Position numbers and translations under genes: made by a program
The notes under the pieces: generated by a model
Database searches by the model: none
What the model was told of the DNA's origin: nothing
What the model saw: the letters and a program-made list of their open reading frames with translations, nothing else
DNA from: a virus
Lineage: Duplodnaviria; Caudoviricetes
Virus record (IMG/VR): IMGVR_UViG_3300002026_000017
Location: 1-64,000 of that record
Length of the DNA stretch: 64,000 nucleotides
Strand: one strand, 5' to 3'
Shown: positions 1-64,000 of the stretch, one piece after another
How the letters are laid out: each line of letters starts with the position of its first letter
How positions within the stretch are numbered: position 1 is the stretch's first letter

Positions 1-531
1 ATGAATATATTCTTTTTAGACACAGACATTAAAAAATCAGCTGAATATCACGTAGATAAACACGTTGTAAAACAAAGACTTGAATTAGCACAAATAGCTT
101 GTGTAGCTCATCATTTAATAGGTACAAATCCAGATGTAATTCCTTATAAAAAAACACACGAAAATCATCCTTCAGCTATTTGGACTAGAGAATCATTATC
201 AAATTACAATTATGTTGTTAATTTAGGTATTGCATTATGTGATGAATTAAAATTTAGATTTAATACACCACATCAAAAATGTTACGAAGTATTTGAATGG
301 TTAAATAATAATCAACCAAATATTGAAGATAAAGGTTTAACACGTCCTAAACTTGCAATCAATTTTGATTTATTAACTATTAACAAAACTTTACAATTAG
401 ATGATGAATCTGATTTTGAATGGGCTGTTAAAAATTATAGAAAATATTATGCTGACGGAAAACAACATTTATATTCTTGGAAAAATAGAACTAAACCTGA
501 ATGGTTAATTGAATTGGAAAACAAAAAATAA
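1..531 (+). CDS. Pyrimidine dimer DNA glycosylase / endonuclease V family protein
   Basis: MNIFFLD..AEYHVDKHVVK, PYKKTHENHPSAIW and YRKYY..K..LYSWKNR..PEW motifs typical of the Pyr_excise family. Confidence 0.85.
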   Translation: MNIFFLDTDIKKSAEYHVDKHVVKQRLELAQIACVAHHLIGTNPDVIPYKKTHENHPSAIWTRESLSNYNYVVNLGIALCDELKFRFNTPHQKCYEVFEWLNNNQPNIEDKGLTRPKLAINFDLLTINKTLQLDDESDFEWAVKNYRKYYADGKQHLYSWKNRTKPEWLIELENKK

Positions 532-536
532 TCAAA

Positions 537-1091
537 ATGAAAACAAAATATTACTACATACACGGTTTAGGAAGTTCCAAAAATTCAAGTAAATTTTTAG
601 AATTGAAAAAACAATATCCAAATATTGAATGTTTAGATTGGAAAGAAACAGATAATATGTATTTAAAATTTGAAAGTTGGCTAAGTCAACTTTCAAATGA
701 TTCATTAAATTTCGATAATATATGTATTATCGCTAGTTCAACAGGTTGTAATTTTGCATATCAAATACGTAATTTTTACAAATCATCAACAAAGGAATTT
801 ATTCATTTGGTTTTAATTAATCCATTATTTAATGTTAATTATCTTTCTGATATTAATATAATTCCAAATAAATTAAATAAATTTTTAATGGATATTCGAA
901 AAATAACTGAATCATTAATTTTAATTGGTGCAAAAGATACGATAATTAATCATAATAAATATTTGAATAAGTTTCCATTTGTTAAAAATAATAATCAAAT
1001 AATTGTTGATTATGAATCAACACATAAATTTGAAAACTTAAATTTATATTATGATGAAATTGATAGTTATATAAATAGTTTGAATATTTAA
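537..1091 (+). CDS. Alpha/beta hydrolase, YqiA/UPF0227-like esterase
   Basis: YIHGLGSS oxyanion motif, ASSTG nucleophile elbow, LINP, D..I and H-F-E motifs. Confidence 0.7.
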   Translation: MKTKYYYIHGLGSSKNSSKFLELKKQYPNIECLDWKETDNMYLKFESWLSQLSNDSLNFDNICIIASSTGCNFAYQIRNFYKSSTKEFIHLVLINPLFNVNYLSDINIIPNKLNKFLMDIRKITESLILIGAKDTIINHNKYLNKFPFVKNNNQIIVDYESTHKFENLNLYYDEIDSYINSLNI

Positions 1092-1103
1092 TAATTAAAA
1101 ATC

Positions 1104-1682
1104 ATGGAAAATCTAAAAAACCTAAATGAATCAGTTAAAAATTTGCTTGATACATCATCTAATTCAAGAAAACTTAAAATAAAATATACAGACCAAGTAT
1201 GGGATATTTTACAAGAAGCATATAAATCTCAAGGAGGTATTAAAGGTAATGGTTTCAAAACAAAAGAAGATATGTTAAATATTCCTTTTTGGAAACTTGA
1301 TATTGTTGATGAAAAAGTATTATGTGTTGTTATGTATAAATTTGCTCCAACTGAAACCGAAACTAACATCGGTAATGTTCGTAAATTATGTGCATTGGGT
1401 ATGGTTGTTGATGAATCAAAAGATTTAGCAAGAAAGAAATTGAAAAATATTTTGAAAGATGAATTTTCAAGAAGTATAATGGAGGTTTCAGGATTATTTG
1501 AATCTTATTTAATTAAGAATTTTCCTGAAAGTTATGAAAAAAATTTAATTCCTGTTGATATTGTAAAACAAATATTATTTCTTGATGAAATAAAACCAAT
1601 TGATAAATATAGATATTATCGTGATATTGGAGGTGAAGACCATGAAAAAATAATGCTTGGAACTATTAATTTCAAATATTAG
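1104..1682 (+). CDS. Hypothetical phage protein
   Basis: 192-aa ORF, tight packing; N-terminal NLNES motif. Confidence 0.7.
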   Translation: MENLKNLNESVKNLLDTSSNSRKLKIKYTDQVWDILQEAYKSQGGIKGNGFKTKEDMLNIPFWKLDIVDEKVLCVVMYKFAPTETETNIGNVRKLCALGMVVDESKDLARKKLKNILKDEFSRSIMEVSGLFESYLIKNFPESYEKNLIPVDIVKQILFLDEIKPIDKYRYYRDIGGEDHEKIMLGTINFKY

Positions 1683-1709
1683 AAATACTAAAAATAAAAA
1701 ATAATCAAA

Positions 1710-1964
1710 ATGGAAAAAACAATAATAAATCATGAAGAATTATTAAATATTGGATTTCATCTTAGAGGTGTTGAAGAAAATGACCCATATTATAAAATAA
1801 CATTTAAAACACCATTCAAATTTAATATTTCTCATTTAACAGGTGTTTTAGAAAACGGAATATTTTGGTTATATGGAAATAATACAAAATATAATGATAT
1901 TAATGAATTGAAAAAAATTATTGATATTGTAGGTGGTGAAATTTATGAACCAATAAAATTTTAA
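1710..1964 (+). CDS. Hypothetical protein
   Basis: 84-aa ORF in co-directional cluster. Confidence 0.65.
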   Translation: MEKTIINHEELLNIGFHLRGVEENDPYYKITFKTPFKFNISHLTGVLENGIFWLYGNNTKYNDINELKKIIDIVGGEIYEPIKF

Positions 1965-1975
1965 TTTATCATTTA

Positions 1976-2017
1976 GAATAAGAGATTGTCAAAAATATTT
2001 TTGACAATCTCTTATTC
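1976..2017. terminator. Perfect 42-bp palindrome, likely terminator
   Basis: GAATAAGAGATTGTCAAAAAT|ATTTTTGACAATCTCTTATTC, 12 bp after a stop codon and just upstream of a GGATA promoter-like motif. Confidence 0.65.
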
Positions 2018-2030
2018 ATTTCCATATTTA

Positions 2031-2055
2031 CGGATAAATATATTATAACAAATAA
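2031..2055 (+). promoter_or_regulatory. Putative phage promoter, GGATA...TATAACAAA motif
   Basis: CGGATAAATATATTATAACAAATAA ~20 bp before ATG 2074; same motif precedes several other operon starts. Confidence 0.6.
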
Positions 2056-2073
2056 ATTATAATATTAAATATT

Positions 2074-3288
2074 ATGGAAAAAATATCAGAAGTTAAACAA
2101 AGTTTTGTAGTTGGATATTTGAAAGAAAAAAATGCTGTTGAAATTCAAGAAATTGTATTTAATAACGGACATAAAGTAAAATATGTTTCAGGTCAAGAAA
2201 AAAATTATCCAAAAGATAAAGAAGTTTTTGTTTATTTATCTAAGGGAATTTTACCAATATTTACAACAAAAGAAATTAAAGAAACTTTTATTTCATCTAG
2301 AGAAACAACTCATACTCTTTGGGGTGTAGAAGATGGTGAAATATTAAAACCAATCAATAATTCAGATATTGATAACGGAATTTTATTTGAAAGTTCAAAT
2401 GATAATGAAGATGGAACATATCCATTAATTATGCACTATGTTAGTCTCTTTAATAAAATGGATAAAGATGGTGTTTCAGCTTGGTTAAATAGAATAAGTA
2501 ATAAAAATAAATTAGATATTGATTATGGGGTTTGTCGTATTGTTCGTGATTTAATATATGATTCAAAAGCTAAATTAATTTTTAAAGAACCTGTTGAAAT
2601 ATTACTTACAACTATTGGTGATAGACAAATCATAGAAAAAGTTACTGAAATTGAAGGTGAATTTACATTTGATTGGTATTGGACTAAAAATGGTCGTCAA
2701 AAAGAAATAAGATTCTCACCAAAATTTTTTATTGATAAAACAATAAAAACAGAACTAGTAAGTATCGGAATTAAACCAAAAACAGGGGAACAAATTATTT
2801 ATTCACATAAAAAACCATTAAGTAAAATTCAATACGATTCTAAAACAGGTGAAGAAATTGTTTGGGTTAGATTATATGATTATGAAGATTATGAAGTTTC
2901 TAATTTTGGTGTTATTCGTTCAATAGAAAGAAGTAAATATAATTCAGCAGGGGTTTTATGTAACTATCCAAGTACGGAATTAAAACCAAGAGCAACTAAG
3001 AAATCACCAAATTTATTTATTGAAGTAAATTTAGGATTTGATGATTGGAGTAACAAATTACGTAAAACTATTTATTTACAAAAAGCTGTTGCTGACCATT
3101 TTATTTTAAAACCAATTGAAAATTCAGAATGTGAAAATTCATATGAATTTTCACATAATATAAGTGGTGATTATACCGATAATTCATATCATAATATCAA
3201 ATGGGTTACAAAAGAAGAATTAATAATATTGGAACAAAAAACCAAACTTAAAAATGGTACTATAAGATTTTCATCAAAAATAAAATAA
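2074..3288 (+). CDS. Hypothetical protein with C-terminal NUMOD4 / degenerate HNH region
   Basis: WVRLYDYEDYEVSNFGVIRS (NUMOD4-like), then LQKAVADHF and HNISGDYTDNSYHNIKWVT (HNH-like). Confidence 0.65.
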   Translation: MEKISEVKQSFVVGYLKEKNAVEIQEIVFNNGHKVKYVSGQEKNYPKDKEVFVYLSKGILPIFTTKEIKETFISSRETTHTLWGVEDGEILKPINNSDIDNGILFESSNDNEDGTYPLIMHYVSLFNKMDKDGVSAWLNRISNKNKLDIDYGVCRIVRDLIYDSKAKLIFKEPVEILLTTIGDRQIIEKVTEIEGEFTFDWYWTKNGRQKEIRFSPKFFIDKTIKTELVSIGIKPKTGEQIIYSHKKPLSKIQYDSKTGEEIVWVRLYDYEDYEVSNFGVIRSIERSKYNSAGVLCNYPSTELKPRATKKSPNLFIEVNLGFDDWSNKLRKTIYLQKAVADHFILKPIENSECENSYEFSHNISGDYTDNSYHNIKWVTKEELIILEQKTKLKNGTIRFSSKIK

Positions 3289-3290
3289 TC

Positions 3291-3692
3291 ATGGGAAATA
3301 ATTATGAAACTTCACGTTTATTAATTCATAAATTTAATGAATTATATGAAAAATCAAAAAAAGATTGGAAATTCAAATTTGATTATACAACAATAAATAG
3401 TTTATTTAAGGAATATCAATTTGAATTTAAAATAAATTTCAATATAAATGATAAGGAAATTGAGAAAATCAAAAATGAATTAAATATTCTAAATTTAGAA
3501 TATAAAGAAATTGAAGAACAACAAAATAAAGATGGTTTATTAACTAATTCAGAAATGGATAAATTTATTTATAAATCATGGGAAGACTATATATCTATTG
3601 CTCCATTTTTATATGGAACATTAAGTGAAAAAGAAGTAGGTAGTAAGAGAAAATTAATTCAAGATTCTATTGAATTTTATAAAAACAAATAA
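3291..3692 (+). CDS. Hypothetical protein
   Basis: 133-aa ORF with 2-bp spacing to neighbours. Confidence 0.7.
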   Translation: MGNNYETSRLLIHKFNELYEKSKKDWKFKFDYTTINSLFKEYQFEFKINFNINDKEIEKIKNELNILNLEYKEIEEQQNKDGLLTNSEMDKFIYKSWEDYISIAPFLYGTLSEKEVGSKRKLIQDSIEFYKNK

Positions 3693-3694
3693 TT

Positions 3695-4312
3695 ATGAAA
3701 ACACAAGAATACGTTAAAAAATATAAACTTAATGAATCTGATAAATTTAATCATTCAGAATTTGTATCTGATTTAGCAAATGATTTTGTTGTTCTTTTAG
3801 AACTTAATAAAGCTGAAGATAATATTAAAGGGTTTGAAAATGCTCAAAGAGCTATTAGAATGAAATTTGATGCAATCAATAATAAAACTGTTGGTCAATT
3901 AGGTGAAAAACTTTGGGGTTATTTCTTTGCAACTGTTGTTGTTAAATTACGTGAAGAACTATGTCCAAAAGATATGCAAAAAAGACGTGAAATTAATGAA
4001 CAAAAGAAAAAAGATTGGGAACAAAGAAAAAAAAGATATGAATGGGAACAACAAGAATTTGGTAATTATTTTAGACAATCTTTTTTCAATAGTTTTTTAA
4101 GTTCATTATTTAAAAGACAATCAGCTCCATTAGAAAGTTTTAAACAATTAGGATTTGATGATGATAATATTGAAATTGATGAAATTAATAAAGCTTATCG
4201 TAAATTGGCTATTAAACATCATCCTGATAAAGGAGGTAAACAAGAAGATTTCATTTCAATAACAGAAGCTAAAAACAAATGTTTACAATGGTTGGAATCT
4301 AAAAACAAATAA
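3695..4312 (+). CDS. J-domain (DnaJ-like) protein
   Basis: C-terminal INKAYRKLAIKHHPDKGG..EDFISITEA with intact HPD motif. Confidence 0.85.
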   Translation: MKTQEYVKKYKLNESDKFNHSEFVSDLANDFVVLLELNKAEDNIKGFENAQRAIRMKFDAINNKTVGQLGEKLWGYFFATVVVKLREELCPKDMQKRREINEQKKKDWEQRKKRYEWEQQEFGNYFRQSFFNSFLSSLFKRQSAPLESFKQLGFDDDNIEIDEINKAYRKLAIKHHPDKGGKQEDFISITEAKNKCLQWLESKNK

Positions 4313-4314
4313 TT

Positions 4315-4824
4315 ATGAAAAAACATAATTTAGGTAGATTATGGTTTCCCAAGTTAATTAATCTTTGGGGATTCATATCAGCATATATAATATTTGATTT
4401 CAGATTAAAAACATCTGATAAATTTTTTGTTTGTGAAATTTTAAGTATTGGTGATGATGCTCGTGTACATACTTCATTATTTAGAATAGATATTGAATGG
4501 AATGAATATTTTGAAATCAATTTTAATTTGTTATATTTATTTCATTTAAGATATGAATATTATAATGAATCAGATATACACGGAAAAATATATAATATTT
4601 TAGAAGAAAGTGTATATTACAAAAATTATTGTAATAGTAAAATGGATTTTAAATGGTTAAAAATTCATCAACATAAATCTATTGGCATAAATAAATATAT
4701 TGAAATTAGATTTGGAGGAGACCTTTCTAAATCTGAATTGGATTCAATGTTAAAAATTTATGGTATTATTAAATTCAAAACAAAACAAATTGATGAAAAT
4801 CATTTTAAAATTTATAATTATTAA
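4315..4824 (+). CDS. Hypothetical protein, paralog of 5118..5453
   Basis: N-terminus MKKHNLGRLWFPKLIN shared with downstream ORF. Confidence 0.65.
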   Translation: MKKHNLGRLWFPKLINLWGFISAYIIFDFRLKTSDKFFVCEILSIGDDARVHTSLFRIDIEWNEYFEINFNLLYLFHLRYEYYNESDIHGKIYNILEESVYYKNYCNSKMDFKWLKIHQHKSIGINKYIEIRFGGDLSKSELDSMLKIYGIIKFKTKQIDENHFKIYNY

Positions 4825-4841
4825 CAAAAAACACAAATATC

Positions 4842-5115
4842 ATGAAAACAGAAAGTCAATTATTACAGGAATTTAAAAATAAATATCCTTCAGTTAATTC
4901 AGGAGATTTACAAGCATTATTTTTTGGATAATGAAAATGTGCCAAATTTTATTAAATCATGTATATTTCAAGATGAATATGAAGCTTCAATGGTTTATGG
5001 TTTATGGTTACAATTTTCTAAAAATAAAAATGTTAACGAAATAAATTTAGATGAATTTAGTATGGTTATGAAAAGTTGTTTCCGTATTGTTAATGTTAAA
5101 TCTAATTGGAAATAA
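4842..5115 (+). pseudogene. Possibly frameshifted hypothetical gene (29-aa ORF 4842..4931 plus overlapping frame 4924..5115)
   Basis: ATG 4842 has the same leader (ACAAAAACACAAATATCATG) as gene 5936 but stops after a T6 run (4920-4925); removing one T gives a continuous ~90-aa ORF. Confidence 0.4.
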
Positions 5116-5117
5116 TT

Positions 5118-5453
5118 ATGAAAAAATTTAATTTAGGGAAATTATGGTTTCCAAAGTTAATTAATATCGTAAAAAATATTCATCAATATATGATTATTGA
5201 ATTTATATTATCACGAGAAGATGAATTTATATCAATAAAATTGTTAGGTATAAATGGTCTTAATAATATGAATCAAGAATTTGGAGAATCATCATTATTT
5301 TCATTTTTAATAAGTTGGAATAGAAATTCAATTTTGATTGAACTGAATTTATTTTTCATATTACATTTGAAATATATTTATGAAAAATACAAAAATAAAT
5401 TTATTTTTGATATTGAAACTGATGCTAAACAGCTATGGAATTTTAAAAAATAA
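5118..5453 (+). CDS. Hypothetical protein, paralog of 4315..4824
   Basis: MKKFNLGKLWFPKLIN N-terminus; start refined to ATG 5118. Confidence 0.65.
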   Translation: MKKFNLGKLWFPKLINIVKNIHQYMIIEFILSREDEFISIKLLGINGLNNMNQEFGESSLFSFLISWNRNSILIELNLFFILHLKYIYEKYKNKFIFDIETDAKQLWNFKK

Positions 5454-5458
5454 AAAAT

Positions 5459-5905
5459 ATGAATATATTTGAAAACCTTTTAGCTTATGATTTTGAAAGA
5501 AATCAAATTTGTACTGTTTATAAAATAAACACTGAAAAAAATCATGAACAATATGGTTCCGTTTTAATGAATAACGAACATGTTACATTTTCAAAAAATC
5601 ATTTATTGAAAGAATGTATTATTCTTCAATGGACAGGACAAAGAGATTCAGAAAAAGAATTGATATATTCTGATGATTTATTAGAAGATGAAAAAACAAT
5701 TTATCGTGTTGAATGGAATCAACAACAAACTTGTTGGTGGTTAAAACCTGTTAAGATTAAAAAACCAAATATTGAAGATTTAACAGATAATTTTCTTGAA
5801 TGGGTTATATACAATCAACAATTAGGTAATGGTTATTTTTCAAGAAAAGATTTGAAAAAAATCGGTAATTATTTAGTTGACAAAGATAAATTTGAATTAA
5901 TATAA
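5459..5905 (+). CDS. YopX-like protein
   Basis: ILQWTGQRDSEKELIYSDDLL resembles the YopX QYTGLKDKNGKEIYEGDI motif. Confidence 0.6.
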   Translation: MNIFENLLAYDFERNQICTVYKINTEKNHEQYGSVLMNNEHVTFSKNHLLKECIILQWTGQRDSEKELIYSDDLLEDEKTIYRVEWNQQQTCWWLKPVKIKKPNIEDLTDNFLEWVIYNQQLGNGYFSRKDLKKIGNYLVDKDKFELI

Positions 5906-5935
5906 AAATCATAAAATAACAAAAACACAAATATC

Positions 5936-6247
5936 ATGTTTAAACAAATAATAGAATGGTCACAAGGAAATCCAGGAGCAATGACATTTTTAATGGAACT
6001 TATTAAACCTGAAAATGCTATTTTCGGACTTCAAATAATAACAAAATTAGAAAAAGCAAAATCAATTAGAGGTACAAATTTATATGTATTGTGGTCTGAT
6101 TTATGTGATAAAGATTTGGCAAAAGTATCTTTATTATGTAAAATTTGTCCTATCGATATATTAGAAGATGCTTGTAACAGACAAGATTATTCAGGCCGTA
6201 AATTAGTTGAATCTTATTTTTATAATCATGAAAAAACCAACAAATGA
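5936..6247 (+). CDS. Hypothetical protein
   Basis: 103-aa ORF, good leader. Confidence 0.7.
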   Translation: MFKQIIEWSQGNPGAMTFLMELIKPENAIFGLQIITKLEKAKSIRGTNLYVLWSDLCDKDLAKVSLLCKICPIDILEDACNRQDYSGRKLVESYFYNHEKTNK

Positions 6248-6737
6248 ACAATGGCAATTTATAATGAAATTGATACTAGAAAACCCACATAATCCAATTT
6301 ATATTGGGGATGAATTTGGTGAATATTTTTTCGAAGAATTTTTAAATTGTTTACCACCTTTAATTAATGGTGTTGATTATGTTTTATGTTCTAACCTACA
6401 TTCTACTGTTCTTGATGTTGAAATTTTTATTGGTATTTATGGAAATCATAATACTTGGTTTGGAATTACAACAGATAAACAGGATTTTCTTGAAATAATA
6501 AAATCAAGAAAAGATTGGAATAATCCTAATAGAACAAGATATTATGGTTTATGTATTGGTGATAAAGTCCAAGTTAAATTTGGAACTAAAATCCAATATG
6601 GTATTGTTAATAACTTTGATTTTACTGATAATAATCGTGTTCAGTTACAAATGGAAGATGGAACATTATCTACTTGGGTAGCGGAACATTGTAAACGTAT
6701 TGAATCAAAAGAAATTGAAATTGAATCCCAACATTAG
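6228..6737 (+). CDS. Hypothetical protein with C-terminal SH3-like beta barrel
   Basis: Start refined to ATG 6228; IGDKVQV..YGIV..RVQLQMEDG pattern. Confidence 0.6.
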   Translation: MKKPTNEQWQFIMKLILENPHNPIYIGDEFGEYFFEEFLNCLPPLINGVDYVLCSNLHSTVLDVEIFIGIYGNHNTWFGITTDKQDFLEIIKSRKDWNNPNRTRYYGLCIGDKVQVKFGTKIQYGIVNNFDFTDNNRVQLQMEDGTLSTWVAEHCKRIESKEIEIESQH

Positions 6738-6798
6738 TTTGTTGGGATTTTTTATTTTCCCAGATATATCATGTTTACTTATTCATTTACTAATTTAT

Positions 6799-6820
6799 GG
6801 ATATAAATATTATAACAAAT
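6799..6820 (+). promoter_or_regulatory. Putative phage promoter (GGATA motif)
   Basis: GGATATAAATATTATAACAAAT 13 bp before ATG 6834. Confidence 0.6.
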
Positions 6821-6833
6821 AATAAATAATATC

Positions 6834-7279
6834 ATGCCAACTCCAATAGTAATTAAAGTATATAGAACCTGGTGTAAAAAATGTTTAGATTTTACTATTC
6901 ATAAATGGTTAAAAATTGATTCTTCAGCTGCTTTATGTTGTGAAGATTGTGGTTCAGAAGAAAATGGTTATAAATCTTCAGAAATTCCTGAAGATAAAAT
7001 TCAACAACAAAGAGTCAGATACAATGAAATGAAACGTAAGAATTTTGAAAAAATGTTTTCAATTTATTCTAACCCATTTAGTCAAAAAAATAATATTTTA
7101 TCTCAAATGTTTTCAGAACCTTCTAATAATTTTGAATATGAGTTAATTGAAGATGATGCAGGACAAAAATATATTATTTTAAAGTTAATAATAATGATAA
7201 ATGTCCTTGTGGTTCAGGTTTGAAATACAAAAAATGTCATTTACAACATTTTAGAAAATATAATATTTCAAAAAATTAA
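6834..7279 (+). CDS. Zinc-ribbon protein with SEC-C motif in the -1 frame (frameshifted)
   Basis: CxxC..CxxC at N-terminus; 0-frame stops at 7223; -1 frame encodes NDKCPCGSGLKYKKCH and stops at 7277-7279; T_TTA_AAG at 7178-7184. Confidence 0.6.
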
Positions 7280-7284
7280 TTCTT

Positions 7285-7563
7285 ATGAATAAAGAAACAA
7301 AACCAAATTTTAAGGATATGATTAAATCGAATCCAGAAAACTTAAACATTTTTTGGAATGAAAGACGTTTAATTATTTTAGCTTTATTGAAAACAAATTT
7401 TGATTTACAAAAAGCATGTGAATTAAATTTCACAAATTTAGATTTGGAAGTATATAGAAAATTAATTCATAGAAAATATAACATTAAATTAAAGGAACTA
7501 AAAAAATACTTCAAACATGAAAAAATATCAAACACCAAAAACACCAACAATACTACTACATAA
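7285..7563 (+). CDS. Possible Fis-type helix-turn-helix protein
   Basis: ERRLIILALLKTNFDLQKACEL...YRKL..KYNI resembles the Fis/HTH_8 pattern. Confidence 0.45.
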   Translation: MNKETKPNFKDMIKSNPENLNIFWNERRLIILALLKTNFDLQKACELNFTNLDLEVYRKLIHRKYNIKLKELKKYFKHEKISNTKNTNNTTT

Positions 7564-8086
7564 TAGTAATACTTTAGAACAAAAAATAATTTCCAATAAA
7601 AAAATATTTTTATTATTATTTGGAATATTAATTTTTGGTTATTATATTGGATTCTTTTGTGGTTCATTAACAAAACATCCAAATATTATTGAAAAATTAG
7701 TTTATACAGATAAGGTTTTGATTCAAAAATATAACGAACCATTTTCCGAAAATTCTTTAAAATTATTACTTAAAAAATTAAAAGTAAATCATTTAGATAT
7801 TGTTTTAAAACAAGCTAAAATAGAATCAGGTAATTTTTCATCAAAAATATTTATTGAAAATAATAATTTATTTGGAATGAAATTGCCTGGAAATAGAATA
7901 ACAACAGCAACAGGTGAAAATTTAAATCATGCAACTTATGATACTTGGCAAGAATCAGTAATAGATTATGCTATTTGGCAATCAACGTTTTTGAAAAATA
8001 AATCAAGACAAGAATATCTTAATTATTTACATAACAATTATGCCGAAAATAAAAAATATGTTTCATTGATAAATAAAATGAAATAA
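7517..8086 (+). CDS. Membrane-anchored glucosaminidase (GH73-like) cell-wall hydrolase
   Basis: N-terminal hydrophobic helix; QAKIESG, NNLFGMK, YDTWQESVIDY and YAENKKY motifs. Confidence 0.8.
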   Translation: MKKYQTPKTPTILLHNSNTLEQKIISNKKIFLLLFGILIFGYYIGFFCGSLTKHPNIIEKLVYTDKVLIQKYNEPFSENSLKLLLKKLKVNHLDIVLKQAKIESGNFSSKIFIENNNLFGMKLPGNRITTATGENLNHATYDTWQESVIDYAIWQSTFLKNKSRQEYLNYLHNNYAENKKYVSLINKMK

Positions 8087-8097
8087 AACAAAACATC

Positions 8098-8667
8098 ATG
8101 AAAATACACAGAATAAATCCGTTAACTAAATTACCAATAATTGTTGATTTAGATATTACTGTAGAACAAATTTTAGACTATTCAGATGGTAAATTGATTC
8201 AAAATGTTTGGTCAAATATGAGTACAGATGAAAGAGAATTTTATCTTTCAGGTGTTCCAATGGGGTTGTTTGAAATTCAATTTGAACGTCATTTTGTTGA
8301 AATATGTTTTGCAAAAGGTTTTAGATGGGAATTATATATTGCTAATTCATTGTTGTCATTAGATGAAACCAAATTAAATATTTTTTGTTATCAATATGAA
8401 AATGATGAATTCGTTAATTTTTCAAGATTAGATTTTGTTATTAATGATGAAAATAAATTTATTATTTATGGTGATATTTTTAAATTTGCTGAACAATTAA
8501 ATACCGATGAAAAATTGATTGAATTTTGTTTAGAATTTCAAAAAACAAAAGCTGAAAGAGAATTGAAATATTCTTTCAATGATATAATATATTGGAGAAA
8601 TAAAATTAATTTCTTTGATTGTTTATTCATTTATATATTTATGGATATATATTATATAACAAATTAA
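8098..8667 (+). CDS. Hypothetical protein
   Basis: 189-aa ORF. Confidence 0.65.
   Translation: MKIHRINPLTKLPIIVDLDITVEQILDYSDGKLIQNVWSNMSTDEREFYLSGVPMGLFEIQFERHFVEICFAKGFRWELYIANSLLSLDETKLNIFCYQYENDEFVNFSRLDFVINDENKFIIYGDIFKFAEQLNTDEKLIEFCLEFQKTKAERELKYSFNDIIYWRNKINFFDCLFIYIFMDIYYITN
8643..8664 (+). promoter_or_regulatory. Putative phage promoter (GGATA motif)
   Basis: GGATATATATTATATAACAAAT before ATG 8680. Confidence 0.55.
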
Positions 8668-8679
8668 AAATAAATTATT

Positions 8680-9273
8680 ATGGAAGATATAAACAAACCA
8701 GCAACAACAAAACAAACTTTCGCGTTAAAATTATCAACCGGTATTGATTATCGGGACCAAAATTTAAGTTTTGAGGAAGCATCAAAAATGATTCAGGAAG
8801 CAAATAAAAAATCTGGTTATCAATCTAAAAAAAAATTTTCTAAAAAAGAAAATATTCCAACAATACTTCAATACTTAGCTTCAAATGAATGTGTTGAAGC
8901 TTTGAAAAAAACTATTTGTAATGAAATTGAAATTAAATCAATTTTAAGTCAACATAAAGAAATTGAAGGAGCTAAAAAATATGTTTTTCTTGGTACTGGA
9001 TGTGGATTCCCAATTATTAATTGGGATAAAAAAAATTCAAGAGCAACCAGAACAATTGAAAAAGCAAAAGAAATTCAGAAAGATATTGATAATTTAGTAT
9101 GTCAATCATTTGACAAAGAAGTTGTTGATTATTTGAAATTTTTAGGTAATTCTATTGAAGCTATTATGACTCAGAATATGAATTATAAATCAACATACGA
9201 CCAATTAATTGTTGATTATTTAGAAAAATATTATCAAATCGAAGGCGTTTATGTTGAAACACGTCTTGATTGA
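8680..9273 (+). CDS. Hypothetical protein
   Basis: 197-aa ORF between promoter motif and terminator. Confidence 0.75.
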   Translation: MEDINKPATTKQTFALKLSTGIDYRDQNLSFEEASKMIQEANKKSGYQSKKKFSKKENIPTILQYLASNECVEALKKTICNEIEIKSILSQHKEIEGAKKYVFLGTGCGFPIINWDKKNSRATRTIEKAKEIQKDIDNLVCQSFDKEVVDYLKFLGNSIEAIMTQNMNYKSTYDQLIVDYLEKYYQIEGVYVETRLD

Positions 9274-9302
9274 TATTTGTGTTTTTTATTTGTTATATTA
9301 AT

Positions 9303-9332
9303 GAAAATAGCTTGAAATTTCAAGCTATTTTC
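9303..9332 (+). terminator. Perfect 30-bp palindrome, likely terminator
   Basis: GAAAATAGCTTGAAA|TTTCAAGCTATTTTC, 30 bp after stop. Confidence 0.7.
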
Positions 9333-9475
9333 TATTATATTTATTAATACACACCAGAATTTTAATTATATAAATTGAATATATCTGAAAAATCCATATA
9401 TCTTGATAATTGTATTGATAAATTGATATATCTAAATATAATCATAATTTTCTGGTGTGTATTGTTTATATGTAA

Positions 9476-9512
9476 AATTTAAGCTCGATATTATTAATAC
9501 CGAGCTTAAATT
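9476..9512 (-). terminator. Hairpin terminator for the minus-strand small ORF
   Basis: AATTTAAGCTCG-13 nt-CGAGCTTAAATT, 15 bp downstream of stop at 9528. Confidence 0.6.
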
Positions 9513-9527
9513 GTTTTTAAATTGTTT

Positions 9528-9683
9528 TTAATTTGTAAAATAAATTAATCCATAAACATCTAACAATATAAATATTGTTAATAATATCAATAGTGTTATT
9601 ATTAGATAAATAACACCTTCATAATGTTTACCAAATAATTTTGTTAAAAATTTAATGATAGATTTTTTTATATTATTTTGCAT
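9528..9683 (-). CDS. Small membrane protein, 51 aa (not in ORF track)
   Basis: MQNNIKKSIIKFLTKLFGKHYEGVIYLIITLLILLTIFILLDVYGLIYFTN; ATTATCATG leader like neighbours; own GGATA motif and terminator. Confidence 0.7.
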   Translation of the reverse strand: MQNNIKKSIIKFLTKLFGKHYEGVIYLIITLLILLTIFILLDVYGLIYFTN

Positions 9684-9695
9684 GATAATGTTTTT

Positions 9696-9720
9696 TATTT
9701 GTTATATTATATATATCCGA
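9696..9720 (-). promoter_or_regulatory. Putative phage promoter (GGATA motif), minus strand
   Basis: TCGGATATATATAATATAACAAATA reading toward ATG 9683. Confidence 0.6.
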
Positions 9721-10109
9721 TTATTTATATATTTATAAGTGAATTGGAATTTATTTTTTAATTAATTTCTGATACACACCAGTTATTATATGTTATATAT
9801 TGTTTTAAAAATTATTAGATTGATATTTGTTAAGATAACTATTAATAATTCATATAATAACTGGTATGTATTATTATATAATATGTTTGAAAACGAAAAT
9901 TTTATCTATATTATATGCTATATGTATACACACTGGAATATAACTATTTACAAATAATACACACCAGTAAAAATATATCTATTATTTCAATGTATCAATT
10001 TATCTTGATATATACCAATTCAATTGATTATGTTAATAGATTAAACCGGTGTGTATATGATTAACAGGTGTGTATGAATGTTATTATTATACTATTATAT
10101 TTATGATAT

Positions 10110-10284
10110 ACCTATATTATTATGATTAACTGGATATATATAATATAAATGATTGTTTGATTGTTTAATAAGTATCAAGAAAAAAATAATTTTAAAATAA
10201 TTTCAAAAATGCTTATATCTTTTAAATTAATCGGATATAAATAATATAACAAAAAAATTCACAAATTAAAATTTTATTATCATG
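10110..10284 (+). repeat. Promoter/leader block copy 1 (near-identical to 11291..11463)
   Basis: ~175-bp direct repeat with two GGATAT motifs, ending at the ATG. Confidence 0.9.
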
Positions 10285-10914
10285 GTAAAAGATGCAAAAA
10301 AAATCGTTGGTGCTGAATTAGAAAATGCTAATCAAGATGTACCGTTAACAAAAAATGTTAACAAAAATGTTCCACAATTTTCTGACCGTGAATGGTTAGA
10401 AAAAAATGACCCAATTGATTTTTGTGTTGGTGAAAATACAAGTTCAAAATTTGATGCTGGTCGTGAAGTTGCAATTCAAAATGGTTTACCAAAAGTTGTT
10501 GCAATCGAAATGAATGGTAAAACAATTAATCCTTTATTAATCTTGCTTGGTAAATGGTGGGAAGTAAAACCTGCTCGTGCATCAATCAAAAAAATGATTG
10601 ATGCTGAAGCTGAAGCAAAAGGAATCGATAAAGATGTTTATTTGCAAGTTAATCTTGCAACCGAGGTTGATGAAATTTCAGAAATGCAATCTGCTATTGA
10701 CCGTATTAGATATGCTAAAACGTACTTTAAACCACGTAAACCATTAAGCGATAAAGTTATTACAAAACTTGTTAAAATCGAAGGTGTTACTTATGTTGTT
10801 CCAGTACAAGCGTTTGAAACTTTAAAAGCTGAACTTGGTACCGACCGCGAAGCTTTAATCAAAGCAACAATTGAAATTTCAAAAGTACAAAATCTTGAAG
10901 TTGAAAGTTTGTAA
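10282..10914 (+). CDS. Hypothetical protein, likely highly expressed
   Basis: 210 aa; GCT/GTT/CGT/ATC-rich codon use like the capsid gene. Confidence 0.85.
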   Translation: MVKDAKKIVGAELENANQDVPLTKNVNKNVPQFSDREWLEKNDPIDFCVGENTSSKFDAGREVAIQNGLPKVVAIEMNGKTINPLLILLGKWWEVKPARASIKKMIDAEAEAKGIDKDVYLQVNLATEVDEISEMQSAIDRIRYAKTYFKPRKPLSDKVITKLVKIEGVTYVVPVQAFETLKAELGTDREALIKATIEISKVQNLEVESL

Positions 10915-11270
10915 AAATCAAACCTTGATGATTATTTTCATCAAGGTTTTTTCTTTATTATATATCATTACACACCAGTAAATTATTAATATATTTAATA
11001 TTGATAGTGGTTTGTCTTGTTATTAACTTAATGGTTATATATAACCATTATTTACTGGTGTGTAATGATAATATATAAGATATATGGTTATTTCGTAATT
11101 TTGTCTATATTATTTGATAAAAACTATACACACATGTAAATAATGATTGATTAACTATACACACCTGTAAATATTGTCTATAATCTTGATATATGAAATT
11201 AACAGGTGGTTTGTCTTGTTGGATTGATTATATAAATAGATTAAACCGGTGTGTATCATTAAATATAAGA
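10912..11270 (+). repeat. Terminator plus two inverted-repeat elements, copy 1 (repeated at 11992..12348)
   Basis: Direct repeat begins at the TAA; offset ~1080 bp; ~50-bp variable segment between the two elements. Confidence 0.9.
10920..10949 (+). terminator. Intrinsic terminator
   Basis: AAACCTTGATGA-TTATTT-TCATCAAGGTTT followed by T-rich tract. Confidence 0.85.
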
Positions 11271-11290
11271 TTAAAAATATTTTTGGAATT

Positions 11291-11463
11291 ACCTATATTA
11301 TTATGATTAACTGGATATATATAATATAAATGATTGTTTGATTGTTTAATAAGTATCAAGAAAAAATAATTTTAAAATAATTTCAAAAATGCTTATAACT
11401 TTTAAATTAATTGGATATAAATAATATAACAAAAAATTCACAAATTAAAATTTTATTATCATG
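11291..11463 (+). repeat. Promoter/leader block copy 2
   Basis: Near-identical to 10110..10284, ending at the ATG. Confidence 0.9.
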
Positions 11464-11994
11464 ACAAATCAAGATTCAAACGTTGCAGAAGTTATCGGAA
11501 ATGTAGAAGTTGTTAAATTTGTTAAAGTTGCGAAAGTTGCAAAAACAAGAAAATCAAAACAAGAAGTTTTGGTTGTCGAAGAGGTTATTGAAACAATTGA
11601 AACTACAAAAGTTAAGGTTGATAAAAATAAAGAATTATTTGCAACACTATCAAAATTAACAAATCTTTCAGTTGCTCAATTAAAAACTTTTGCTATATTA
11701 AATTTAGCAAAAAGAAAAGTCAAAATTAATTTGACAAAATTTTTAACTCAAATGATTTTGAATGTTGCTAGTTCAAAATTAGAAATTAAAGAAGTTGAAA
11801 GTAAAATCCTAGAAGATTTTCTAACAAAAATTTCTGAAAATTCAAATCTAGAAGTTGAACAAATCAAAGATTTTCTAATTGTTGATTTAGCAAAATCCAA
11901 TAAAAAAGTTTTATTAAAAGATTTCATGTTGGAAATGTTTTTCAATGTTGTTACAAATAAAAATAACATCAAAGAAACAATCGCAAAATTCTAA
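11461..11994 (+). CDS. Hypothetical protein with internal ~38-aa duplication
   Basis: TNLSVAQLKTFAILNLAKRKVKINLTKFLTQMILNV versus SNLEVEQIKDFLIVDLAKSNKKVLLKDFMLEMFFNV. Confidence 0.8.
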   Translation: MTNQDSNVAEVIGNVEVVKFVKVAKVAKTRKSKQEVLVVEEVIETIETTKVKVDKNKELFATLSKLTNLSVAQLKTFAILNLAKRKVKINLTKFLTQMILNVASSKLEIKEVESKILEDFLTKISENSNLEVEQIKDFLIVDLAKSNKKVLLKDFMLEMFFNVVTNKNNIKETIAKF

Positions 11995-12348
11995 AAATCA
12001 AACCTTGATGAAATTAATCATCAAGGTTTTTTCTTTATTATATATCATTACACACCAGTAAATTATTAATATACTTAATATTGATAGTGGTTTGTCTTGT
12101 TATTAATTTAATGGTTGTATATAACCATTATTTACAGGTGTGTATTGATAACTATTGAATATATGATTATATCTAAATAATCCATATAAATATGTCCAAA
12201 ACAATACACACCTGTAAATAATGATTGATTAACTATACACACCTGTAAATATTGTCTATAATCTTGATATATGAAATTAACAAGTGGTTTGTCTTGTTGG
12301 ATTGATTATATAAATAGATTAAACTGGTGTGTATCATTAAATCTAAGA
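11992..12348 (+). repeat. Terminator plus two inverted-repeat elements, copy 2
   Basis: Near-identical to 10912..11270. Confidence 0.9.
12000..12029 (+). terminator. Intrinsic terminator
   Basis: Same stem as 10920..10949, different loop (AATTAA). Confidence 0.85.
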
Positions 12349-12494
12349 AAAAGATATGTTTTTATATTGCCTATAATTATATGATTAATCGGATATAAAT
12401 AATATATACAAATAAATAATTTTATTTTTGTTCATAATATAATAAATAACAAACAATAAACAAATAAAAAAAATTAACGTTAAATAATTGAATT

Positions 12495-12758
12495 ATGATG
12501 TATGCAATAGAAAAAATACTTTCAGATACATTTATGGAATCAACAACATATATATATTTATATGAAAGTAAGGAATTAAGAGATGATGTATTCAATGAAC
12601 TTTTAGATAATACTAAAAATTTAGAATATACTGAAAATTTAACTTTTTCAGATGATAATATAAAATATTATCATGGTGGTGATAGAGTTGTAGAAATTTC
12701 AAAATGTGAATTAAAAATTTCCAAAAAAGATGATATTGATAAAGAAGTTTTTAAGTAA
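12495..12758 (+). CDS. Hypothetical protein
   Basis: 87 aa; GGATATAAAT motif at 12391; hairpin 12763-12791 after it. Confidence 0.7.
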   Translation: MMYAIEKILSDTFMESTTYIYLYESKELRDDVFNELLDNTKNLEYTENLTFSDDNIKYYHGGDRVVEISKCELKISKKDDIDKEVFK

Positions 12759-12762
12759 AAAT

Positions 12763-12791
12763 ATAATAACTTGAATAATTCAGGTTATTAT
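12763..12791 (+). terminator. Hairpin terminator
   Basis: ATAATAACTTGAA / TTCAGGTTATTAT stem with one G-U pair. Confidence 0.55.
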
Positions 12792-12995
12792 TACAATCAT
12801 TAACAATACACACCAGTAAATTAACCTCATATTTCAATATATAAATTTATCAGGTCAATCATCAAGATATTAAATATTTGGAAATATAAATTCATGTGTG
12901 TATTAATAATATATATTGGAATAATTGAAATTTCAACTTATAAATAATATAATTTTCGGATATAATTATTATAATCAATAAAAAACATTAAAAAC

Positions 12996-13256
12996 ATGAA
13001 TATATTTGAAAAAATTGGTATTAAAATTGGTATTAAAATGGGATTAATATCAAACAAAAAAATTCCAGATTATCTTAAAAATGAATTATTAATAATGGAT
13101 TTGTTATATTATCAGGAATTTACGAAACTTTCAACAAATGAAAGTATTTTATTATTTGAAAAAATAAAAGATAATTTCATTAATGAAATTAAAAATCGTG
13201 AATTATCTGCTAATGAAGAAATTGATATTATAAATAAATTTCATCAAAATAATTAG
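12996..13256 (+). CDS. Hypothetical protein
   Basis: 86 aa; GGATATAAT motif at 12958. Confidence 0.7.
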   Translation: MNIFEKIGIKIGIKMGLISNKKIPDYLKNELLIMDLLYYQEFTKLSTNESILLFEKIKDNFINEIKNRELSANEEIDIINKFHQNN

Positions 13257-13261
13257 TGTGA

Positions 13262-13300
13262 AATAAAAAAGCCGTTCAAAAATTGAACGGCTTTTTTATT
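13262..13300. terminator. Bidirectional intrinsic terminator at the strand switch
   Basis: AATAAAAAAGCCGTTCAA-AAA-TTGAACGGCTTTTTTATT between convergent genes. Confidence 0.9.
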
Positions 13301-13323
13301 CCTTTACTTTTTAAAAATTTTCA

Positions 13324-14778
13324 TTAATTTTCTGAAATTAAATCTTCAGCATTTTTAGAATTATATTCACCACCTATTAAACGACCATTAATATTATATG
13401 ATAAATCATTTTCAGTATCATGGAAAATCATATCATTTTTATTTGTTGATGATTCGCCATCAACAGGGTCTAATATTCCTGAAATTATACCATCTCTTCT
13501 AACATAAGTACAACCATAATTTAATTTAATTGGATATACTTCGTTAATTCCATGATTATCATTTCTATAATTCATACAATAATCATAAACATCTTCATAA
13601 CCAGCTTCAACAAATACTGAATTTCCATCAGCATCAAGTTCAAACATATCATCTAAATACTTTGAATATTTTTCTTGTTGTTGTTGATTAAAAATTTCAT
13701 CACCATGTTCATCTGTATAATTAGATAAATTATCATCTGGATGAAAAGCACCAACCAAATTACAATCATCATAAAGATAATCTAAAAATAATTTAACTTC
13801 TTCAAGACTTTCAAGACTTTCAGGAATTTCGCCATTTATACGGAACATTTTATTTTCAGTAAAGAAAAATAATCTATTTGAATTTTTACCATATAATCCA
13901 ATAAAAGCTTCAAGTTGTTCTGGAGTATTTATTGTTATTAAATCATCATTATTATCATGATATGAAACATCTTTACTTTCATAAACTCTACTTTCAGCTT
14001 CTGAATCAGTTAAATCGATAAATTCTGTTACCATTGTTTCTGGATTGAAAATTGAATTATCATTTGAATCATTATCTTCTAAATGAGCATCAATTCTATC
14101 TTCAACATAATCTAAATCTTCAATTTCTTTTGAAGTTAAATTATCAATATTAATTAAATAAGTTTCAAAGAATTTATAATCAACACCTTTAACATAAAGT
14201 AAAGCACGTAATTGTTTTAACCATTCAATATTACCTCCTAATGATTGACACCATTGTAAAGCTAAATTTGAATTTTCATTTTTTAAATAGGTAATTTCCC
14301 AAGCAATTAATTCAGGAGATTTAGGTAATTTTGATGATGTATAAGTATTTTGTTCATCTGATAATTTATCATTATATGATTGAATATCTGAATCAACATT
14401 TATACCATCAACAAACATTATTTCTTTTTCTTCACTTACGGAAGTTTCTTCAACTTTAACTGTTCCTGAAATTTGATGTTTTCCATTTCTATCAAATGTA
14501 ACAATTAAAATTGGAAATTCTGAATTTCCAAATTCATAAATATTACTAAATCCTTCAGAATATTTTCTTAATTCCATCAATGTTAATCCAAATACACTAG
14601 GTTTAAGATTTTTGTTTTCACAAAATAATCCATAAAGTAATTGCCAACAAGCAAGATAATTTTCTTCTGGTTTTTCATAAAAATAATAAAATACTTCTGT
14701 TTGGTCCCAACCTGTGGAACCTTTCATATTTTCAATTTGTTTGAAAATATTATATATTTTCATTAATTTATTTTTCAT
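13324..14778 (-). CDS. Acidic hypothetical protein
   Basis: 484-aa ORF, D/E-rich. Confidence 0.75.
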   Translation of the reverse strand: MKNKLMKIYNIFKQIENMKGSTGWDQTEVFYYFYEKPEENYLACWQLLYGLFCENKNLKPSVFGLTLMELRKYSEGFSNIYEFGNSEFPILIVTFDRNGKHQISGTVKVEETSVSEEKEIMFVDGINVDSDIQSYNDKLSDEQNTYTSSKLPKSPELIAWEITYLKNENSNLALQWCQSLGGNIEWLKQLRALLYVKGVDYKFFETYLINIDNLTSKEIEDLDYVEDRIDAHLEDNDSNDNSIFNPETMVTEFIDLTDSEAESRVYESKDVSYHDNNDDLITINTPEQLEAFIGLYGKNSNRLFFFTENKMFRINGEIPESLESLEEVKLFLDYLYDDCNLVGAFHPDDNLSNYTDEHGDEIFNQQQQEKYSKYLDDMFELDADGNSVFVEAGYEDVYDYCMNYRNDNHGINEVYPIKLNYGCTYVRRDGIISGILDPVDGESSTNKNDMIFHDTENDLSYNINGRLIGGEYNSKNAEDLISEN

Positions 14779-14920
14779 ATTTAATTTGATTTTCGGTTTC
14801 TATTATTTTTGTTTGTATGTAACGTTTTTCTTCATTTAATTTTTCATCATTACAACCATGATTTAACATAAAATCAATTTTTTTATTTATTTCAATTAAT
14901 TCCAATTCTAATTCATTCAT
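14768..14920 (-). CDS. Small coiled-coil hypothetical protein
   Basis: Start refined to ATG 14920 (MNELELE), directly after upstream stop. Confidence 0.5.
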   Translation of the reverse strand: MNELELELIEINKKIDFMLNHGCNDEKLNEEKRYIQTKIIETENQIKYEK

Positions 14921-14921
14921 A

Positions 14922-15419
14922 TTAAATCCAATATAATTTATAATTACTTCCAATCATATCATTAAAAAATATTTCAATTTTATTATTACTAGTAACAATT
15001 ACAGGATAAACAACCATTCCATTATTATCTTTAACTTGACAAATAATATTATCAACATTCCAATTAATTATATTATCTCCTGTAATAATTATTTTAAAAT
15101 CATCAACTCTTTCAATTCGATAAATTTTTGAACCTATTTGTTGTGTTATTGAAGTACCTATATTTAATGTTACATTAATATCTAAAACATTTTTTGATTG
15201 TTCTAAAGATTGTAAAACAGATGAAACTATCGATTGAATATCGATAGTTTCATAAATATTTTTTATAAATGATAATGTTTTTGATAAATATAAATTTAAT
15301 GCTTTAAAATTATTAGTACCAATCGAAAAATTACTTTTAATTGAATTATTTGAATTAAATTCATTCAATTCCAAATTTGATAAAGTTAAAAAATTTGTTA
15401 TTTCTTGTGGTGTTTTCAT
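14922..15419 (-). CDS. Hypothetical (possibly structural) protein
   Basis: 165 aa; beta-rich C-terminus. Confidence 0.6.
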   Translation of the reverse strand: MKTPQEITNFLTLSNLELNEFNSNNSIKSNFSIGTNNFKALNLYLSKTLSFIKNIYETIDIQSIVSSVLQSLEQSKNVLDINVTLNIGTSITQQIGSKIYRIERVDDFKIIITGDNIINWNVDNIICQVKDNNGMVVYPVIVTSNNKIEIFFNDMIGSNYKLYWI

Positions 15420-15431
15420 GATGTTAAAAAA

Positions 15432-15791
15432 TTATTTGGATATATATTTATCATAATGACTAAATAATTTTTTAACATCATTTTCAGTTAATTCATTATC
15501 CGTATTTTTTAGGAAATCTTCAACACTTGTAACAAAATCTTCAAAATTTGTTGTGTTCTTAGCATGCCACATTAGACCAAATTTTGTATCTAATTCAGAT
15601 GCTATTGTACCCATATAACTACCACAATCAAAAATAAATTGATTTGTTTTTGAAGATAAAACATCTTCAATTTTATCTTCATCTTTGATTTGTATGTTTT
15701 GTTTGTTTTGTTGATTTGAATCTAATTGTTCAGATTCGTTTAAAGAAGGAAATTTTAAAATTTCCTTCTTTTCATTAGTTTTTATATTCAT
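15432..15791 (-). CDS. Hypothetical protein, candidate head protein
   Basis: 119 aa; SLNES motif near N-terminus. Confidence 0.6.
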   Translation of the reverse strand: MNIKTNEKKEILKFPSLNESEQLDSNQQNKQNIQIKDEDKIEDVLSSKTNQFIFDCGSYMGTIASELDTKFGLMWHAKNTTNFEDFVTSVEDFLKNTDNELTENDVKKLFSHYDKYISK

Positions 15792-15833
15792 TTTAATATT
15801 GTTTTTAAAATTTTTAATAATTTGTTAGGTTTT

Positions 15834-18053
15834 TTAAAATTCACCAAATATTGAAGCTATTTCATCATCTAACGGGTTTGTGTCTGAAATTTGAAAAGCA
15901 TCAGATAATTTATTTCCATTAAGCAATTGTCTATTCATTACATTTTGATTGTCAGAATAAATATCTTTTAATGTATCTCTATCAAATTTAACACCTAATT
16001 CTTCACGAGAATTAGATAATGTTTTTAATAAATCTGGGTTATTTAATCTCCAATTACCAGCTTTGTTTGATATTTTTGTTTTATTACCATATTCATCTAA
16101 ATTAATAGTTTGTGTTTCAGTATTTTCTGAATCATTTTTCTTGATATTTATGAAATATTCGAAGCCAGCTTTTAATTCAGGTTTAATATCGAGAATATTT
16201 TTTAATTTTTTAAGTATCACATCTATTTTAGATGAAACAGCTGATTGTGAATAAACACCTCTTTCATTTTTAATTTCAATACCATCTGATTTAACCATTT
16301 CGGACCAAATTTCTGCTATTTCATTTTGTGTGTAAAATTTATCTGTATTTTCAACAAGTTCACCATCTTTATTTTTATAAAAAGATTTTTCGATTCTTGT
16401 TTCAAGACCATAATTTAAAACAAATATTTTTCTTTCGTATTTATCAAATATCCTTTTATTTGTAATTTTCTCTATACCAGTTTTTTTATCAATATCTGTT
16501 TGAAATAAATTTAATATATCTGAAATAGATTTTAACATTTTTTCATAAGCAATTTTACCTTCTAATAACTCATCAGCATTAATATCTTTTGATGATGATG
16601 AATTTTCAAAAATATCATCTGTTCCTTCTTCTTCTCCTCCAACCATACCACTAAATTCAGTAGCATGCATTGTTTTATTGATTTTTTTAATTCCAGATTT
16701 TGAATTATCATCATCAAATGATTCTTTGCCTAAAATTAATTCCAAAACTATTGATGGGTCTATATTTTCATATTGTGGATTATCTTTAATAAAGTTGTTA
16801 ATTTTCTTTTTATTAAAATGATTTATTGTAGCTATTGAGGAACCAGAAACTTCTCCTTGATAACCAATATTTAATAATTCTCTATCAATTGAACCAGATA
16901 TATAAATACTTGAAAATCCTTTAAAAGATTGAGCATGTTCACCTTTTAATTTTATTTGTGATGTTGTCCATTTATTAATAGCAACTGATAAACCTTCAAG
17001 CCCTGCTGAAACAGCATCATCTAATTTATTTAGTGCATTATATCTTGTACATGCTTTACGAGCTAAAATTTTAACATAATTAACATTTGATAATGCTAAT
17101 AATTCTTTAGAAATTTTTAAATCTTCAGGTTTTTCTAAATCAAAACCACTATCAAAAAGTATATCTGTTAATTTAACATTGCCAGATAATTCATCTTTTT
17201 TATATGATATTTCGGCTTTTATTGTATCAAGTTTATTTTTAATTTCCCAAGTTAATGGTAATGTGTTTTTTAAAGCTTTTGATATTTGGTTTAAATTAGC
17301 ATCTAAAACTTCTTGAACAGTCCAATCAATTATATCTGCTATTCTACCACATAAATTATGATATTCTTGTTCAACTTCAGTAATTTTTGTTATTTCCTTG
17401 TTTTCTCCACTATTAAATTCATCAAATTCAATAACATCATCAGTTGTTGAATTAAATTTATTATTTAATTGTATTCTTTCTCGATATTCTTTAACAATTT
17501 TAATCCACCAAGAAGGGGTTGCTTCATTTAATTCTATTTGGTATTTTTTTCTAAGCTCCGTAAGATTTTTAATTTCAGCAGAATTTTTAATCTTATCTAA
17601 ATTATCTAGTCTTTCTGTATTTGTATTTCCAGATTCACCATGTCTAACAATTTTTTTAAGTTCTAATAAATTACTATTAAGATTAAAAACAATCTGTTTT
17701 GATTTTTCGTAATTTTCTTTACTACCATTTTTCTTATAATTATCCATTTCATTTTCTAAAATTGAAATTTGATTTGTAATAATTTGATATTGTGGTAATT
17801 TTTTAATGTAAAATTTTAATCCTTCGGTTACATCATATCTAAGTTTATCAACATGAGATTCTCCAACTATATCTCTTTTCATTGCAACATCAAGCATTTT
17901 ATCTCTATCAATTTTTGCTTGGATTTCATCATCAGATAATACATCTCTCTTTTTTCTATTAAATGGAGTTTTTACTGCTGAAACTCCATTAATTTGATTT
18001 AACTCTTCTGATGTTGAGTTAATTAACTCATCAAATGTGATACTGTCTTTCAT
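15834..18053 (-). CDS. Large divergent sigma70-family-like protein
   Basis: Region-2-like DDAVSAGLEGLSVAINKW...SFKGFSSIYISGSIDRELL; region-4-like KYERKIFVLNYGL...TQNEIAE...SQSAVSSKIDVILKKLK. Confidence 0.65.
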   Translation of the reverse strand: MKDSITFDELINSTSEELNQINGVSAVKTPFNRKKRDVLSDDEIQAKIDRDKMLDVAMKRDIVGESHVDKLRYDVTEGLKFYIKKLPQYQIITNQISILENEMDNYKKNGSKENYEKSKQIVFNLNSNLLELKKIVRHGESGNTNTERLDNLDKIKNSAEIKNLTELRKKYQIELNEATPSWWIKIVKEYRERIQLNNKFNSTTDDVIEFDEFNSGENKEITKITEVEQEYHNLCGRIADIIDWTVQEVLDANLNQISKALKNTLPLTWEIKNKLDTIKAEISYKKDELSGNVKLTDILFDSGFDLEKPEDLKISKELLALSNVNYVKILARKACTRYNALNKLDDAVSAGLEGLSVAINKWTTSQIKLKGEHAQSFKGFSSIYISGSIDRELLNIGYQGEVSGSSIATINHFNKKKINNFIKDNPQYENIDPSIVLELILGKESFDDDNSKSGIKKINKTMHATEFSGMVGGEEEGTDDIFENSSSSKDINADELLEGKIAYEKMLKSISDILNLFQTDIDKKTGIEKITNKRIFDKYERKIFVLNYGLETRIEKSFYKNKDGELVENTDKFYTQNEIAEIWSEMVKSDGIEIKNERGVYSQSAVSSKIDVILKKLKNILDIKPELKAGFEYFINIKKNDSENTETQTINLDEYGNKTKISNKAGNWRLNNPDLLKTLSNSREELGVKFDRDTLKDIYSDNQNVMNRQLLNGNKLSDAFQISDTNPLDDEIASIFGEF

Positions 18054-18220
18054 TTTTAATTTGATTTAATTTGTTATATTTAAAAATTATTAATAAAACA
18101 AATATAGGTATATTATATGTATTATTGCTAACATTTTTAAATAAATTTTAAAAGTTACTAACAATTTAACTAACTATATTTTTATATCAATATTGAAATA
18201 AATTCCTTATTCATAAATGG

Positions 18221-19885
18221 TTAAACATTTAATAATTTTGTTCCCATTTTATTAATTTTTTTAAAATTTGAAAGCCAAACACTTTCAGGATTTGTTGAAT
18301 TAGATGGTGTTGGATTGTTTGAAGAATTAATTATCATATCATTATCATCATTTACTGATAATAAATTTATTAATTTTGTACCTTCTTTTCCAACAAAATC
18401 AAAAGTTTCATTTATCATTGTATCTATCATTCCTGGAGTTTTTCCTGCTCCTTTACCTTCACCTCTTGGATTGTTTTCAAAACCATGAAAGCTTCTTCCA
18501 CGTTTTGATATTTTATCTCCTTTATCATGTTTAACTGTTTTTGGATTATAATAAATTCTTGAACGTCCATGATTAAACATCATTTCAATTCCAGCTTTAT
18601 CTTTAGGTTGTCCAGGTTTTAATTTAACATTTACTTGTAATTTTGTTGGGAAATCGCCATACCCTAATGAATCTGTTGGAAATTTTATATCAGTTCCTGT
18701 AATAATTAAATTACCAATACACATTATGGGGTTATCTGGATTACCAATTGTTAAATGCCAAAAACCTGTCGGTTCACCACTTAATAATGAATTCATTACT
18801 AAAATTGATGGTCTACCAACATCATCAAGTATTTTACCTAAAGCAATACCTAATCCATTTTTCATTACATTTTTCAAAGCACTTATTGCATTACCTTTAC
18901 CATCTAGACCTGAAAAACTTTGCATCATTGTTTTTACTTCATTCCAAGCACCAGTAAAAAATTCATCTATTGAATCAGGATTCATAAATTGTGCTCTTTG
19001 TGTATATTTTGATGGTCTTTCACCAACCCAATAACGTGAACCAGGCCAAAATTTAGCATTATTATATGTAACAGCAAGAATATTTGCTATTAAATCTTTT
19101 AAAGCATATTCAGGAGTCCTACCATTTACAGATTTTAAATCATAATCAAATTGAATATCAAATTCTTTTGTAAATTCCATACCAACATCACGTATATTTG
19201 TATTTGTTATGGAATCAACAGGACCATATACTTTATTTTGGTCATGTTTTGGGTCATAATTATTTCTATTTTCGCCACGAAGATTATTTTGTGATAATTG
19301 TGGGTCAATGTAACTCATTATTTTTTTTGACATACCACTAAAACCTGATTGGTCTCCAATAGAAGAAGCTTGTTCCATTTCAGCGGTTAATTCTTTCCAT
19401 TTCATACCATAACTGAAAGATAAAATTTCTTCAAGTTTATTGGTTTCTTGGTCAAAATATGTAACCATTCTAGCTATATCTGGTTCAGCTTGATTATGTT
19501 TATCAAAAATATTATCTGTACATGGTACTGGAAATCTTCTTAATGTTATTAATCTATTTATTGGAAAATTAAGTTTTTTACAATAAAGAAAATCTTCAGC
19601 ATCATATTGTTGTGCACCTTTTTCAGACATTTTGCATAAATCTACGAAATTTTTTGGTGCTTTATCTCTGTAATTATTATATGCTTTATTTTCATCAGGT
19701 GAAGTTCCATTAAGTTTAATTAAATGTAATTTATTAACTAATGAACCATAAATTTCACCTTCCTTTAATTGAGCTTCTCCTTTTTCAGATATACCAATTG
19801 GAATAGCTAAATTATCTTTTTCTAATTCGTAAGGTACAAATTTATTAAAAATTCCCTGATAATTTTTACCATGTTTAGCTTCCAT
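18221..19885 (-). CDS. Hypothetical protein, probably structural (baseplate/tail-associated)
   Basis: 554 aa; beta-rich WHLTIGNP..GNLII..FPTKLQVNVKL segment; function not established. Confidence 0.5.
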   Translation of the reverse strand: MEAKHGKNYQGIFNKFVPYELEKDNLAIPIGISEKGEAQLKEGEIYGSLVNKLHLIKLNGTSPDENKAYNNYRDKAPKNFVDLCKMSEKGAQQYDAEDFLYCKKLNFPINRLITLRRFPVPCTDNIFDKHNQAEPDIARMVTYFDQETNKLEEILSFSYGMKWKELTAEMEQASSIGDQSGFSGMSKKIMSYIDPQLSQNNLRGENRNNYDPKHDQNKVYGPVDSITNTNIRDVGMEFTKEFDIQFDYDLKSVNGRTPEYALKDLIANILAVTYNNAKFWPGSRYWVGERPSKYTQRAQFMNPDSIDEFFTGAWNEVKTMMQSFSGLDGKGNAISALKNVMKNGLGIALGKILDDVGRPSILVMNSLLSGEPTGFWHLTIGNPDNPIMCIGNLIITGTDIKFPTDSLGYGDFPTKLQVNVKLKPGQPKDKAGIEMMFNHGRSRIYYNPKTVKHDKGDKISKRGRSFHGFENNPRGEGKGAGKTPGMIDTMINETFDFVGKEGTKLINLLSVNDDNDMIINSSNNPTPSNSTNPESVWLSNFKKINKMGTKLLNV

Positions 19886-20366
19886 TTCTTATATCTTTTA
19901 ATTGATTTTCCAAATCATTAATAATTATTAAATTGAATTCATTACGTAATTTAGTAATGAATTCAAGATTTTTTCTTACAAAAAAACCATCTATTTTAAA
20001 TAAATTATTTTCAAAAAAACCCATTAACGTTTTATCAGTTATATATTTAATATAACTTCCTGTTATTTTATTATTTTCATATTTTATTAATGAAAATTGC
20101 TTACTATATATGAATTTATTTATTGTTTCAGGTGGTTCTATAATTTCCAATAATTTAATAAAATATGTTTTATTCATACCATCATTAATATTATCATCTA
20201 AAATAACACCTCTACCAATTAATAATTTATGATAATCACTAATATTTTGGAATATAAAATAACATTCATTATCTATATGTAAGATTTGATTTTCATCATT
20301 ATAAATATTAATAAATGTGTTATTAATAATACCGAAAGATAAATTTTGATTTTGAATATGTCCCAT
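19875..20366 (-). CDS. Hypothetical protein
   Basis: 163-aa ORF, tight packing. Confidence 0.65.
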   Translation of the reverse strand: MGHIQNQNLSFGIINNTFINIYNDENQILHIDNECYFIFQNISDYHKLLIGRGVILDDNINDGMNKTYFIKLLEIIEPPETINKFIYSKQFSLIKYENNKITGSYIKYITDKTLMGFFENNLFKIDGFFVRKNLEFITKLRNEFNLIIINDLENQLKDIRNGS

Positions 20367-20368
20367 TT

Positions 20369-21283
20369 TTAATAATATTTTGAAACTTTATCTAATAATG
20401 TTTTTATTCTAATATCATCTGTTGATGTGATTGTTGTGTTTTTTTGATTTTCCACAACAATTTCAGGTTTAACAATTTCAGGTTCAATAACTTCAATATC
20501 ACCAATATTTAAAATATTTTCTTTAACAACAGGAATTTTTTGATTTTCAACATTTTCATTTGTTAACATTTCAAATATTTTATCTTTCATTTTTTCATTA
20601 ATCAATAATTGTGTTTCTTTTGATGATAAAATAAAATTTATAACTTTGTTAATATCAAGATTTAACAAATTAATTGTTTCCTTTAATTTAACAAAATTAT
20701 AATCTATCGGTATTCGGATTTTTAATTCAATACTTTCTTTTTCATGAATTTTTATTTTACTTAAAACATTATGTATGAATTTTTCATCTTCAGGTATTTG
20801 AGGAATTTCACTTTTCTGTAAAACATTTTCCTTCAAATATGGTTTATATATTGGTATTTCCTGTATTACCTTATTTTCTAATATTTCTTCAACAACTTGA
20901 TTTTCATTGGAATCTCCTAAACCATCTAATAAAAATTTAGGTAATATTTTTGTTGGATTTTCATCTATAGATGTATTCATGAAAATCCAATTATTTGTTA
21001 ATTCATATTCGGAAATAGATTTATTTACAAGAACATTATTTCTTTTAACTAATTCATCAGTTTTCCAATAACCTAAATTATTTTCATCAACTCCAATTAT
21101 TTTTATTATTTCTATTGGAATATCTTTATTTCCAATTTCACCACTATTAATATTTTTATAGTGACCCTTACGTATTATTTGATTCATATTTTTAGTATTT
21201 GTAGTATTTGTATTATTGGAACCTAAATTTTTTCTAAATAATTTAAACAATCCCTCATAGAATTTTTTGAAATTTTTTGACAT
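20369..21283 (-). CDS. Hypothetical protein
   Basis: 304-aa ORF. Confidence 0.65.
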   Translation of the reverse strand: MSKNFKKFYEGLFKLFRKNLGSNNTNTTNTKNMNQIIRKGHYKNINSGEIGNKDIPIEIIKIIGVDENNLGYWKTDELVKRNNVLVNKSISEYELTNNWIFMNTSIDENPTKILPKFLLDGLGDSNENQVVEEILENKVIQEIPIYKPYLKENVLQKSEIPQIPEDEKFIHNVLSKIKIHEKESIELKIRIPIDYNFVKLKETINLLNLDINKVINFILSSKETQLLINEKMKDKIFEMLTNENVENQKIPVVKENILNIGDIEVIEPEIVKPEIVVENQKNTTITSTDDIRIKTLLDKVSKYY

Positions 21284-21645
21284 AATTCAGTATTTTTAGT
21301 ATCAGAGTTAATAATATTAAAATTATTAACATAATTATTTAGTATAAATTTTAATGTTTTTATATTGGTACTATCTATTTTTTCAAAAATATTTTTATAT
21401 TCAATAAAATAATCTTTAGATAATATATTTGTCTTTAGTTGATTGTAAGTTTTACATACAGAAAAAATATTCTTTTTATTAAAATCATCAATAAAAAAAT
21501 TATTTTTTTTCAAAAAACACCAATTTAATAATATTATTAAATTATTAATGTTTTCAGAAATTTCACCTGCATTTGTGATGTGTGTTTTTTCTTTTATTTT
21601 TAAACGATAATCTTTAAAAATCTCCATGTTTTTGTTATTTTCCAT
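21223..21645 (-). CDS. Hypothetical protein
   Basis: 140-aa ORF. Confidence 0.55.
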   Translation of the reverse strand: MENNKNMEIFKDYRLKIKEKTHITNAGEISENINNLIILLNWCFLKKNNFFIDDFNKKNIFSVCKTYNQLKTNILSKDYFIEYKNIFEKIDSTNIKTLKFILNNYVNNFNIINSDTKNTELCQKISKNSMRDCLNYLEKI

Positions 21646-21649
21646 ATTA

Positions 21650-21958
21650 TTAAGGTGTATCTATTTTTATTCCATTGAAAAAAGTTTCAATTATTTTCAG
21701 TTGTTTTTCCTTTACAACTCTCATATATTGATGTTGTATAAATTTTATTTTTTTGTCTTTGTTGTTTGCTTCTGATTTGCAATTTTCACAAAAAATAGCA
21801 TTATTTCCAAATTGTTTATATGAAATAAAAATTTCTGTTAAACATTTCATACATTTCCAAGGAAATTTAGTATGAAATATATATCTATTTGGATAACTAT
21901 TAATTTTATTATATTCTAGTATTATTTTTAATGATGTTTCTTTATCAAGATTTACCAT
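21650..21958 (-). CDS. Zinc-finger protein
   Basis: CMKC...CENC pair. Confidence 0.6.
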   Translation of the reverse strand: MVNLDKETSLKIILEYNKINSYPNRYIFHTKFPWKCMKCLTEIFISYKQFGNNAIFCENCKSEANNKDKKIKFIQHQYMRVVKEKQLKIIETFFNGIKIDTP

Positions 21959-21972
21959 ATTTCAAGTATTTA

Positions 21973-22005
21973 AAAACCCACCACCAAATTTAGGTGGTGG
22001 GTTTT
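21973..22005 (-). terminator. Terminator after major capsid gene
   Basis: AAAACCCACCACC-7 nt-GGTGGTGGGTTTT, GC-rich stem. Confidence 0.85.
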
Positions 22006-22041
22006 ATTAATAAATATTAACTAACTTAAAAACTAAAACAA

Positions 22042-23856
22042 TTAAGACCAGTTATATTCGTTCAAAGCTACCATGGTGTAGTAATTGATTTCAGGATAGA
22101 AACCAATATCGGCAATTTTGAAACGAGACCAAACTCTGATTTTTTCTGCCATTGTTCCTTCAACAACCATTTGACGAGATGCAGCTAAGTCATAAGCTAA
22201 GAATTTAGCTCCTGGGTCTGTATCGTTACCTCTACGTCCTAAAAGAATTCTAGGGTCAGTGAAAGAAATTCTTGGGTTTTTGTAAACATTAATCGTATCA
22301 AATACTGTTCCAGAATAATGTAATTCAGGAGTTTGTGTTAATGTATTTGATGTTAGATTAGTTTGGAATTTTGAATTCTTTTTCAATGTTGCTGCAAGAG
22401 CACCACCAAGAACCATAAAATCAGGACCACCAATACGATTTTGTTGAGCAATAAATTCAGCTGTTAACAAAATTCTTGAATACAAACGGTCAGCATGTGT
22501 CATTTGATTTTCATAAGCTGCAGATTGCATTGAATTGGTAATTACACCCATATCAGATTTAACATCAACACCTAACATATCAACATATTTAACATCAATA
22601 TCATTAAAAGTTTTACTTACATTAGATGGAGCTGAAATATATAAAGAATGATTAATTCCTTGAGAACGATAAGCACCAACAGCATGTTCAACACCTAAAG
22701 CATAAAGGTGATTTAATATAATTTCATCAATAGTTTGAACTAATTGATTTTGTACTCCATTATAAAGTCTTGAAATTACATTAATTCCTTGAGCAGCTAA
22801 ATCTTTGATTTGGATATTTGAAGTATCAGCTTCAATTTCAATACCGTCCATCTCTAATTGTTTGTCCATTGAAATAACATTCAATTTATGTTTCGGTCCT
22901 TTTTCATGTTGAGCACGAGACATTTGAAGTGAATTGTTATTTGTTGAAGCTTCAGCAATATTTGTTCTTGTTGCAGAAGCAAAATGAGCTGTTGTATTTG
23001 TTAATGTTGTTACTGCTGTTCCAACAAGAACTTTAGCACCAGCTAAAGCAACATTTATAGCATCTAAAACTTCTTTAACAGAAGTTGTATTTGTTTCTGT
23101 ATAAACAGCTGCAGTTGACACAACATCAACAGTTCCTGTAGATAAAACTTCCACAGTTAACGCAGCTTTCACAGTTGAAGCCATCATGAAACGAACTTTC
23201 ATAGCTTTCAAATCTGAAGACATCAAAATTAATTCAGTTGTAGCTCTTTTTAATGCTTGAGTTTTAACCCATGTAGCAGTAAAAATAGAACTTGCTAATT
23301 CAATGTAACTTGGTTGATTAGCAGCATCATCCATAGGACCTCCACCATAAACAGTATCAACATAGTTAACAACAACTTTAGGAGTATCTACAGCAATTGT
23401 TGGCATAAGGTCAAACCCAATACAGTGCATTGCAATATGTGATTGTAAACCAAATACATAACTTGGAATATCACCTGAACCAGGTTGATAAGCTGGATTC
23501 CACATTCCTCCTGGAACAGAAGTACCATTACCTGGATTAGCAACGTTACCCATATTCATAACATTACCCGGAGTACTAACATTTTCAAATAATTGTTTTA
23601 TTTGACCAATATTTCCAAAAATTTGTGCGTCTTCATTTAATGGAGTTGTTCCCATCATACCAGCTACACGAACTCTGTTAGCATATTGTTTAGAAAGAAA
23701 ATCTACTTTTTCTTTCTTGATAGCTTCACGATTTCCAGAATAATGACCTAATGATTCAGCAAAAGCATTTTCCATTAATGGTTTCATTCTTGCAACACTA
23801 TTCATATCTAAATGAGTATGTTGATAAATTGGTTGGTTTTTTTGATTTCCAAACAT
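22042..23856 (-). CDS. gp23: Major capsid protein (T4 gp23-like)
   Basis: Last gene of portal-protease-scaffold-capsid order; C-terminal GRRG..DPGAKFLAY...IRVWSRF matches gp23-type ending; strongly biased codons; strong terminator. Confidence 0.85.
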   Translation of the reverse strand: MFGNQKNQPIYQHTHLDMNSVARMKPLMENAFAESLGHYSGNREAIKKEKVDFLSKQYANRVRVAGMMGTTPLNEDAQIFGNIGQIKQLFENVSTPGNVMNMGNVANPGNGTSVPGGMWNPAYQPGSGDIPSYVFGLQSHIAMHCIGFDLMPTIAVDTPKVVVNYVDTVYGGGPMDDAANQPSYIELASSIFTATWVKTQALKRATTELILMSSDLKAMKVRFMMASTVKAALTVEVLSTGTVDVVSTAAVYTETNTTSVKEVLDAINVALAGAKVLVGTAVTTLTNTTAHFASATRTNIAEASTNNNSLQMSRAQHEKGPKHKLNVISMDKQLEMDGIEIEADTSNIQIKDLAAQGINVISRLYNGVQNQLVQTIDEIILNHLYALGVEHAVGAYRSQGINHSLYISAPSNVSKTFNDIDVKYVDMLGVDVKSDMGVITNSMQSAAYENQMTHADRLYSRILLTAEFIAQQNRIGGPDFMVLGGALAATLKKNSKFQTNLTSNTLTQTPELHYSGTVFDTINVYKNPRISFTDPRILLGRRGNDTDPGAKFLAYDLAASRQMVVEGTMAEKIRVWSRFKIADIGFYPEINYYTMVALNEYNWS

Positions 23857-23949
23857 AATTTTAAATTTTTATAAATTAATTTTAAATATTATTTTTTTAG
23901 TATTTTTAACTGGGATTAAAAATTGCTTTAACGATGAATCAAAATATTT

Positions 23950-24885
23950 TTAATATTTTAAATATTTTTCTCTTAATGATTCATTTAATTGCTGATTTTT
24001 TTGTTGTCCAGCTTTTTGTTGCTCTACAAGTTTTTGTTGTTGAGCTTTTTGTTGCTCTACAAGTTTTTGTTGTTGAGCTTTTTGTTGCTCTACAAGTTTT
24101 TGTTGTTGAGCTTTTTGTTGCTCCACAAGTTTTTGTTGTTGAGCTGAAGTTTGTTGAGCTTTTTGTTGTTGTTTTTCTCCTTCAACTAATTTTTGTTGAG
24201 CTTTTTGTTGAGCTTCTTTCAACTGTTGTTGTTGTTGCTTAGCTTTTTGAGCTGGTACTTGTTGAACTTTTTGTTGTTGTTCAAGTTGTTTTTGTTGTTG
24301 CTGATGCTTTTGCTGCATTTGTTTCAACTGTTGTTTTTCAGCTTGTTGTTGTTGTTTCAACTGTTCTTGTTGTTGCTTAGCTTTTTGAGCTGGTACTTGT
24401 TGAACTTTTTGTTGTTGAGCTAACTGTTTTTGTTGTTGTTGATGTTTTTGTTCTTGTGCTTGTTGAACTTTATCATCACAATTTTCTTCTTCATCTAAAT
24501 CTTCAGATTCAAACAAAAATTCATCATCATCATCATCTAAATCTAAATCTAAATCTAAATCCAAATCTTCTTCAAATTCATCTGATTCAAACATAAATTC
24601 TTCTTCTTCTTCTTCTTCTTCTTCTTCAAATAAAAATTCATCTCCTTCAGCAAATCCATCATGTTGACCACCATAAAGTGTTGACATGCTTGGGTCATAA
24701 GATAAAAGCATATCATCTTCATCTTGATTTAATTCAGGAACATAATCCAAATCTTGTTGATTACTTAAATCATCATCAAAATCTATAAATTGTTGTGATT
24801 CATTTAATGCAGTGTTTGCTTCCAATGAAATTTCATTTTCAACATCTGTTACAGATGTTATAAAAAAATCGGCAAATCCTTCCAT
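23950..24885 (-). CDS. Candidate prohead scaffolding protein (gp22 position), acidic plus Q/K-rich
   Basis: Between protease and capsid genes; poly-E/D N-half, Q/K repeats; two LNE|S motifs. Confidence 0.6.
   Translation of the reverse strand: MEGFADFFITSVTDVENEISLEANTALNESQQFIDFDDDLSNQQDLDYVPELNQDEDDMLLSYDPSMSTLYGGQHDGFAEGDEFLFEEEEEEEEEEFMFESDEFEEDLDLDLDLDLDDDDDEFLFESEDLDEEENCDDKVQQAQEQKHQQQQKQLAQQQKVQQVPAQKAKQQQEQLKQQQQAEKQQLKQMQQKHQQQQKQLEQQQKVQQVPAQKAKQQQQQLKEAQQKAQQKLVEGEKQQQKAQQTSAQQQKLVEQQKAQQQKLVEQQKAQQQKLVEQQKAQQQKLVEQQKAGQQKNQQLNESLREKYLKY
24011..24142 (-). repeat. Four tandem 33-bp repeats (KLVEQQKAQQQ)
   Basis: GCTTTTTGTTGCTCTACAAGTTTTTGTTGTTGA x4; a 138-bp-period duplication also at 24241/24379. 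Confidence 0.9.
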
Positions 24886-24986
24886 GTGTTTAATTTTAGT
24901 TATTAATTATTATTAAATTATTTATTTAATGGGATAAAAAATTTATTTTTGTTTATATATTTAGTTTTTGTTTGGAGAAATATTTT

Positions 24987-25925
24987 TTAATCCATTCCGC
25001 TTGTTGAAATTCCTTCGGTTACAAATCCAGCTGAATTATCATAAACAGCATTATTTAATTTAGAATATTTTCCAACTGCTTTATTCATTTGATTATGAAA
25101 ATCTAATTTGAAAGATTCATTTAATTTCAATTGTTCTTGTTTCAATTCTTTTTTAACTGAATTTGATAATTCATTTTCAACTTTATCTTCTTTCGCTAAT
25201 TCACCTTTCTGCATTATTTCAGCATCATGTTTTATTTCAGCTTTTTCAGCTTTGTTTTTTTGTGTACGTTCAGATTCAAAAAGTTGTATGTTTATTTTTT
25301 GTGATTCATAAAAATTAATTAATTTACCTATTTCATCATTATATTGAATGTTGTTATTATTTTCATTTAATTTTGTGAAAGAAACTATTGAAGAACTAAA
25401 TCCAGGATGATAAACAATATCAAAAGTTATCATTAATTTTAAAACAGCATTAATTGTTCCATCTGGATTAGCTATTTCTGAACCTCCACCTCTTGCAGAA
25501 ACAGCTAATTGGCCTCCCGATTTAATGATTTCTTGTGCGTTTTTACCATTTACAGTATTTAATAACATTATAATACCAAATACTTTTTTCAATGATTTAT
25601 CATACCAAATATCTAATATTTTGTGACTTATTAAATTAACATCTGTTGAATAACCTTTAGGATGTTCTAAATGTCCATACAAACCTTTTGCTGAAAAAAC
25701 CTGTAATTTTAATTGTTCAACAAATACTAAATAATTATCTTCAGTATAAATACGATTATTGTTATTTAATTCACCTATTGATGCAAATTCTCCTTCAAGA
25801 ATAATACCATCATATTGTTTTCCAGTTGTTGGGTCTATGATTTTTTCAAGAATATCCTTATTATCACATCTTTTTAATGGATTATTTGAAGCTTCTGTAT
25901 ATATAAAATGTTTTTCTTGTGACAT
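24987..25925 (-). CDS. gp21: Prohead core protease (T4 gp21-like)
   Basis: NNNNRIY, GHLEHP, VSARGGGS and FDIVYHPGF motifs. Confidence 0.9.
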   Translation of the reverse strand: MSQEKHFIYTEASNNPLKRCDNKDILEKIIDPTTGKQYDGIILEGEFASIGELNNNNRIYTEDNYLVFVEQLKLQVFSAKGLYGHLEHPKGYSTDVNLISHKILDIWYDKSLKKVFGIIMLLNTVNGKNAQEIIKSGGQLAVSARGGGSEIANPDGTINAVLKLMITFDIVYHPGFSSSIVSFTKLNENNNNIQYNDEIGKLINFYESQKINIQLFESERTQKNKAEKAEIKHDAEIMQKGELAKEDKVENELSNSVKKELKQEQLKLNESFKLDFHNQMNKAVGKYSKLNNAVYDNSAGFVTEGISTSGMD

Positions 25926-25997
25926 ATTTAATTTCTTGTTAATTATTTTTGTACCTTTATAATTATTTATTACCTAACCTTTATTGAAAATTTTTAA

Positions 25998-27659
25998 TTA
26001 AAATCCATCATTATCTACTGTTTCTGGACTGTCTTCAAATTCTTCTTCATTTTCTTCTTCATTTTCAATATTTTCTTCTTGACTATCTTCTGTTTCTTCT
26101 GTATCATCTATTACTTCAGTTCCATCCGGAGCAAATCCTAAAGACACATTTTCTTTTTTACGGTATTCTTCCATTGAAGCTACTTGGTCAGGAGTAAAAT
26201 CAAGATAATTATCTCTCAACCATGTTAATGGAATCATCTGTCTTTCTGTTCCGTTAACATCGGTTACTTTACCAAATTCAGATAACGCAGTTATAATTTC
26301 AATTTTTCTACCTAATACTTCTAATTCACCTAATTTCTCATGTTGATTGAAAGCAACCCATTCAATAATAATTGAATCAATTAATGCTAAATCAATTCCA
26401 ATTTCAACTTCTTTAAGTGTTAATTGTATAAGTATTGGTTTTAATACTATTTCTGCAAGTAATTTTCTAATATCATCAATAAATTTAGAAAAATTTATTT
26501 CAGTCTTTTTAACATTTGTAACATCTACGAATCCCCAAGTTTCACTTGAATTTGGGTCAATTCTATCATAAGGTATTTCTGTTTCTTTCCAGAAAAGTTT
26601 TTCCCAATATTGCAAACTATCAACTTCTGTTAAATCTGGTCCTTGTGTATTTATTTCTTCAATTTCAGGCGAACCAGAGTTTGCTGTTTCAGCAGTAAAA
26701 AATTCATGATAACCAGTTGTATCTGTTTCACCATTATAACTAATATTTCCTGTAGAATCATCAAATTCAAAATAATTTGTATAATCATTTTTCGCTATTG
26801 CTAATTTTTGTATTGCTTCAGCTCTTGAAACATCACCTAAATTAAGTTTTATGTGCATTCTAACTTGAGATTTTACAGCAAACCATAAAATCTTAGCTGT
26901 TTGCATTGCTCTCATTATATTGAATGGTCTACGTAATTGGTCAACATAAGATATAAAACCATAATCGTATTCATTCCATTCAATTAATATTATTTGATTT
27001 TCATGTAAAATACGTTCTTTACCATTATCCATTAATGCTCTTTGTACATAAAAAACATAATCATTTTCCTTAAATTTTTGTAAGGAAGATGGTTCTATTG
27101 GTACTATGTTAACAATATCTTTTGGATTTTTTAAATTATCATAAACAATTTCAAAAGCTAATTTACCAACTTTAATAAATTCATCAACTTTTTTAGATAA
27201 TCCATCTTTTTTAAATTGAAGCATTTGCATTAATTTTGGATAAAAAATTTCATCCAAATATTTTTGAATTGCTGCTCCTGTTTCTTGTTTATCTAAAGGT
27301 AAATTTGCTAAATTTAATGTCGGATATAATGGATATTTAGATGTTTTCAAATTAGAAACAACAATTTCATTTCTAATAGCTTTCACAGCTTTTTTAACTT
27401 CACTATTTTCAGCAAACAATAATAAATTATTTCTTGTATCAATTGTTGATATTGGATTATAACCATAATTATTACGGTATCTAATATCTGGATTAAATAA
27501 TGATTTATTTGAATTACTAAAAAATATTGGGTCTGATGGACTACCTTCTCCTAATTTGGTATTTTTTCTATCAGAAGTATTTGCTAATAATATTTTTTTC
27601 GATAAACCCTTTTCAACATTTCTAGCTGAAAGGATTGAAACTCCCATTGCTAATTTCAT
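25998..27659 (-). CDS. gp20: Portal protein (T4 gp20-like)
   Basis: EFFTAE..GSPEIEEI..QGPDLTEVDSLQYW..LFWKETEIPYDRI parallels the gp20 conserved block; synteny. Confidence 0.85.
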   Translation of the reverse strand: MKLAMGVSILSARNVEKGLSKKILLANTSDRKNTKLGEGSPSDPIFFSNSNKSLFNPDIRYRNNYGYNPISTIDTRNNLLLFAENSEVKKAVKAIRNEIVVSNLKTSKYPLYPTLNLANLPLDKQETGAAIQKYLDEIFYPKLMQMLQFKKDGLSKKVDEFIKVGKLAFEIVYDNLKNPKDIVNIVPIEPSSLQKFKENDYVFYVQRALMDNGKERILHENQIILIEWNEYDYGFISYVDQLRRPFNIMRAMQTAKILWFAVKSQVRMHIKLNLGDVSRAEAIQKLAIAKNDYTNYFEFDDSTGNISYNGETDTTGYHEFFTAETANSGSPEIEEINTQGPDLTEVDSLQYWEKLFWKETEIPYDRIDPNSSETWGFVDVTNVKKTEINFSKFIDDIRKLLAEIVLKPILIQLTLKEVEIGIDLALIDSIIIEWVAFNQHEKLGELEVLGRKIEIITALSEFGKVTDVNGTERQMIPLTWLRDNYLDFTPDQVASMEEYRKKENVSLGFAPDGTEVIDDTEETEDSQEENIENEEENEEEFEDSPETVDNDGF

Positions 27660-28447
27660 GATTTTACGAATAAATTATTATTACGATAATGTTGTTGCTG
27701 ATTTTTATTATTTATTTCTTTGGTTTTCTTTTCATCACCAAAAAGATTATCATTAAATTTACCTTCAAATTTAATATATAATTGTAATAAATTTGCATTA
27801 ATTTCATCACTTATTACAGATAAATAATTTTGTTTATTTATATTTACAGATAATTTTTCTTTATAATATCCAAAATAATTTGTTTGTAATTCATATACAA
27901 ACAAATTATTTGGAAATATAAAAAATAGTTGTTTATTGCTTTTATCAAACAAAATTGAAATAATATCAACTATATTTAAGTTATATGTTATTTTCAATTC
28001 TTCTTGTAAATGATAATTATTCATTATATCAAATCCTAAAACATATATCGGTTTTTTAGCTAATAATTTTATTTTTAAAATTTCTAGAGAAATAATATCA
28101 AGTTTATTAAAATCATTAACATTAATCAATTCCAATATATTTTCCTTTAATGATTGTTTAAATAAATCAATATTAAATGATTCATTTAAATTTTGAATTA
28201 TATCTTCAGGACAAGATTCATTTAAAAATTTATTAACTTCCTGTAAATAAACAAGTTTATTATTTCGATAATCAGATAATTTTATCTGATTATTTTCTTC
28301 GATTGTACCAATAAAATCTAATGATTCAAATAATTTTTTTAATGGATTGTTTGAATTTTTTTGAATTATTGAATTTGCAACAGATAAGGTAGCAATAATT
28401 TTTTGCTCTTTTTCTTGTTGACTTAATTTTGTTGACAAATCCCTCAT
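27656..28447 (-). CDS. Hypothetical protein, candidate head protein
   Basis: 263 aa; FLNES, NLNES and KLFES motifs; 4-bp overlap with portal. Confidence 0.65.
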   Translation of the reverse strand: MRDLSTKLSQQEKEQKIIATLSVANSIIQKNSNNPLKKLFESLDFIGTIEENNQIKLSDYRNNKLVYLQEVNKFLNESCPEDIIQNLNESFNIDLFKQSLKENILELINVNDFNKLDIISLEILKIKLLAKKPIYVLGFDIMNNYHLQEELKITYNLNIVDIISILFDKSNKQLFFIFPNNLFVYELQTNYFGYYKEKLSVNINKQNYLSVISDEINANLLQLYIKFEGKFNDNLFGDEKKTKEINNKNQQQHYRNNNLFVKS

Positions 28448-28463
28448 ATTATTTTCTAGTATT

Positions 28464-28616
28464 TTAAATATCCGTATTTACAGTATTATCAATTTTTTGT
28501 TTAAATCTATTTAATTTAATACCAACATTAACAATAATTGTTGAAACAATTGAATTTTGTAAAATTATTTTTGGAAACATTCCAGCAAAAAATATTTCTA
28601 TTTTAGATGGTTGCAT
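28464..28616 (-). CDS. Possible 50-aa ORF (not in ORF track)
   Basis: MQPSKIEIFFAGMFPK...; ATG 1 bp after Dps stop and fills the gap. Confidence 0.4.
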   Translation of the reverse strand: MQPSKIEIFFAGMFPKIILQNSIVSTIIVNVGIKLNRFKQKIDNTVNTDI

Positions 28617-28617
28617 T

Positions 28618-29055
28618 TTAAACTAAATGTGATTTTAAGAACCAAAGAGTTTTATCATTTTCTTCAACTAAATTTGTTAAGAAATTAATAGTTGACACAT
28701 CTTCAGACATTTCTTTTAATTGCTCTTTAATTGTATTGTTAATTATATACAAATCATCATAAATAAATTTTATTAAATTTTGACTATCAAAAGATATTGG
28801 TTCAACAGATGTTAATATTGAAATTTCAAGAAAAAATTTCATATTTGCAACAACTGGAGAATTTAATTTTCTAATTCTTTCAGCAATTAAATCAATATCA
28901 TCATGAAATTTTTCATATAAATCTTCAAAAAATTTATGTGCTGGTAAAAAATCTGGTCCTATAACATTCCAATGAGCATTTCTTGTTTTAAGAAATAAAA
29001 CATTTTGGTTTGCTAATAATTCATTTAAAAATGCAATTGTGTTTTGTGATTCCAT
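28618..29055 (-). CDS. dps: Dps / ferritin-like DNA protection protein
   Basis: KTRNAHWNVIGPDFLPAHKFFEDLY...DLIAERIRKL ferroxidase signature; LWFLKSH ending. Confidence 0.92.
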   Translation of the reverse strand: MESQNTIAFLNELLANQNVLFLKTRNAHWNVIGPDFLPAHKFFEDLYEKFHDDIDLIAERIRKLNSPVVANMKFFLEISILTSVEPISFDSQNLIKFIYDDLYIINNTIKEQLKEMSEDVSTINFLTNLVEENDKTLWFLKSHLV

Positions 29056-29070
29056 AATTTTTAATTTAAT

Positions 29071-29835
29071 TTATATGTGGGTTTCCCATTTAATATTTTG
29101 TGTTGTTCCAAATCCTAAATTTCGAACATATTTTCTCCATTCAATAATTAATTTATTTGCTCTAATTCCATCATAACTACGACTAGGAACAAATATAGCA
29201 TTATGCCAATCAGTATATGGAAAAATAACTATTTGTTTTTGTCTTTGTGGAATATACATTCTAACACAAAAACCTGCACCATATTTCAATAATGGTTTAA
29301 CAAGGAATTTATATTTAATTTGTACAGGTCCTTGACGTTTATAAAATATTTGATAACGATAAAGTTTTTTATACATTTCAAATATTGTACATAAAATTAC
29401 AATACGTATTTTTGGTGGAACAAGATGTAAATTAAAACCTAAATTTCTTGGTCCTTCTTTTGTAATTATTGGTCCTAAACTTAGTACTAAGGGATATTTA
29501 TCAAACCAAGGTAATGATGGTTTATCCTTACCTTTTGGATTAAAATATTGGAAAGTAAATAATTGACCTTGTCCAAGTAATACTTTTTTATATCGATATT
29601 TCTTTGGTTCCTTAAAAACTGTTTTATGTAACCAACTTAGTGCCTTAGATGCTGGAACACCAGATTTTAACCAAGGATTATTTTTGATTTTTGTTCTTAA
29701 TGAATGTTTACCAACATTTAATTTAAAATCATCGATTTCTTTTGAAGGGTCTTTTCCTTCAGCATCTTCTAATGATTTTTTATATTTTTCTTTGTAAAAA
29801 TCATCAACAGAAATAGCAGATTTTTTTGTTCTCAT
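29071..29835 (-). CDS. gp2: DNA end protector protein (T4 gp2-like)
   Basis: GQLFTFQYFNPKGKDK..LPWFDKYPLV...LGFNLHLVPP matches gp2 motifs. Confidence 0.8.
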   Translation of the reverse strand: MRTKKSAISVDDFYKEKYKKSLEDAEGKDPSKEIDDFKLNVGKHSLRTKIKNNPWLKSGVPASKALSWLHKTVFKEPKKYRYKKVLLGQGQLFTFQYFNPKGKDKPSLPWFDKYPLVLSLGPIITKEGPRNLGFNLHLVPPKIRIVILCTIFEMYKKLYRYQIFYKRQGPVQIKYKFLVKPLLKYGAGFCVRMYIPQRQKQIVIFPYTDWHNAIFVPSRSYDGIRANKLIIEWRKYVRNLGFGTTQNIKWETHI

Positions 29836-29839
29836 TTAT

Positions 29840-30607
29840 TTACCAAAATCCATTAGTATTTATATATTCTGTATGTTCTTTTTGAAATTTTAATTTAGTA
29901 TATTTAAAATTAATCGTAACTAATTCCTTATATACTAAATCTCCTGAACCTCTACCTACATAACCTGGTGTTTCATTTGAAAATTTAGAAGAAAGTTTTT
30001 TAGTTGAAAATTCAATATCATTAAATCCACTATTTTCAATTAACCATTTCCAAGCAAAACCATAACCAGATGTGAATTTTTCTAAATTTTTAATAAATTC
30101 AGCATCACCTTCATAATTAATATCTAATCTTTCAGATTCAAGAAATTTCTTTTTGTAATCGGTTTTATATTCAGCATATACTTTATTTTCACCATATTTA
30201 TTTTTTAAATAATTTAAAAATGATATATCTGAAACATCTGAATCATAACCTAAAGAAGCTATTTTTTCTATTTTAATAGCTGCAACTTGTAAATTTAATT
30301 GTTCAAGATTTTTTGAAATTGCTTCAATAATAGTCTTTCTTACTTTTAAATCTTTATAACTTGAAATTAAAATTTCTTCAATTTCTTTTGTATAATCAAA
30401 ATAACTTCTAAATCTACTATCTTCATTATATTGTTTATAAAGAAAATTCCCTAATAAATTTGAATTATTTTCTACTTTACAAAAATCAGCATAAGGATTT
30501 ATTGCTTTAGGTGCTTTACCTTTAACACCTATATATGAAGTTCCACAATCATGAAAATATTGTTTTAATTCTCCAAGCTCTTCTAATGTTAATGTTTTTA
30601 ATTTCAT
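29840..30607 (-). CDS. Hypothetical protein
   Basis: 255-aa ORF. Confidence 0.7.
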   Translation of the reverse strand: MKLKTLTLEELGELKQYFHDCGTSYIGVKGKAPKAINPYADFCKVENNSNLLGNFLYKQYNEDSRFRSYFDYTKEIEEILISSYKDLKVRKTIIEAISKNLEQLNLQVAAIKIEKIASLGYDSDVSDISFLNYLKNKYGENKVYAEYKTDYKKKFLESERLDINYEGDAEFIKNLEKFTSGYGFAWKWLIENSGFNDIEFSTKKLSSKFSNETPGYVGRGSGDLVYKELVTINFKYTKLKFQKEHTEYINTNGFW

Positions 30608-30619
30608 TTTTTTTTTTGA

Positions 30620-31564
30620 TTAACCAATTATATATTTTGTTGCAATTGCATCACAAAATTCTTTATAAGTTTCAACACCTTCAACACCACAAACATCTAT
30701 ACCTCCCTCATATCCATTTATATAAATATCTGAACTATTTGAAGTAATATCTAATATTAATGTTTGGGGACTTTTACCTATTGATGTACCACCAACAAAA
30801 TTTCTTCCACCTGTTAATTTATTATACCAACGAGCAACTTTTTTAGCATCATCTAAACAATGATAACCATTTCCTTTTAACCAATCCATTATATTTGAAG
30901 GTAATGAAACTTTCAATCCACCAAATTTAGATTTTGTTAATTTTTTACGTTTATCTTCAACAATTTCTTCAACAATTCCTAATAATTCTCTTGACCATTT
31001 TTCACATTCAGTTATTAACAATGGAAAAGTTTCTTCATTAATATTTGAATCATTACCATTTTCATCATAAGAATGACTAAATTTTCCATTTAAAAAGAAA
31101 ATTGAAAATTCATTATCGTTTGTTTCTGTTGTTAATACAAATTCTGTTGTTTTTTCAGATGGAGTTACTTCAATTAATGTAACAACCCAATCACCAATTA
31201 ATTTAACATCATCATTATCATCAACATAAGGAATATCAAAAACACCTAAAATAAAATCTTTTAATTCTTCTGTAGATAAACTTGAAGCTATTTTAGTTCT
31301 TATTGAATTTGGAGAATTCATATCTAAAGTACTCATTAGATAAGCAATAGCTTCTTTTTCATCATTAGTATATCCTGTAAAATACATTCTAAATGATGGA
31401 TAATCTTTAAATGTATTTGCAACTAATGAAATTAAATTCATTGATTTAACAGCTGTTATTGATTTGCCATTAACAATCATATTAAATTCTTTAGAAAATT
31501 GTCTTTCTAAAAATGAACGAATTTCTTTAGATTTTGTAAAATTTGTTAATTTAATTCCTTCCAT
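30620..31564 (-). CDS. Hypothetical protein
   Basis: 314-aa ORF. Confidence 0.7.
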   Translation of the reverse strand: MEGIKLTNFTKSKEIRSFLERQFSKEFNMIVNGKSITAVKSMNLISLVANTFKDYPSFRMYFTGYTNDEKEAIAYLMSTLDMNSPNSIRTKIASSLSTEELKDFILGVFDIPYVDDNDDVKLIGDWVVTLIEVTPSEKTTEFVLTTETNDNEFSIFFLNGKFSHSYDENGNDSNINEETFPLLITECEKWSRELLGIVEEIVEDKRKKLTKSKFGGLKVSLPSNIMDWLKGNGYHCLDDAKKVARWYNKLTGGRNFVGGTSIGKSPQTLILDITSNSSDIYINGYEGGIDVCGVEGVETYKEFCDAIATKYIIG

Positions 31565-31592
31565 GATTTTTTAATTTATAATTTTTAATTTT

Positions 31593-32108
31593 TTAAACAC
31601 AAATAACATCAACAATAGAATTTATTGATTCATTATCTGTTATTAAATGTGGTCCTTGTTCAGAAAATCCTAAAATAGTATCATTTAATTCAAAATAATA
31701 CATTTTGTCTGAATCTCCATTAGATAAATTTTTATTTATTATTTCAAATACATTATCATTATAATCTATGTATATACAATTTTCTAAAATATCTGGATTT
31801 ATTGTATATTTTATCAATAAATTTATTAATGAAAATTTATTTGTATAAGTTTTGTCATCAATTACAATTATTAATTTATATGTATTGAATTCAGCAAATT
31901 TACTTAATAATTCTTTATATGTAAGAACTTTCGAATCCACATACAAACCATCAACTAATCTTGTTGTTAATGTAAATTTTTCAATTTCAATATTTGATAA
32001 ATCTTGGAAAACAATATCACAATTTATTTGACACTTTAAAAAAGCAACCAATTTTTTATATTCAATATTTTGGAGTATAATACCACCATCTTTTTTAATT
32101 AATTCCAT
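31593..32108 (-). CDS. Hypothetical protein
   Basis: 171-aa ORF. Confidence 0.65.
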   Translation of the reverse strand: MELIKKDGGIILQNIEYKKLVAFLKCQINCDIVFQDLSNIEIEKFTLTTRLVDGLYVDSKVLTYKELLSKFAEFNTYKLIIVIDDKTYTNKFSLINLLIKYTINPDILENCIYIDYNDNVFEIINKNLSNGDSDKMYYFELNDTILGFSEQGPHLITDNESINSIVDVICV

Positions 32109-32109
32109 A

Positions 32110-32580
32110 TTAAAATATTTTTGTTTTTAAATGAGTTTCATTAATAACTCTAAATATATAACCATTTTGTTTTGACCATTCTAATGCAGCTTTCCATTTA
32201 CGAGCATTTTTATAATGAACTGGGTCTCTTTGAATATCCTTATCTGTTTTAGGACTTTGGCTTAATGGTTTAACTTCAACCAATATTTTTTGTCCATTTT
32301 TTAATTCAACAAGAAAATCCGGATAATAATTATGTCGAACATCTACAAATTTACCATTTTTCAATTCCCTCATTATATAGGGAATTTTAACTCCTTCTGA
32401 TGACCATTTTAAAACTTCTGAATTAAATTCACATAATCGCATAAATCTTAATTCCCAACCAGACCTATATATTATTGGTCTTTCACCAACATATTTTGCT
32501 GGATTATATGAATCAAATGTACCTTTTTTAATTCCCTTTCCTTTATTGGTTTTTGGAACAAATGATTTAATATTACCCAT
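32110..32580 (-). CDS. gp4: Head completion nuclease (T4 gp4-like, TnsA-type fold)
   Basis: NPAKYVG..IIYRSGWELRFM..WSSE..IPY..HNYYPDF..LVEVKP. Confidence 0.88.
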   Translation of the reverse strand: MGNIKSFVPKTNKGKGIKKGTFDSYNPAKYVGERPIIYRSGWELRFMRLCEFNSEVLKWSSEGVKIPYIMRELKNGKFVDVRHNYYPDFLVELKNGQKILVEVKPLSQSPKTDKDIQRDPVHYKNARKWKAALEWSKQNGYIFRVINETHLKTKIF

Positions 32581-33246
32581 TTATTTTAAATAAATTCCCG
32601 TATATTTACCAAAATTTTCTTTTGTTATCAAAAATTTTGACAATAATTTATTTGAAGAACCATTCTTTAAATAATATATATTAGTAGTATTTTTTGTTAA
32701 ATTTATTACTATTTTGAAATAATAATTGGGAATTGTTATAATACCAAGTTTTCGTAAATTAGTTTCTTGATATAAATCACAACCAGTAATTATAAATAAA
32801 TCATCAGTTTTTGCAATATCTCTAATTGATTTTTCCAATCTTTTCCAAACACCCCTATTAAATTCTATTTTTTGTGGTGTTGCATTTGTTATTAAATATG
32901 ATGAATGAAATGATATGAAATTAAATGAAGCATCTTCAGCATTATATAAATGCCCCCTATCTATACCACTATTTTTATAAAATTTACATAATGAATGCGT
33001 TAATCTTTTATCTTCAAAAAAAGTTCCAACCCCATTATTTTTATTAAATTGTTTTGTTTTATTTGGACCTAAATCATAATAAACAAATAATGATAAATTA
33101 TCATTTTCCGAATAATAATTTGTATACCATAATTGTTCTAATTTACGATATTTTAATTCACTAGATATTGAATCAACATATTTATCTATTTGTCCATATC
33201 CAAAATATCCAAATAAAATAAAAATACTAATAAATAATTTTTTCAT
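32581..33246 (-). CDS. DNA/RNA non-specific endonuclease (NucA-like) with signal peptide
   Basis: DRGH active-site motif, NATPQ..FNRGVWKRLE; N-terminal MKKLFISIFILFGYFGYG|Q. Confidence 0.85.
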   Translation of the reverse strand: MKKLFISIFILFGYFGYGQIDKYVDSISSELKYRKLEQLWYTNYYSENDNLSLFVYYDLGPNKTKQFNKNNGVGTFFEDKRLTHSLCKFYKNSGIDRGHLYNAEDASFNFISFHSSYLITNATPQKIEFNRGVWKRLEKSIRDIAKTDDLFIITGCDLYQETNLRKLGIITIPNYYFKIVINLTKNTTNIYYLKNGSSNKLLSKFLITKENFGKYTGIYLK

Positions 33247-33260
33247 AGTTTCTAATTTAA

Positions 33261-34406
33261 TTAAACCATATTATCAACTTTGATTATAATGGTATTTGTT
33301 TGTCTTTCATCAAAAACATTATTTTCGACACCACTAATATTTTTTCCTGAATTATAAATATTTTCGGAATTAACAAATAATTCTAAACCATAAGGTAATA
33401 ATATTGATGTATTTTCAATAAATTCTGTATCAATACCAAATAATGTTCCAAATTCAAAAATAACAAATGTTTTATTTTTTTCAACACTTAAATTATTTGA
33501 TAAATTTAATTCATCTTTATTAATTAAATTATATTTACAAGAATTTTCAATTGAATCTGATATTGTTAAATACATTGGTAATTTAGCGTTATCTTCTAAA
33601 AATAATTTAATCCAGTTTTTAGCTGATTCTTTTGTTTCAAATGATAATACACTATATCCTTGTTTAATTGTATTGAAAGGTAAGTTTTGTAATTGTTTCG
33701 TAATATCAATTATATATTTATAATCAATTACAGAAATATTGTTTAAAAGTAATTTTTTGTTTATTGAATTTATTTTATTAATAAAGAAATCCGATATTGT
33801 TAATCTTTCAGAATCAACTATATTAGTTATATTCTTTAATTTATGTAAAATTAAAGAATCAGCTATTGAATCTGAATTATTAAATGTTTCTGTTAATATT
33901 GGATTAATATTTTGGGGATTATTATTAAAATCTGTTATGTTATGTTTACAAAATGGTGAACGTAATTTTGTTTGCCATGTATTAAAATCCCAAATATCTT
34001 TATTTAAAAAATCATTACCAAATTGTCTACATGTAATATCAATAACTATATTGAAATTAGAATCCTCTAGTAAAATAGCAGTGTGCCATTTGTTTTGTGA
34101 ACCATTATAACAAAAACCATAATATTGTTCCTTAATATCAATTGATATTAATTTAGCTCTAGCATTTCTTGATTGTAAATTTAATTGAAAAACTTCATCA
34201 TATAATAAAGCTTCTGATGCACTAACACACCACCCTGTTGTACCTGTAGCACTTCCAAATCCTTCAGGAGTATCTTCAAAATTTGAATATCCTTTTGAAC
34301 CTTTCCAACCTAAACCACTACCAGATATTACATCACTCCGTTTTTTGAAATTATCAATAACTTTTTGCCAAGATTCAACTATTGTAAGTAAATTATTTTG
34401 TTCCAT
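33261..34406 (-). CDS. Hypothetical protein with papain/transglutaminase-like Cys-His-Asp motifs
   Basis: GWCVSAS, WHTAIL and VIDITCRQF motifs. Confidence 0.55.
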   Translation of the reverse strand: MEQNNLLTIVESWQKVIDNFKKRSDVISGSGLGWKGSKGYSNFEDTPEGFGSATGTTGWCVSASEALLYDEVFQLNLQSRNARAKLISIDIKEQYYGFCYNGSQNKWHTAILLEDSNFNIVIDITCRQFGNDFLNKDIWDFNTWQTKLRSPFCKHNITDFNNNPQNINPILTETFNNSDSIADSLILHKLKNITNIVDSERLTISDFFINKINSINKKLLLNNISVIDYKYIIDITKQLQNLPFNTIKQGYSVLSFETKESAKNWIKLFLEDNAKLPMYLTISDSIENSCKYNLINKDELNLSNNLSVEKNKTFVIFEFGTLFGIDTEFIENTSILLPYGLELFVNSENIYNSGKNISGVENNVFDERQTNTIIIKVDNMV

Positions 34407-34412
34407 TTTATT

Positions 34413-35615
34413 TTATATTAGGTCTAATTTTTGTATTATAGTGGGATTTGTATTATTTTTTGATTTTGCAAAAAATTCATATTCATAACCAATAACAATT
34501 TTTTTGCCTGAATTTTCTTCATCTAATTTATTATTAACTTCTTTAGAATCTTTTGGTAAATAAACTTCTAAATTAACAATACTAAATGGTGTTATTTCGT
34601 AAATTAAATTTTTCATTGTAAGAGATATTGTTTTACCGCCAATATCTTTATTTATTCTATCATTATAATAGGGAAAATATGAATTTAAAAATCGAGAAAA
34701 TGTATTTTCAGTTTGATTACCAATACCAATATCTTTACTTACTAAAATTTTATTATTGGTATCAGTTTTAACATCATATTTATTATTGTTATATACATGA
34801 GTTTTTCCTATATTAGATGTTATTGTATAACCACTAGCTAAAAATTTGGTATTTTTTTTATCTGAATCATTTTCATTAAAACCTGTATTATCATATACAT
34901 TTGTTGTTATAATAATATCTTTTTCAGCATCATTAACTTTACCTTCAAATATTTTAAATTTATCTACTGGTTGTTTTCTTAATGTTTCTATATCGGAAAC
35001 ATGAAAATATCCAAATGTATCTAAACACCATATATTATTTGTATATTTTTCTACGGTTTCAATAAAAAAATCTAAATGTTTTTTATTTGTATTCAAACAA
35101 TTTTTTAAAGTATTTGTTAATGAATTGTTTGAATATGTAAACAATCCCATTTTTGTTATAGAACAAATATCTTTAAATATATCTGAAACATTTTTATCAT
35201 TATATGATTTTTGTATTGAATCATATAATTTATCATTAAAAAATTCACCGATAATATATATGTTTTTATCACCTGTATCACTTGGAATATTTAAAATAAT
35301 ACCATTAAATTTTAAATACCAATCCTTATAACCAATAAAAATTATTATTTTATCAATAATTTCTTTTTTAAGTGTTTTCCTAATTTTATATGTTGAATCT
35401 TCAACAATTAATGAAAATTTTGGTATCGAATTATAATAAATTTTTAAATTAAATTCCTGTATTTCACCAGCCCCTAAAACATAATCATTAATTTTAATAA
35501 CCGGCATTGTAGGTCCCCAAGCATCTAAAATTTGTTCAGCAGCTTTTTCATCATTATCATTAACTTCTAATTTAATATCTTCAACAAATAAATTTGGTTC
35601 TATTATTATTCCCAT
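34413..35615 (-). CDS. Probable baseplate hub protein (gp27-like)
   Basis: 400 aa, beta-rich; ends with a SGKKIVIGYEYEF strand typical of hub proteins; neighbours are baseplate genes. Confidence 0.5.
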   Translation of the reverse strand: MGIIIEPNLFVEDIKLEVNDNDEKAAEQILDAWGPTMPVIKINDYVLGAGEIQEFNLKIYYNSIPKFSLIVEDSTYKIRKTLKKEIIDKIIIFIGYKDWYLKFNGIILNIPSDTGDKNIYIIGEFFNDKLYDSIQKSYNDKNVSDIFKDICSITKMGLFTYSNNSLTNTLKNCLNTNKKHLDFFIETVEKYTNNIWCLDTFGYFHVSDIETLRKQPVDKFKIFEGKVNDAEKDIIITTNVYDNTGFNENDSDKKNTKFLASGYTITSNIGKTHVYNNNKYDVKTDTNNKILVSKDIGIGNQTENTFSRFLNSYFPYYNDRINKDIGGKTISLTMKNLIYEITPFSIVNLEVYLPKDSKEVNNKLDEENSGKKIVIGYEYEFFAKSKNNTNPTIIQKLDLI

Positions 35616-35621
35616 TTTTGT

Positions 35622-36050
35622 TTAAAAAGAAATTATACCACTATTATTATCATATTCAACTTTTTTCATTGTTATATTTAATTTAGGTAATGCCGTAGTT
35701 TGGATATTTTTTAATATTTGATTTTTCTGAAGATTAAATTGACTTACACCATTAATATTTTCATTTGTATCATCAACAACATATATATTATTTATTAATT
35801 CATTTAGATTTGGTAATTTAAAAATTGTTCCAAACGAAATATTAGTTATATCAGCTATGTTATTAAATATTAATATTAACGGTAAATACATCATATCACC
35901 ATAATATTGTAATATTATTTTATCAATTTTATTAAATGTTTCATTATTTATTTTTATAACCCCAATTAAATTTATATTATCAATATCATCAATATAATAT
36001 TTATCCACATTTACATAGAAATCATAATCAGGAGCTTTATTTAATTCCAT
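35622..36050 (-). CDS. Baseplate wedge LysM-like protein (gp53/TailX-like)
   Basis: KIDKIILQYYG..YLPLILIFNNIADITNISFGTIFKLP. Confidence 0.65.
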   Translation of the reverse strand: MELNKAPDYDFYVNVDKYYIDDIDNINLIGVIKINNETFNKIDKIILQYYGDMMYLPLILIFNNIADITNISFGTIFKLPNLNELINNIYVVDDTNENINGVSQFNLQKNQILKNIQTTALPKLNITMKKVEYDNNSGIISF

Positions 36051-36052
36051 AT

Positions 36053-36697
36053 TTATCTATCTTTTATTGTTGATATTTTGAAATCTTTTTTATTAAATTC
36101 AGGAATCATAAAGTTGCTTGTCATTCCATTAAAAGCAAATCCAGCATCAATTGTTTTAGCTTCTCTAAATTGTTGATTAAATGCAAATTCTAATCCGGGA
36201 ATACTACTAATAAAACAATCAAAAAATACAAAATTCATTAATGGAATATTTGCAGCATTATGTAATGTTATTACTATACTAAAATCCGATATATCTCTTT
36301 TTCTTTTGAAAAAATTATGGAATATTTCATAAATAAACATATAATTTAATAATGTATTTCTGAAAGTAATATTTATTACTGATTCAGTAATAACATCTTG
36401 TAATGCTGTTGTTCCTGGATATTGTCTATTTATTGTTGTTGCTTGAAAATTTGCTGGTGATGAACCAATAGGTCCAAATTCAACATTTTTCATATTTGGA
36501 ATACCTGTAACATTTAATAATTGTAACTGTAAACCTGGTATCGATAATGATTGAATTGATTCTTGTAGAGAATCCTTAATATTTTTGATAGGTCCATTAA
36601 TATGAAATAAATAATCATCATATTTTTTAGCTATTTCATTATCAAAAATATTATTTGAAAATTCTATTGTAAATTTATCAACACTAGGATTTAACAT
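36053..36697 (-). CDS. Tail tube-fold protein (gp54/gp3/gp19 family)
   Basis: QSLSIPG, INITFR, FVFFDCFISSIPGLEF and DAGFAF pattern. Confidence 0.6.
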   Translation of the reverse strand: MLNPSVDKFTIEFSNNIFDNEIAKKYDDYLFHINGPIKNIKDSLQESIQSLSIPGLQLQLLNVTGIPNMKNVEFGPIGSSPANFQATTINRQYPGTTALQDVITESVINITFRNTLLNYMFIYEIFHNFFKRKRDISDFSIVITLHNAANIPLMNFVFFDCFISSIPGLEFAFNQQFREAKTIDAGFAFNGMTSNFMIPEFNKKDFKISTIKDR

Positions 36698-36715
36698 ATG
36701 TTTTTATTTGAAACG

Positions 36716-36747
36716 AATTTAAGCGAAACTTTCGTTTCGCTTAAATT
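36716..36747 (-). terminator. 14-bp stem hairpin with GAAA loop
   Basis: AATTTAAGCGAAAC-GAAA-GTTTCGCTTAAATT between HNH stop and next start. Confidence 0.6.
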
Positions 36748-36751
36748 TTGA

Positions 36752-37486
36752 TTATTTAATTATATTTTCAATATCATAATTTAATATGGAAAAATAAACT
36801 TTATCAGAAATTCCATTTTTCCATTTATTTGCAACATTTATGATATGTTTTTTCTTTTCTGTTATATAAACTTTTGAAGCTTCATCAATTGTTTGATAAG
36901 TTCCAAAAGTTATTAATTTATCAAAAATATTTATACTCACCTGATAATTATTTCCATGTTTTGATACTCCTGTAGGTAAATTACCTGATATTTTAACTGT
37001 AAATAAACCACTTATTTCTTGAGGAATAAAACAACAAGTATCTGGACCATAAATTTTATTATCTTTCGTATTTGAAATAATATCTTTATCTAAAACAAAT
37101 CCATCAATATAATTTTTCTTACACCATTCAGCAAAAGTTTGAAAATTATACCATCTTTCATCAACTGTACAACCAATATAAGTTATATTTTTATCATGAT
37201 ATTTTTTATCATAACATCTTCTTAACATTTGTTGCCACAAATCATAAAATTTTAATGAATTAATTTTATTATAATTTCCAATACCTAAATAACCAATATT
37301 GAAAACACTTGGTTTATTTGGATTTTTTAATAACCCCGATTTAATATTAATATATTGATTATTATAAGTAATTGTATTATCATCAATAAATTTAATTGTT
37401 ATATTTTTTGAATTAATATATTCGATAATTTCAACTTTACCATTATATTTAGTATTATGTATTTCTCCAATTCTTTTATATATCAT
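36752..37486 (-). mobile_element. Free-standing HNH-AP2 homing endonuclease
   Basis: WQQMLRRCY, CTVDERWYNFQTF, LDKDII, YGPDTCCFIP, LPTGV..YQVSI..FGTY; start refined to ATG 37486. Confidence 0.85.
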
Positions 37487-37487
37487 A

Positions 37488-37838
37488 TTAATTATTTTGA
37501 TTATTTGAAAAAACAGAATCCAAAGAAACATACAATTCCTTTTTATGATACAATTTATTGTGATGCGAAATCAAATCATTTTTTATCATTTGAGTGAAAA
37601 AAGCAAAAATATTTGTTGATTTTGTTTCATCGTATTTTTCCCATTTTTTCCAAGCTTCTGTTAAAGCATAATTTACACAAGCATCATTATCAAGTTTATT
37701 TTTTGAACCAAAAGTACCAACATAATTTTTTGCTATTTTTTCAAACATCAACAATAATTTATCTGAACATTTACCATTTTTTTTAGATTTATTATATTCA
37801 TCTTGAAAATCTTTTGCTTTCAAATAAATGACACCCAT
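37488..37838 (-). CDS. gp55: Late-transcription sigma factor (T4 gp55-like)
   Basis: YLKAKDF, MFEKIAKN, KYDETKSTNIFAFFTQMIKN matches gp55 FD..KS.N.FAYFTQI. Confidence 0.8.
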   Translation of the reverse strand: MGVIYLKAKDFQDEYNKSKKNGKCSDKLLLMFEKIAKNYVGTFGSKNKLDNDACVNYALTEAWKKWEKYDETKSTNIFAFFTQMIKNDLISHHNKLYHKKELYVSLDSVFSNNQNN

Positions 37839-37841
37839 ATA

Positions 37842-39275
37842 TTAATATAATTTATGATTATTTATATAAGCATTCAAATTCGTTAAATTATTATCTAATT
37901 TATCTGAAAGATTTTTTCTTGTTTCATTTAATTTATCAAAAGCTGGTGAATTTTCTTCAGCAATTTTTAATAAATTATCTGTTTCAATAATAGCTTGATT
38001 TAATCCATCTTGTTCTTCATTTAATTTTTGTATATTATTAAATTTATCTGATGTAAATTGTTTTTCAATTTCTAATTGACTTTCAAATAATCCAACCAAT
38101 TTATGATTTAAAATTTTATTACAGTTTTCATTTAATACAATATAACTTTCAAATAATTGTGTTTCATTTAAACCAGTACCAGAAATTATTTTTGGTGTCC
38201 CTTTTGAATTAGGTTCTAAAACAACATAAGTATTTTCATTTAGATTTCTTATGGTTTTCAAATTATCGATTTTAATAAGTTTATTATGATTTTCAGTTAA
38301 TAAAATCATATTATCAGCATCTCTAATATATGCTTGTTTATTAAAATTTGGAAATTTTGTTGTATAAATATCAATAGATTCCATTAAAAATGGAATAATA
38401 TCTCCTTTATTAATTGTTGATATTACTTCACTATTTTCATTGAGAATATTTAATTCTCCATTTTTGGTTAATTTCAAATCAAAATCCCATTTTTCGTTTA
38501 ATGAAAAATGTTCTTCAATTGGATTATATGTTAATTGTTGAATAGCAGACATCATTCTTTTATGTGAATCAGGAATATTTAATTCAGCTAATTCATTACC
38601 AGGAATACGATTAAATTCTTTTGTTTCCCTATTTATTGATAAAACATCTGATTCAGTTAATAATAACATTCTATTATTTTTAATATCTTCCATGCTTATT
38701 GCAACTGGAGAATACATAATTAAACTATCATTAACTAATGTTTGATTATTTTCATTAATAACCATTGTTACTTTCGCTGGCTCTTTTAAAATTTTATTTT
38801 TACCATCCGGTATTAATTCTGATTTAATATCCATTAATAAATTAGATTGTAATTTATCAAGCAAACCATTTTTTATTCCTTGTTCTATAATTGATGGTGT
38901 TTCATTAAATAATGATTCAAAATCTTTTATTGTATCTTCAACAGATGGAAAACCTGCTCTGTGCATTTCTTTGAAATGTTCTTCTTTAGCTAAATTAACT
39001 AAGAAATTCAAATCACCACCATTAACGGTTCCTTTAATGAAATTAATAACATCAGTAAATTTTGCATCATTTGGAGCTAATTTTTCTGCATTTGTTGTAA
39101 ATTCTCTTAAATCCATCATTGGTGTTTTGGATTCATTTAAAGTTGTTAACATATTCGACAAAACATTATTACCAGCTATTGTATTAGCTTTTTCGTTTTG
39201 TATTTTATTAGCTATTTGAGAAACTATCCCAGCGTAACTATTAGGTCCTAAATAATCTATAATCATTGAATCCAT
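37842..39275 (-). CDS. Hypothetical protein, candidate protease-processed head core protein
   Basis: 477 aa with eight LNE motifs; coiled-coil C-terminus. Confidence 0.65.
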   Translation of the reverse strand: MDSMIIDYLGPNSYAGIVSQIANKIQNEKANTIAGNNVLSNMLTTLNESKTPMMDLREFTTNAEKLAPNDAKFTDVINFIKGTVNGGDLNFLVNLAKEEHFKEMHRAGFPSVEDTIKDFESLFNETPSIIEQGIKNGLLDKLQSNLLMDIKSELIPDGKNKILKEPAKVTMVINENNQTLVNDSLIMYSPVAISMEDIKNNRMLLLTESDVLSINRETKEFNRIPGNELAELNIPDSHKRMMSAIQQLTYNPIEEHFSLNEKWDFDLKLTKNGELNILNENSEVISTINKGDIIPFLMESIDIYTTKFPNFNKQAYIRDADNMILLTENHNKLIKIDNLKTIRNLNENTYVVLEPNSKGTPKIISGTGLNETQLFESYIVLNENCNKILNHKLVGLFESQLEIEKQFTSDKFNNIQKLNEEQDGLNQAIIETDNLLKIAEENSPAFDKLNETRKNLSDKLDNNLTNLNAYINNHKLY

Positions 39276-40576
39276 TAGAATTTTATTTTTTTTACGTTAA
39301 TTAAAAAGTTTTGAACATCTTTGTCTGTTATTGTTTTTTCCTCAGATATATATTTTAATACAGATTTAACTAAAATCATATTTAACATTTTATTCCAATC
39401 CGGTTCAGGTAATCCTGGAACTTTATTTATATCTATATCATCTGGAACACCAACAACACCATCTTTACCATAATAAAAACACATTTTTTGTCCCTCAAAA
39501 GGCAATGTATAATTATTTTGTAAATTATTTTTTTCTAAAAAATTATACCAAAACAAAGCTATTTTATGTTGAATATGATTTTTTGTACTTACATATATAC
39601 CATCTGAGTTTTTAGAAATATTTTTTAATCCACTAACCGAAGTATTTTTGTAAATAAAATCTTTTTCAGCTCTTTCTTTAATATATTTTATCAGTTTTAA
39701 AATTTCTATTCTTATTTGGTCTTCAGTGTAATCTTCAATCATAAATTTATCAACTAGGATTTTTATGATTTTTTTGATACGTTTATTTAATTCACCTTTT
39801 TTAAGTTCAACACCAACAACTTTCATTGATGGTTCCTTTAAAAGTTTTCCATCTTTCCAAATAACTGATAAAACATATTTTTTCTTAGCTTGAAATACAC
39901 ATTTTCTTGTTGTAACTTCATGGGCCATTTTTAAAAAACCCTTAGTTGCGTTACGATATTCAATATCTTTATCAAGAGTATTTTTTATTATATTATTTAT
40001 GAAATTATCCATTAAAAATATACAAAAATTTGCTAATTCTTCATTTCCTGAAACAGAATTTTCGGGTATTTTTAATGATTCATTTTCATTTACCATTAAA
40101 AATGAATATATTTTTTCAATATCTATATATCTTGAATCCGTATCCCCATAACAACATAGGTCATTTATTGTATCTCTTTTATATTCAGTAAATTTTTTTA
40201 ATGAATTAACTTGGGGATAAAATTGTTGAATTATTTTTAAATCATTTTCTTCCCAATATTTGAAAAATTCATTTATCGCAATATCAACAATAACACAAGA
40301 ATGTTTACCTGATGTTGTTATATCTTCAGCACAATCAAAATCTCCAAGACTAAAATAAATACTTCCAGAAGTACCATATAAAGAGTTAGCATCTTTTTTA
40401 ACTATTAACTCCAAATTTTTATAAACTTGTTGTGTTTCTTTTGCTTTATTTAAAAGATTTTTTAATTCTTCTTTTGAAAGAGAATTTAAGTATTCATCAT
40501 TTTCCGTTAATTTTTTTAAATCAAAAAATTGTTGTGAAAATAAATCAGTATTTTTTAATTGAGTATTTGTTTCCAT
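39275..40576 (-). CDS. gp43: DNA polymerase family B, C-terminal part (palm and thumb)
   Basis: KKDANSLYG (motif B), YGDTDS (motif C), KKKY and KVVGVE. Confidence 0.9.
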   Translation of the reverse strand: METNTQLKNTDLFSQQFFDLKKLTENDEYLNSLSKEELKNLLNKAKETQQVYKNLELIVKKDANSLYGTSGSIYFSLGDFDCAEDITTSGKHSCVIVDIAINEFFKYWEENDLKIIQQFYPQVNSLKKFTEYKRDTINDLCCYGDTDSRYIDIEKIYSFLMVNENESLKIPENSVSGNEELANFCIFLMDNFINNIIKNTLDKDIEYRNATKGFLKMAHEVTTRKCVFQAKKKYVLSVIWKDGKLLKEPSMKVVGVELKKGELNKRIKKIIKILVDKFMIEDYTEDQIRIEILKLIKYIKERAEKDFIYKNTSVSGLKNISKNSDGIYVSTKNHIQHKIALFWYNFLEKNNLQNNYTLPFEGQKMCFYYGKDGVVGVPDDIDINKVPGLPEPDWNKMLNMILVKSVLKYISEEKTITDKDVQNFLINVKKIKF

Positions 40577-40587
40577 TCAAAAAATTA

Positions 40588-41538
40588 TTAATCTAAATCA
40601 TCTATATATTGGGATAATTGTAATGAATCAATTGTGTCTTCATCAAAATTATCTTCAGTATTTTGATGATTTTCACCAACTTTTGTTGACATACACCAAA
40701 TAATACTTTTACCATAAGTACTGCCAAAAATAACTTTTTGTGTTTGATTATTTGTAAAAATACTAAATGTATGGTCACCAATTAAACTAAAATCGGATTT
40801 CAATATATTGAAAGATATATTTTCATCAATAGTATGTTTATTTTCATTATCAAATTCTAATGAAAATACTTTGTCTTTGATAATTATTTTATCTTTTGAA
40901 ATTTCAAAAGATAAAAAAGCTGTATTATCAACAGTTGATTTATGTAATTTTTTTACTAGACTTCTTGTTTCTGTAATTTGTTTATTATTTAAAACAAATT
41001 CAAACATTTCTTTATCTGGAGTACATTCTTTAAGAATTTCCTGATAATCTGAAATTTTATTTGTAATTAATTCCTCTGTTGTTAATAGAAATTCTGTTTC
41101 TAACGGAGCTCCTGATTCAGATTTACCATTAATTATTATTGATGATGCTTGTAATTTATTTTCAACAGTAACTAAATTAAATGTTAAGTCTACAGATGAA
41201 GTTATTGAAAATACACTCATATAATTTTTAAATAAATCACCCCTAAGTATATAAAAATTAAAATCAGGAATTTTTGGAATTTCTAATTTTATTTCTGTTG
41301 TTAAAGAACTAATATCATTAATATCAATATCATTTTGTTCCTTATTTTGTTGTAATATTAAATTTTCTGTTGGTATTGTCCATAATTTTATTAAACTTTT
41401 TGTTTGTGAAAAAGAACAACTTTTAAGCATATTATTATTAAATTCTAGCATTAATTGTGGAGTAACTCTTAGTGCTTGATTTAATAAATTACCAAATAAT
41501 GATAAATTAAAATTTTTAATTTGGATTGAATTATTCAT
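40588..41538 (-). CDS. Probable DNA polymerase sliding clamp (gp45-like)
   Basis: 316 aa, alternating alpha/beta pattern, acidic tail, lies between polymerase halves. Confidence 0.45.
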   Translation of the reverse strand: MNNSIQIKNFNLSLFGNLLNQALRVTPQLMLEFNNNMLKSCSFSQTKSLIKLWTIPTENLILQQNKEQNDIDINDISSLTTEIKLEIPKIPDFNFYILRGDLFKNYMSVFSITSSVDLTFNLVTVENKLQASSIIINGKSESGAPLETEFLLTTEELITNKISDYQEILKECTPDKEMFEFVLNNKQITETRSLVKKLHKSTVDNTAFLSFEISKDKIIIKDKVFSLEFDNENKHTIDENISFNILKSDFSLIGDHTFSIFTNNQTQKVIFGSTYGKSIIWCMSTKVGENHQNTEDNFDEDTIDSLQLSQYIDDLD

Positions 41539-41583
41539 AAAATATTATTTGAATTATTGGGATTATTAAAAATATTTGAAATA

Positions 41584-41621
41584 AGGAATTTTGGATATAA
41601 ATATTTATATCCAAAATTCCT
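41584..41621. promoter_or_regulatory. Perfect 38-bp palindrome carrying GGATATAAAT on both strands
   Basis: AGGAATTTTGGATATAAAT|ATTTATATCCAAAATTCCT. Confidence 0.6.
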
Positions 41622-41640
41622 AAAAATTTATAAGTCGAAA

Positions 41641-42120
41641 TTATTTTTCAAATTTTTCGATTAATAATTTCATTATTTTATAATGATTTGCATTAACTAA
41701 TGAATCTGATGCTTTAAATTCCAAATAAAATTCTTTTAAATTTTCTTCAGTAAATTCACCTTTTAAATGTCTACCACAACTTAAATAATTGAAATAATTT
41801 TCAGATTTCAATAATCTTGAAAGTTCATCACTTTCAACTAATTCTTCTGTTTCTTCTGTTTCTGGAGTTTCTACTGATTCTTCTGTTTCTGGTGTTTCTA
41901 CTGATTCTTCTGTTTCTGGAGTTTCTACTGTTTCTGGAGTTTCTTCAACAACTGGAGTTTCTTCAACAACTGGAGTTTCTTCAACAACTGGAGTTTCTGA
42001 TTCCATTTTAAATGTTTCATCAACAATTTCAGACATTTTATCAAATGTTTGTTCTGTTGTTTTTTCTATTGTTGTTGGGTTTCCTGTGTGTTGTTGGGTT
42101 TCAATTTTTTTCTTTGCCAT
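41641..42120 (-). CDS. Hypothetical protein with acidic E/T/P tandem repeats
   Basis: ETPVVE x3 (18 bp, 41934-41987) and ETPETEESV-type 27-bp repeats. Confidence 0.7.
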   Translation of the reverse strand: MAKKKIETQQHTGNPTTIEKTTEQTFDKMSEIVDETFKMESETPVVEETPVVEETPVVEETPETVETPETEESVETPETEESVETPETEETEELVESDELSRLLKSENYFNYLSCGRHLKGEFTEENLKEFYLEFKASDSLVNANHYKIMKLLIEKFEK

Positions 42121-42161
42121 GATAATATAATTTATTTGTTATTGATTTTTATTGATTTTTA

Positions 42162-42641
42162 TTAATATCCATTTTTTTGACGATTCCTATTTTCTTCATT
42201 TTTTGCAAAATAATAATTAAATAGTTCTTCTGTTGTCATTCCAACAGCGTGCATTTCATTGAATAAAAAATGTAAATGGTCAATAAGTTCCATTTTTAAT
42301 TCAATTTTATCTGAATCAGACATTTCATTAAATGTCATATTTTCAGCTTGTTTATGTGTTGATTTCCAAGGCTTCCAAATACCTGAACCAATACCATCTT
42401 TAACACCACCAAGAGCCTCCATAGCTTCTCGCATTTCATCTTGAATAGCATGATAATTCCAATCAAAAAATTCACGCATTTTTGATAATGGACCTAACCG
42501 CATACTTCTGAAATTATAACCGTATACATTTTCTTGTATATCTTTTTGTAATTCAAAAAGGTCCTTTAAAGTATTTTTTGATTCCGAATATAAATCTTTT
42601 ATTTCAAGATTTGAACAAACAGCTTGATTATTATTTGACAT
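42162..42641 (-). CDS. Dimeric dUTPase / MazG-like dNTP pyrophosphatase
   Basis: LFELQK, AIQDEMREA, WKPWK and ELIDHLHF motifs. Confidence 0.8.
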   Translation of the reverse strand: MSNNNQAVCSNLEIKDLYSESKNTLKDLFELQKDIQENVYGYNFRSMRLGPLSKMREFFDWNYHAIQDEMREAMEALGGVKDGIGSGIWKPWKSTHKQAENMTFNEMSDSDKIELKMELIDHLHFLFNEMHAVGMTTEELFNYYFAKNEENRNRQKNGY

Positions 42642-42652
42642 ATTATTTAATT

Positions 42653-44170
42653 TTATTTTTCTTGGATTAATTTTTCTAATTTTGGTATAATATTAAGGTA
42701 TATTTCTTCAGCATGACCTTTAAATATTTTTCTTTGTGCCAGTAATTTTTTTTCAACTCTAATAAAAACACCATCAGTCCTATTATCATATATTTGTCCT
42801 CTTGGTGTTAAAGTAAAATTTTGAGATTTATATTCTTGCCATTTTTTTTCTTCTTTTTCATTAATAGGTCTACCTAATTCCTTATCCATTATAAGGAAAT
42901 CAATTTTTCTTTCAGGTGAAATACCATTTGTAATCATTGAATTTGGATATAATCCAGAAAAATCAACACCAAGACCTAAATTAATAATTTTTTTAGTTGG
43001 TGATTTTACATAACCACCTTGATAAGGTCTTTTTGTTGTTTCATTAAATTCAGCTTCCAAAAAGAAAATATTTTCATTTCTTAATTCATTATATATTAAA
43101 GCTTCAGATATTGAATTTTGTGAAATTTTCATAAATGGAACTCCGTTAAAATAACTTTCAAAAAAATCAACATTATATAAATTAGTTGTTTTGTGAATTA
43201 ACATAACTAAAATAGTATCAATTAAAGCATAAGCAACAAATTTATTTGGATTTTCTCTATATAATGAACGTAAATTTCCATCATACATTATTTTATTTAA
43301 TCCAAGAATTAAATTAGCTATATTTGTAAGTGCATAAGAATCCAAACTATTATAGATTAATGAATCTTTAAATAATTGCATATAATCGATAATAATTCTA
43401 TGTGCTGGAAAATCTACAGTTATTTCACTTTCATCTCTTAATGTAAATTTTTTCTTAATAACTTTATGTATTGGAGATGCTTTTTTAATATCAATACCTA
43501 AATTCTTACATCTATTAAATATATAAACCCAATCAAATGTTGTAAAATTCCATCCTATTTGTGAATGTAAATATTTATCAACACATTCAAGAAAAACATT
43601 TAACATTTCAATTTCAGATTCAAATGTCCTAATTTTAAAATCATAAGAATATTTATCCTTATGTTCACCAAGACTTGAAAGTACCATATTTTTAATACTT
43701 TCTAAGTCATTATCTGTTATTTCAGTTTTTCTATTCGGATTTTTTAATTCAAATAAAATAGAGTTTAAATTAATATCTGTAAATGATATTGATAATATTT
43801 TATTTTCAGCTTTTTCAGGAGTTGAATACCCATATTCATCTGTTATATCTGTTTCAATATCAACTGAAAATGGATTTGGCATTAATAATTTAGATGTTTT
43901 TTCATAAATTAATGGTTGTTCATTTTTTAATTCATTATTAAAAAATTCATTAACATTATGATTACTAAAATATTTAGATGTTTCTCGCTTAATAAAACTA
44001 TTATTTTTAAATGAACGTAAATTTGGAATTATATCCTTATCAAAACTTTCAGCTTTAACATATTTATAATATCCAAATTTTAATGGTGATGTTATTATTT
44101 CTATTTGATTTTTTTCATTTACAAATGAAATATCAATAGATTCTTTATTTTGAGTATAATCAATAATCAT
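42653..44170 (-). CDS. gp43: DNA polymerase family B, N-terminal part (3'-5' exonuclease and motif A)
   Basis: VDIET (Exo I), GWNFTTFDW (Exo II), YALID (Exo III), YQGGYV..DFSGLYPNSM..GISPE. Confidence 0.9.
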   Translation of the reverse strand: MIIDYTQNKESIDISFVNEKNQIEIITSPLKFGYYKYVKAESFDKDIIPNLRSFKNNSFIKRETSKYFSNHNVNEFFNNELKNEQPLIYEKTSKLLMPNPFSVDIETDITDEYGYSTPEKAENKILSISFTDINLNSILFELKNPNRKTEITDNDLESIKNMVLSSLGEHKDKYSYDFKIRTFESEIEMLNVFLECVDKYLHSQIGWNFTTFDWVYIFNRCKNLGIDIKKASPIHKVIKKKFTLRDESEITVDFPAHRIIIDYMQLFKDSLIYNSLDSYALTNIANLILGLNKIMYDGNLRSLYRENPNKFVAYALIDTILVMLIHKTTNLYNVDFFESYFNGVPFMKISQNSISEALIYNELRNENIFFLEAEFNETTKRPYQGGYVKSPTKKIINLGLGVDFSGLYPNSMITNGISPERKIDFLIMDKELGRPINEKEEKKWQEYKSQNFTLTPRGQIYDNRTDGVFIRVEKKLLAQRKIFKGHAEEIYLNIIPKLEKLIQEK

Positions 44171-44197
44171 ATTTGATTTGATTTATTATTTACGTTT

Positions 44198-44374
44198 TTA
44201 TTTTCCTTGTTGATTTCGTAATCTTTCAATTTCTTTATTTTGAGCATCCATAGCTTTTTTGTATGAAATATCATCTTGTGTGTGTCCTTTTAAATCTTCA
44301 TTCAAAGGAACAATTTTTTCCTCCATTTTTTCTTCCATTTTTTCTTCCATTTTTTCGGATTTTGAATTTACCAT
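44198..44374 (-). CDS. Small 58-aa protein (not in ORF track)
   Basis: MVNSKSEKMEEKMEEKMEEKIVPLNEDLKG...; fills the gap, has MEEK repeats and a PLNE|D motif. Confidence 0.6.
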   Translation of the reverse strand: MVNSKSEKMEEKMEEKMEEKIVPLNEDLKGHTQDDISYKKAMDAQNKEIERLRNQQGK

Positions 44375-44378
44375 GTTT

Positions 44379-45212
44379 TTAAAATTTTGATGTTATTAAT
44401 AAATTTCCTGTTATATTAAATTCAGATAATATATTTATTTCGTTATTATCTACTATTTTTACTTTTAAATCGAAAATTTCATTTATTTCAGTAGTTATAT
44501 TATTTATCCAAATTAATGCACTAATATAGGTTGAATTTAGATTATGTGTTATTATGTTATTACCCAAACTTAAAGCATGTCCTTGAAAAAAAATAAAATT
44601 TTCAGATAATTTATATAAATTATTCATTAATGATAAATATAAAATACCATTTATTGAATAATATCTATTATTTTCTAATGTTGATGGGAAATCATTTAAT
44701 GATATTATTACATCTGATTTAGTTAAATCAGCTTTAAAAATATAATTATTTAATCCCATTAAAATTAATTTATTTTCTTTTCTTAATTCTAATGGTATTG
44801 AATTTAATTCAACATCATCAATAACATTATAATTTCCTGAAAAATATTCCCAATTAATACCGTTAAAAATAAATGTAACATTTAATGGATAAACTGTAAC
44901 TAAATTACCTAATGTTGGATTGGTAGTATTTAATAAATTAATTAAATTTCCATAATCAGCGGATATATTAAATATACCATAAATTTGTCCATTTGTTAAA
45001 AATGTTTGAAAATCAATTGGATTATTCAAATCATTTAAAAATAAATATAATTTATTTATATCTGTAATATGAAATATTAATCCAGAATATCTATTATTAA
45101 TAGGTAGTTCATCATTTATATTTGCTAATGATGAAATTTTTAATCTTGGGTCTAATGGATTTTGTGAATTTCTTGATAATCCATAAAATAAATATTTTGT
45201 TTGATTTTCCAT
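44379..45212 (-). CDS. Probable tail fibre-associated structural protein
   Basis: C-terminal ITHNLN beta module; clustered with fibre-like genes. Confidence 0.5.
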   Translation of the reverse strand: MENQTKYLFYGLSRNSQNPLDPRLKISSLANINDELPINNRYSGLIFHITDINKLYLFLNDLNNPIDFQTFLTNGQIYGIFNISADYGNLINLLNTTNPTLGNLVTVYPLNVTFIFNGINWEYFSGNYNVIDDVELNSIPLELRKENKLILMGLNNYIFKADLTKSDVIISLNDFPSTLENNRYYSINGILYLSLMNNLYKLSENFIFFQGHALSLGNNIITHNLNSTYISALIWINNITTEINEIFDLKVKIVDNNEINILSEFNITGNLLITSKF

Positions 45213-45213
45213 T

Positions 45214-46221
45214 TTAATTACGAATTTTAGTAAATTTTAATTCACATAATTTTGATATATTATAATATCCCAAATCCACAACAACAAAATTATAAAGAAT
45301 ATTATCAATAGTTATTGCATTATCTAAAAGTAATGAAGTGTTATTTTTTAATATTTCCCATGAAATTTCATGTTTTGTCCCACTAATAATACATTCAAAA
45401 TCACTTGTTTTTTCATATATTGTTGATGGTATCAGGAAAATGTATTTACTGTTATTATTTAGATATAAAGTATCTCCCTTAATAAATTGATAATTTCCTA
45501 TATTATCAAAAATATCCAAATAATTTTCATTTGTTAATTCATATCTTAAAATTGGATTTGTAATTTCAAATTTATTTTGTAAATATTTTAAAACATTAAA
45601 ATCTAAATCATAATCTAATTGGAAATCTGGAGTAATAAAGTTATTACCATAATTATCTTGTTTTATAACACTTGCTTGTTGAAATTTCTTTCTCAATATA
45701 ATACCTGTTATATTAGGCAGTAATTCAAATGAAACATCAAATTCTCCTGAAACATCTGATGTACTATTTCCATCAAAAGAAACGGAAGAACCATCTAAAT
45801 ATTGAACAATTATACTTGGAACAATACCGGAAATTCTATCACTTGTATTTATTTCATAACTTATAAATAATTCAATATTATTATTATAATATGTTATTGC
45901 TTTATTTCCAGAATAATTTAATAAATTTGATATTTCAACATTTATATTTTTAAATGTAGGATTTATATATGTTGGGTTTTTAACAGGATAAAATAAATCA
46001 TCGAAAATGTCTTTAAATGATTTATTAAATAAATTTGGTAACCAGGGAAAGGAACTAGATATTGGAAATTGTGATGCTTTTGGAGTATCAAATTTTGTTG
46101 AAATATCAACATATTCTTTATTGGAAATATGTTTATTATCTACTGGTGTTTCCACTTTTGCAGATAAAATTTTGTTATTTCTAAAATCTAATGATTTATA
46201 AATTTTTTCTGGTATTTCCAT
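45214..46221 (-). CDS. Probable tail fibre-associated structural protein
   Basis: N-terminal NKI..VETP.....SNKEYVD motif seen in fibre proteins. Confidence 0.5.
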   Translation of the reverse strand: MEIPEKIYKSLDFRNNKILSAKVETPVDNKHISNKEYVDISTKFDTPKASQFPISSSFPWLPNLFNKSFKDIFDDLFYPVKNPTYINPTFKNINVEISNLLNYSGNKAITYYNNNIELFISYEINTSDRISGIVPSIIVQYLDGSSVSFDGNSTSDVSGEFDVSFELLPNITGIILRKKFQQASVIKQDNYGNNFITPDFQLDYDLDFNVLKYLQNKFEITNPILRYELTNENYLDIFDNIGNYQFIKGDTLYLNNNSKYIFLIPSTIYEKTSDFECIISGTKHEISWEILKNNTSLLLDNAITIDNILYNFVVVDLGYYNISKLCELKFTKIRN

Positions 46222-46235
46222 AATTATATTAAAAA

Positions 46236-46907
46236 TTATTTTATGTTAACAACCCCTGTTAGTTGAATTGGTAATCCATTTTCTTCAAAAGAAATTTCAT
46301 ATGCCATTCCATTATTATTTGGTAAATCATCTCTTCTTTTTATATATCCTTCAATGATTTCTGAATTTTCTATTTTAATTAATCCATCAATATCTAAAAT
46401 ATAATTATTTTCTAAATCGAAAACAAAAGTACATTTTAATATTTGAAAAATTGGATTTTTAATATCTGTAAAAAAAACAAAATTCGATACATTATTAAAA
46501 ATATATCTTGATGTTATTTGTTCTCCTGTAATTAATAACCAATAAAGTGGATTATCTATAGGGTTAAAATTTAATGGAACATTTTGCAATGCTTTATAAA
46601 TTTTACCTCCTAAATAAACTGTATCATCTTTAAACCATGTTTCTGTTGATTTATATTGTTCTAATACAAGTTTGTTTGTTTGTTTTTTCCAATGTGAAAT
46701 TTGTGTTCCATCACCATCTGTAAGAAAATAATTGGATTCTTCATTTCTTACCCAAATCATTTTATGTTCATAATTATAATTTAATGTTGTTAAATCGATA
46801 AGATTTTCAACAATTGAATTTTTAATTAATGGACCATTAAATACAACCTCTAATTGAGCTATTTGTATTTGTGTTTTTAAAAATAATGTTTCTTGAGGTG
46901 TTGCCAT
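46236..46907 (-). CDS. Structural protein with CBM5/12-like module
   Basis: WFKDDTVYLGGKIYKAL..P..NPLYW. Confidence 0.5.
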   Translation of the reverse strand: MATPQETLFLKTQIQIAQLEVVFNGPLIKNSIVENLIDLTTLNYNYEHKMIWVRNEESNYFLTDGDGTQISHWKKQTNKLVLEQYKSTETWFKDDTVYLGGKIYKALQNVPLNFNPIDNPLYWLLITGEQITSRYIFNNVSNFVFFTDIKNPIFQILKCTFVFDLENNYILDIDGLIKIENSEIIEGYIKRRDDLPNNNGMAYEISFEENGLPIQLTGVVNIK

Positions 46908-46922
46908 TTTATATTTATTTAA

Positions 46923-46956
46923 TAAAATCCGGTAATTATTTAATTACCGGATTTTA
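46923..46956 (-). terminator. Hairpin terminator
   Basis: TAAAATCCGGTAATTA-TT-TAATTACCGGATTTTA. Confidence 0.75.
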
Positions 46957-46979
46957 ATTTATTTATCAAATTTCAAATA

Positions 46980-48482
46980 TTAAAGCATAGCTAAAATATC
47001 GTCTACAGTTTTAGAAGAAGCAATTGCTGATGCAATATCTGCTGTTTCTTCGTCAACATTTCCGAAAACATCAACAGGAGGTAAATCAGCAAATTCATCA
47101 AAATCTTCAACAACACCAACAGCTTGTGGTATTTGTTGTTTTTGTATTGCTTGTTGAACAGCTAATTGTAATGAAGTACCAGTTGCTAATTGTTGAACAA
47201 CAGCTTGTTGAACTTGCATTTTTTGTTGTGGTGTTACAGGTAATTGAGCAATAGCTGATTTTAAACTATCTTGTAAAGATAATCCTTTCAAACGATTTTC
47301 TTCAATTTTAGCATTAACTGATTTAAGAAGTGTTGCTTTTGATTTAACAAAACCTGGGTTTAATTCTCCGTGAATAGCAATTTTTGCTTTTAACAATTTA
47401 ATTTGTTCAATATTTGCTCGGATTTTGAAATTAATATTTCCACGTGTTTTTGCATTTGGAGCAGCTTCAGCTAAACTTAAAAGTTCTTCATTTTTCTTAG
47501 TAATTTCAGCAATTTTCAATTTGAATTGTTTTGCTCTTGCATCCAATACAGCAGTACCAGTTGTTAAATTACCATTAACAATAATATTTTTAACTTTTTC
47601 AGAAGCTTCAGGACTAACCATTGTTAACGCTCTATACATACCTTTAATATCATTTGTTGCTCTTGCATCAAATGCTAATTTAAAATATTTTCTATCAGAA
47701 CGTGATAAACCATTAATATATGCTTTTATTGTTTTATCATATGAATTAATAGATTTCAATACTGTTGATTGTCTTGCATTTTCATTAACACCAAATTCAC
47801 CTTTAATAGCATTAAATTCTTGTAATTCAGCTTCTGTTTTTCTTGCTGCAAAACCTAATTTTTTCTGGTCTTCCTTAATAGAAGCTAATTTAGCTTTTGT
47901 TTTTGCAGCTAATAAAGCCTTAACTTTTGCTGGATTTTTTCTTGCAACAATTTTCTTGTTAACAACAGCTTTTGTTTCAGATTTAGCTGCATCTCTTGGA
48001 GCAATAATAGAATCACCATACATTAAAGTTAAATAAACTCCAGGAAATTTATAAGCTTTTTTAACATATGTATCGAAAGGAACAACCTCTGATTTTAGAT
48101 TTGCAATATCAGCTTCTGTATTACCTGTAGCTGAATCAGCTTGTATAATAATTACGGAAATATTATCTGTATTTGTGAATGATGATGAATCTTCTTTTGA
48201 AAGACCACTCATAAACAATTCAACATCAGCTGCCGCATTATCTGTAAATTCTCCAAAAGTTTTATATGCTGTAATTTTAAAGTTTGGAGCTTTTTTCAAA
48301 CCTTTACCACCTTTTTTAGCATTTACAGTACTAAAATTAAATGTTGATAATTTACCTAAAACGTCTGGTCTTCCTTCAATCATTTTCATGATTGAACCAT
48401 TGATTCCATGTCCTGATAGACATACTTTTGTGTTTTCAGCTAATTGCTGTGTACACTGAACGACATATTCTTTTCTTGTCAT
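46980..48482 (-). CDS. Ala/Lys-rich, probably abundant protein of unknown function
   Basis: Start refined to ATG 48482; capsid-like codon bias; own intergenic leader and terminator. Confidence 0.75.
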   Translation of the reverse strand: MTRKEYVVQCTQQLAENTKVCLSGHGINGSIMKMIEGRPDVLGKLSTFNFSTVNAKKGGKGLKKAPNFKITAYKTFGEFTDNAAADVELFMSGLSKEDSSSFTNTDNISVIIIQADSATGNTEADIANLKSEVVPFDTYVKKAYKFPGVYLTLMYGDSIIAPRDAAKSETKAVVNKKIVARKNPAKVKALLAAKTKAKLASIKEDQKKLGFAARKTEAELQEFNAIKGEFGVNENARQSTVLKSINSYDKTIKAYINGLSRSDRKYFKLAFDARATNDIKGMYRALTMVSPEASEKVKNIIVNGNLTTGTAVLDARAKQFKLKIAEITKKNEELLSLAEAAPNAKTRGNINFKIRANIEQIKLLKAKIAIHGELNPGFVKSKATLLKSVNAKIEENRLKGLSLQDSLKSAIAQLPVTPQQKMQVQQAVVQQLATGTSLQLAVQQAIQKQQIPQAVGVVEDFDEFADLPPVDVFGNVDEETADIASAIASSKTVDDILAML

Positions 48483-48681
48483 TTTAATTAATTTTTTAAT
48501 TGTACAATTATTTTTTGGGAACACCCCGATTTAAAATATCTTTTCACATTTTACAATGCTCGAAATTTGTTATCTTTAAAATACTCGCGATTATTTTTAA
48601 AATAATTAAGCAAATTTCCGTACGATATTTTATTGTTTGAAATTATATATTATTAATAATAATTCCATATAATTTGATTAT

Positions 48682-51600
48682 TTATTTCCTAGTTAAATCA
48701 TCAACAATAACAACATTCATTTTTTTAGGGAAATCAATTCCACAAGCATCAACAACTTGTTGTAATAAACTTATTACTGTAGCTTCAAAATCTGAATTAT
48801 TTTTATTTAATTGTGTTGAAGGTTTTTTAGTATTTTCTTTTCCTTTTTGGTTTATATTTGTACCAAATGTATTATTAACAGCATTTGTAAATGGATTACC
48901 AGGTATTGTATTTGAATTACTTGATGTTGAAACATTATTAAATGTTCCTTGATTATCTTTAACCATTCCTAATAATTCTGTTAAAGATTCAACAGCTTGT
49001 TTTAAATTTTCACCATTATTTTTTTCAATAAGATTTTTAATGTTTCTTTCAAAAGCTGTAGCTTTTTCAATATCAATACTATTAATATTTTTTGCTATAC
49101 CACCAAATTGGTCTTTAATAATTTTTAAATTATTTTGAATTCTTTTCCATTTAACTTGGTCTGAAAGATTATTTGTAAATTTAGTAAAAATATCATTCAA
49201 ATTTGTTAATGTTTTTGTTTCAGCATTTTTAAGTGAATCAAAAAAATGAACTAAATTTGATATTGAATCATCAATTAAATCGTTATCCAATGTTGATAAT
49301 TTTTTGAAAACAAACATAAATGTATTTGTCATAACCATTAAAGACATAGAAAAATTACTTAATAATGCTGGATTTGATACCATTGGAATTGATGAATATG
49401 TTTTTACAGATTCAGCTAATGGTTTAAAAGCATTACCTAATTGAGATAACATTTCAATCCCTTTTAATGCTGTTGAAGATTTAAAGGGATTTGTTATTAC
49501 TTTACCACCAATAACAAATGATGCTGAATTACTACCAAGAATTACTAATGGTTCTATTAAACATTGTAACATTGAACCTAAATTTTCACCTACTTTTTTA
49601 AAATCATCACTATTTAATGTTCTAACTCCACTTAAAACTAATTTACCATCTTTTACAGTATATTCATAAAATTTCATATTGGCCATCATTTGAATAACAT
49701 TTGCTATTCCACCACCAACACTCATTAATTTTGCTAAGGCTTTTATTCCATTTTCAGATGATTTTAATTTATCTTCGTTTTTAGATAATGTATCTGACAT
49801 CATTGTTGTAAATGAATCAATAACACCTCCTAATGAATTTATTTTTTCAACATTAAATTCCGTATTAGATATTGATGATAATACTTTTGATGCTAACCAA
49901 CCAGCTGAAAATATTGGTAATAATAAAACCGCTTTTGCTGCAATTTTAACTAAATTCCAACCACCAATATTATTAATTGAATTAACTAATGTTTTTGCTC
50001 CATTACCAAAAGCAATTATTTTATCATTATTTATTATTAATCCGTTTAATTTAGATAAAACTTTTGCTCCTAAATAAGCTGAAGTAAAAATTGGTAATAA
50101 AGCTATTGCAACACCAGCTGCAAATGGAACAGTTAAAATCATTTTTGCAAATCCCCAAATTAAACTACCAACACCTAAAATAAAATTATTAATTGATTGA
50201 TTATTAAATGACATATTTGATATTGCCCAAAGTGATAAAGCTCCTAATAAACCAGCAGTTACTATTGGAATAAATAAAGATGAACCAATAGCTCCTGGTA
50301 TCGCTGGTATCGCTAATGCAGCAAAACCTATAGCTAAAATTCCTGCTGATAATATGAAATTTCCAATATTTTTATAATTAAATGACATATTTGATATTGC
50401 CCAAATTGATAATGCTATTAATATAGAACCAACAGACATACCAATCATAGATAAAACACCAACACCTATCAAAGCAGCTACTGCTGGTACTCCAGCTGCG
50501 GCAAAAATAGCTCCTAAACCAACAAGAGTCAATCCAAAAGATATAGCATCTCCTAAAGTCCAATTTATTTTTTTGAAAACATATAAAGCCCCTGAAATAA
50601 ATAATATACCTGCTCCAATACCTATCATATTTAATGTTTCGGTTCCTTTAAATAATTTTAAAATTAATCCAAGACCACCAAGAAATAATAATGTTTTTCC
50701 AAGAGCTTCCCAAGGTAATTCATTAATAGCATACATAGCTAATACCATAATACCAAACCCAAATGCAAATGAAATCATAGCATTTTTTGGTCCCATTTTA
50801 TCAAAATTAAATAATTTCATTACTAAACCTAAACCAGCTATAAATAAAATACCTTTAATTAAAATTTCGTTATCTATTTCACCAATAGCCAATATTCCAA
50901 GTGTCATTAATCCAATACCTAATGCAAACATAACCATTGAATTTTTAGGTCCTTTTTCATCAAAATTAAATAATGACATAGTTAACCCAAGTCCCATAAC
51001 AAAAACAATCATTTTAAATATACTAGGCCATTTAACTATAGTCATAACAATCATTGCAAGAGTTAAAATACCTATACCTGTTGCAAATTGAATCATTTTA
51101 TTATTTGTTGCATTTCCTGAACCAATAAAATTTAAAGCTAATCCAAGACCCCCTATAAAAACAATCATTTTAGCTACTGATTCCCAATCAACAAATTTAA
51201 TTGCTAACATTGTTATTGTAAAAATACCAATACCTAATGCAAACATTATCATGGGATTATTTTTAATACTATCTGTTTTTGTTGAATTACCACCTAACAT
51301 AGAAAAACCTCTCAAAGCTAAATTCAAACCACCAATAAATAATAACATTTTTACTCCAGATTCCCAAGATACAAATTGCATAGCAATCATTGCAACTGTT
51401 AAAGCTAATATAGAATATCCAAGTTTATCAATATTGTTATTTTTTATTGATTTATCATCAGAAAATTTTGTTATCATATTTAACATTAAACCAATAGCAC
51501 CAATAGCTAATAAAAATACTGGGTTTATTACCAAAAATGTTAATAAAGAAAAAGCAAGTGTTAATCCTGATAAAGCAAGTGCTGGTTTCCATAAAGTTTT

Positions 51601-52287
51601 ACCTAATTTTGAAATAATATCTGAAAAATTAGTTATATTAGTTTCAAAAGCATGTGATTTACTTTCAGGAACATCTATTAATTTTAAATATGCTTCACCA
51701 AATTTATTTAATTTTTGTATTAATTTATCTGTTAAATTTTTCTTAATAGATATTAATGATGTGGCTAAATCTGTTATTGTTTTAAAAACACTTGAAATTG
51801 CTTTTCCACCTTTTTCAACATCTTCTTTTGATTCGGTATTTTTTGATTCAGTATTATTTTTAGGTTTTTTTATTAGAAAATCTAAGATTTTTGTTGATTT
51901 TTCAGAAATATTTTTTAAAAAATCATTATCTTTAGATGTTGAAACATTATTAATTTGTGGTGGTTGAACAATAATATTTGTTGGTCTTTCAATTAAAGGA
52001 TTATTATTTAAACTTAATTTATTAATTGATTCATAAATATCTTGTAATTGGAAATTTGTTAATTTTGTTTGAAATATTAAATCTTTAATACTTTCGTATT
52101 TTTTTGATGAATACATTAATACTTTCATTAATGGTACTTCAACAGAATCATAAATTGAATTAATTTTCCATGAAATTAAATTTAAAATATCAATGCTTTC
52201 TTTATTATCTTCAGAAATTTTAGATAATAAAGAAACCATTGATGATAAACCTATTTCGACCTGATTAGGTGCTGGTACTGATTGCAT
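48682..52287 (-). CDS. Probable tape measure protein
   Basis: 1201 aa, helical, ~50-aa hydrophobic Gly/Trp repeats; downstream of a tail-chaperone-like pair. Confidence 0.7.
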   Translation of the reverse strand: MQSVPAPNQVEIGLSSMVSLLSKISEDNKESIDILNLISWKINSIYDSVEVPLMKVLMYSSKKYESIKDLIFQTKLTNFQLQDIYESINKLSLNNNPLIERPTNIIVQPPQINNVSTSKDNDFLKNISEKSTKILDFLIKKPKNNTESKNTESKEDVEKGGKAISSVFKTITDLATSLISIKKNLTDKLIQKLNKFGEAYLKLIDVPESKSHAFETNITNFSDIISKLGKTLWKPALALSGLTLAFSLLTFLVINPVFLLAIGAIGLMLNMITKFSDDKSIKNNNIDKLGYSILALTVAMIAMQFVSWESGVKMLLFIGGLNLALRGFSMLGGNSTKTDSIKNNPMIMFALGIGIFTITMLAIKFVDWESVAKMIVFIGGLGLALNFIGSGNATNNKMIQFATGIGILTLAMIVMTIVKWPSIFKMIVFVMGLGLTMSLFNFDEKGPKNSMVMFALGIGLMTLGILAIGEIDNEILIKGILFIAGLGLVMKLFNFDKMGPKNAMISFAFGFGIMVLAMYAINELPWEALGKTLLFLGGLGLILKLFKGTETLNMIGIGAGILFISGALYVFKKINWTLGDAISFGLTLVGLGAIFAAAGVPAVAALIGVGVLSMIGMSVGSILIALSIWAISNMSFNYKNIGNFILSAGILAIGFAALAIPAIPGAIGSSLFIPIVTAGLLGALSLWAISNMSFNNQSINNFILGVGSLIWGFAKMILTVPFAAGVAIALLPIFTSAYLGAKVLSKLNGLIINNDKIIAFGNGAKTLVNSINNIGGWNLVKIAAKAVLLLPIFSAGWLASKVLSSISNTEFNVEKINSLGGVIDSFTTMMSDTLSKNEDKLKSSENGIKALAKLMSVGGGIANVIQMMANMKFYEYTVKDGKLVLSGVRTLNSDDFKKVGENLGSMLQCLIEPLVILGSNSASFVIGGKVITNPFKSSTALKGIEMLSQLGNAFKPLAESVKTYSSIPMVSNPALLSNFSMSLMVMTNTFMFVFKKLSTLDNDLIDDSISNLVHFFDSLKNAETKTLTNLNDIFTKFTNNLSDQVKWKRIQNNLKIIKDQFGGIAKNINSIDIEKATAFERNIKNLIEKNNGENLKQAVESLTELLGMVKDNQGTFNNVSTSSNSNTIPGNPFTNAVNNTFGTNINQKGKENTKKPSTQLNKNNSDFEATVISLLQQVVDACGIDFPKKMNVVIVDDLTRK

Positions 52288-52297
52288 TTATTTTTAA

Positions 52298-52615
52298 TTA
52301 AATTTTGGTTACTGTTGTTCCCATTTTTTGAATCATATTATTAACAATTGTTGGTAATTCATTCAAACTATTAATAATATATTTTTTACCTTCGGAATAT
52401 ATATTCCATTCAAGTAATAAAGAATCATAAATAAGTACAAAATCTTTTGTAACAGTTCCCTTTTTACCTGTAACATATAATATAACTGAAGCAACACTAT
52501 TTGAATGTGGAGAAATTATAAATGATATTGACCTTTTACGAAAAGATGACATATTACCATATATAGCAATATATAATTTATTTATTTCTGAATTTGGTAT
52601 ATTTTCAATAATCAT
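52298..52615 (-). CDS. Hypothetical protein
   Basis: 105-aa ORF. Confidence 0.65.
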   Translation of the reverse strand: MIIENIPNSEINKLYIAIYGNMSSFRKRSISFIISPHSNSVASVILYVTGKKGTVTKDFVLIYDSLLLEWNIYSEGKKYIINSLNELPTIVNNMIQKMGTTVTKI

Positions 52616-52617
52616 TT

Positions 52618-54477
52618 TTATTTGGGATTAATTGTTAAAAATCCACTTAAAGTTTTTAATTCTTCAAAACTTTTTGATTGTAATGTTTTTACTTCTTTAT
52701 TTATTGAATACATTAAAGTAAAAATATATTGTCTTGCATTATAATTTCTATCGGTACCTTGTTTTTTAAGAATTGTTTTGTATCTTTCCTCATAAGGAAC
52801 TCTACTTTTTTCAGATATTAAATTATCTTCATAATATTTTTCAGATGTAATATAATCTTTACCATTTCGTTTATCGCCACCTATTACTTGTTCAGCTGAA
52901 TATGTTAATATAAAATAATCCAAATAATTTGTTTTACCAATTATTGTTTCTGCGGCATAAGCTGAACTAATATCTTTTTTCGTATCTAATTGAGATAATA
53001 CTTCTTTAATAAATATACCATTTTCAGGATATTCAACAATATTATCATAAATACTTACAAAAGCATTTTTTAAATTTCGATATGTTATTTTATTTATCAA
53101 ATAAACTTCTCGATTATCTTCATCTTCTGAATATACACCAAATTGTGTCCAATCAAATTCATTAAAAAATTCATTCAATTTTTCTTCAAATTTATCAAGT
53201 AATAATTTTTGAATATCTAGAAGAGAAGAAAAATTCAAACTATGTTTCCATTCATTATCAATTTTGGATTTAAACATAATTTGGTATGTTCCCTTAATTG
53301 ATGTTTCATAAATATAAACACGTAACCATTGATTTTTACCTGTTTTAGTTTCAATTAAAATTTGAGAAAATTCATCATCTCCATCATATAAAGGTTTAAT
53401 TAAATATTTTCTTGTTAATGCAAGTTTATTAATAACTAATGATAATGGATTTGCTTTTGAATTTGATTTTAATCTTGCTTGAGTAACATTAAAACCAACT
53501 ACATAATAATCGGAAATTATTTTAGCAATAAATTCAATATCACAATTAATTTCGGATATATATTTACTTCTTGATTCTTGAATAAAAACTAATAATCTTT
53601 TTGATGTATTAAAATCTAATGGAATTGATAAAATTATTGTTGTTCCTTTATTTGAAGCATAAGGACTATTTAATGGAGCACCAAAAGAATAATTTATAGG
53701 ATGTAATCTATAATCTGATTTTATTGAAGCTAATTTTTTATTCAAATTACCAATACCACGCAAATCAACTTTTCTTGATTTAACATAATTATCTGTTAAT
53801 TTCCAAACAATTTCAGTAATTTTATTTATTTCTTCATTACCAACATCACTTTTTAATGATGGTTTATGTTTACTCCAACCTTCAATAGGTTTTATTTCTG
53901 TAAAATCAAAATCTGTTATTGATAAATTCTCCATTCCAGGAGTAAATTCAGCAATATCTTGTATTTCTTCAACAGCTTTAACTAAATCAATATCAACAGG
54001 AAGAATATCATTTGTTAATTCCTCATAAGTTTCAATTAATTCCTCATTAACTTTTTCTGCATTTATTTCTGGTAATTCTTGTATTTGTAATTGTAAAACA
54101 TTTTGTTCTTTTTGTTCCTGTTGTATAATATTTTGTATTACTGGAACATTAACATTATTTTCACGAATTTTAGCTTTTTTAGATAAAACCTGTATTTTAA
54201 GTTCTGATAATGATTTAGTTTCAATAGCGGAAACTAAATCTTGATGTTTAGTTTCCTCTATTGATTTAGGAATAATGATTTGATTATTTTGTATTGGAGT
54301 TTCAGCAATTGATTGTTGATTTATTGATTCTTCACTAGTTAAAAATAAAGATTTATCAATTTTTTTAACTTTATAATTTGGAGTAATTTTTTGATTAGTA
54401 TTACTATCCAATTTATTAAAATCTAATATACCTTCATTTAAAACATTCAAATCCTTTAAATCCTTATTTTGTTCCAT
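52618..54477 (-). CDS. Hypothetical protein
   Basis: 619-aa ORF; VLNEG near N-terminus. Confidence 0.7.
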   Translation of the reverse strand: MEQNKDLKDLNVLNEGILDFNKLDSNTNQKITPNYKVKKIDKSLFLTSEESINQQSIAETPIQNNQIIIPKSIEETKHQDLVSAIETKSLSELKIQVLSKKAKIRENNVNVPVIQNIIQQEQKEQNVLQLQIQELPEINAEKVNEELIETYEELTNDILPVDIDLVKAVEEIQDIAEFTPGMENLSITDFDFTEIKPIEGWSKHKPSLKSDVGNEEINKITEIVWKLTDNYVKSRKVDLRGIGNLNKKLASIKSDYRLHPINYSFGAPLNSPYASNKGTTIILSIPLDFNTSKRLLVFIQESRSKYISEINCDIEFIAKIISDYYVVGFNVTQARLKSNSKANPLSLVINKLALTRKYLIKPLYDGDDEFSQILIETKTGKNQWLRVYIYETSIKGTYQIMFKSKIDNEWKHSLNFSSLLDIQKLLLDKFEEKLNEFFNEFDWTQFGVYSEDEDNREVYLINKITYRNLKNAFVSIYDNIVEYPENGIFIKEVLSQLDTKKDISSAYAAETIIGKTNYLDYFILTYSAEQVIGGDKRNGKDYITSEKYYEDNLISEKSRVPYEERYKTILKKQGTDRNYNARQYIFTLMYSINKEVKTLQSKSFEELKTLSGFLTINPK

Positions 54478-54483
54478 TTTATT

Positions 54484-54888
54484 TTACTTAAATTTTGGTG
54501 TTTTTATTTTCGGAGCTTTAATTGAACCCATCATATTTTTTGATTGTCCCATCATTTTTTCATGTTCTTTTTGAACATCTGTATTTGTTCCATTCCCACG
54601 ATTATTTTCATCTTCTAAATATTTATTTAATGATTTACCAAGATTTGTGAATTTCCAAAATTCCATTTTTTCAATTTGTTCAAAAGAATTAGCAGTTTTA
54701 ACACTAATCATTATACATTCATCAAAATAACTTTCAGCAGATATTATTGATTGTTTATAAATTTCTGAAATTGTTGGAAATTCAATATTTTTTTGTTTTT
54801 CTTTTAAATAAATAGGATATATTTTATTCGAATATTCCTCCGAGAGCTCCTTTATCGATAAACATATTTTTCCATCCCCCGGGAAATT
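54484..54888 (-). CDS. gp51-like / T-domain tail assembly frame (first ATG at 54711; frame open from 54888)
   Basis: SYF...SFEQIEKMEFW..L...LEDEN resembles the gp51 S..EIE.M.PW pattern; overlaps end of upstream gene. Confidence 0.55.
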   Translation of the reverse strand, partial: NFPGDGKICLSIKELSEEYSNKIYPIYLKEKQKNIEFPTISEIYKQSIISAESYFDECIMISVKTANSFEQIEKMEFWKFTNLGKSLNKYLEDENNRGNGTNTDVQKEHEKMMGQSKNMMGSIKAPKIKTPKFK

Positions 54889-55786
54889 TTATAAGAGCCT
54901 CCTCCTCAGACTCCCTGTATGTATATACTATTTTTTCGTAATTGTTTAATTTCAATTTATTAATAATAGTTATGTAGGCATTCAACAATCCATCATTTTT
55001 TTGAATTTGTTTGAATTTTTGTTTTAATGATTCAATAGTTTCATTACCATTAACATATAAATATGGAGCTACTAATAAAAATTGTTTATCAAATGAATCA
55101 ACATTTTTAATTTTATCATTATTTTCTTTTTGAACCTCTTTATATGTTTTAACCATATAACGGAAAACTCTTGCAGAAATTTCTAATGTTGGAATTAAAA
55201 ATTTTATTGGTTCTTCTTGATTTTCAACAGTAATTGTAAATGTTCTTCCATCAAAACAAGAAAGCAATTTTTCATTTAATTCAGGATATTGCAATAATTC
55301 AGCTAATAATGAAACAGTTACAGATTCATTATGTGTTTGATTCATAACAATATATTGAATTGGTTTGTCATGTAAATAAAATTCTCTCAATTTTAAAAAG
55401 AAAAATAATCTATCACCATCATTTATTTGTGAAGAAGAAATTTCTCTATTTTTGTTTGAATCAACAATAACAAAACATTTTTTGATTAAATCTTCAACAG
55501 CTGCAATAATTGCTGGTTGGTCTTCTTCATTTATTGTAGAAAAATTTGCTACCTCCATACTTGTAGGACATCTGTAACCAAATCGCCATGTTTGTGGATA
55601 TAATAAACCTTCAAAAGGAAGTTCTTCATTTTTTAAAATACGATAACCATCAATCGCTGATGGTAATTTATATTCTCCTAAATATTCTCCTTCTTTAGTT
55701 TTTTCATTGTTTGAAGGATTATTAAATAATCCTTCTTCTGTTAATCTATTTTCAAGATTTTTTAAATTATCGGTGTTATCAGCCAT
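54824..55786 (-). CDS. Baseplate hub assembly / tail chaperone protein (gp26-like)
   Basis: LPFEG..YP..YR.PT..E....T, INDGDRLFFFLKLR and PT..I pattern of gp26-type proteins. Confidence 0.65.
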   Translation of the reverse strand: MADNTDNLKNLENRLTEEGLFNNPSNNEKTKEGEYLGEYKLPSAIDGYRILKNEELPFEGLLYPQTWRFGYRCPTSMEVANFSTINEEDQPAIIAAVEDLIKKCFVIVDSNKNREISSSQINDGDRLFFFLKLREFYLHDKPIQYIVMNQTHNESVTVSLLAELLQYPELNEKLLSCFDGRTFTITVENQEEPIKFLIPTLEISARVFRYMVKTYKEVQKENNDKIKNVDSFDKQFLLVAPYLYVNGNETIESLKQKFKQIQKNDGLLNAYITIINKLKLNNYEKIVYTYRESEEEALIKFPGGWKNMFIDKGALGGIFE

Positions 55787-55795
55787 TATTTTAAT

Positions 55796-55812
55796 TATTT
55801 ATATTATTTATA
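55796..55812 (-). promoter_or_regulatory. Tandem T4-type late promoter boxes (TATAAATA x2)
   Basis: Two TATAAATA on minus strand just upstream of ATG 55786; gp55-like sigma present. Confidence 0.45.
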
Positions 55813-56175
55813 TTATTTTTGATTTGATAAAAAATCCAATATGTTTTTAGGTGTATTTCGTTGTTCCTGTTGATGATTATTTTGTGTTAAATTATTTGGT
55901 AATTCACTTAAAATATTTTTTAATTTCTTATTTCCAATAGTTTGTTCACTATTTCTTTTAAGATACATTCCCGGAGTACGATTTTCATCATAAATATTTA
56001 TACCTTTTTTATCTAAAATATTTAAAACTTCAATCGCTTGGTCTTTAAAACTTTTTATCTCTGGAATACCATATTTTTGTTTATTTTTAGTGTCACCATT
56101 AATGTTTTCACTCAAATCATCAACATTAGCAACTTTTTCAATCCCATTATCTTTATTTCGAGGTTTAAATGCCAT
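55813..56175 (-). CDS. Hypothetical protein
   Basis: 120-aa ORF. Confidence 0.65.
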   Translation of the reverse strand: MAFKPRNKDNGIEKVANVDDLSENINGDTKNKQKYGIPEIKSFKDQAIEVLNILDKKGINIYDENRTPGMYLKRNSEQTIGNKKLKNILSELPNNLTQNNHQQEQRNTPKNILDFLSNQK

Positions 56176-56188
56176 ACGAAATTATATT

Positions 56189-56491
56189 TTAAAATTCTAA
56201 ATTAATTAACACGAAATCATTTAATGCTTTTAAATTTTCTTCATCTTTAACGCATATATTTATTAAATGCGGTTTTACGAAATTATCAATTAAAAATCTT
56301 TTTCTTGTTGAAAGAAAATTTTCAATAAATTCAGCTTGTTCATCAACATCATCAAAATCTTCAAAATGTTCTCCAGCTACTTGTTCCATGAACATTTGAA
56401 TTGATGAATAATCAAAAAAATCTTGTTTTTTAAAACCAGCAATAATTACTTTTTCGTAAGCAGCTATTGATTCTTTATTTGTTGGTATCAT
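56189..56491 (-). CDS. Hypothetical protein
   Basis: 100-aa ORF. Confidence 0.65.
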   Translation of the reverse strand: MIPTNKESIAAYEKVIIAGFKKQDFFDYSSIQMFMEQVAGEHFEDFDDVDEQAEFIENFLSTRKRFLIDNFVKPHLINICVKDEENLKALNDFVLINLEF

Positions 56492-56511
56492 ATATTAACA
56501 TTTTTATTAAA

Positions 56512-57453
56512 TTAATCGGTTATTTCTATTTTATAATTATATAGAGCTAAATATGTTTTATTTGTTATTTCATTTATATATTTATCCACTAATAATTTTA
56601 TTTGTTTTTCTTTTTCTTCCTTATATTTAAGGAAAGCTTCTTCAACAGTATCAAATCTACCTAATTGAATATTTTTATTGTTAATAGATAATTGTGAAAT
56701 ATATTTGGTTATATTTTTACCTAAATAAACTGAAACGCCTATTGGATAATCTCCTCTATTAATATCATTTGCAACTAATAATGAATTTATTTCATCTGGA
56801 ACAAAACAACATGTAGCTGGACCATATATTTTATTACCTTTAAATAAAATATCTTTATCTAAATCGAAATTTTTTATTGAATTTTCATCATACCATTTAG
56901 AAAAATCTTGATAACAATGCCATCTTTCATCAATTATACAATCTTTATATGTTTTATTATTTAATTTCCAATTTTCATCATAACATCTTTGAAACATATT
57001 TCTCCAAATTTGATAAGTTTTATATCTTGCTGTATATATTCCCTTACCAAAATATCCAATATTATAAACAACTTTTTTATAACAAAAATTATCATTTAAA
57101 ACATTTCCATTTTCAATATTTTGAATCCTAACATTAGTTTTAATACTATTATCGGATAAAAATTTAACAGTACAATTATTTGGATTTTTATATTCCAATA
57201 TTTTTAAAACATCACCACAATTTTGTAAATATTCAAAATTTAATCTTTCTGATAATCTATTTTTATCTTTGAAATTTATTTTATCAAGTTTACCTCTTAC
57301 AATATTACCCCAATTAGCATTATATCTAATTGTATTATCTGATAAAAATTTAACTGTACAACTTCTTGAATTTAAATAATCAATAATCTCTATTTTTTCA
57401 CCATTTAACAATGTGAATTTTAAACCTATTCTTTCTAAAGGATTTACTTTCAT
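56512..57453 (-). mobile_element. Free-standing HNH-AP2 homing endonuclease
   Basis: WRNMFQRCY, IDERWHCYQDF, LDKDIL, YGPATCCFVP, YPIGVS..LGRFDTVEEA; duplicated N-terminal module; start refined to ATG 57453. Confidence 0.85.
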
Positions 57454-57456
57454 AAT

Positions 57457-57504
57457 ATGAAACATTTTTAGGATATAATTAGTTATTAACTAAAAATGTT
57501 TCAT
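57457..57504 (-). promoter_or_regulatory. 15-bp inverted repeat over the endonuclease translation-initiation region
   Basis: ATGAAACATTTTTAG-18 nt-CTAAAAATGTTTCAT, 3 nt before ATG 57453; TATAAATG overlaps its 5' end. Confidence 0.65.
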
Positions 57505-57528
57505 TTATAAGTTGATATAACTAATGAC

Positions 57529-58119
57529 CTAAACTTGTGTTAATCTCGGGTCATTAGTGACGTCTGTTACGTAATCGGAATTAAATGTTATTGATAATTC
57601 AATCATATCATGTGAATCAAATGCTGCGGCTTGGTCATCAATATCATTCATTGGAAATAAATTATGTCCAACCCTTCTCCAATAAATAGTTCCATCTCTA
57701 TTAAACTTTTCAACAACTATACAAGCATTTGCATAATCTTTTTTCAAAGTTTTTTCTCCTGTTAATGGATTAAATTTAACACGACTCCAAAGTAAAAGTG
57801 TATTTAATACATAAGCAACTGAATTTGAATCTAAGAAATTATGGAATTGTACTTCTACATCATAAAATGTTTCTTTTTCATTTGAATCATATCTAAATTT
57901 TGTTGTTTTGTAACCTCCTTCAATAGTGTTTCCTGATTTTTCAACAAATAAACCTGAAACAGATTTAACATATTCTGAAAGAAACCCTAAATCTCCAACA
58001 ATATCACTTAAAGTTCCCATAGAAACAAAATGTGCGTTGAAATTACTTGCAACAACTGGTTCATATTTTTGCACAGCCGCTGTTGATGCTGTTACGTGTG
58101 GAAATGCTATATTTGCCAT
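57529..58119 (-). CDS. gp19: Tail tube protein (T4 gp19-like)
   Basis: YEPV...F, NPLTG..LKKDY, NRDG, LFP..I and LSITF..DY motifs; biased codons. Confidence 0.85.
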   Translation of the reverse strand: MANIAFPHVTASTAAVQKYEPVVASNFNAHFVSMGTLSDIVGDLGFLSEYVKSVSGLFVEKSGNTIEGGYKTTKFRYDSNEKETFYDVEVQFHNFLDSNSVAYVLNTLLLWSRVKFNPLTGEKTLKKDYANACIVVEKFNRDGTIYWRRVGHNLFPMNDIDDQAAAFDSHDMIELSITFNSDYVTDVTNDPRLTQV

Positions 58120-58138
58120 GATTTAATATTTTTAAAAA

Positions 58139-59356
58139 TTAATAAACTGGTTGTTTTTTAAGTAATGAATTAGCTTTCTCTAAAGAACTAGTTAATTCAT
58201 ATGATTTAGTTATATATGTTCTTAGTATTGGTCGGATATTCATATTAAATTCTATCGAAGAAGATTTAACAAAATTTAACATATCAACTACAGATTTTAA
58301 ACCTATATTCCAAGTATTATATTTTAATTTATCATGAGAAATTATTTGTGTTAATTGAGATAAAACATTTTTACCATAAAATCTATCAAAACTATCAACA
58401 TTTTCCATATTTTCAGGCGATTTCAAATATTGTTTTTTGGTTTCTTCTTCAATTATTAAACTATTATTTATTGATGATAATATGGAAATAATCAAAGAAT
58501 TAGCTGAATCTTTATATTCATTAAAAGTTTGTCTTTTAACATATTCTAATGATGCTGAATTAGATTCAATAAATTGATTAACAATTAAAACCATATCAAA
58601 CACAACTGTTTGTAAATCAGGTATTAATTGTTTTACAGAAGATAAATTTTTATTTAATGGGTCAACATTTCCTGATAACATATCATTCAATAATGCTAAG
58701 TGGAAATCATTTGAAACAGAATACATTTTTGAATTTAATTGAATTTCCTGAATTTCAGTATCAATATAATTCATAATAGCATTATAACTATTTTGTATGT
58801 GATAAGTAACACCCCATCTTTTATTATTTTTATTAAGAATATGTTTTAATCCTTCAAACAAAATAACTGTATTTTCATTTTTTTCTGATTGTAATTCAAA
58901 AGATTCATTTATTGGATGAAAATTATTTAATTCAATTAATGGTAATTCCAATATAGGAATTAATTTACTCTTAGCTTTTACATCATTAATTATTAAAACA
59001 TTATTGATAGTATCTATTAATGAAACACTATCAATTTTTTTCTCATTATCAAGTTCATTTAAAACAGACAAAAACTTAAAAGTTTGTTTATGTTTTTCTT
59101 CCTGATTATTTGGTGTTAATACACTTTCTTTTATTAATTCAGATATTTCACTTAAAAAAGTTTGTGAAGAAATAACTATTTTTTCTAGTGTTATATTATT
59201 GAAATAATCAATTATTTCTTGGTCTGATTTACCATCTAATTTAGCTGATTCATAAAGTTTACCTATAACTGTATCATTTAATCCTGTTTTAGAACAAGCC
59301 GCATTAACGACTTGTTCTTTTCCAGAAATTATATTCATTTCACTAAAATTTTTCAT
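58139..59356 (-). CDS. Hypothetical protein
   Basis: 405-aa ORF between sheath and tube genes. Confidence 0.7.
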   Translation of the reverse strand: MKNFSEMNIISGKEQVVNAACSKTGLNDTVIGKLYESAKLDGKSDQEIIDYFNNITLEKIVISSQTFLSEISELIKESVLTPNNQEEKHKQTFKFLSVLNELDNEKKIDSVSLIDTINNVLIINDVKAKSKLIPILELPLIELNNFHPINESFELQSEKNENTVILFEGLKHILNKNNKRWGVTYHIQNSYNAIMNYIDTEIQEIQLNSKMYSVSNDFHLALLNDMLSGNVDPLNKNLSSVKQLIPDLQTVVFDMVLIVNQFIESNSASLEYVKRQTFNEYKDSANSLIISILSSINNSLIIEEETKKQYLKSPENMENVDSFDRFYGKNVLSQLTQIISHDKLKYNTWNIGLKSVVDMLNFVKSSSIEFNMNIRPILRTYITKSYELTSSLEKANSLLKKQPVY

Positions 59357-59373
59357 ATTAGTTTATTTTTTGA

Positions 59374-61731
59374 TTAATTCAAGTTTAAATCAAATACAAC
59401 TTTATCAAGTGAATCAATATTCCAATATTCAATATGAATAAGTTTTATTTTTTGTTTAGATATTTCTGTTGTGTTATTTGAAGCATTACATATAACAATT
59501 GGATTTGGTTTAATAGCTCCTGATAGTGCTAATGAATCCATAAATGATTTAACTTCAACTTCCGTTGCAAGATATTCATTATATGTGCCTTTTTTGAAAG
59601 CTTCACCTCTCGACATATTATAAAGACTTTCTTTGATATATGCAAGTAATTCCGAATTATGTATCTGTGCTAATGCTGTTCTTGTTTTTTGTCCAGTTGA
59701 ATTTCCATAAATTGTAAATCCCTTTGGCATTTTAATTATTGGATTCCATCTAAATTTTTCCATTACTAATCTTTCATTATCATCTGGATTTAAAGCTAAA
59801 CCACTAACAGTATCTAAATACCCACTAGCATTAGCTACAACGTCCCAATCAAATGTTTTTTGTACAAATAAATTTGAAACATCAGCAGCTGTTGGATATT
59901 CATTATTATTTGTATCTAATTTAGAACCAAAAAAGAAACACATTTCACTACCTGAATTAAATTTTGTTAAGAAATTTGTTGAATAATTTGGATTTCCCCC
60001 TTCAACAAGATAATTCAAATCAAAAATACCTGTTGGTGATTCTTTAAATAATGGATTAATGGATTTTTCTAAATCTTCAATAAATGGTTCATTAACAAAT
60101 GCTCTTACAAATTTATTTGAATCATCTAATGTTTTACATAATTGACCAAATTGATATTTATATCCACCTTCAACAAAAGATTTAAAACAATCAACTATAT
60201 ATCTTATACCTGAAAAGTTTTTTAATCCCTTAACTATACCAGGTGAAACAATCATATCTAATATTTCTTTTTGTCTAACAGCTGTTCCATCTGTAAATTG
60301 GTCTGTTCTAACTTTATAGGAAAGTAATTTTGTTGGAGTAACATAACCTGTTCTTGTTTGGTCATTAATTTTTCCATAATTTTCAACAGTTAAAACATCT
60401 GATAAATGTAAAATAACCCAAGTTAAATTAACAATACTATTCTGGTCAATATATGAATCAAAATCAACCATATCTAAATCTTGATTTTCATCATAAAAAT
60501 CTACAACACTTTGTATTTTAGTGACATAAAGTGGGTTTCCAATAACAGGTAATCCATTATCAAAAATCCTATCACCAACTCTTATACCGCTTTCAAAAAC
60601 TCCTAAAACAATATTTTTTCTATTAACATCTGGGAAAAAAGAATTAAATGTTAACATATTATTTTCAAGGAAAATAGGTGGATTTGTAAATTCAATAGAT
60701 AAATCAACATTATTTGTTGGTAATATTTGTAATCTATGACTAAGTAATATACCATTGTCAGTTAAAGCACCTGTTTTTTCATAATATCCCGAATATAAAT
60801 TATTTATAATTGGATAACCAGATATTTCATCTAATTCTAATAAATCATCATTTATAGAACATATTAATCCTGTTTCAGCAAAAACATTATTAATTAATGT
60901 ATCAATAGAAACTATTTCATCAAATTCATTTTTTAAATTTGGTATCATTGAACCAGTTATTTTTCTATTGAAACCAGCTTCAGGTATAGCTGCTAAAGCT
61001 TCTAAATCAGAATATTTAATTAAACCATTTGGATTAAATAAATGACCATAATATCTATTTGTTGAAACAGTCAAGACATCAAAAGCATTATCAAATATCC
61101 AAACATCTACAAATGTATCTTTAACAAATGTATCAGGACTTAATGCCGGAAAATCTTCAATAACTAAATCTGTATTTAATAATGATTTATTTCCTTCAGA
61201 AGTTAAAGTAGATACATCTTTAGCTACAGTTGTAAAGAAAGAAACATCAGAAATTCCAACATTACCAAAATTTAATAAATTTTCTTCAGGAAAATCTTTA
61301 ATTATATTTTTTGGTTTTATTGTCCATAATCCATTTGTATTAAATAAATTTGAATAAGGTATTGATTTATTTGCCTGGATAGATAAATTTGGTGACATTC
61401 CACTTATTGTAGTAATATCTTTTTCATTATCAAAAACTCTTATATTAATAACAGCTATAGCTGATGTTGTTAAAGCATTCAAACATTCTCTAATAGAAAA
61501 ATTCCCTTGTTTTTCATTTTTTCTTAATGTTTTACCAAATACAGATTGGAAACTCATTGAATCTCCTTTTTTAAACACCACAATTGTATTAATTGGACCC
61601 TTTTCTGTATTAATAAAAAATAATCTAAGATTTGATGTTTGTTCTATTTCTGGAACTGCTGAATTATCAGTAACCATAAAATATGTTCCCGCGGCTTTTC
61701 CGGCAATTTCTCGGAGTCTAATATCCATCAT
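59374..61731 (-). CDS. gp18: Tail sheath protein (T4 gp18-like)
   Basis: AGTYFMVTD..EKGPIN N-terminus; WNPII..GFTIYGNSTG..ALAQIH..ELL..ICNASNNT C-terminus. Confidence 0.88.
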   Translation of the reverse strand: MMDIRLREIAGKAAGTYFMVTDNSAVPEIEQTSNLRLFFINTEKGPINTIVVFKKGDSMSFQSVFGKTLRKNEKQGNFSIRECLNALTTSAIAVINIRVFDNEKDITTISGMSPNLSIQANKSIPYSNLFNTNGLWTIKPKNIIKDFPEENLLNFGNVGISDVSFFTTVAKDVSTLTSEGNKSLLNTDLVIEDFPALSPDTFVKDTFVDVWIFDNAFDVLTVSTNRYYGHLFNPNGLIKYSDLEALAAIPEAGFNRKITGSMIPNLKNEFDEIVSIDTLINNVFAETGLICSINDDLLELDEISGYPIINNLYSGYYEKTGALTDNGILLSHRLQILPTNNVDLSIEFTNPPIFLENNMLTFNSFFPDVNRKNIVLGVFESGIRVGDRIFDNGLPVIGNPLYVTKIQSVVDFYDENQDLDMVDFDSYIDQNSIVNLTWVILHLSDVLTVENYGKINDQTRTGYVTPTKLLSYKVRTDQFTDGTAVRQKEILDMIVSPGIVKGLKNFSGIRYIVDCFKSFVEGGYKYQFGQLCKTLDDSNKFVRAFVNEPFIEDLEKSINPLFKESPTGIFDLNYLVEGGNPNYSTNFLTKFNSGSEMCFFFGSKLDTNNNEYPTAADVSNLFVQKTFDWDVVANASGYLDTVSGLALNPDDNERLVMEKFRWNPIIKMPKGFTIYGNSTGQKTRTALAQIHNSELLAYIKESLYNMSRGEAFKKGTYNEYLATEVEVKSFMDSLALSGAIKPNPIVICNASNNTTEISKQKIKLIHIEYWNIDSLDKVVFDLNLN

Positions 61732-61779
61732 GATTTTAATTTTTTGTTGTTATTTTATATTTATTATACCAAGTATATT

Positions 61780-62436
61780 TTATTTATTTGTATATTCTTC
61801 CTTTAATTTTTTAAGCATTTCTTTTTGATTATTAAATTGAGTTGTTCCATAATTTTCAGTTATTACATCATCACTATTTGGACCATCTAATAATTCTTGA
61901 TTACAAAATACTTCTGTTTTCATTTTTTTCAGAATATTAGGAATATTTTTATATGAATTATGTAGTTCCTTTAATAATTTGATATGTTGATTTACTAAAG
62001 TTGTATATGTTGAAATCATTGCATAATCTTCGGCTTGTACTGAATTTACACGAAGAACAATATTATTTATCATTCCTTTATTAATTTCAACTAATGTTAA
62101 TAAATCAGCTAAATTTTCAAGTTGTAATTGTCCAACTTGTTTTATATATTTATTATGTTCATCTGTTAATTCAACATCTTTAAAATCAATAATAAATTTA
62201 GCTATTTTTTGTACGAAACTTTTAGCAAAAGCTGTATGTTTTTTCTCAGCTGTAACAATATCAATATTATTATATTCAGCAACTATAGCTAAATTATTAT
62301 CTGAATTTAGATTACCATCATATTGTGTAAGTTGCAAAACTTCTTCGTAATCATCTGAATCATCATCTGAATTTTCAATTAAAATTTTATCTTCATCACT
62401 TATTATTTCTTCGAAATCATCAAAATTATTTTCCAT
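61780..62436 (-). CDS. Hypothetical protein (possible small terminase subunit)
   Basis: Helical with acidic N-terminus; sits between neck and sheath genes; weak resemblance only. Confidence 0.35.
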   Translation of the reverse strand: MENNFDDFEEIISDEDKILIENSDDDSDDYEEVLQLTQYDGNLNSDNNLAIVAEYNNIDIVTAEKKHTAFAKSFVQKIAKFIIDFKDVELTDEHNKYIKQVGQLQLENLADLLTLVEINKGMINNIVLRVNSVQAEDYAMISTYTTLVNQHIKLLKELHNSYKNIPNILKKMKTEVFCNQELLDGPNSDDVITENYGTTQFNNQKEMLKKLKEEYTNK

Positions 62437-62451
62437 TATTTTTAGTATTTT

Positions 62452-64000
62452 TTATGATTGTAAACCAAATTGATTCATTATTAAAACCGGGTTAACATTA
62501 TCTGATAAAATTTTATTATCATTAATTTTTAGCAATAATTCATTTATATAAAATAATCCTCCAAACAAATAAATATTTTTTAGTTCCATTTTACTATAAT
62601 TATTTATTATATTATTTGGTAAATTATTTGAATTAATTATATATATATTTTGATAAACAATATTTTTTTGACTATTTTTTAACATAACAATAATAACACT
62701 CAATTGTTTTAAATCATGATTATATTTAATATTTATTTGATAATACTCATTAAATTCAAATTTATAATCAATTTTAAAATTTTTTTGATATTTATTAAAA
62801 TTAATGGATAAATTTTGTCTATTAAATTCCATTGTAAATAATAATGGATTGAAATCAAAAATTTCTCCAGAAAATTTATTTAATAAAACAAAATTAAATG
62901 AAAATTCTAATGTATCAACTATTAATGATTTTTTATTTATCGAAACTAAATCAATTAAATCATATGTTAACGCTATTATTCTTTTATCTACTGTTGAACA
63001 ATCATACATTGTAACAGGGAAAGCATTTTCATCAGGGTTAATAGATATTATATTTAGTCTTTTTTCATAAAACTTTCTTTGTGCATCTGTTTCCTTTAAA
63101 TCAACATATCTATTAGAATCTACCAAAACATTAGTAAAATTTTGTGTAACTTCTTTTTTTTCATCAATATTTTTTTCCTGTAATTTTTCTTTAGTGATTA
63201 TTTTATCTTCAAGAAATTCATTAATTTCATCTAATACTTCTATATTTGGAAAATTTTCATCAAAATCAAAATTTTCAATTCCTGTATAAATTTCTTTTAA
63301 ACTTGAAGAAATACCAATTGTTTCATCATCTTCAAATTTAGAAAGAAATACTTCCCACCAACCAATTTTCCCCATAAAACCATTTTTCGGTTGTACAGAA
63401 CTAACTCTAAATAATTTATTTATTATTGGTAAAAATAAATAATCTTTTGATAGTGGAACTTTATTTTCACCAAAAGCTTGTTTAAATATTTCATCAACAA
63501 CATGTAAAATAAAATCACCTTCAAGAGGCATGTCCCATTCAGAATAAATGTTCCTATCTTGTGGTAATTCATTACCTGGAGCTAAACAATTAAATCTCTT
63601 TATAGAAACAACATTTCTTAATACATGATTTGCAAATGTATGGTTTGTTTCAATTGGTTCAGTTTTAAAATATATAACTGTATGTCCAAACATTTGTGAA
63701 ATTGAAATACACTGGTCTAACCACCTACGAATATTTAATTGTTGATTATCATAAAAACTCCATTTAGGTAATTTATTTACAATACTGTGGTAAGTTACAA
63801 GATTAAATAATTTTTCATCAAGTATATTTATAATTTCATTATTATATGAAATTTTAGATATAATTACAAATTCTTCCTTGTTATTAATATTATTTCCAAT
63901 TATATTAATTGTATTTGTTTTATGTTGGTCCTTTATTTTTTTGAAAAACCAAATACTTAAATATATATAATCAATACCATCTATTTCATTAGATTCATTT
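62452..64000 (-). CDS. Neck protein (gp14-like), 5' end truncated by window
   Basis: Frame open from 63999 through ATG 63693; FGHTVIY..F..AFG..P..DYLFLP..KLFRV pattern. Confidence 0.55.
   Translation of the reverse strand, partial: NESNEIDGIDYIYLSIWFFKKIKDQHKTNTINIIGNNINNKEEFVIISKISYNNEIINILDEKLFNLVTYHSIVNKLPKWSFYDNQQLNIRRWLDQCISISQMFGHTVIYFKTEPIETNHTFANHVLRNVVSIKRFNCLAPGNELPQDRNIYSEWDMPLEGDFILHVVDEIFKQAFGENKVPLSKDYLFLPIINKLFRVSSVQPKNGFMGKIGWWEVFLSKFEDDETIGISSSLKEIYTGIENFDFDENFPNIEVLDEINEFLEDKIITKEKLQEKNIDEKKEVTQNFTNVLVDSNRYVDLKETDAQRKFYEKRLNIISINPDENAFPVTMYDCSTVDKRIIALTYDLIDLVSINKKSLIVDTLEFSFNFVLLNKFSGEIFDFNPLLFTMEFNRQNLSINFNKYQKNFKIDYKFEFNEYYQINIKYNHDLKQLSVIIVMLKNSQKNIVYQNIYIINSNNLPNNIINNYSKMELKNIYLFGGLFYINELLLKINDNKILSDNVNPVLIMNQFGLQS

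Follow-up and report, generated by a model that had tools for sequence, protein, structure and literature searches.

Among the described systems, the PeSL regulatory cassettes of the T4-type phages RB49/phi1, PST and nt-1 come closest to the locus presented here (Arbiol et al. 2010, PMC2839356; Comeau et al. 2014, PMC4122927). A PeSL is a ~100-bp composite of a stem-loop and an early promoter of the sigma-70 type, the two overlapping or lying side by side, and ~50 such sites per genome are found in variable regions. The morons of lambdoid phages, as PMC2839356 relates them from Hendrix et al. 2000, lack conserved flanking repeats, and illegitimate recombination is their presumed route of movement. 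The intergenic repeats of halovirus HF2 carry promoters, are 29-58 bp long and are dispersed (PMC8707807). Concerted evolution of repeated non-coding DNA has been described for rRNA operon spacers and is explained by gene conversion (PMC8022953).

The source phage is an uncultured, very AT-rich T4-like myophage, represented by an 83.6-kb metagenome-derived fragment (CheckV completeness 36%). The window, which is the whole stretch of DNA analysed, measures 64,000 nucleotides. The T4-type assignment is based on sheath, portal and polymerase matches in the record, the portal being ~31% identical to that of Sphingomonas phage PAU and Tenacibaculum phage PTm1. The section at 9.3-13.3 kb is located inside the gene-variable small-gene region of the phage. 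A DNA similarity search against cultured phages gave no match to this region and none to ORF210, Rfam and tRNA scans returned nothing, and the Pfam and PHROG searches with the local ORFs yielded nothing useful. Two old, unrelated genes of this region, ORF210 and ORF177, have near-identical flanks, probably through intragenomic copying of the regulatory DNA around them.

The anatomy of the locus can be seen directly. Unless indicated otherwise, features lie on the plus strand; the elements E1 to E3 are listed without strand. These elements are ~100 bp long and consist of two inverted half-sites with a YACC core, spanning 84-91 bp. Upstream, the conserved neighbour ORF197 (8680-9273) has its own GGATAT-type motif at 8643. 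Its homologs take the same position in the relatives L010 (68%) and L013/L014 (60%), and ORF197 itself has no Pfam match and no PHROG match. A terminator-like hairpin (9303-9332) lies 3' of this gene, followed by E1 (9345-9464; half-sites 9348-9357 and 9452-9461), which has a hairpin on either side. After the ORF197 homolog, L010 has a paired element between hairpins at the same position, and a half-site pair is also present in L013. The next unit is on the minus strand (9481-9718) and comprises a hairpin (9481-9510), a 51-aa ORF (9528-9683) and a promoter-like motif (9704-9718); small minus-strand ORFs are found at the equivalent place in L010, L011 and L013. The section at 9770-10074, with E2 (9773-9870), E3 (9958-10055) and a lone half-site (10065-10074), is orthologous in L051.

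Block A (10100-10284) carries the promoter-like motifs P1 (10112-10146) and P2 (10213-10247) and a leader ending in ATTATCATG; in L051, orthologous DNA precedes the ORF210 homolog. It is followed by ORF210 (10282-10914), a conserved phage protein family with 57 homolog clusters. Block B consists of tract 1 (10912-11071), with the TAA, a hairpin (10920-10949) and E4 (10969-11064), and tract 2 (11115-11268), with a lone half-site (11127-11136) and E5 (11158-11255). Block A' (11281-11463), with copies of P1 (11293-11327) and P2 (11393-11427) and the leader, precedes ORF177 (11461-11994), whose family evolves fast and shows a two-fold internal repeat in the alignment. Block B' is again made of tract 1 (11992-12151), with the TAA, a hairpin (12000-12029) and E6 (12049-12144), and tract 2 (12193-12406), with a lone half-site (12205-12214), E7 (12236-12333) and a promoter-like motif (12371-12405). 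Further downstream, ORF87 (12495-12758) represents a variable slot, its homolog being absent from the relatives examined. An AT-rich hairpin (12768-12790), E8 (12807-12902) and a promoter-like motif (12938-12972) occupy 12768-12972. The last section, 12996-13300, holds ORF86, which has a homolog in L010, and a hairpin (13262-13300) at the place where gene direction switches.

Each small gene resembles a self-contained candidate unit of promoter-like motif(s), conserved leader, ORF and putative intrinsic terminator, promoters and terminators being assigned from motif and position only. Six terminator-like hairpins were observed versus 0.3 expected, and 11 GGATAT-type motifs versus 1.1 expected over 64 kb. 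From the hairpins after ORF210 and ORF177 it is ~360 bp (range 340-400) to the promoter-like motif that follows (11313 and 12391, respectively), with elements between. A near-consensus internal sigma-70-type promoter is present in E1 (9415-9442), for which a short RNA of ~60 nt is predicted, and such internal promoters are enriched in L015 (48% GC; 21 versus 8.6 expected). As a general feature of the elements they were rejected, the pattern being inconsistent across elements, and they remain a lead.

Blocks A and B are the two largest non-coding repeats of the whole record, in which long repeats are confined to 9.9-12.4 kb. The original prediction described a ~175-bp block ending exactly at each ATG, and this is borne out. 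The two copies of block A are 95.7% identical over 185 columns, with 100% identity over the last 25 bp upstream of the ATG and a fall to 55% and then 42% just past it. It also described a ~360-bp block beginning at each TAA. The start is correct, as identity jumps there (10912 / 11992) from 40% to 95%, but the single block is in fact two tracts at 95-100% identity, split by a diverged 45-bp spacer that is 60-70% identical. Beyond block B, ~80% similarity extends through the first promoter-like motif, until 11328 / 12406. The looser order of terminator, element(s), promoter-like motif and single gene, predicted to recur after 9273 and 12758, was recovered at both places.

With a start-to-start spacing of 1080-1181 bp, the locus has a tandem look, as would be expected if an entire promoter-ORF-terminator unit had recently been duplicated and one ORF had then diverged past recognition or been replaced. 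However, ORF210 and ORF177 (210 and 177 aa) show no similarity, in agreement with the original prediction, either by BLASTP (E = 35) or by profile-profile comparison with hhalign (probability 0.13%), and remote paralogs arising from a simple tandem duplication can be dismissed on the same comparisons. In distant relatives, the equivalent positions hold separate orthologs of each of the two ORFs, and flanks at 88-99% identity are incompatible in age with ORFs at chance level. Such a duplication is highly improbable. The gene order was observed directly: the ORF210 family is immediately followed by the ORF177 family in eight independent loci (among them the window, L010, L050, L019, L042, L044 and L045), including relatives at ~40% ORF210 identity. 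The pair is therefore old, and the two genes are old neighbours and stable residents, not captured passengers.

The original prediction had seen in the locus a cassette platform, with pre-existing standard flanks between which unrelated ORFs are captured or shuffled by flank recombination via 1.08-kb circles, as proposed for PeSLs. The self-contained units agree with this, and the direct repeats (~420 bp at 88-93% identity, with a spacing of 1080 bp) offer T4-type recombination a good substrate; circles have been demonstrated for the PeSLs of RB49/phi1 (PMC2839356). Distant relatives vary widely in gene content from ORF210 to the conserved convergent block, and the slot directly after ORF210 has undergone at least one gene replacement. 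In the ORF210 tree, L015 and L023 form the sister clade of the window and L010, and both hold other ORFs in the slot of ORF177. This wider stretch may be likened to the T4 hyperplastic regions, and the PeSL analogy would fit it loosely. The ORF210-ORF177 order speaks against the platform, however, as does the fact that the lineage-specific part is the flanks and not the ORFs. The sole recent indel seen, 768 bp between L018 and L039 (97-99% identical), has an 8-bp microhomology junction, and its ends fall in a leader and an ORF end, outside the elements and blocks. No exchange with breakpoints inside the blocks was seen among the relatives compared. As an account of ORF210 and ORF177 the platform is unlikely: the self-contained units and the variable gene content among distant relatives are retained, but capture of these two ORFs failed once the locus was compared across relatives.

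Direct comparison of the flanks within and between genomes indicates what moved. Between the whole first spacer (the gap after ORF210) and the second spacer (the gap after ORF177) of the same genome, identity is 0.87-0.88 in the window, 0.78 in L010, 0.70 in L044 and 0.68 in L016. At the same position, the window and L010 reach 0.52, with a shuffle baseline of 0.40, and the second spacer of the window reaches 0.58 with its positional counterpart in a closer relative. The element interiors of the first and second spacer are 96% and 99% identical in the window (E5 versus E7, 99%) and 85% and 93% in L010. In L049, whose ORF177 is 76% identical to that of the window, the counterpart of the second-spacer element (E6 tract) is only 47% identical, near the shuffle baseline of 44% (maximum 55%). 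The repeated flanks appear to be lineage-specific, suggesting that it was the flanks that moved and not the genes. The within-genome likeness reads as having arisen independently in L010, L016 and L044, each with different sequences. Homogenisation of the two spacers is not universal. Compared whole, those of L019 and L045 are at baseline only (0.43), and L019 has a partial match between them (77% over 229 bp).

The second spacer of the window, at baseline with L049, is nevertheless 63% identical to the first spacer of L050, which points to the first spacer as the donor. We infer this direction, from the first spacer to the second, from three short contigs (L049, L050 and L051); in no pair of near-identical genomes was a copying event caught directly. 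Upstream of ORF177, L050 has one promoter-like motif and a different leader, while the window has a double promoter and leader, which appear to be a copy of the block upstream of ORF210.

An old spacer duplication, held alike by purifying selection alone without recent copying, would explain that the elements are most identical and the spacer between them less so, and is in line with the weak conservation of the interiors of the promoter-proximal element type across genomes (54-73% versus a 44% baseline). A pattern both paralog-specific and genome-specific is beyond what selection on a shared function can generate, however, and the second-spacer element of the window, at baseline with L049, is 96% identical to its own first-spacer counterpart. 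A like pattern with different sequences in L010, L016 and L044 also contradicts such a duplication, which is very unlikely. In a metagenome fragment of this incompleteness, repeats may be mis-joined or collapsed during assembly. The copies differ at many positions, with indels, and the architecture recurs in L010, L016, L044 and L050, which were assembled independently from other samples, making an assembly artefact next to impossible.

Under intragenomic copying, non-coding regulatory DNA would have passed out of one gap into the next in two pieces, one with the terminator and elements, the other with the double promoter and leader. The most likely route of this copying would be homologous recombination of the phage itself, as gene conversion or copy-choice. 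Identity would end exactly at the ATG and TAA because a copied tract cannot enter unrelated coding sequence. One long conversion tract does not fit because of the diverged 45-bp spacer; the copying would have involved either two tracts or the elements one by one.

In total, 127 elements were found in 29 loci, always around the ORF210 family gene, ~13-17 bp from terminators or ~56-58 bp from promoters, and at orthologous positions in relatives. By informal reading of the element flanks, no target duplication was seen. The half-site TACACACCWG occurs 20 times in the record (2.05 expected), 19/20 within 9348-12902, and an extended 15-nt form is absent from the rest of the record. Half-sites are confined to one locus per genome, and in the complete relative G001 (208.5 kb), 14/14 exact half-sites lie inside 3.5 kb. 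The half-site sequence varies between phages, with the span of 84-91 bp kept from 22% to 48% GC. A search of IMG/VR for the exact paired-site pattern gave only a chance match within a coding gene. The interiors of most non-duplicate element pairs are near the shuffle baseline, although E3 reaches up to 65% with E5/E7. MITE-like mobile elements (e.g., Correia) were rejected, given the single locus, the interiors mostly near baseline and the orthologous positions.

When folded, only the termini of the elements pair, and the z-scores are weak in 3/8 elements, no better than shuffles. Across the 127 elements, the left and right halves differ by 1.57 mismatches within an element versus 1.69 between elements, so that own halves match no better. 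An RNA or single-strand hairpin reading was rejected on the folds of these 3/8 elements and the lack of a complementarity constraint within elements. From their sequence, the elements look like double-stranded protein-binding sites. One tentative possibility is that they are a new class of phage nucleoprotein sites (~88 bp, YACC core, phage-specific half-sites), bound by a co-evolving phage protein, possibly of the ORF210 family, and that these sites start local copying. Identity would then peak on the elements and drop in the spacer between because the sites themselves start the copying. Arbiol et al. speculated about shuffling of this sort for PeSLs, and here it would take a protein-targeted form. 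The AF2 model of ORF210 (pLDDT 81) gave no convincing fold match in Foldseek (E > 0.1), VIA-align (best Z 4.6) or the ESM Atlas (nothing). A replication origin or a regulatory hub would be another possible role of the locus.

Integrons have an adjacent tyrosine recombinase (IntI), and their promoterless cassettes end in attC sites, which function as hairpins folded from a single strand. The present locus shares with them an array of unrelated ORFs, separated by imperfect inverted-repeat sites whose ends are conserved and whose interiors vary but keep a fixed length. An integron was nevertheless rejected: tyrosine and serine recombinases (PF00589, PF00239) have no match in the record or in G001, each ORF has its own promoter-like motif, the element halves are not constrained to pair, and their positions are orthologous.

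The likeness to PeSLs lies in the T4-like myophage with small ORFs in a gene-variable region, in the repeated promoter and stem-loop terminator sequences bracketing each gene, and in repeated regulatory DNA as a probable substrate for homologous recombination with no dedicated recombinase. Unlike in PeSLs, 340-400 bp here separate promoter from stem-loop and include one or two paired-site elements, and high-identity blocks are found in one ~4-kb locus, a count that is provisional in a fragmentary record. Moreover, regulatory DNA appears to be copied between gaps around conserved genes, instead of ORFs being inserted and deleted. The proposed PeSL analogy stands loosely, for the self-contained units and the variable stretch, and is lost for the ~100-bp composite motif and the genome-wide copies. 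As in morons, single genes have their own promoter and terminator, but at this locus the flanks are repeats with concerted evolution, and ORF210 and ORF177 stay in place. HF2 is likewise a myovirus whose intergenic repeats give promoters to many small genes, though these have neither paired inverted half-sites nor adjoining terminators. As in rRNA operon spacers, copies inside one genome resemble each other far more than equivalent positions do across genomes; here, the converted units would be promoter, terminator and element spacers flanking unrelated phage protein genes. The cassette picture would be reversed at this locus, with mobile regulatory spacers and stable genes, in a large uncultured T4-like clade. 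The PeSL idea of repeated regulatory DNA as a recombination substrate would extend to a distant phage group with a more elaborate spacer. The elements define a conserved, so far unnamed cis-element family with phage-specific half-sites and fixed span, a concrete target in the search for the binding protein and for testing protein-directed recombination in phage variable regions.

The record measures 83.6 kb and is 36% complete (CheckV); the window is its first 64 kb. Its G+C content is ~22%, and it encodes a tail sheath, a family-B DNA polymerase and a portal with ~31% identity to those of Sphingomonas phage PAU and Tenacibaculum phage PTm1. Gene direction switches from the plus to the minus strand at 13256, placing the repeat locus at the end of the plus-strand block. 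In many relatives a 739-aa protein (15834-18053 in the window), which has no Pfam or PHROG match, is conserved at the far edge of this locus. Internal tandem-like repeats are also present at 50748-51262 (inside a 1201-aa ORF) and 23998-24471, and an 88% repeat occupies the extreme end of the record (83464-83644), beyond the window.

Repeat search, two alignments and an identity profile confirmed that ORF210 (10282-10914) and ORF177 (11461-11994), both on the plus strand, are flanked by duplicated blocks ending at the ATG and starting at the TAA. The two ORFs are indeed unrelated by BLASTP and profile-profile comparison. Block A, a double promoter-like motif with its leader, is 95.7% identical between 10100-10284 and 11281-11463; identity is 100% immediately 5' of the ATG, then 55% and 42% past it. 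In block B, the TAA marks a rise in identity from 40% to 95%. Two tracts, each 95-100% identical, make up this block: one carries a hairpin and element E4 (10912-11071), the other a lone half-site and element E5 (11115-11268), and a 45-bp spacer at 60-70% separates them. Similarity of ~80% extends past these tracts, through the first promoter-like motif. Both blocks are the two largest non-coding repeats of the whole record. Terminator-like hairpins are enriched (6 versus 0.3 expected), as is the GGATAT-type motif (11 versus 1.1), most copies of which precede a start codon by 35-49 nt.

The motif TACACACCWG is present in 20 copies where 2.05 are expected, and 19 of them fall within 9348-12902. 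These half-sites are arranged as eight inverted pairs (elements E1-E8) and three lone half-sites. Complementarity is confined to the termini, interiors differ among non-duplicate copies, and three of the eight elements fold no better than shuffles. Elements were found near the ORF210 homolog in nearly all of ~40 loci examined, on one plan: two inverted half-sites with a YACC core, spanning 84-91 bp (mode 88). The half-site sequence itself is phage-specific: TACACACCAG in the window, TACGCACCAG in L010, ACGTACCAG in L016, GCGCACCGG in L015 (48% GC), TGTCCACCGG in L018 (41% GC) and TTCACACCATAG in L019. Across 127 elements from 29 loci, left and right halves differ by 1.57 mismatches within an element and 1.69 between different elements. 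A stem was therefore rejected, and the half-sites appear to behave as independent copies of a motif recognised on double-stranded DNA. Relative to its window ortholog (10961-11073), the L050 element (222-325) shows an insertion and a deletion of 9 bp each, its half-site span still being 88 bp, which points to a probable length constraint. The paired-element family looks undescribed so far.

One element type starts 13-17 bp downstream of a hairpin (E1, E4, E6, E8), E1 having a hairpin on either side. A second type ends 55-58 bp upstream of a GGATAT motif in five cases; in L010 this distance is 56-58 bp and also 38-42 bp. Such positions fit protein-bound sites outside transcription, or upstream sites with a regulatory role. 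An origin, or some other function confined to one locus, is also conceivable. In the complete 208.5-kb relative G001, all 14 exact half-sites fall inside one 3.5-kb stretch. The interior of E1 contains a near-consensus sigma-70-type promoter (9415-9442, TTGATA-16-TATAAT), facing the right half-site of E1 and hairpin 9481-9510; the predicted RNA could be ~60 nt long. In L015, sigma-70-like matches number 21 versus 8.6 expected, several inside elements.

Capture of the two ORFs between standard flanks, as proposed in the original prediction, is unsupported. ORF210 has 57 homolog clusters. In eight independent loci (including the window, L010, L050, L019, L042, L044 and L045) the ORF210-family gene is immediately followed by an ORF177-family member, and L010 synteny also covers ORF197 (8680-9273), the small minus-strand ORFs and ORF86 (12996-13300). 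The pair is thus ancestral. In distant relatives, gene content varies widely from ORF210 to a conserved convergent block (homologs of 165-aa, 119-aa and 739-aa proteins). In the ORF210 tree, the window and L010 are sister (99/97) to L015 and L023, where different ORFs fill the ORF177 slot, so at least one gene replacement took place there. ORF177 contains two copies of a ~45-aa helical repeat, as does its L010 homolog; those of L019, L042, L044 and L045 contain one. The ORF210 family is single-copy in the record. In many relatives an additional, shorter paralog lies ~4 kb upstream, with two conserved genes in front of it (L013:2377-2922; L015:1872-2438; L019:1059-1574; also L025, L040 and L044). 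In L015, where both copies were mapped, it has no adjoining elements, the nearest half-site being ~2.3 kb away.

The spacers after the two genes resemble each other within a genome (whole-spacer identity 0.87 in the window, 0.78 in L010, 0.70 in L044, 0.68 in L016), versus 0.52 between window and L010 at the same position (shuffle baseline 0.40). Element interiors of the first and second spacers are 96% and 99% identical in the window, and 85% and 93% in L010. Those of the window's second spacer match the L049 counterpart at 47%, where ORF177 is 76% identical, and the L050 first spacer at 63% (shuffle baseline 44%, maximum 55%). The L049 terminator differs too. These comparisons indicate that, in the window, a copy of the first spacer has replaced the second. 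Similarly, L051 has an orthologous double-promoter block upstream of its ORF210 homolog, and L050 a single promoter-like motif with a different leader before its ORF177 homolog, so the block A copy before ORF177 is lineage-specific. Repeat edges fall on codons because homology stops there; two short strings common to both copies, TAAAAAT by the stop codon and ATTAT(C)ATG by the start codon, are likely anchors of copying. The diverged spacer between high-identity tracts may mean that elements were copied singly.

No tyrosine or serine recombinase was found in the record or in G001, and the general recombination system of the phage would be the likely agent of copying. No direct evidence of block-mediated gene exchange was obtained: the sole recent indel among 97-99% identical relatives, a 768-bp deletion distinguishing L018 (6921-7689) from L039, removed two small ORFs directly after the ORF210 homolog, and its junction, with 8-bp microhomology, lies outside the elements. 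For PeSLs, the promoter/stem-loop cassettes of T4-type phages, general phage recombination has been argued as the agent (PMC2839356). The proposed PeSL analogy does not extend to capture of the two ORFs; it holds loosely, in that here as there recombination acts on repeated regulatory DNA within a region of variable gene content. In its architecture, the locus is a new variant beside PeSL-type cassettes.

Follow-up and report, generated by a model that had tools for sequence, protein, structure and literature searches.

Several described systems invite comparison with the array of repeated elements reported here, among them the promoter-early stem-loops (PeSLs) of T4-type phages (Arbiol et al. 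2010, PMC2839356; Comeau et al. 2014, PMC4122927). As with PeSLs, the genome is T4-like and has a plastic region in which small genes, orphans for the most part, are surrounded by recurring blocks of terminator and promoter; near-identical copies lie around a gene, and genes are swapped between conserved blocks. The combination by which PeSLs are recognized, in which a stem-loop terminator and a promoter recur between the small genes of a hyperplastic region in a T4-like phage, is thus seen here too. A PeSL, however, has no parts other than a sigma70-like early promoter and a GC-rich stem-loop, whereas the promoter of the present array appears to be a phage-specific motif, and the module of about 96 bp described below, with inverted end sites and a central box, has no place in the PeSL definition.

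A second parallel is with the BIME-1 or RIP elements of Escherichia coli, in which a REP and an inverted REP are joined by a long linker, often with an IHF site, the REP unit itself being a hairpin palindrome of 20-40 nt with a conserved 5' GTAG (PMC3333891). These too are extragenic units of around 100 bp at the ends of transcription units, in which two inverted repeats surround a site for an architectural protein, and they have been proposed, among other things, to bind proteins (IHF, gyrase, Pol I) and to insulate topologically. REPs, in contrast, are recognized by a Y1 transposase and dispersed in hundreds of copies, while the end sites here are asymmetric 9-15-mers, with neither an internal palindrome nor GTAG, and are gathered in one array; no Y1 protein was found in the three partial genomes searched.

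Looped operators, such as those of the gal repressosome (GalR-HU), of NagC-CAP and of lac O1-O3 at 92 bp, also comprise two sites around 90-115 bp apart on one helix face, next to promoters and with a bending protein between them. There a dimer binds each operator, which is a full palindrome, and the pair is single, whereas our end sites are asymmetric half-sites in a module of which there are 5-10 repeats and which has additional sites outside it. Integron attC sites share with our elements the conserved inverted ends, variable centre, similar size and location at cassette boundaries. The present elements, however, have neither the RYYYAAC / GTTRRRY cores (R''/R') nor an extended imperfect hairpin, their cassettes carry their own promoter and terminator, often with two elements per junction, and no integrase was found in the same three genomes. 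Finally, iteron origins, and T4 oriE with its repEA/repEB genes and iterons, likewise have phased, repeated sites clustered about one small, conserved gene. Iterons repeat in direct orientation, roughly 22 bp apart, and occupy a single locus, whereas the sites here form inverted pairs 85 bp apart that recur before several genes. The original prediction that the elements match no described family has been borne out: no Rfam covariance model matched over the elements at E <= 1, and literature searches with the motif strings retrieved only unrelated primers. No such element family has been described.

The window analysed comprises the first 64,000 nt of an 83,644-bp IMG/VR record from a T4-like myovirus (hereafter G000). 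The pattern TACACACCWG matches exactly 14 times in the window, against 0.01 expected by chance, and all of these matches fall within 9348-12816. There are none elsewhere in the whole record, in which the reversed-pattern control also gives none. With the degenerate partner arms recovered at 1-2 mismatches, the array of eight elements originally described is real, and the lengths of all eight (Table 1) are those first claimed. Lone half-sites near the elements, at 9927, 11127, 12205 and, on the minus strand, 10065, had been overlooked.

Table 1. Coordinates of the elements, lone end sites, terminators, promoter motifs and genes of the array in the window
Feature	Position	Strand	Remarks
E1	9348..9461	.	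114 bp, atypically long; TCTTGA box 9401-9406; 3' of 197-aa gene terminator, ahead of minus-strand mini-gene terminator
E2	9773..9870	.	98 bp; right arm degenerate (TACATACCAG); left end site 55 bp upstream of minus-strand promoter at 9718
Lone end site, degenerate (TACACACTGG)	9927..9936	+	31 bp upstream of E3 left site
E3	9958..10055	.	98 bp, promoter-side 'B' type; TCTTGA box 10003-10008
Lone end site after E3	10065..10074	-	58 bp upstream of promoter motif at 10132
E4	10969..11064	.	96 bp, terminator-side 'A' type; TGTCTTG box ~11013-11019
Lone end site, degenerate (TACACACATG)	11127..11136	+	31 bp upstream of E5
E5	11158..11255	.	98 bp, B type; right site 58 bp upstream of promoter motif 11313
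E6	12049..12144	.	96 bp, A type; duplicate of E4 block, 93% identical
Lone end site	12205..12214	+	31 bp upstream of E7
E7	12236..12333	.	98 bp, B type; right site 58 bp upstream of promoter motif 12391
E8	12807..12902	.	96 bp; right arm degenerate (TACACACATG); TCAAGA box 12862-12867; end 55 bp upstream of promoter motif at 12958
Intrinsic terminator, 197-aa gene	9303..9332	+	
Bidirectional intrinsic terminator after 210-aa gene	10920..10949	.	
Bidirectional intrinsic terminator after 177-aa gene	12000..12029	.	
Phage-specific promoter motif GGATATATATAATATAAC, 51-aa gene	9701..9718	-	
Promoter motif P' (GGATATATATAATATAAA)	10132..10149	+	CCTATAT box 22 bp upstream
Promoter motif P (GGATATAAATAATATAAC)	10233..10250	+	31 nt before ATG of 210-aa gene
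Promoter motif P', upstream of 177-aa gene	11313..11330	+	
Promoter motif P, upstream of 177-aa gene	11413..11430	+	
Promoter motif, upstream of 87-aa gene	12391..12408	+	
Promoter motif, upstream of 86-aa gene	12958..12975	+	
210-aa protein gene	10282..10914	+	In all eight phage loci
51-aa mini-gene between E1 and E2	9528..9683	-	Conserved in L144, L148
177-aa gene between duplicated intergenic blocks	11461..11994	+	Conserved in L144, L148

The 15-mer GTGGTTTGTCTTGTT, noticed at the outset inside four elements, indeed occurs in exactly four copies, at 11007, 11206, 12087 and 12284. These result from recent duplication of whole intergenic blocks, 10909-11071 being 93% identical to 11989-12151 and 11120-11328 being 89% identical to 12198-12406.

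Searches of related phages brought the collection to 53 elements in eight loci, one of them in a genome of 49% G+C, with the fixed spacing retained: the span from end site to end site is 91-97 bp in all but one of the 53, with a mode of 93-94. Arrays number one per genome in G000, G001 and G002, and reversed-pattern controls gave none. Syntenic element positions are kept even where protein identity between phages is only 40-60%, and in alignments of orthologous intergenic regions the conserved islands are the end sites, boxes and promoter motifs alone, interiors having diverged around boxes of constant position. The plan thus persists from 22% to 49% G+C. In the GC-rich relative the end site is GCGCACCGG and the central box TGCCAAGGCA-like, with no other similarity or complementarity beyond the element plan. 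The elements are a conserved feature of an uncultured clade of T4-like jumbo phages, the host of which is probably a member of the Bacteroidota.

Beyond this clade the searches were negative. A blastn comparison of the region with 50,697 phage records gave no match, and in the nearest cultured phages, PAU, PTm1 and MA9V-1, with portal proteins 25-32% identical, site clustering does not exceed that of the reversed-pattern control. An exact scan of IMG/VR for TACACACC...GGTGTGTA produced 88 single matches, approximately the chance level, and a sole double match, in the GC-rich and unrelated contig L021. When species genomes of bacteria and archaea were scanned, two matches emerged, which we attribute to chance because the full site is missing in both.

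The 53 elements share a precise architecture. Their ends read ACRYACCWG ... CWGGTRYGT, the end site ACRYACCWG usually being followed by TAAAT to give a recognition site of 9-15 bp, and the centres of the inverted pair lie 84-85 bp apart, equivalent to eight helical turns. Between them is a roughly palindromic central box, YCWWGR (extended form TRYCWWGRYA), of which the interiors contain 37 instances compared with 6.1 +/- 2.4 after shuffling; the hexamer is not enriched genome-wide. The box centre is exactly 32 bp, or three turns, from the nearer end site in 21 of the 37 boxes, and 42 bp from it in a further six. Lone sites obey a similar rule, with a gap to the element of 22 bp (31 bp from start to start, again three turns) in around 16 of 18 cases.

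Each gene of the array has its own promoter motif and terminator (intrinsic terminators number six, compared with 0.3 expected), elements flank every transcription unit, the minus-strand mini-cassettes included, and junctions often contain two. The modules occupy the gaps running from intrinsic terminators to a conserved phage-specific promoter, CYTATAWT-N14-GGATATAWATAWTATAAS, in which the CYTATAWT box lies 22 bp upstream of GGATATAWATAWTATAAS and which differs from TTGACA/TATAAT. An end site is found 35-72 bp upstream of 28 of the 29 such motifs in the eight loci, with clusters at 35, 45 and 55-59 bp, the last being commonest; helical periodicity in this gap is not significant on unique values, with duplicates removed. 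The terminator-side 'A' elements are not adjacent to promoters, and two promoters of the same class, at 6799 and 8643, lack an element, from which it follows that promoter function as such does not depend on the module. Inward sigma70-like promoters on the arms were also considered and rejected, a consensus scan giving 62 compared with 49.6 +/- 7.1 in shuffles and the GC-rich relative having none.

Taken together, the elements resemble tripartite docking sites for proteins that bind DNA, not folded hairpins or mobile elements. Protein-binding sites, recombination sites, origin elements and folded single-stranded DNA or RNA had all been offered originally, with MITEs as an analogue, and it is the first of these that the phased and fixed spacing, the positioned box, conservation from 22% to 49% G+C and the lone half-sites favour, whereas the folded and MITE-like readings find no support (see below). 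Each element of about 96 bp would be a composite module working as double-stranded DNA. Its end sites would be occupied by a sequence-specific protein, encoded by phage or host, and its central box by a second, dimeric and perhaps bending factor, the two together closing a micro-loop of around 85 bp or a wrap on one helix face. Such a complex might govern the strong promoters near the 210-aa gene, in timing or in strength, or mutually insulate the transcription units. A regulatory role fits because end sites lie 35-72 bp upstream of nearly all the promoter motifs and because the terminators were confirmed. Judging from sequence, we would give about an even chance to the elements being nucleoprotein modules that act at the DNA level to regulate these transcription units or to insulate them. 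Against this reading stand the A elements away from promoters, the two promoters lacking an element, the non-significant periodicity of the promoter gap and the model of the 210-aa protein, which has no DNA-binding fold (see below). No DNA-binding domain was detected in 30 neighbouring proteins with Pfam and PHROGs, a search for a MotA C-terminal domain was negative, and PDB sequence searches with the conserved neighbours of 739, 165 and 119 aa gave nothing.

Replication origins, too, typically have ordered, phased arrays of sites about a conserved gene, and this counts against the docking-module reading. The present sites are ordered and phased, and the box among them resembles that of an architectural factor. 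The end sites could be iteron-like and bind an initiator, possibly the 210-aa protein, which would autoregulate its own gene through the inverted pairs, while a bending factor would sit on the central box, on the model of oriC or lambda ori. The 210-aa gene is the sole gene inside the array conserved in all eight loci, it is always enclosed by elements and it has nested site pairs directly upstream. Precedents are T4 oriE, with its small rep genes and iterons, and the iteron plasmids, in which inverted half-iterons serve autorepression. However, the module is not a single one but recurs ahead of four or five genes, all different, and behind terminators; the strands converge where the array lies, and the maximum in cumulative GC skew at this switch merely tracks transcription; no distinct DNA-unwinding element happened to be noticed; and a confident AlphaFold model of the 210-aa protein (pLDDT 84) shows no winged-helix, DNA-binding, initiator or other recognized fold. 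The model found no meaningful match in Foldseek searches of the PDB and BFVD, in a wide VIA-align search or in the ESM Atlas, and a homologue is absent from PAU, PTm1 and MA9V-1. We consider an origin unlikely. Separately, two wastewater runs labelled RNA-Seq, though possibly DNA, contain contigs that span the 210-aa gene of a relative, starting 28 nt ahead of its ATG and reaching the terminator; since contigs cannot show transcript ends or levels, they were left out of the evidence.

Rather unlikely, too, is a function as site-specific recombination sites for exchange, inversion or excision of cassettes, with a recombinase on the end sites and an accessory factor on the box. Arms with a central accessory site are a typical three-part layout of recombination sites, and every transcription unit is bracketed by elements. 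Apart from the 210-aa gene, the gene content of the array varies between subclades, and L144 and L148 have, between conserved modules, an unrelated gene of 97 aa in place of the 87-aa gene of G000. PeSL-mediated shuffling offers a precedent (PMC2839356). Homologous recombination between the duplicated blocks would, however, suffice for such swaps, cassette order is stable across the G000/L144/L148 subclade, and two elements per junction plus lone sites would not be expected of simple recombination sites. A search for the enzymes that the original prediction had pointed to found no tyrosine (PF00589) or serine recombinase, Y1 HUH nuclease or DDE_3 transposase in about 240 kb from three partial genomes, the absence of PF00589 being weak evidence because each is only 30-36% complete. 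More specific proposals, for which we hold out still less hope, are that the elements serve an undescribed integron-like system of cassette exchange in T4-like jumbo phages, a recombinase or nuclease acting at the end sites with an accessory factor on the box, or, alternatively, that they are fixed loading sites acting as enhancers for clamp-activated transcription of the T4 type.

A unit folding as a single strand, be it a small RNA, a hairpin of the attC type or one serving termination or processing, is very improbable. The inverted end sites do permit a stem of 10-15 bp (minimum free energies of full elements -11 to -33 kcal/mol), and some arm differences are transitions that give G-U pairs on one strand. 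Across the 53 elements, though, arm complementarity is confined to those 10-15 bp and reaches background after about position 15. The complementary arm extensions originally taken for covariation do exist in a few elements (E2, E4), but do not hold in general. Interiors fold no better than shuffles (z-scores of about -3 to +1), and the sole structure recovered by RNAalifold is a terminal stem of 10 bp, for which the covariation term is -0.59. Left and right arm variants do not covary: position 9 is often A-A, T-T or another non-pairing combination, L148 has CGCACC on the left and CACACC on the right, and shuffling arms within phages gives only p = 0.04-0.07. With no interior fold, a terminal stem only and no compensatory changes in the arms, the attC-like and RNA readings are unsupported. 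Placement between terminators and promoters, and the lack of an Rfam match, also speak against them, as does the occurrence of the central box in either orientation and on either side, whereby elements of both polarities relative to transcription exist.

Least probable of all are selfish miniature inverted-repeat elements, of MITE (Correia, RUP or ERIC) or REP/BIME type, having colonized intergenic regions: size (about 100 bp), terminal inverted repeats, intergenic location and the TA at both ends in G000 agree with the analogy, but it is unsupported because positions are syntenic even in the distant relatives, no transposase (DDE_3, Y1) was found in the three partial genomes and there is no target-site duplication, the flanks in relatives being AA...TT or TA...TT and therefore part of the palindrome, to which may be added the restriction to one array per genome, the fixed box positions in diverged interiors and the absence of elements from the bacterial genomes scanned.

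The work defines a precise and testable cis-element, consisting of an end site, three or five turns, a central box and a second end site, with outer sites at three turns, along with a conserved promoter motif, in a clade without known regulatory biology. A plan that survives from 22% to 49% G+C provides clean material for DNA pull-downs of the binding proteins. The elements could show how these phages organize strongly expressed gene cassettes, and whether dedicated sites bound by proteins are used in PeSL-like shuffling of cassettes.

The eight inverted-repeat elements of the window (E1–E8, 9348–12902) are genuine and belong to a conserved family of cis-elements that has not been described before. 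Their terminal motif had been seen in a single stretch only, and this proves correct: there are 14 copies of TACACACCWG where 0.01 would be expected, all between 9348 and 12816, and none in the rest of the 83.6-kb IMG/VR virus fragment of which the window covers the first 64 kb. The core-to-core spans originally reported for the eight elements were reproduced exactly, the degenerate partner arms being detectable at one or two mismatches to TACACACCWG. The shared internal 15-mer GTGGTTTGTCTTGTT is indeed present in four copies, because whole intergenic blocks have recently been duplicated (89–93% identity). E3, E5 and E7 are each preceded, 31 bp upstream, by a lone half-site, and one more follows E3.

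The 83.6-kb record has a G+C content of around 22% and a CheckV-estimated completeness of 36%. It encodes a tail sheath, a split DNA polymerase and a portal that shares 31–32% identity with its counterparts in Sphingomonas phage PAU and Tenacibaculum phage PTm1. On the basis of these genes and that portal identity the phage, G000, is assigned from its sequence as an uncultured T4-like jumbo myovirus, probably with a host among the Bacteroidota.

A DNA search of the array region against the phage collection gave no match, and exact-motif scans of IMG/VR produced chance hits only. One such chance match, L021 (IMGVR_UViG_3300017694_000013), is an unrelated, GC-rich record in which clustered GGGTGTGTACA / TGTACACACCC repeats at 940–1260, just 3' of a primase/helicase-like ORF, look like an iteron origin. 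The related phage G001 was found through the 210-aa protein encoded inside the array (10282–10914, plus strand) and has an array of the same kind of element, with ends ACG[TC]ACCAG. A third phage, G002, was recovered with a generalised site pattern; in both, sites are restricted to one array of 3–4.6 kb, with none in controls. Arrays were likewise present in all four contigs fetched for homologues of the 210-aa protein (L144, L145, L147 and L148). The element plan is retained in a further locus, L146, of 49% G+C, with end sites GCGCACCGG, spans of 92–95 bp, a TGCCAAGGCA-like central box, lone sites 30–33 bp upstream of its promoter-side (B) elements and the same promoter motif as in the other phages; beyond end sites, spacings, box and promoter motif it has no similarity to the other arrays. 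Neither a site cluster nor the 210-aa protein was found in PAU, PTm1 or MA9V-1. Two metagenome contigs, L145 and L149 (187 kb and 61 kb), end in the array, the former at 8699, just after its homologue of the 210-aa gene, and the latter just after a homologous 230-aa gene; the assemblies were likely broken by the repeated modules.

Across the 53 elements of the eight loci, end sites (ACRYACCWG; GCGCACCGG in L146) span 91–97 bp in all but one, with a mode of 93–94, so that their centres are 84–85 bp apart, equivalent to 8.0 turns of B-DNA. In about 16 of 18 instances, 22 bp separate the lone site from its B element, or 31 bp start to start, three turns. Interiors contain 37 YCWWGR hexamers (6.1 ± 2.4 in shuffles), whose centre is exactly 32 bp from the nearer end site in 21 and 42 bp in six; genome-wide the hexamer is not enriched. 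Since this central box, CTTG or CAAG, is placed toward either end of the element, the elements occur in both polarities. When the orthologous spacers between the 210-aa gene and the next gene were aligned for G000, L144 and L148, conserved islands were seen solely at end sites, boxes and promoter motifs.

The array occupies the last five transcription units of a plus-strand gene block, directly before the convergent switch to a minus-strand block. Its junctions run from an intrinsic terminator (six against 0.3 expected) through a terminator-side (A) element, a lone site with a B element, a CYTATAWT box and, exactly 22 bp downstream of the box, the motif GGATATAWATAWTATAAS, to a leader of 30–45 nt and the ATG; E1 and E2 flank a 51-aa mini-gene on the minus strand. 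The arrangement of GGATATAWATAWTATAAS and CYTATAWT is phage-specific and promoter-like, and is conserved in the relatives across 22% to 49% G+C. In G000 GGATATAWATAWTATAAS is confined to the 6.8–13-kb part of the plus-strand block, except for a palindrome at 41.6 kb; the promoters of this class at 6799 and 8643 are without an element.

Positions of the promoter-like motif GGATATAWATAWTATAAS in the window and in L146
Locus	Position	Strand
Window	6799	
Window	8643	
Window	9718	-
Window	10132	
Window	10233	
Window	11313	
Window	11413	
Window	12391	
Window	12958	
L146	7861	
L146	9181	
L146	9884	
L146	10483	

The motif includes a T4-late-like core, TATAAATA. The perfect palindrome TTTTGGATATAAATATTTATATCCAAAA (41585–41620), between two minus-strand genes, has the promoter core on both strands. 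Elsewhere, the plus-strand block encodes a glucosaminidase-domain protein (7517–8086; Pfam E = 9e-15), and the product of 1–531 weakly resembles pyrimidine-dimer glycosylase, so that the block does not consist of orphan genes only. Adjacent paralogous genes at 4315–4824 and 5118–5453 share 41% identity over 88 residues.

The original prediction saw what looked like covarying arms in several elements and named folded units among its possible readings, neither of which is supported. Complementarity between the arms is 87–100% at the nine core positions but has fallen to the level of the AT-rich background near position 15, interior folding energies are no better than those of shuffles, and the only structure that RNAalifold recovered was a terminal stem of 10 bp (covariation term −0.59). 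Random pairing of left and right arms within each phage is almost as good as true pairing (p = 0.04–0.07), A-A or T-T combinations are frequent at arm position 9, and Rfam has no hit over the elements. In L148 the elements at 1721, 2401, 3643 and 4672 consistently have left arms (A/G)CG(C/T)ACC and right arms ACACACC, so that arm pairing seems not to be maintained and a candidate binding factor seems tolerant of R/Y changes at positions 3–4. These results, together with the intergenic, terminator-to-promoter position and the phased spacings, lead us to favour recognition of the elements by proteins as duplex DNA.

We see about an even chance that they are regulatory or insulating nucleoprotein modules for strongly punctuated transcription units, a reading favoured by the position of end sites upstream of the array promoters: 35–72 bp from the promoter motif in 28 of 29 array motifs, the modal distance being 58 bp. 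Once duplicates are removed, this distance shows no significant helical periodicity. It is unlikely that the array is instead an initiator/origin array around the conserved 210-aa gene, which is the only gene within the array common to all eight loci; its product has 57 homologues, all metagenomic and none in cultured phages, and a confident AlphaFold model (pLDDT 84) matching no known fold. A neighbour of the array, a 739-aa protein (15834–18053, minus strand), is conserved at 34–35% identity in G001 and G002 and showed no sigma match in Pfam (E ≤ 0.1) or a PDB sequence search.

A role as recombination sites appears similarly unlikely. It would suit the exchange of an 87-aa gene (G000 12495–12758) for an unrelated 97-aa gene in two close relatives (L144 9979–10272, L148 4854–5147), a swap that resembles PeSL shuffling in being flanked by conserved modules of element plus promoter, but cassette order is stable within the G000/L144/L148 subclade, and searches of 240 kb from three partial genomes recovered no tyrosine or serine recombinase and no Y1 or DDE_3 protein.

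The elements carry the defining features of neither attC sites nor MITEs, the analogues first proposed. In architecture, paired operators that form a loop around a centrally bound bending protein come close. The nearest analogue in this respect is E. coli BIME-1, in which a linker with an IHF site separates a REP from an inverted REP (PMC3333891). Membership of the REP family itself fails on the defining features of REPs. The framework of terminator plus promoter matches the promoter-early stem-loops (PeSLs) of T4-type phages, which, however, have nothing resembling the 96-bp module (PMC2839356, PMC4122927). Functionally, the family would be of a known kind, regulatory or architectural sites that are bound by proteins and lie in the cassette regions of phages.

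Follow-up and report, generated by a model that had tools for sequence, protein, structure and literature searches.

A probable +1 frameshift at a conserved UUU_C site in a gp26-like chaperone gene of a tailed-phage genome, inferred by comparative analysis

The 64,000-nt stretch of viral DNA that was analyzed (the window; positions 1 to 64,000 of IMG/VR virus record IMGVR_UViG_3300002026_000017, Duplodnaviria; Caudoviricetes) comes from a giant phage and contains a gene for a gp26-like protein, gene A, whose end overlaps a second open reading frame, B, that lacks an evident start. The question raised by this locus is whether A and B are separate genes or a single recoded one. Judged from the sequence comparisons presented here, gene A is very likely to yield both a 320-residue and a 433-residue protein, because some ribosomes would slip forward by one base at a UUU_C site; no product has been observed. 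The proposal stays a strong comparative inference, since there is no protein, peptide or ribosome-profiling evidence for it, and no published report of this frameshift was found. The features of the locus are listed in Table 1.

Table 1. Positions of observed and predicted features of the gene A/ORF B locus in the window
Feature	Coordinates	Strand	Description	Basis
Gene A, frame 0	54824-55786	minus	320 aa; gp26-like baseplate-hub/tail assembly chaperone; short product	ORF list
Predicted trans-frame product A-B	54484-55786	minus	433 aa; junction ...ALIKFPGDGKICLS...	
Possible small hairpin	54893-54915	minus	GAGGAGG in loop; tentative	
Purine-rich Shine-Dalgarno-like tract GAGGAGGAGG	54898-54907	minus	11 nt 5' of UUU; candidate frameshift stimulator	
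Proposed +1 shift site UUU_CCC (F301-P302)	54881-54886	minus	peptidyl-tRNAPhe would re-pair from UUU to UUC	
A/B overlap	54824-54888	minus	frame 0 (...FPGGWKNMFIDKGALGGIFE*) and frame +1 (FPGDGKICLSIKELSEEYSN...)	
Variable linker of the +1 ORF past the frame-0 stop	54784-54823	minus	no ATG/GTG/TTG in window	
B domain	54484-54783	minus	conserved small all-helical domain, low-complexity spacer, basic C-terminal tail (...KAPKIKTPKFK); includes stop	
First ATG of +1 ORF	54709-54711	minus	inside conserved domain; gene caller's start	

The identity of gene A was assessed from its homologues, its predicted fold and its C-terminal motif. A homologue search with the gene A protein recovered 165 homologues, the longest of 365 aa. 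The window's 320-aa protein had no Pfam match at E<=0.1 or at E<=1. PF12322, the family of the T4 baseplate hub assembly chaperones gp26 and gp51 (PMC3004832), was matched above its gathering score (cut-off 24.5 bits) by homologues with 46-54% identity to the window protein, over profile positions 15-211 of 219. These included P0099 at 31.6 bits (profile 15-210 of 219), P0082 at 26.7 and P0035 at 25.5, and 7 of 42 members matched. An AlphaFold model of the protein (pLDDT 82.5) gave 44 matches at E<=1e-3 when searched with Foldseek against BFVD, among them entries named "Baseplate hub subunit" and "Baseplate hub assembly protein, bacteriophage T4-like" (E 1e-7 to 1e-4). The C-terminal G-[WL]-K-x-x-F motif of gene A, G-W-K-N-M-F in the window, also occurs in the tail of T4 gp26, which ends ...CPECGK...GLKEFFELL; W305, K306 and F309 are invariant in the frame-0 tail. 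A CxxC pair is present in most gene A homologues (Cys at column 291 in 25 of 33) and is replaced in the window's lineage. Alignment of gene A with T4 gp26 or gp51 alone by hhalign was negative. Because hhalign misses a relation that is seen by Pfam and in the fold, its negatives are uninformative here. The evidence thus supports gene A as a remote member of the T4 gp26/gp51 hub-chaperone family, by PF12322 in close homologues and by fold, and the label "gp26-like" given to it in the initial annotation is supported.

ORF B lies in the +1 frame and is open from 54888 to 54484, and the ORF list bore out that the ATG at 54711 comes before any other ATG, GTG or TTG in it. A -1 frameshift was rejected, because the -1 frame closes within 12-15 codons at the end of gene A. 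In an alignment of 28 loci, protein-level conservation of the +1 ORF begins ~24 codons before this ATG, with a domain start at ~54783, as had been suspected from the window alone, and the residue aligned to the ATG is Ile or Leu in relatives such as L004. Judged from this alignment, the ATG at 54711 is probably not the true N-terminus of B. Homologues of B fell into 215 representative clusters; they reached ~158 aa at most, and gene callers had placed their starts anywhere over profile positions 1-76. No natural in-frame A-B fusion was found among the 165 A homologues, in a search for longer proteins with B, or among the 215 B clusters.

The initial annotation had also called B "gp51-like," and this label could not be confirmed. 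The model of B (pLDDT 69) contains six helices, and B had no match in Pfam, PHROGs or a BFVD fold search; neither gene A nor B matched a tail assembly chaperone (TAC) family in Pfam or PHROG. B is homologous to the +1 ORFs of PTm1 (93%) and PAU (61%). A profile of B scored T4 gp51 at -0.1 bits by hmmsearch, and hhalign of B against a 31-sequence gp51 alignment gave a probability of 0.1%, a weak negative from a method that also misses the real A-gp51 relation. PF28602 marks gp51 homologues, and was absent from a scan of T4 gp51 itself against the Pfam copy used. T4 gp51 is a paralogue of gp26 (BLASTP 2e-6), with PF12322 over residues 1-201 followed by an extension of ~48 aa, and homology of B to that extension (residues ~202-249) was not detectable. 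Between B and gp51 only an analogy holds, which rests on T4 gp51 being a paralogue of gp26 that carries additional sequence at its C-terminus.

Two sets of loci served to examine the frame relation of A and B. The first comprised 44 related metagenomic loci from the FPGGWK clade (GC 23-53%), and the second nine distant relatives, namely Sphingomonas phage PAU, Tenacibaculum phages PTm1 and pT24, Chryseobacterium phage MA9V-2, four huge phages and Lak-C1. This second set includes phages of 460-735 kb, and its gene A proteins are ~21-27% identical. When viral contigs were scanned, a single protein query found nothing and an alignment-based scan succeeded. B lay in the +1 frame and was open from the conserved Phe codon of gene A in all 53 loci (44/44 clade loci and the nine distant relatives). 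No start position of B was conserved across 28 distinct loci; an ATG preceded the B domain in only 4 of them, and 7 were without any ATG, GTG or TTG. In many loci the nearest upstream +1 stop stood 1-4 codons before the Phe codon. The linker was poorly conserved and variable in length, yet remained open and in frame, with no stop in 445 codons from 28 loci against 39 expected (probability 10^-17.8). A downstream ORF that is start-less, always in +1 and always open is more than chance would give. It overlaps the end of gene A, has no start of its own and keeps its frame relation, which meets the lambda G/GT-type criterion. Homologues that lacked the slip site and began the downstream frame at their own ATG would have refuted the initial annotation; the homologues found keep the site, mostly without an ATG of their own.

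These observations bear on the simplest reading of the gene call, namely that B is a 75-aa protein beginning at the ATG at 54711, with the open upstream frame and the GC-rich island around the overlap as by-products of the FPGGWK motif. This start aligns with the MMLQK start region of PAU, and FPGGWK forces G/C-rich codons and cannot create +1 stops. Nevertheless, this reading is scarcely tenable: the ~24 upstream codons are conserved as protein across 28 loci, the ATG is missing in relatives such as L004, the linker is stop-free far beyond expectation, and the synonymous biases described below cannot stem from a protein motif.

A stronger competitor is that no frameshift occurs and that B is a separate small protein started at or near the gene A stop, by termination-reinitiation or from a non-canonical codon. 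Candidate starts are an AUA at +4 in the window and in L004 (an AUG there in L014) and an AUU at -8 in the "GYFD" clade. The closest relatives, L014 and L015, have an ATG 4 and 7 nt past the gene A stop, PAU has a canonical AAGGAG-N3-ATGATG there, and most loci have an ATN or TTG codon within ~12 nt of the stop; in addition, the annotation of T4 gene 26 lists a further in-frame product, 26', that starts internally. The ATG near the stop in some relatives suggests that B can probably be made separately as well in some lineages. However, ATN codons near the gene A stop are expected, because they are so common in DNA of 23-30% GC, virtually all genes of the phage begin with ATG, no candidate start is conserved, and L039 and L044 have none from -12 to +18 nt. 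In PTm1, PAU and the huge phages, the first conserved B helix sits upstream of the gene A stop and of any ATG, and in PTm1 and PAU it falls within the A/B overlap. Separate initiation also leaves unexplained the sharp +1-stop boundary just before the Phe codon, the codon choices in the overlap that preserve +1-frame residues, and a set of codon biases 60-90 nt upstream of the stop (the invariant TTT, enriched CCC and three GAG codons). We therefore regard separate initiation as an unlikely account of the family, and retain the frameshift.

The proposed shift site was then defined from codon usage. F301 is encoded by TTT followed by C in 33 of 33 distinct genes; six other conserved Phe columns carried 10-21 TTT vs 12-20 TTC, with a TTT:TTC ratio of ~60:40. 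An in-frame TTT_C stands at the homologous Phe in PAU, pT24, the four huge phages and Lak-C1; PTm1 has an in-frame TTT_CAA 7 codons upstream of the equivalent position, and in MA9V-2 the shift site is one Phe further on. Gene bodies hold about a third of the in-frame TTT_C sites that would be expected (10 observed vs 29.3), and the only one in the window's gene A is the proposed site. The A-site codon after the conserved UUU is Pro or Gln. At P302, CCC is found in 13 of 24 loci vs 2.7 expected; it makes up 5% of Pro codons elsewhere, and the common CCA stands at P302 in about a third of loci.

Column-wise synonymous bias was tested using each genome's own codon usage as reference. Among 160 conserved columns, the eight strongest biases all fell at residues 292-317 (GAG at three columns and CCC, ATC, GGG, GGA and TTT at one each), a cluster that is more than chance. 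A sliding-window scan of synonymous identity did not single out the tail of gene A. An alignment of homologous loci was among the checks named in the initial annotation; UUU_C was conserved in it, and suppressed synonymous variation appeared column by column and not in the sliding-window scan. The slip site as first drawn was the whole string TTT_CCC_GGG_G at 54886-54877, which indeed re-reads in +1 as the same amino acids (TTC, CCG, GGG). Conservation covers UUU_CCN, and the UUU_C part held in every distinct gene, but the CCC_GGG_G run did not, as the codons of G303 and G304 vary freely among GGA, GGT, GGC and GGG. A -2 shift, initially left open beside +1, has no conserved re-pairing site.

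A frameshift might still occur by some slip other than that of tRNAPhe at UUU_C. The candidates are tRNAPro shifting +1 at CCC_G, tRNALys doing so at AAA_A (K306), a -2 slip on GGG_GGA, and transcriptional slippage; each would end in the same frame, with little change to the protein. CCC_G, which 18 of 33 loci contain, belongs to a +1 site type that has been proven in a low-GC phage (PMC5009743), but P302 is CCA, CCT or CCG in the other 15. AAA_A/G follows a GGAGGA-like string by 3-4 nt in AT-rich members, but K306 is AAG or CGT in 9 of 33 loci, unable to re-pair at +1. A run of five G occurs in the window alone, and a conserved homopolymer long enough for polymerase slippage is absent. UUU_C alone is universal, and these other slips are considered highly improbable. 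Since the G303/G304 codons vary freely, neither the G run nor the downstream GGAGGA is selected. Codon variation was the reason for rejecting a prfB-like stimulatory role of the downstream GGAGGA and a universal use of AAA_A or CCC_G for slipping.

The proposed site lies in the GC-rich island noted at the outset, and counting reproduced both its composition and the rare codons of the gene A tail. Positions 54830-54917 hold 39 G+C in 88 nt, against a window mean of 20.7 +/- 4.9, a count reached by only 0.06% of 88-nt windows (three regions). The tail contains AGG, GAG four times, CCC, GGG and CTC; the window as a whole has 56 GAG vs 1376 GAA, 17 CCC and 9 CTC. The description of this island as a recoding signal stands only in part: some of it reflects the invariant protein motif FPGGWK, and the remainder is true synonymous bias. 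Within the overlap, ATC at I310, GGA at G317 and TTC at F319 retain Ser, Asp and Ser in the +1 frame. None of the 44 loci has a +1 stop in the overlap. When the loci were resampled synonymously, 23-100% of the resamplings for a given locus kept the +1 frame open over the 20 codons of the overlap (joint probability 10^-2.7). The open overlap is weak evidence on which the case is not rested, because it is mostly forced by the frame-0 protein.

Upstream of the proposed site, GAGGAGGAGG occurs once in the 64-kb window, at 54907-54898, which agrees with the spacing of ~11 nt from TTT reported initially. E294-296 are encoded by GAG in 16-19 of 17-21 non-redundant loci vs ~3 expected (P 1e-11 to 1e-14), and an SD-like core 11-17 nt upstream of TTT is present in 22 of 24 non-redundant loci and 7 of 7 distant relatives. 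A ribosome-binding site for B was considered as the function of this tract and rejected, because an SD is present in just 1 of 68 genes of the phage, no start codon lies at a usable distance, and a +1 stop separates the tract from the Phe codon in many loci. A role in frameshifting is inferred, and two points speak against it. In E. coli, an SD at 11-17 nt from the P-site codon favours -1 shifting, not +1. The hosts are probably Bacteroidota, and Bacteroidia ribosomes largely ignore SD sequences (PMC10798248).

The tract may be displayed on a small hairpin. This hairpin has an 8-bp stem in the window's minimum-free-energy (MFE) fold, and its 5-bp core is 81% paired across 29 distinct sequences, with a covariation of 0.42 vs 0.215 in shuffles (0/500) and <=0.26 when slid. 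The model was derived from the same sequences in which pairing was assessed, and RNAalifold did not predict it. Downstream of the site, RNAalifold was used to look for a stimulatory RNA structure and returned nothing beyond a UUUCC/GGAAA hairpin that is invariant and weak (-2.8 kcal/mol) and shows no covariation; the local fold of the window had z = 0.19. It is possible that TTT is alternatively retained by this weak hairpin.

In the mechanism that we propose, gene A and the start-less ORF B would form one recoded gene. Most ribosomes would read frame 0 to the stop at 54826-54824 and make the 320-aa gp26-like hub/tail assembly chaperone. A fraction would shift to +1 with UUU (F301) in the P site, where tRNAPhe (anticodon GAA) would drop its wobble pairing on UUU and re-pair with UUC while the A site awaits the rare CCC. 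The shifted ribosomes would then read the linker and the helical B domain to give the 433-aa A-B protein. The likely stimulator would be the GAG-rich, SD-like tract. A one-base step at codon 302 gives a read-through of exactly 433 residues without a stop, with the junction ...IKFPGDGKICL...; a fusion of ~433 aa by a +1 shift near FPGG, as first postulated, is thus supported by the conserved frame and site at the level of sequence. What the sequences themselves show is the anatomy of the gene and, throughout the family, a conserved frame, UUU_C, the synonymous biases and missing starts; the slip and its efficiency are inferred, as is the function of B. By analogy with lambda gpG/gpGT and T4 gp26/gp51, a core acting on the hub or the tape measure would be common to both forms, and the long form would add a second binding module at a fixed low ratio.

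The arrangement was compared with known recoding systems. The closest is lambda gpG/gpGT, with the frameshift that is conserved among genes for tail assembly chaperones (Levin 1993; Xu, Hendrix & Duda 2004; review PMC5009743). As in lambda, the downstream ORF lacks a separate start and the virion is expected to contain neither form; the gene order also fits a place in a tail module between tube/sheath genes and a tape-measure-sized gene. These identities are partly inferred: a tail sheath gene (phrog_34521) is upstream of gene A and a 1201-aa tape-measure-sized ORF downstream, but neither this ORF nor a 196-aa tube-sized ORF belongs to a named family, and it is their order that fits. Unlike lambda, the shift proposed here is +1 at UUU_C and not -1 on an X_XXY_YYZ heptamer, of which there is none; the protein is a 320-aa member of the T4 gp26/gp51 family and not of the ~100-140-aa TAC families; and 619-aa and 105-aa ORFs separate gene A/B from the putative tape measure in the window. 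In MA9V-2, a 1083-aa ORF directly follows B.

T4 gp26 resembles gene A in its G-L/W-K-x-x-F tail, and most gene A homologues in the CxxC pair of its C-terminal Zn-ribbon, which is replaced in the window's lineage; in T4, too, the gp26 fold comes in a short and a long form. In contrast to the window, the two T4 forms come from separate genes that are transcribed divergently, the end of T4 gene 26 has no +1 ORF or TTT_C, and the extra T4 product 26' comes from in-frame internal initiation. At the proposed site itself, the nearest precedent is influenza A PA-X, with a +1 shift at UCC_UUU_CGU (PMC3498833). Both would involve a P-site tRNAPhe moving from UUU to UUC, with a next zero-frame codon that is often rare (CCC here, CGU there). 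PA-X differs in its eukaryotic ribosome and RNA virus, in having no reported upstream purine-rich element, and in its unrelated products.

Bacterial and phage +1 recoding in low-GC genomes that exploits rare CCC is represented by the frameshifts at CCC in Listeria phages PSA, A118 and A500, with CCC at 5% of Pro codons in the PSA genome (PMC5009743), and by prfB of E. coli and Flavobacterium, with +1 at CUU_UGA and an SD (PMC5009743, PMC10798248). The prfB case shares an SD-like element upstream of the shift site, kept even in SD-blind Bacteroidia. PSA differs in shifting on a Pro codon beside a stop or pseudoknot. In prfB, the A site holds a stop codon and the SD is only 3 nt away; the site proposed here has a sense codon in that position and its SD-like tract at a distance of 11-17 nt.

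Long-tailed phages have short/long chaperone pairs under frameshift control, with T4 reported as the exception. If confirmed, the frameshift would extend this principle to the T4 gp26/gp51 hub-chaperone family and offer a rationale for why T4 requires both gp26 and gp51. A broader proposal can be made only tentatively and is more doubtful than the frameshift: that a short/long hub-chaperone pair of the gp26 fold goes back to the ancestor of a very large group of contractile-tailed phages, in which recoding was the original way of making it, that the UUU_C +1 shifts of PAU, Tenacibaculum phages, Lak megaphages and 460-735-kb phages represent a single G/GT-like device of which T4 genes 26 and 51 are the resolved form, and that the SD-like tract stimulates elongating Bacteroidia ribosomes whose anti-SD is sequestered at initiation. 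Since the ribosomes of the probable Bacteroidota hosts ignore the SD at initiation, the site could serve to test anti-SD action during elongation. It would also place a UUU_C +1 site, a type familiar from influenza PA-X, in a bacterial and phage setting, with an unusually clear comparative signature in its invariant TTT, three GAG codons and rare CCC. The frameshift, if confirmed, would further correct database entries for Lak megaphages, huge phages and cultured jumbo phages. In the cultured jumbo phages, the B ORF now appears as a truncated hypothetical protein of 41-73 aa, in the entries PAU gp94, PTm1 ORF-023, pT24 131 and MA9V-2 060.

Gene A, the 320-aa frame-0 gene, could be placed in a family through its relatives. 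The gene A protein of the window had no match in Pfam, and homologues 46-54% identical to it matched PF12322 (T4_baseplate, the gp26/gp51 family) above the gathering score and over nearly the whole profile. An AlphaFold model of gene A (pLDDT 82.5) matched BFVD models labelled baseplate hub subunit or hub assembly protein, and the C-terminus of T4 gp26 (...CPECGK...GLKEFFELL) has the same architecture as the CxxCGSEEE...FPGGWKxxF tail of the gene A family. On this evidence, the gp26-like label of the initial annotation stands. In most homologues the CxxC pair (zinc ribbon) directly precedes SEEE, with cysteine at column 291 in 25 of 33; the pair has been lost in the window's lineage (Y..YR, residues about 286-291). 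T4 gp51 is a paralogue of gp26 (BLASTP 2e-6), covered by PF12322 over residues 1-201 and followed by a ~48-aa extension, and both T4 proteins have been described as hub assembly chaperones (PMC3004832).

The initial annotation had proposed that a +1 (or -2) frameshift, marked by a GC-rich recoding island, joins the gp26-like frame to a gp51-like frame, here called B. ORF analysis of the window bore out that the +1 frame is open without an ATG until 54711, which is also its first ATG, GTG or TTG; the -1 frame is closed after 12-15 codons. The junction was compared across 10 viral and 34 metagenomic loci from an alignment-based scan, with isolates and huge phages from GenBank. In 44/44 loci encoding FPGGWK (32 distinct), the +1 frame was open from the Phe codon (F301 of gene A), past the A stop and on into an ORF of 130-160 codons. 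Eleven loci have the closest upstream +1 stop a single codon ahead of the Phe codon, and in a further nine it lies 2-4 codons ahead, so the open frame begins sharply at this codon. Beyond the A stop, the variable linker to the conserved B domain contained no stops in 445 codons over 28 loci (39 expected). An ATG preceded the B domain in only 4 of 28 distinct loci, and 7 had no ATG, GTG or TTG whatsoever; the scattered GTG and TTG codons arise incidentally from frame-0 codons at positions that are not conserved. A B profile searched in full with HMMER yielded 215 clusters, the longest about 158 aa, whose called N-termini were spread over profile positions 1 to 76, as expected of an ORF without a real start.

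The GC-rich island has two causes, an invariant FPGGWK sequence, which needs G/C-rich codons, and strong synonymous selection. The earlier hand count of 39 G+C was correct; the window mean is 20.7 +/- 4.9 per 88 nt, and just three regions of the window reach this level. TTT_CCC_GGG_G and, 11 nt upstream of its TTT, the purine-rich GAGGAGGAGG, which occurs once in 64 kb, were both located as claimed, and the tail codons are indeed rare in the window (GAG 56 vs GAA 1376, CCC 17, CTC 9). With 24 non-redundant loci aligned by codon, bias was tested at 160 conserved columns, every locus being judged by the codon usage of the genome it comes from. The strongest departures, eight columns, all lay within residues 292-317: GAG at E294, E295 and E296 (16-19 loci, where about 3 would be expected), CCC at P302 (13 observed, 2.7 expected), ATC at I310, GGG at G292, GGA at G317 and TTT at F301. 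At other Glu columns GAA made up about 90% of codons, and at other Pro columns CCC made up about 5%. F301 was TTT in 24/24 non-redundant loci and 33/33 distinct genes; at six other conserved Phe columns, TTT and TTC stood at roughly 60:40. Elsewhere in gene A homologues in-frame TTT_C was threefold depleted (10 observed, 29.3 expected), and codon 301 is the sole in-frame TTT_C of the window's gene A. The G run is not conserved: all four Gly codons were in use at G303 and G304. Synonymous selection showed in this column-wise test, but not in a sliding synonymous-identity scan, which did not mark out the gene A tail.

Of the 24 non-redundant loci, 22 carry an SD-like core 11-17 nt ahead of TTT, as do 7/7 distant relatives. 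A possible small upstream hairpin that would display GAGGAGG had some covariation support; it was not predicted by RNAalifold, and it was derived from the same sequences. Downstream, RNAalifold found no stimulator; its one hairpin there is weak and invariant, and in it the proposed slip site could pair with the Trp-Lys codons (UUUCC...GGAAA, 5 bp, 8-nt loop). Since all its positions are invariant for protein reasons, this pairing is beyond a covariation test.

The A proteins of the distant relatives are 21-27% identical among themselves and to that of the window. All those compared have an ORF like B in the +1 frame, which runs open from the Phe codon onward; in two, the frame opens one codon ahead. 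In-frame TTT_C occurred at the homologous Phe in pT24, PAU, four uncultured phages of 460-735 kb and Prevotella phage Lak-C1 (RFPYG, VFPDG, QFPNG, TFPKG, TFQGG, NFQGG). In PTm1 an in-frame TTT_CAA precedes the equivalent position by seven codons; in MA9V-2 an in-frame TTT_C falls on the conserved Phe that comes next. The first conserved B helix of PTm1 and PAU (DIFSLIRVP / NIFSLIQLP) is encoded within the overlap, upstream of any ATG, and is more conserved than the frame-0 residues at the same place. The presence of gene, TTT_C and B-like ORF in the huge phages, Lak-C1 included, indicates a family much wider than the window's clade.

B comprises a small domain made of helices (pLDDT 69 in the model), then a low-complexity spacer and last a basic tail; family and fold searches gave no match. 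Homology of B to the gp51 extension was not shown by a method that also misses the true relation of A to gp51; of the gp51-like label only an analogy remains. In deposited annotations of cultured relatives, B appears as a 41-73-aa hypothetical protein starting at an internal ATG or TTG, leaving an unexplained gap or overlap downstream of the gp26-like gene. These entries probably represent the frameshift extension called too short.

Features of the window, with annotated B ORFs of relatives (coordinates of their own loci)
Feature	Coordinates	Strand	Remarks
Tail sheath gene			upstream of gene A; phrog_34521
Tube-sized ORF			upstream of gene A; by size
HNH-type homing endonuclease	56512-57465	-	317 aa; phrog_953, E 5e-57
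Gene A	55786-54824	-	320-aa ORF ending ...SEEEALIKFPGGWKNMFIDKGALGGIFE, then stop
Lost CxxC pair	54911-54928	-	
GC-rich island	54830-54917		
GAGGAGGAGG	54907-54898		
TTT_CCC_GGG_G	54886-54877	-	
Possible UUUCC/GGAAA hairpin	54872-54886	-	
Open +1 frame	54888-54484		stop 54486-54484
ORFs of 619, 105 and 1201 aa			downstream of gene A
1201-aa ORF	48682-52287	-	many repeated hydrophobic segments
505-aa ORF	42653-44170	-	PF03104, E 8e-13
PAU gp94	6896-7033		L002
PTm1 ORF-023	6896-7018		L001
MA9V2_060	2159-2335		L049
BPT24_131	2096-2317		L050

In the proposed mechanism, tRNAPhe paired to UUU in the P site would, as the rare codon CCC stands undecoded in the A site, move one base forward and re-pair on UUC; translation would then run on as ...KFPGDGKICLS... 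into a 433-aa A-B protein. Precedents are the PA-X shift at UCC_UUU_CGU (PMC3498833), the +1 shifts that Listeria phages of low GC make at the rare codon CCC, and the chaperone logic of lambda G/GT (both PMC5009743). What part the SD-like tract plays is uncertain; a spacing of 11-17 nt is unlike the geometry of prfB. Bacteroidia ribosomes sequester the anti-SD, yet prfB sites in Bacteroidia frequently retain an SD (PMC10798248). The case is weakened by the overlap, which, with the frame-0 protein held fixed, stays free of +1 stops in 23-100% of synonymous resamplings (joint probability only 10^-2.7), and by the null sliding scan; by an ATG at the A stop in PAU and two other loci (L014, L015) and the lack of any in-frame A-B fusion in the databases searched; and by the missing downstream stimulator and only partial support for the upstream hairpin. 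The initial observation is confirmed and the +1 interpretation is supported in its corrected form, and we infer with good confidence that a +1 frameshift yields A-B, a protein product not yet detected. No paper on a frameshift in gene A of PAU, PTm1 or related phages was found; tail-chaperone frameshifting is a known device, of which the inferred A/B shift is a new version.

The window belongs to an 83.6-kb IMG/VR contig (GC 23.6%) with an estimated completeness of 36%, which implies a jumbo phage. From its size and position the 1201-aa ORF is a putative tape measure protein; Pfam and PHROG searches gave it no match. An SD core at -20 to -4 preceded just 1 of 68 long ORFs, and start regions were A/T-rich, which fits an SD-independent host of the Bacteroidota type. 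Cultured gene A relatives infect Tenacibaculum, Chryseobacterium, Flavobacterium and Prevotella (Lak), with one Sphingomonas phage; from these hosts and the SD scarcity, a Bacteroidota-type host is inferred. The HNH endonuclease gene breaks up the tail module, with the tube-sized gene on one side of it and the chaperone region on the other. Of a family B DNA polymerase, the 505-aa ORF contains just the exonuclease domain.
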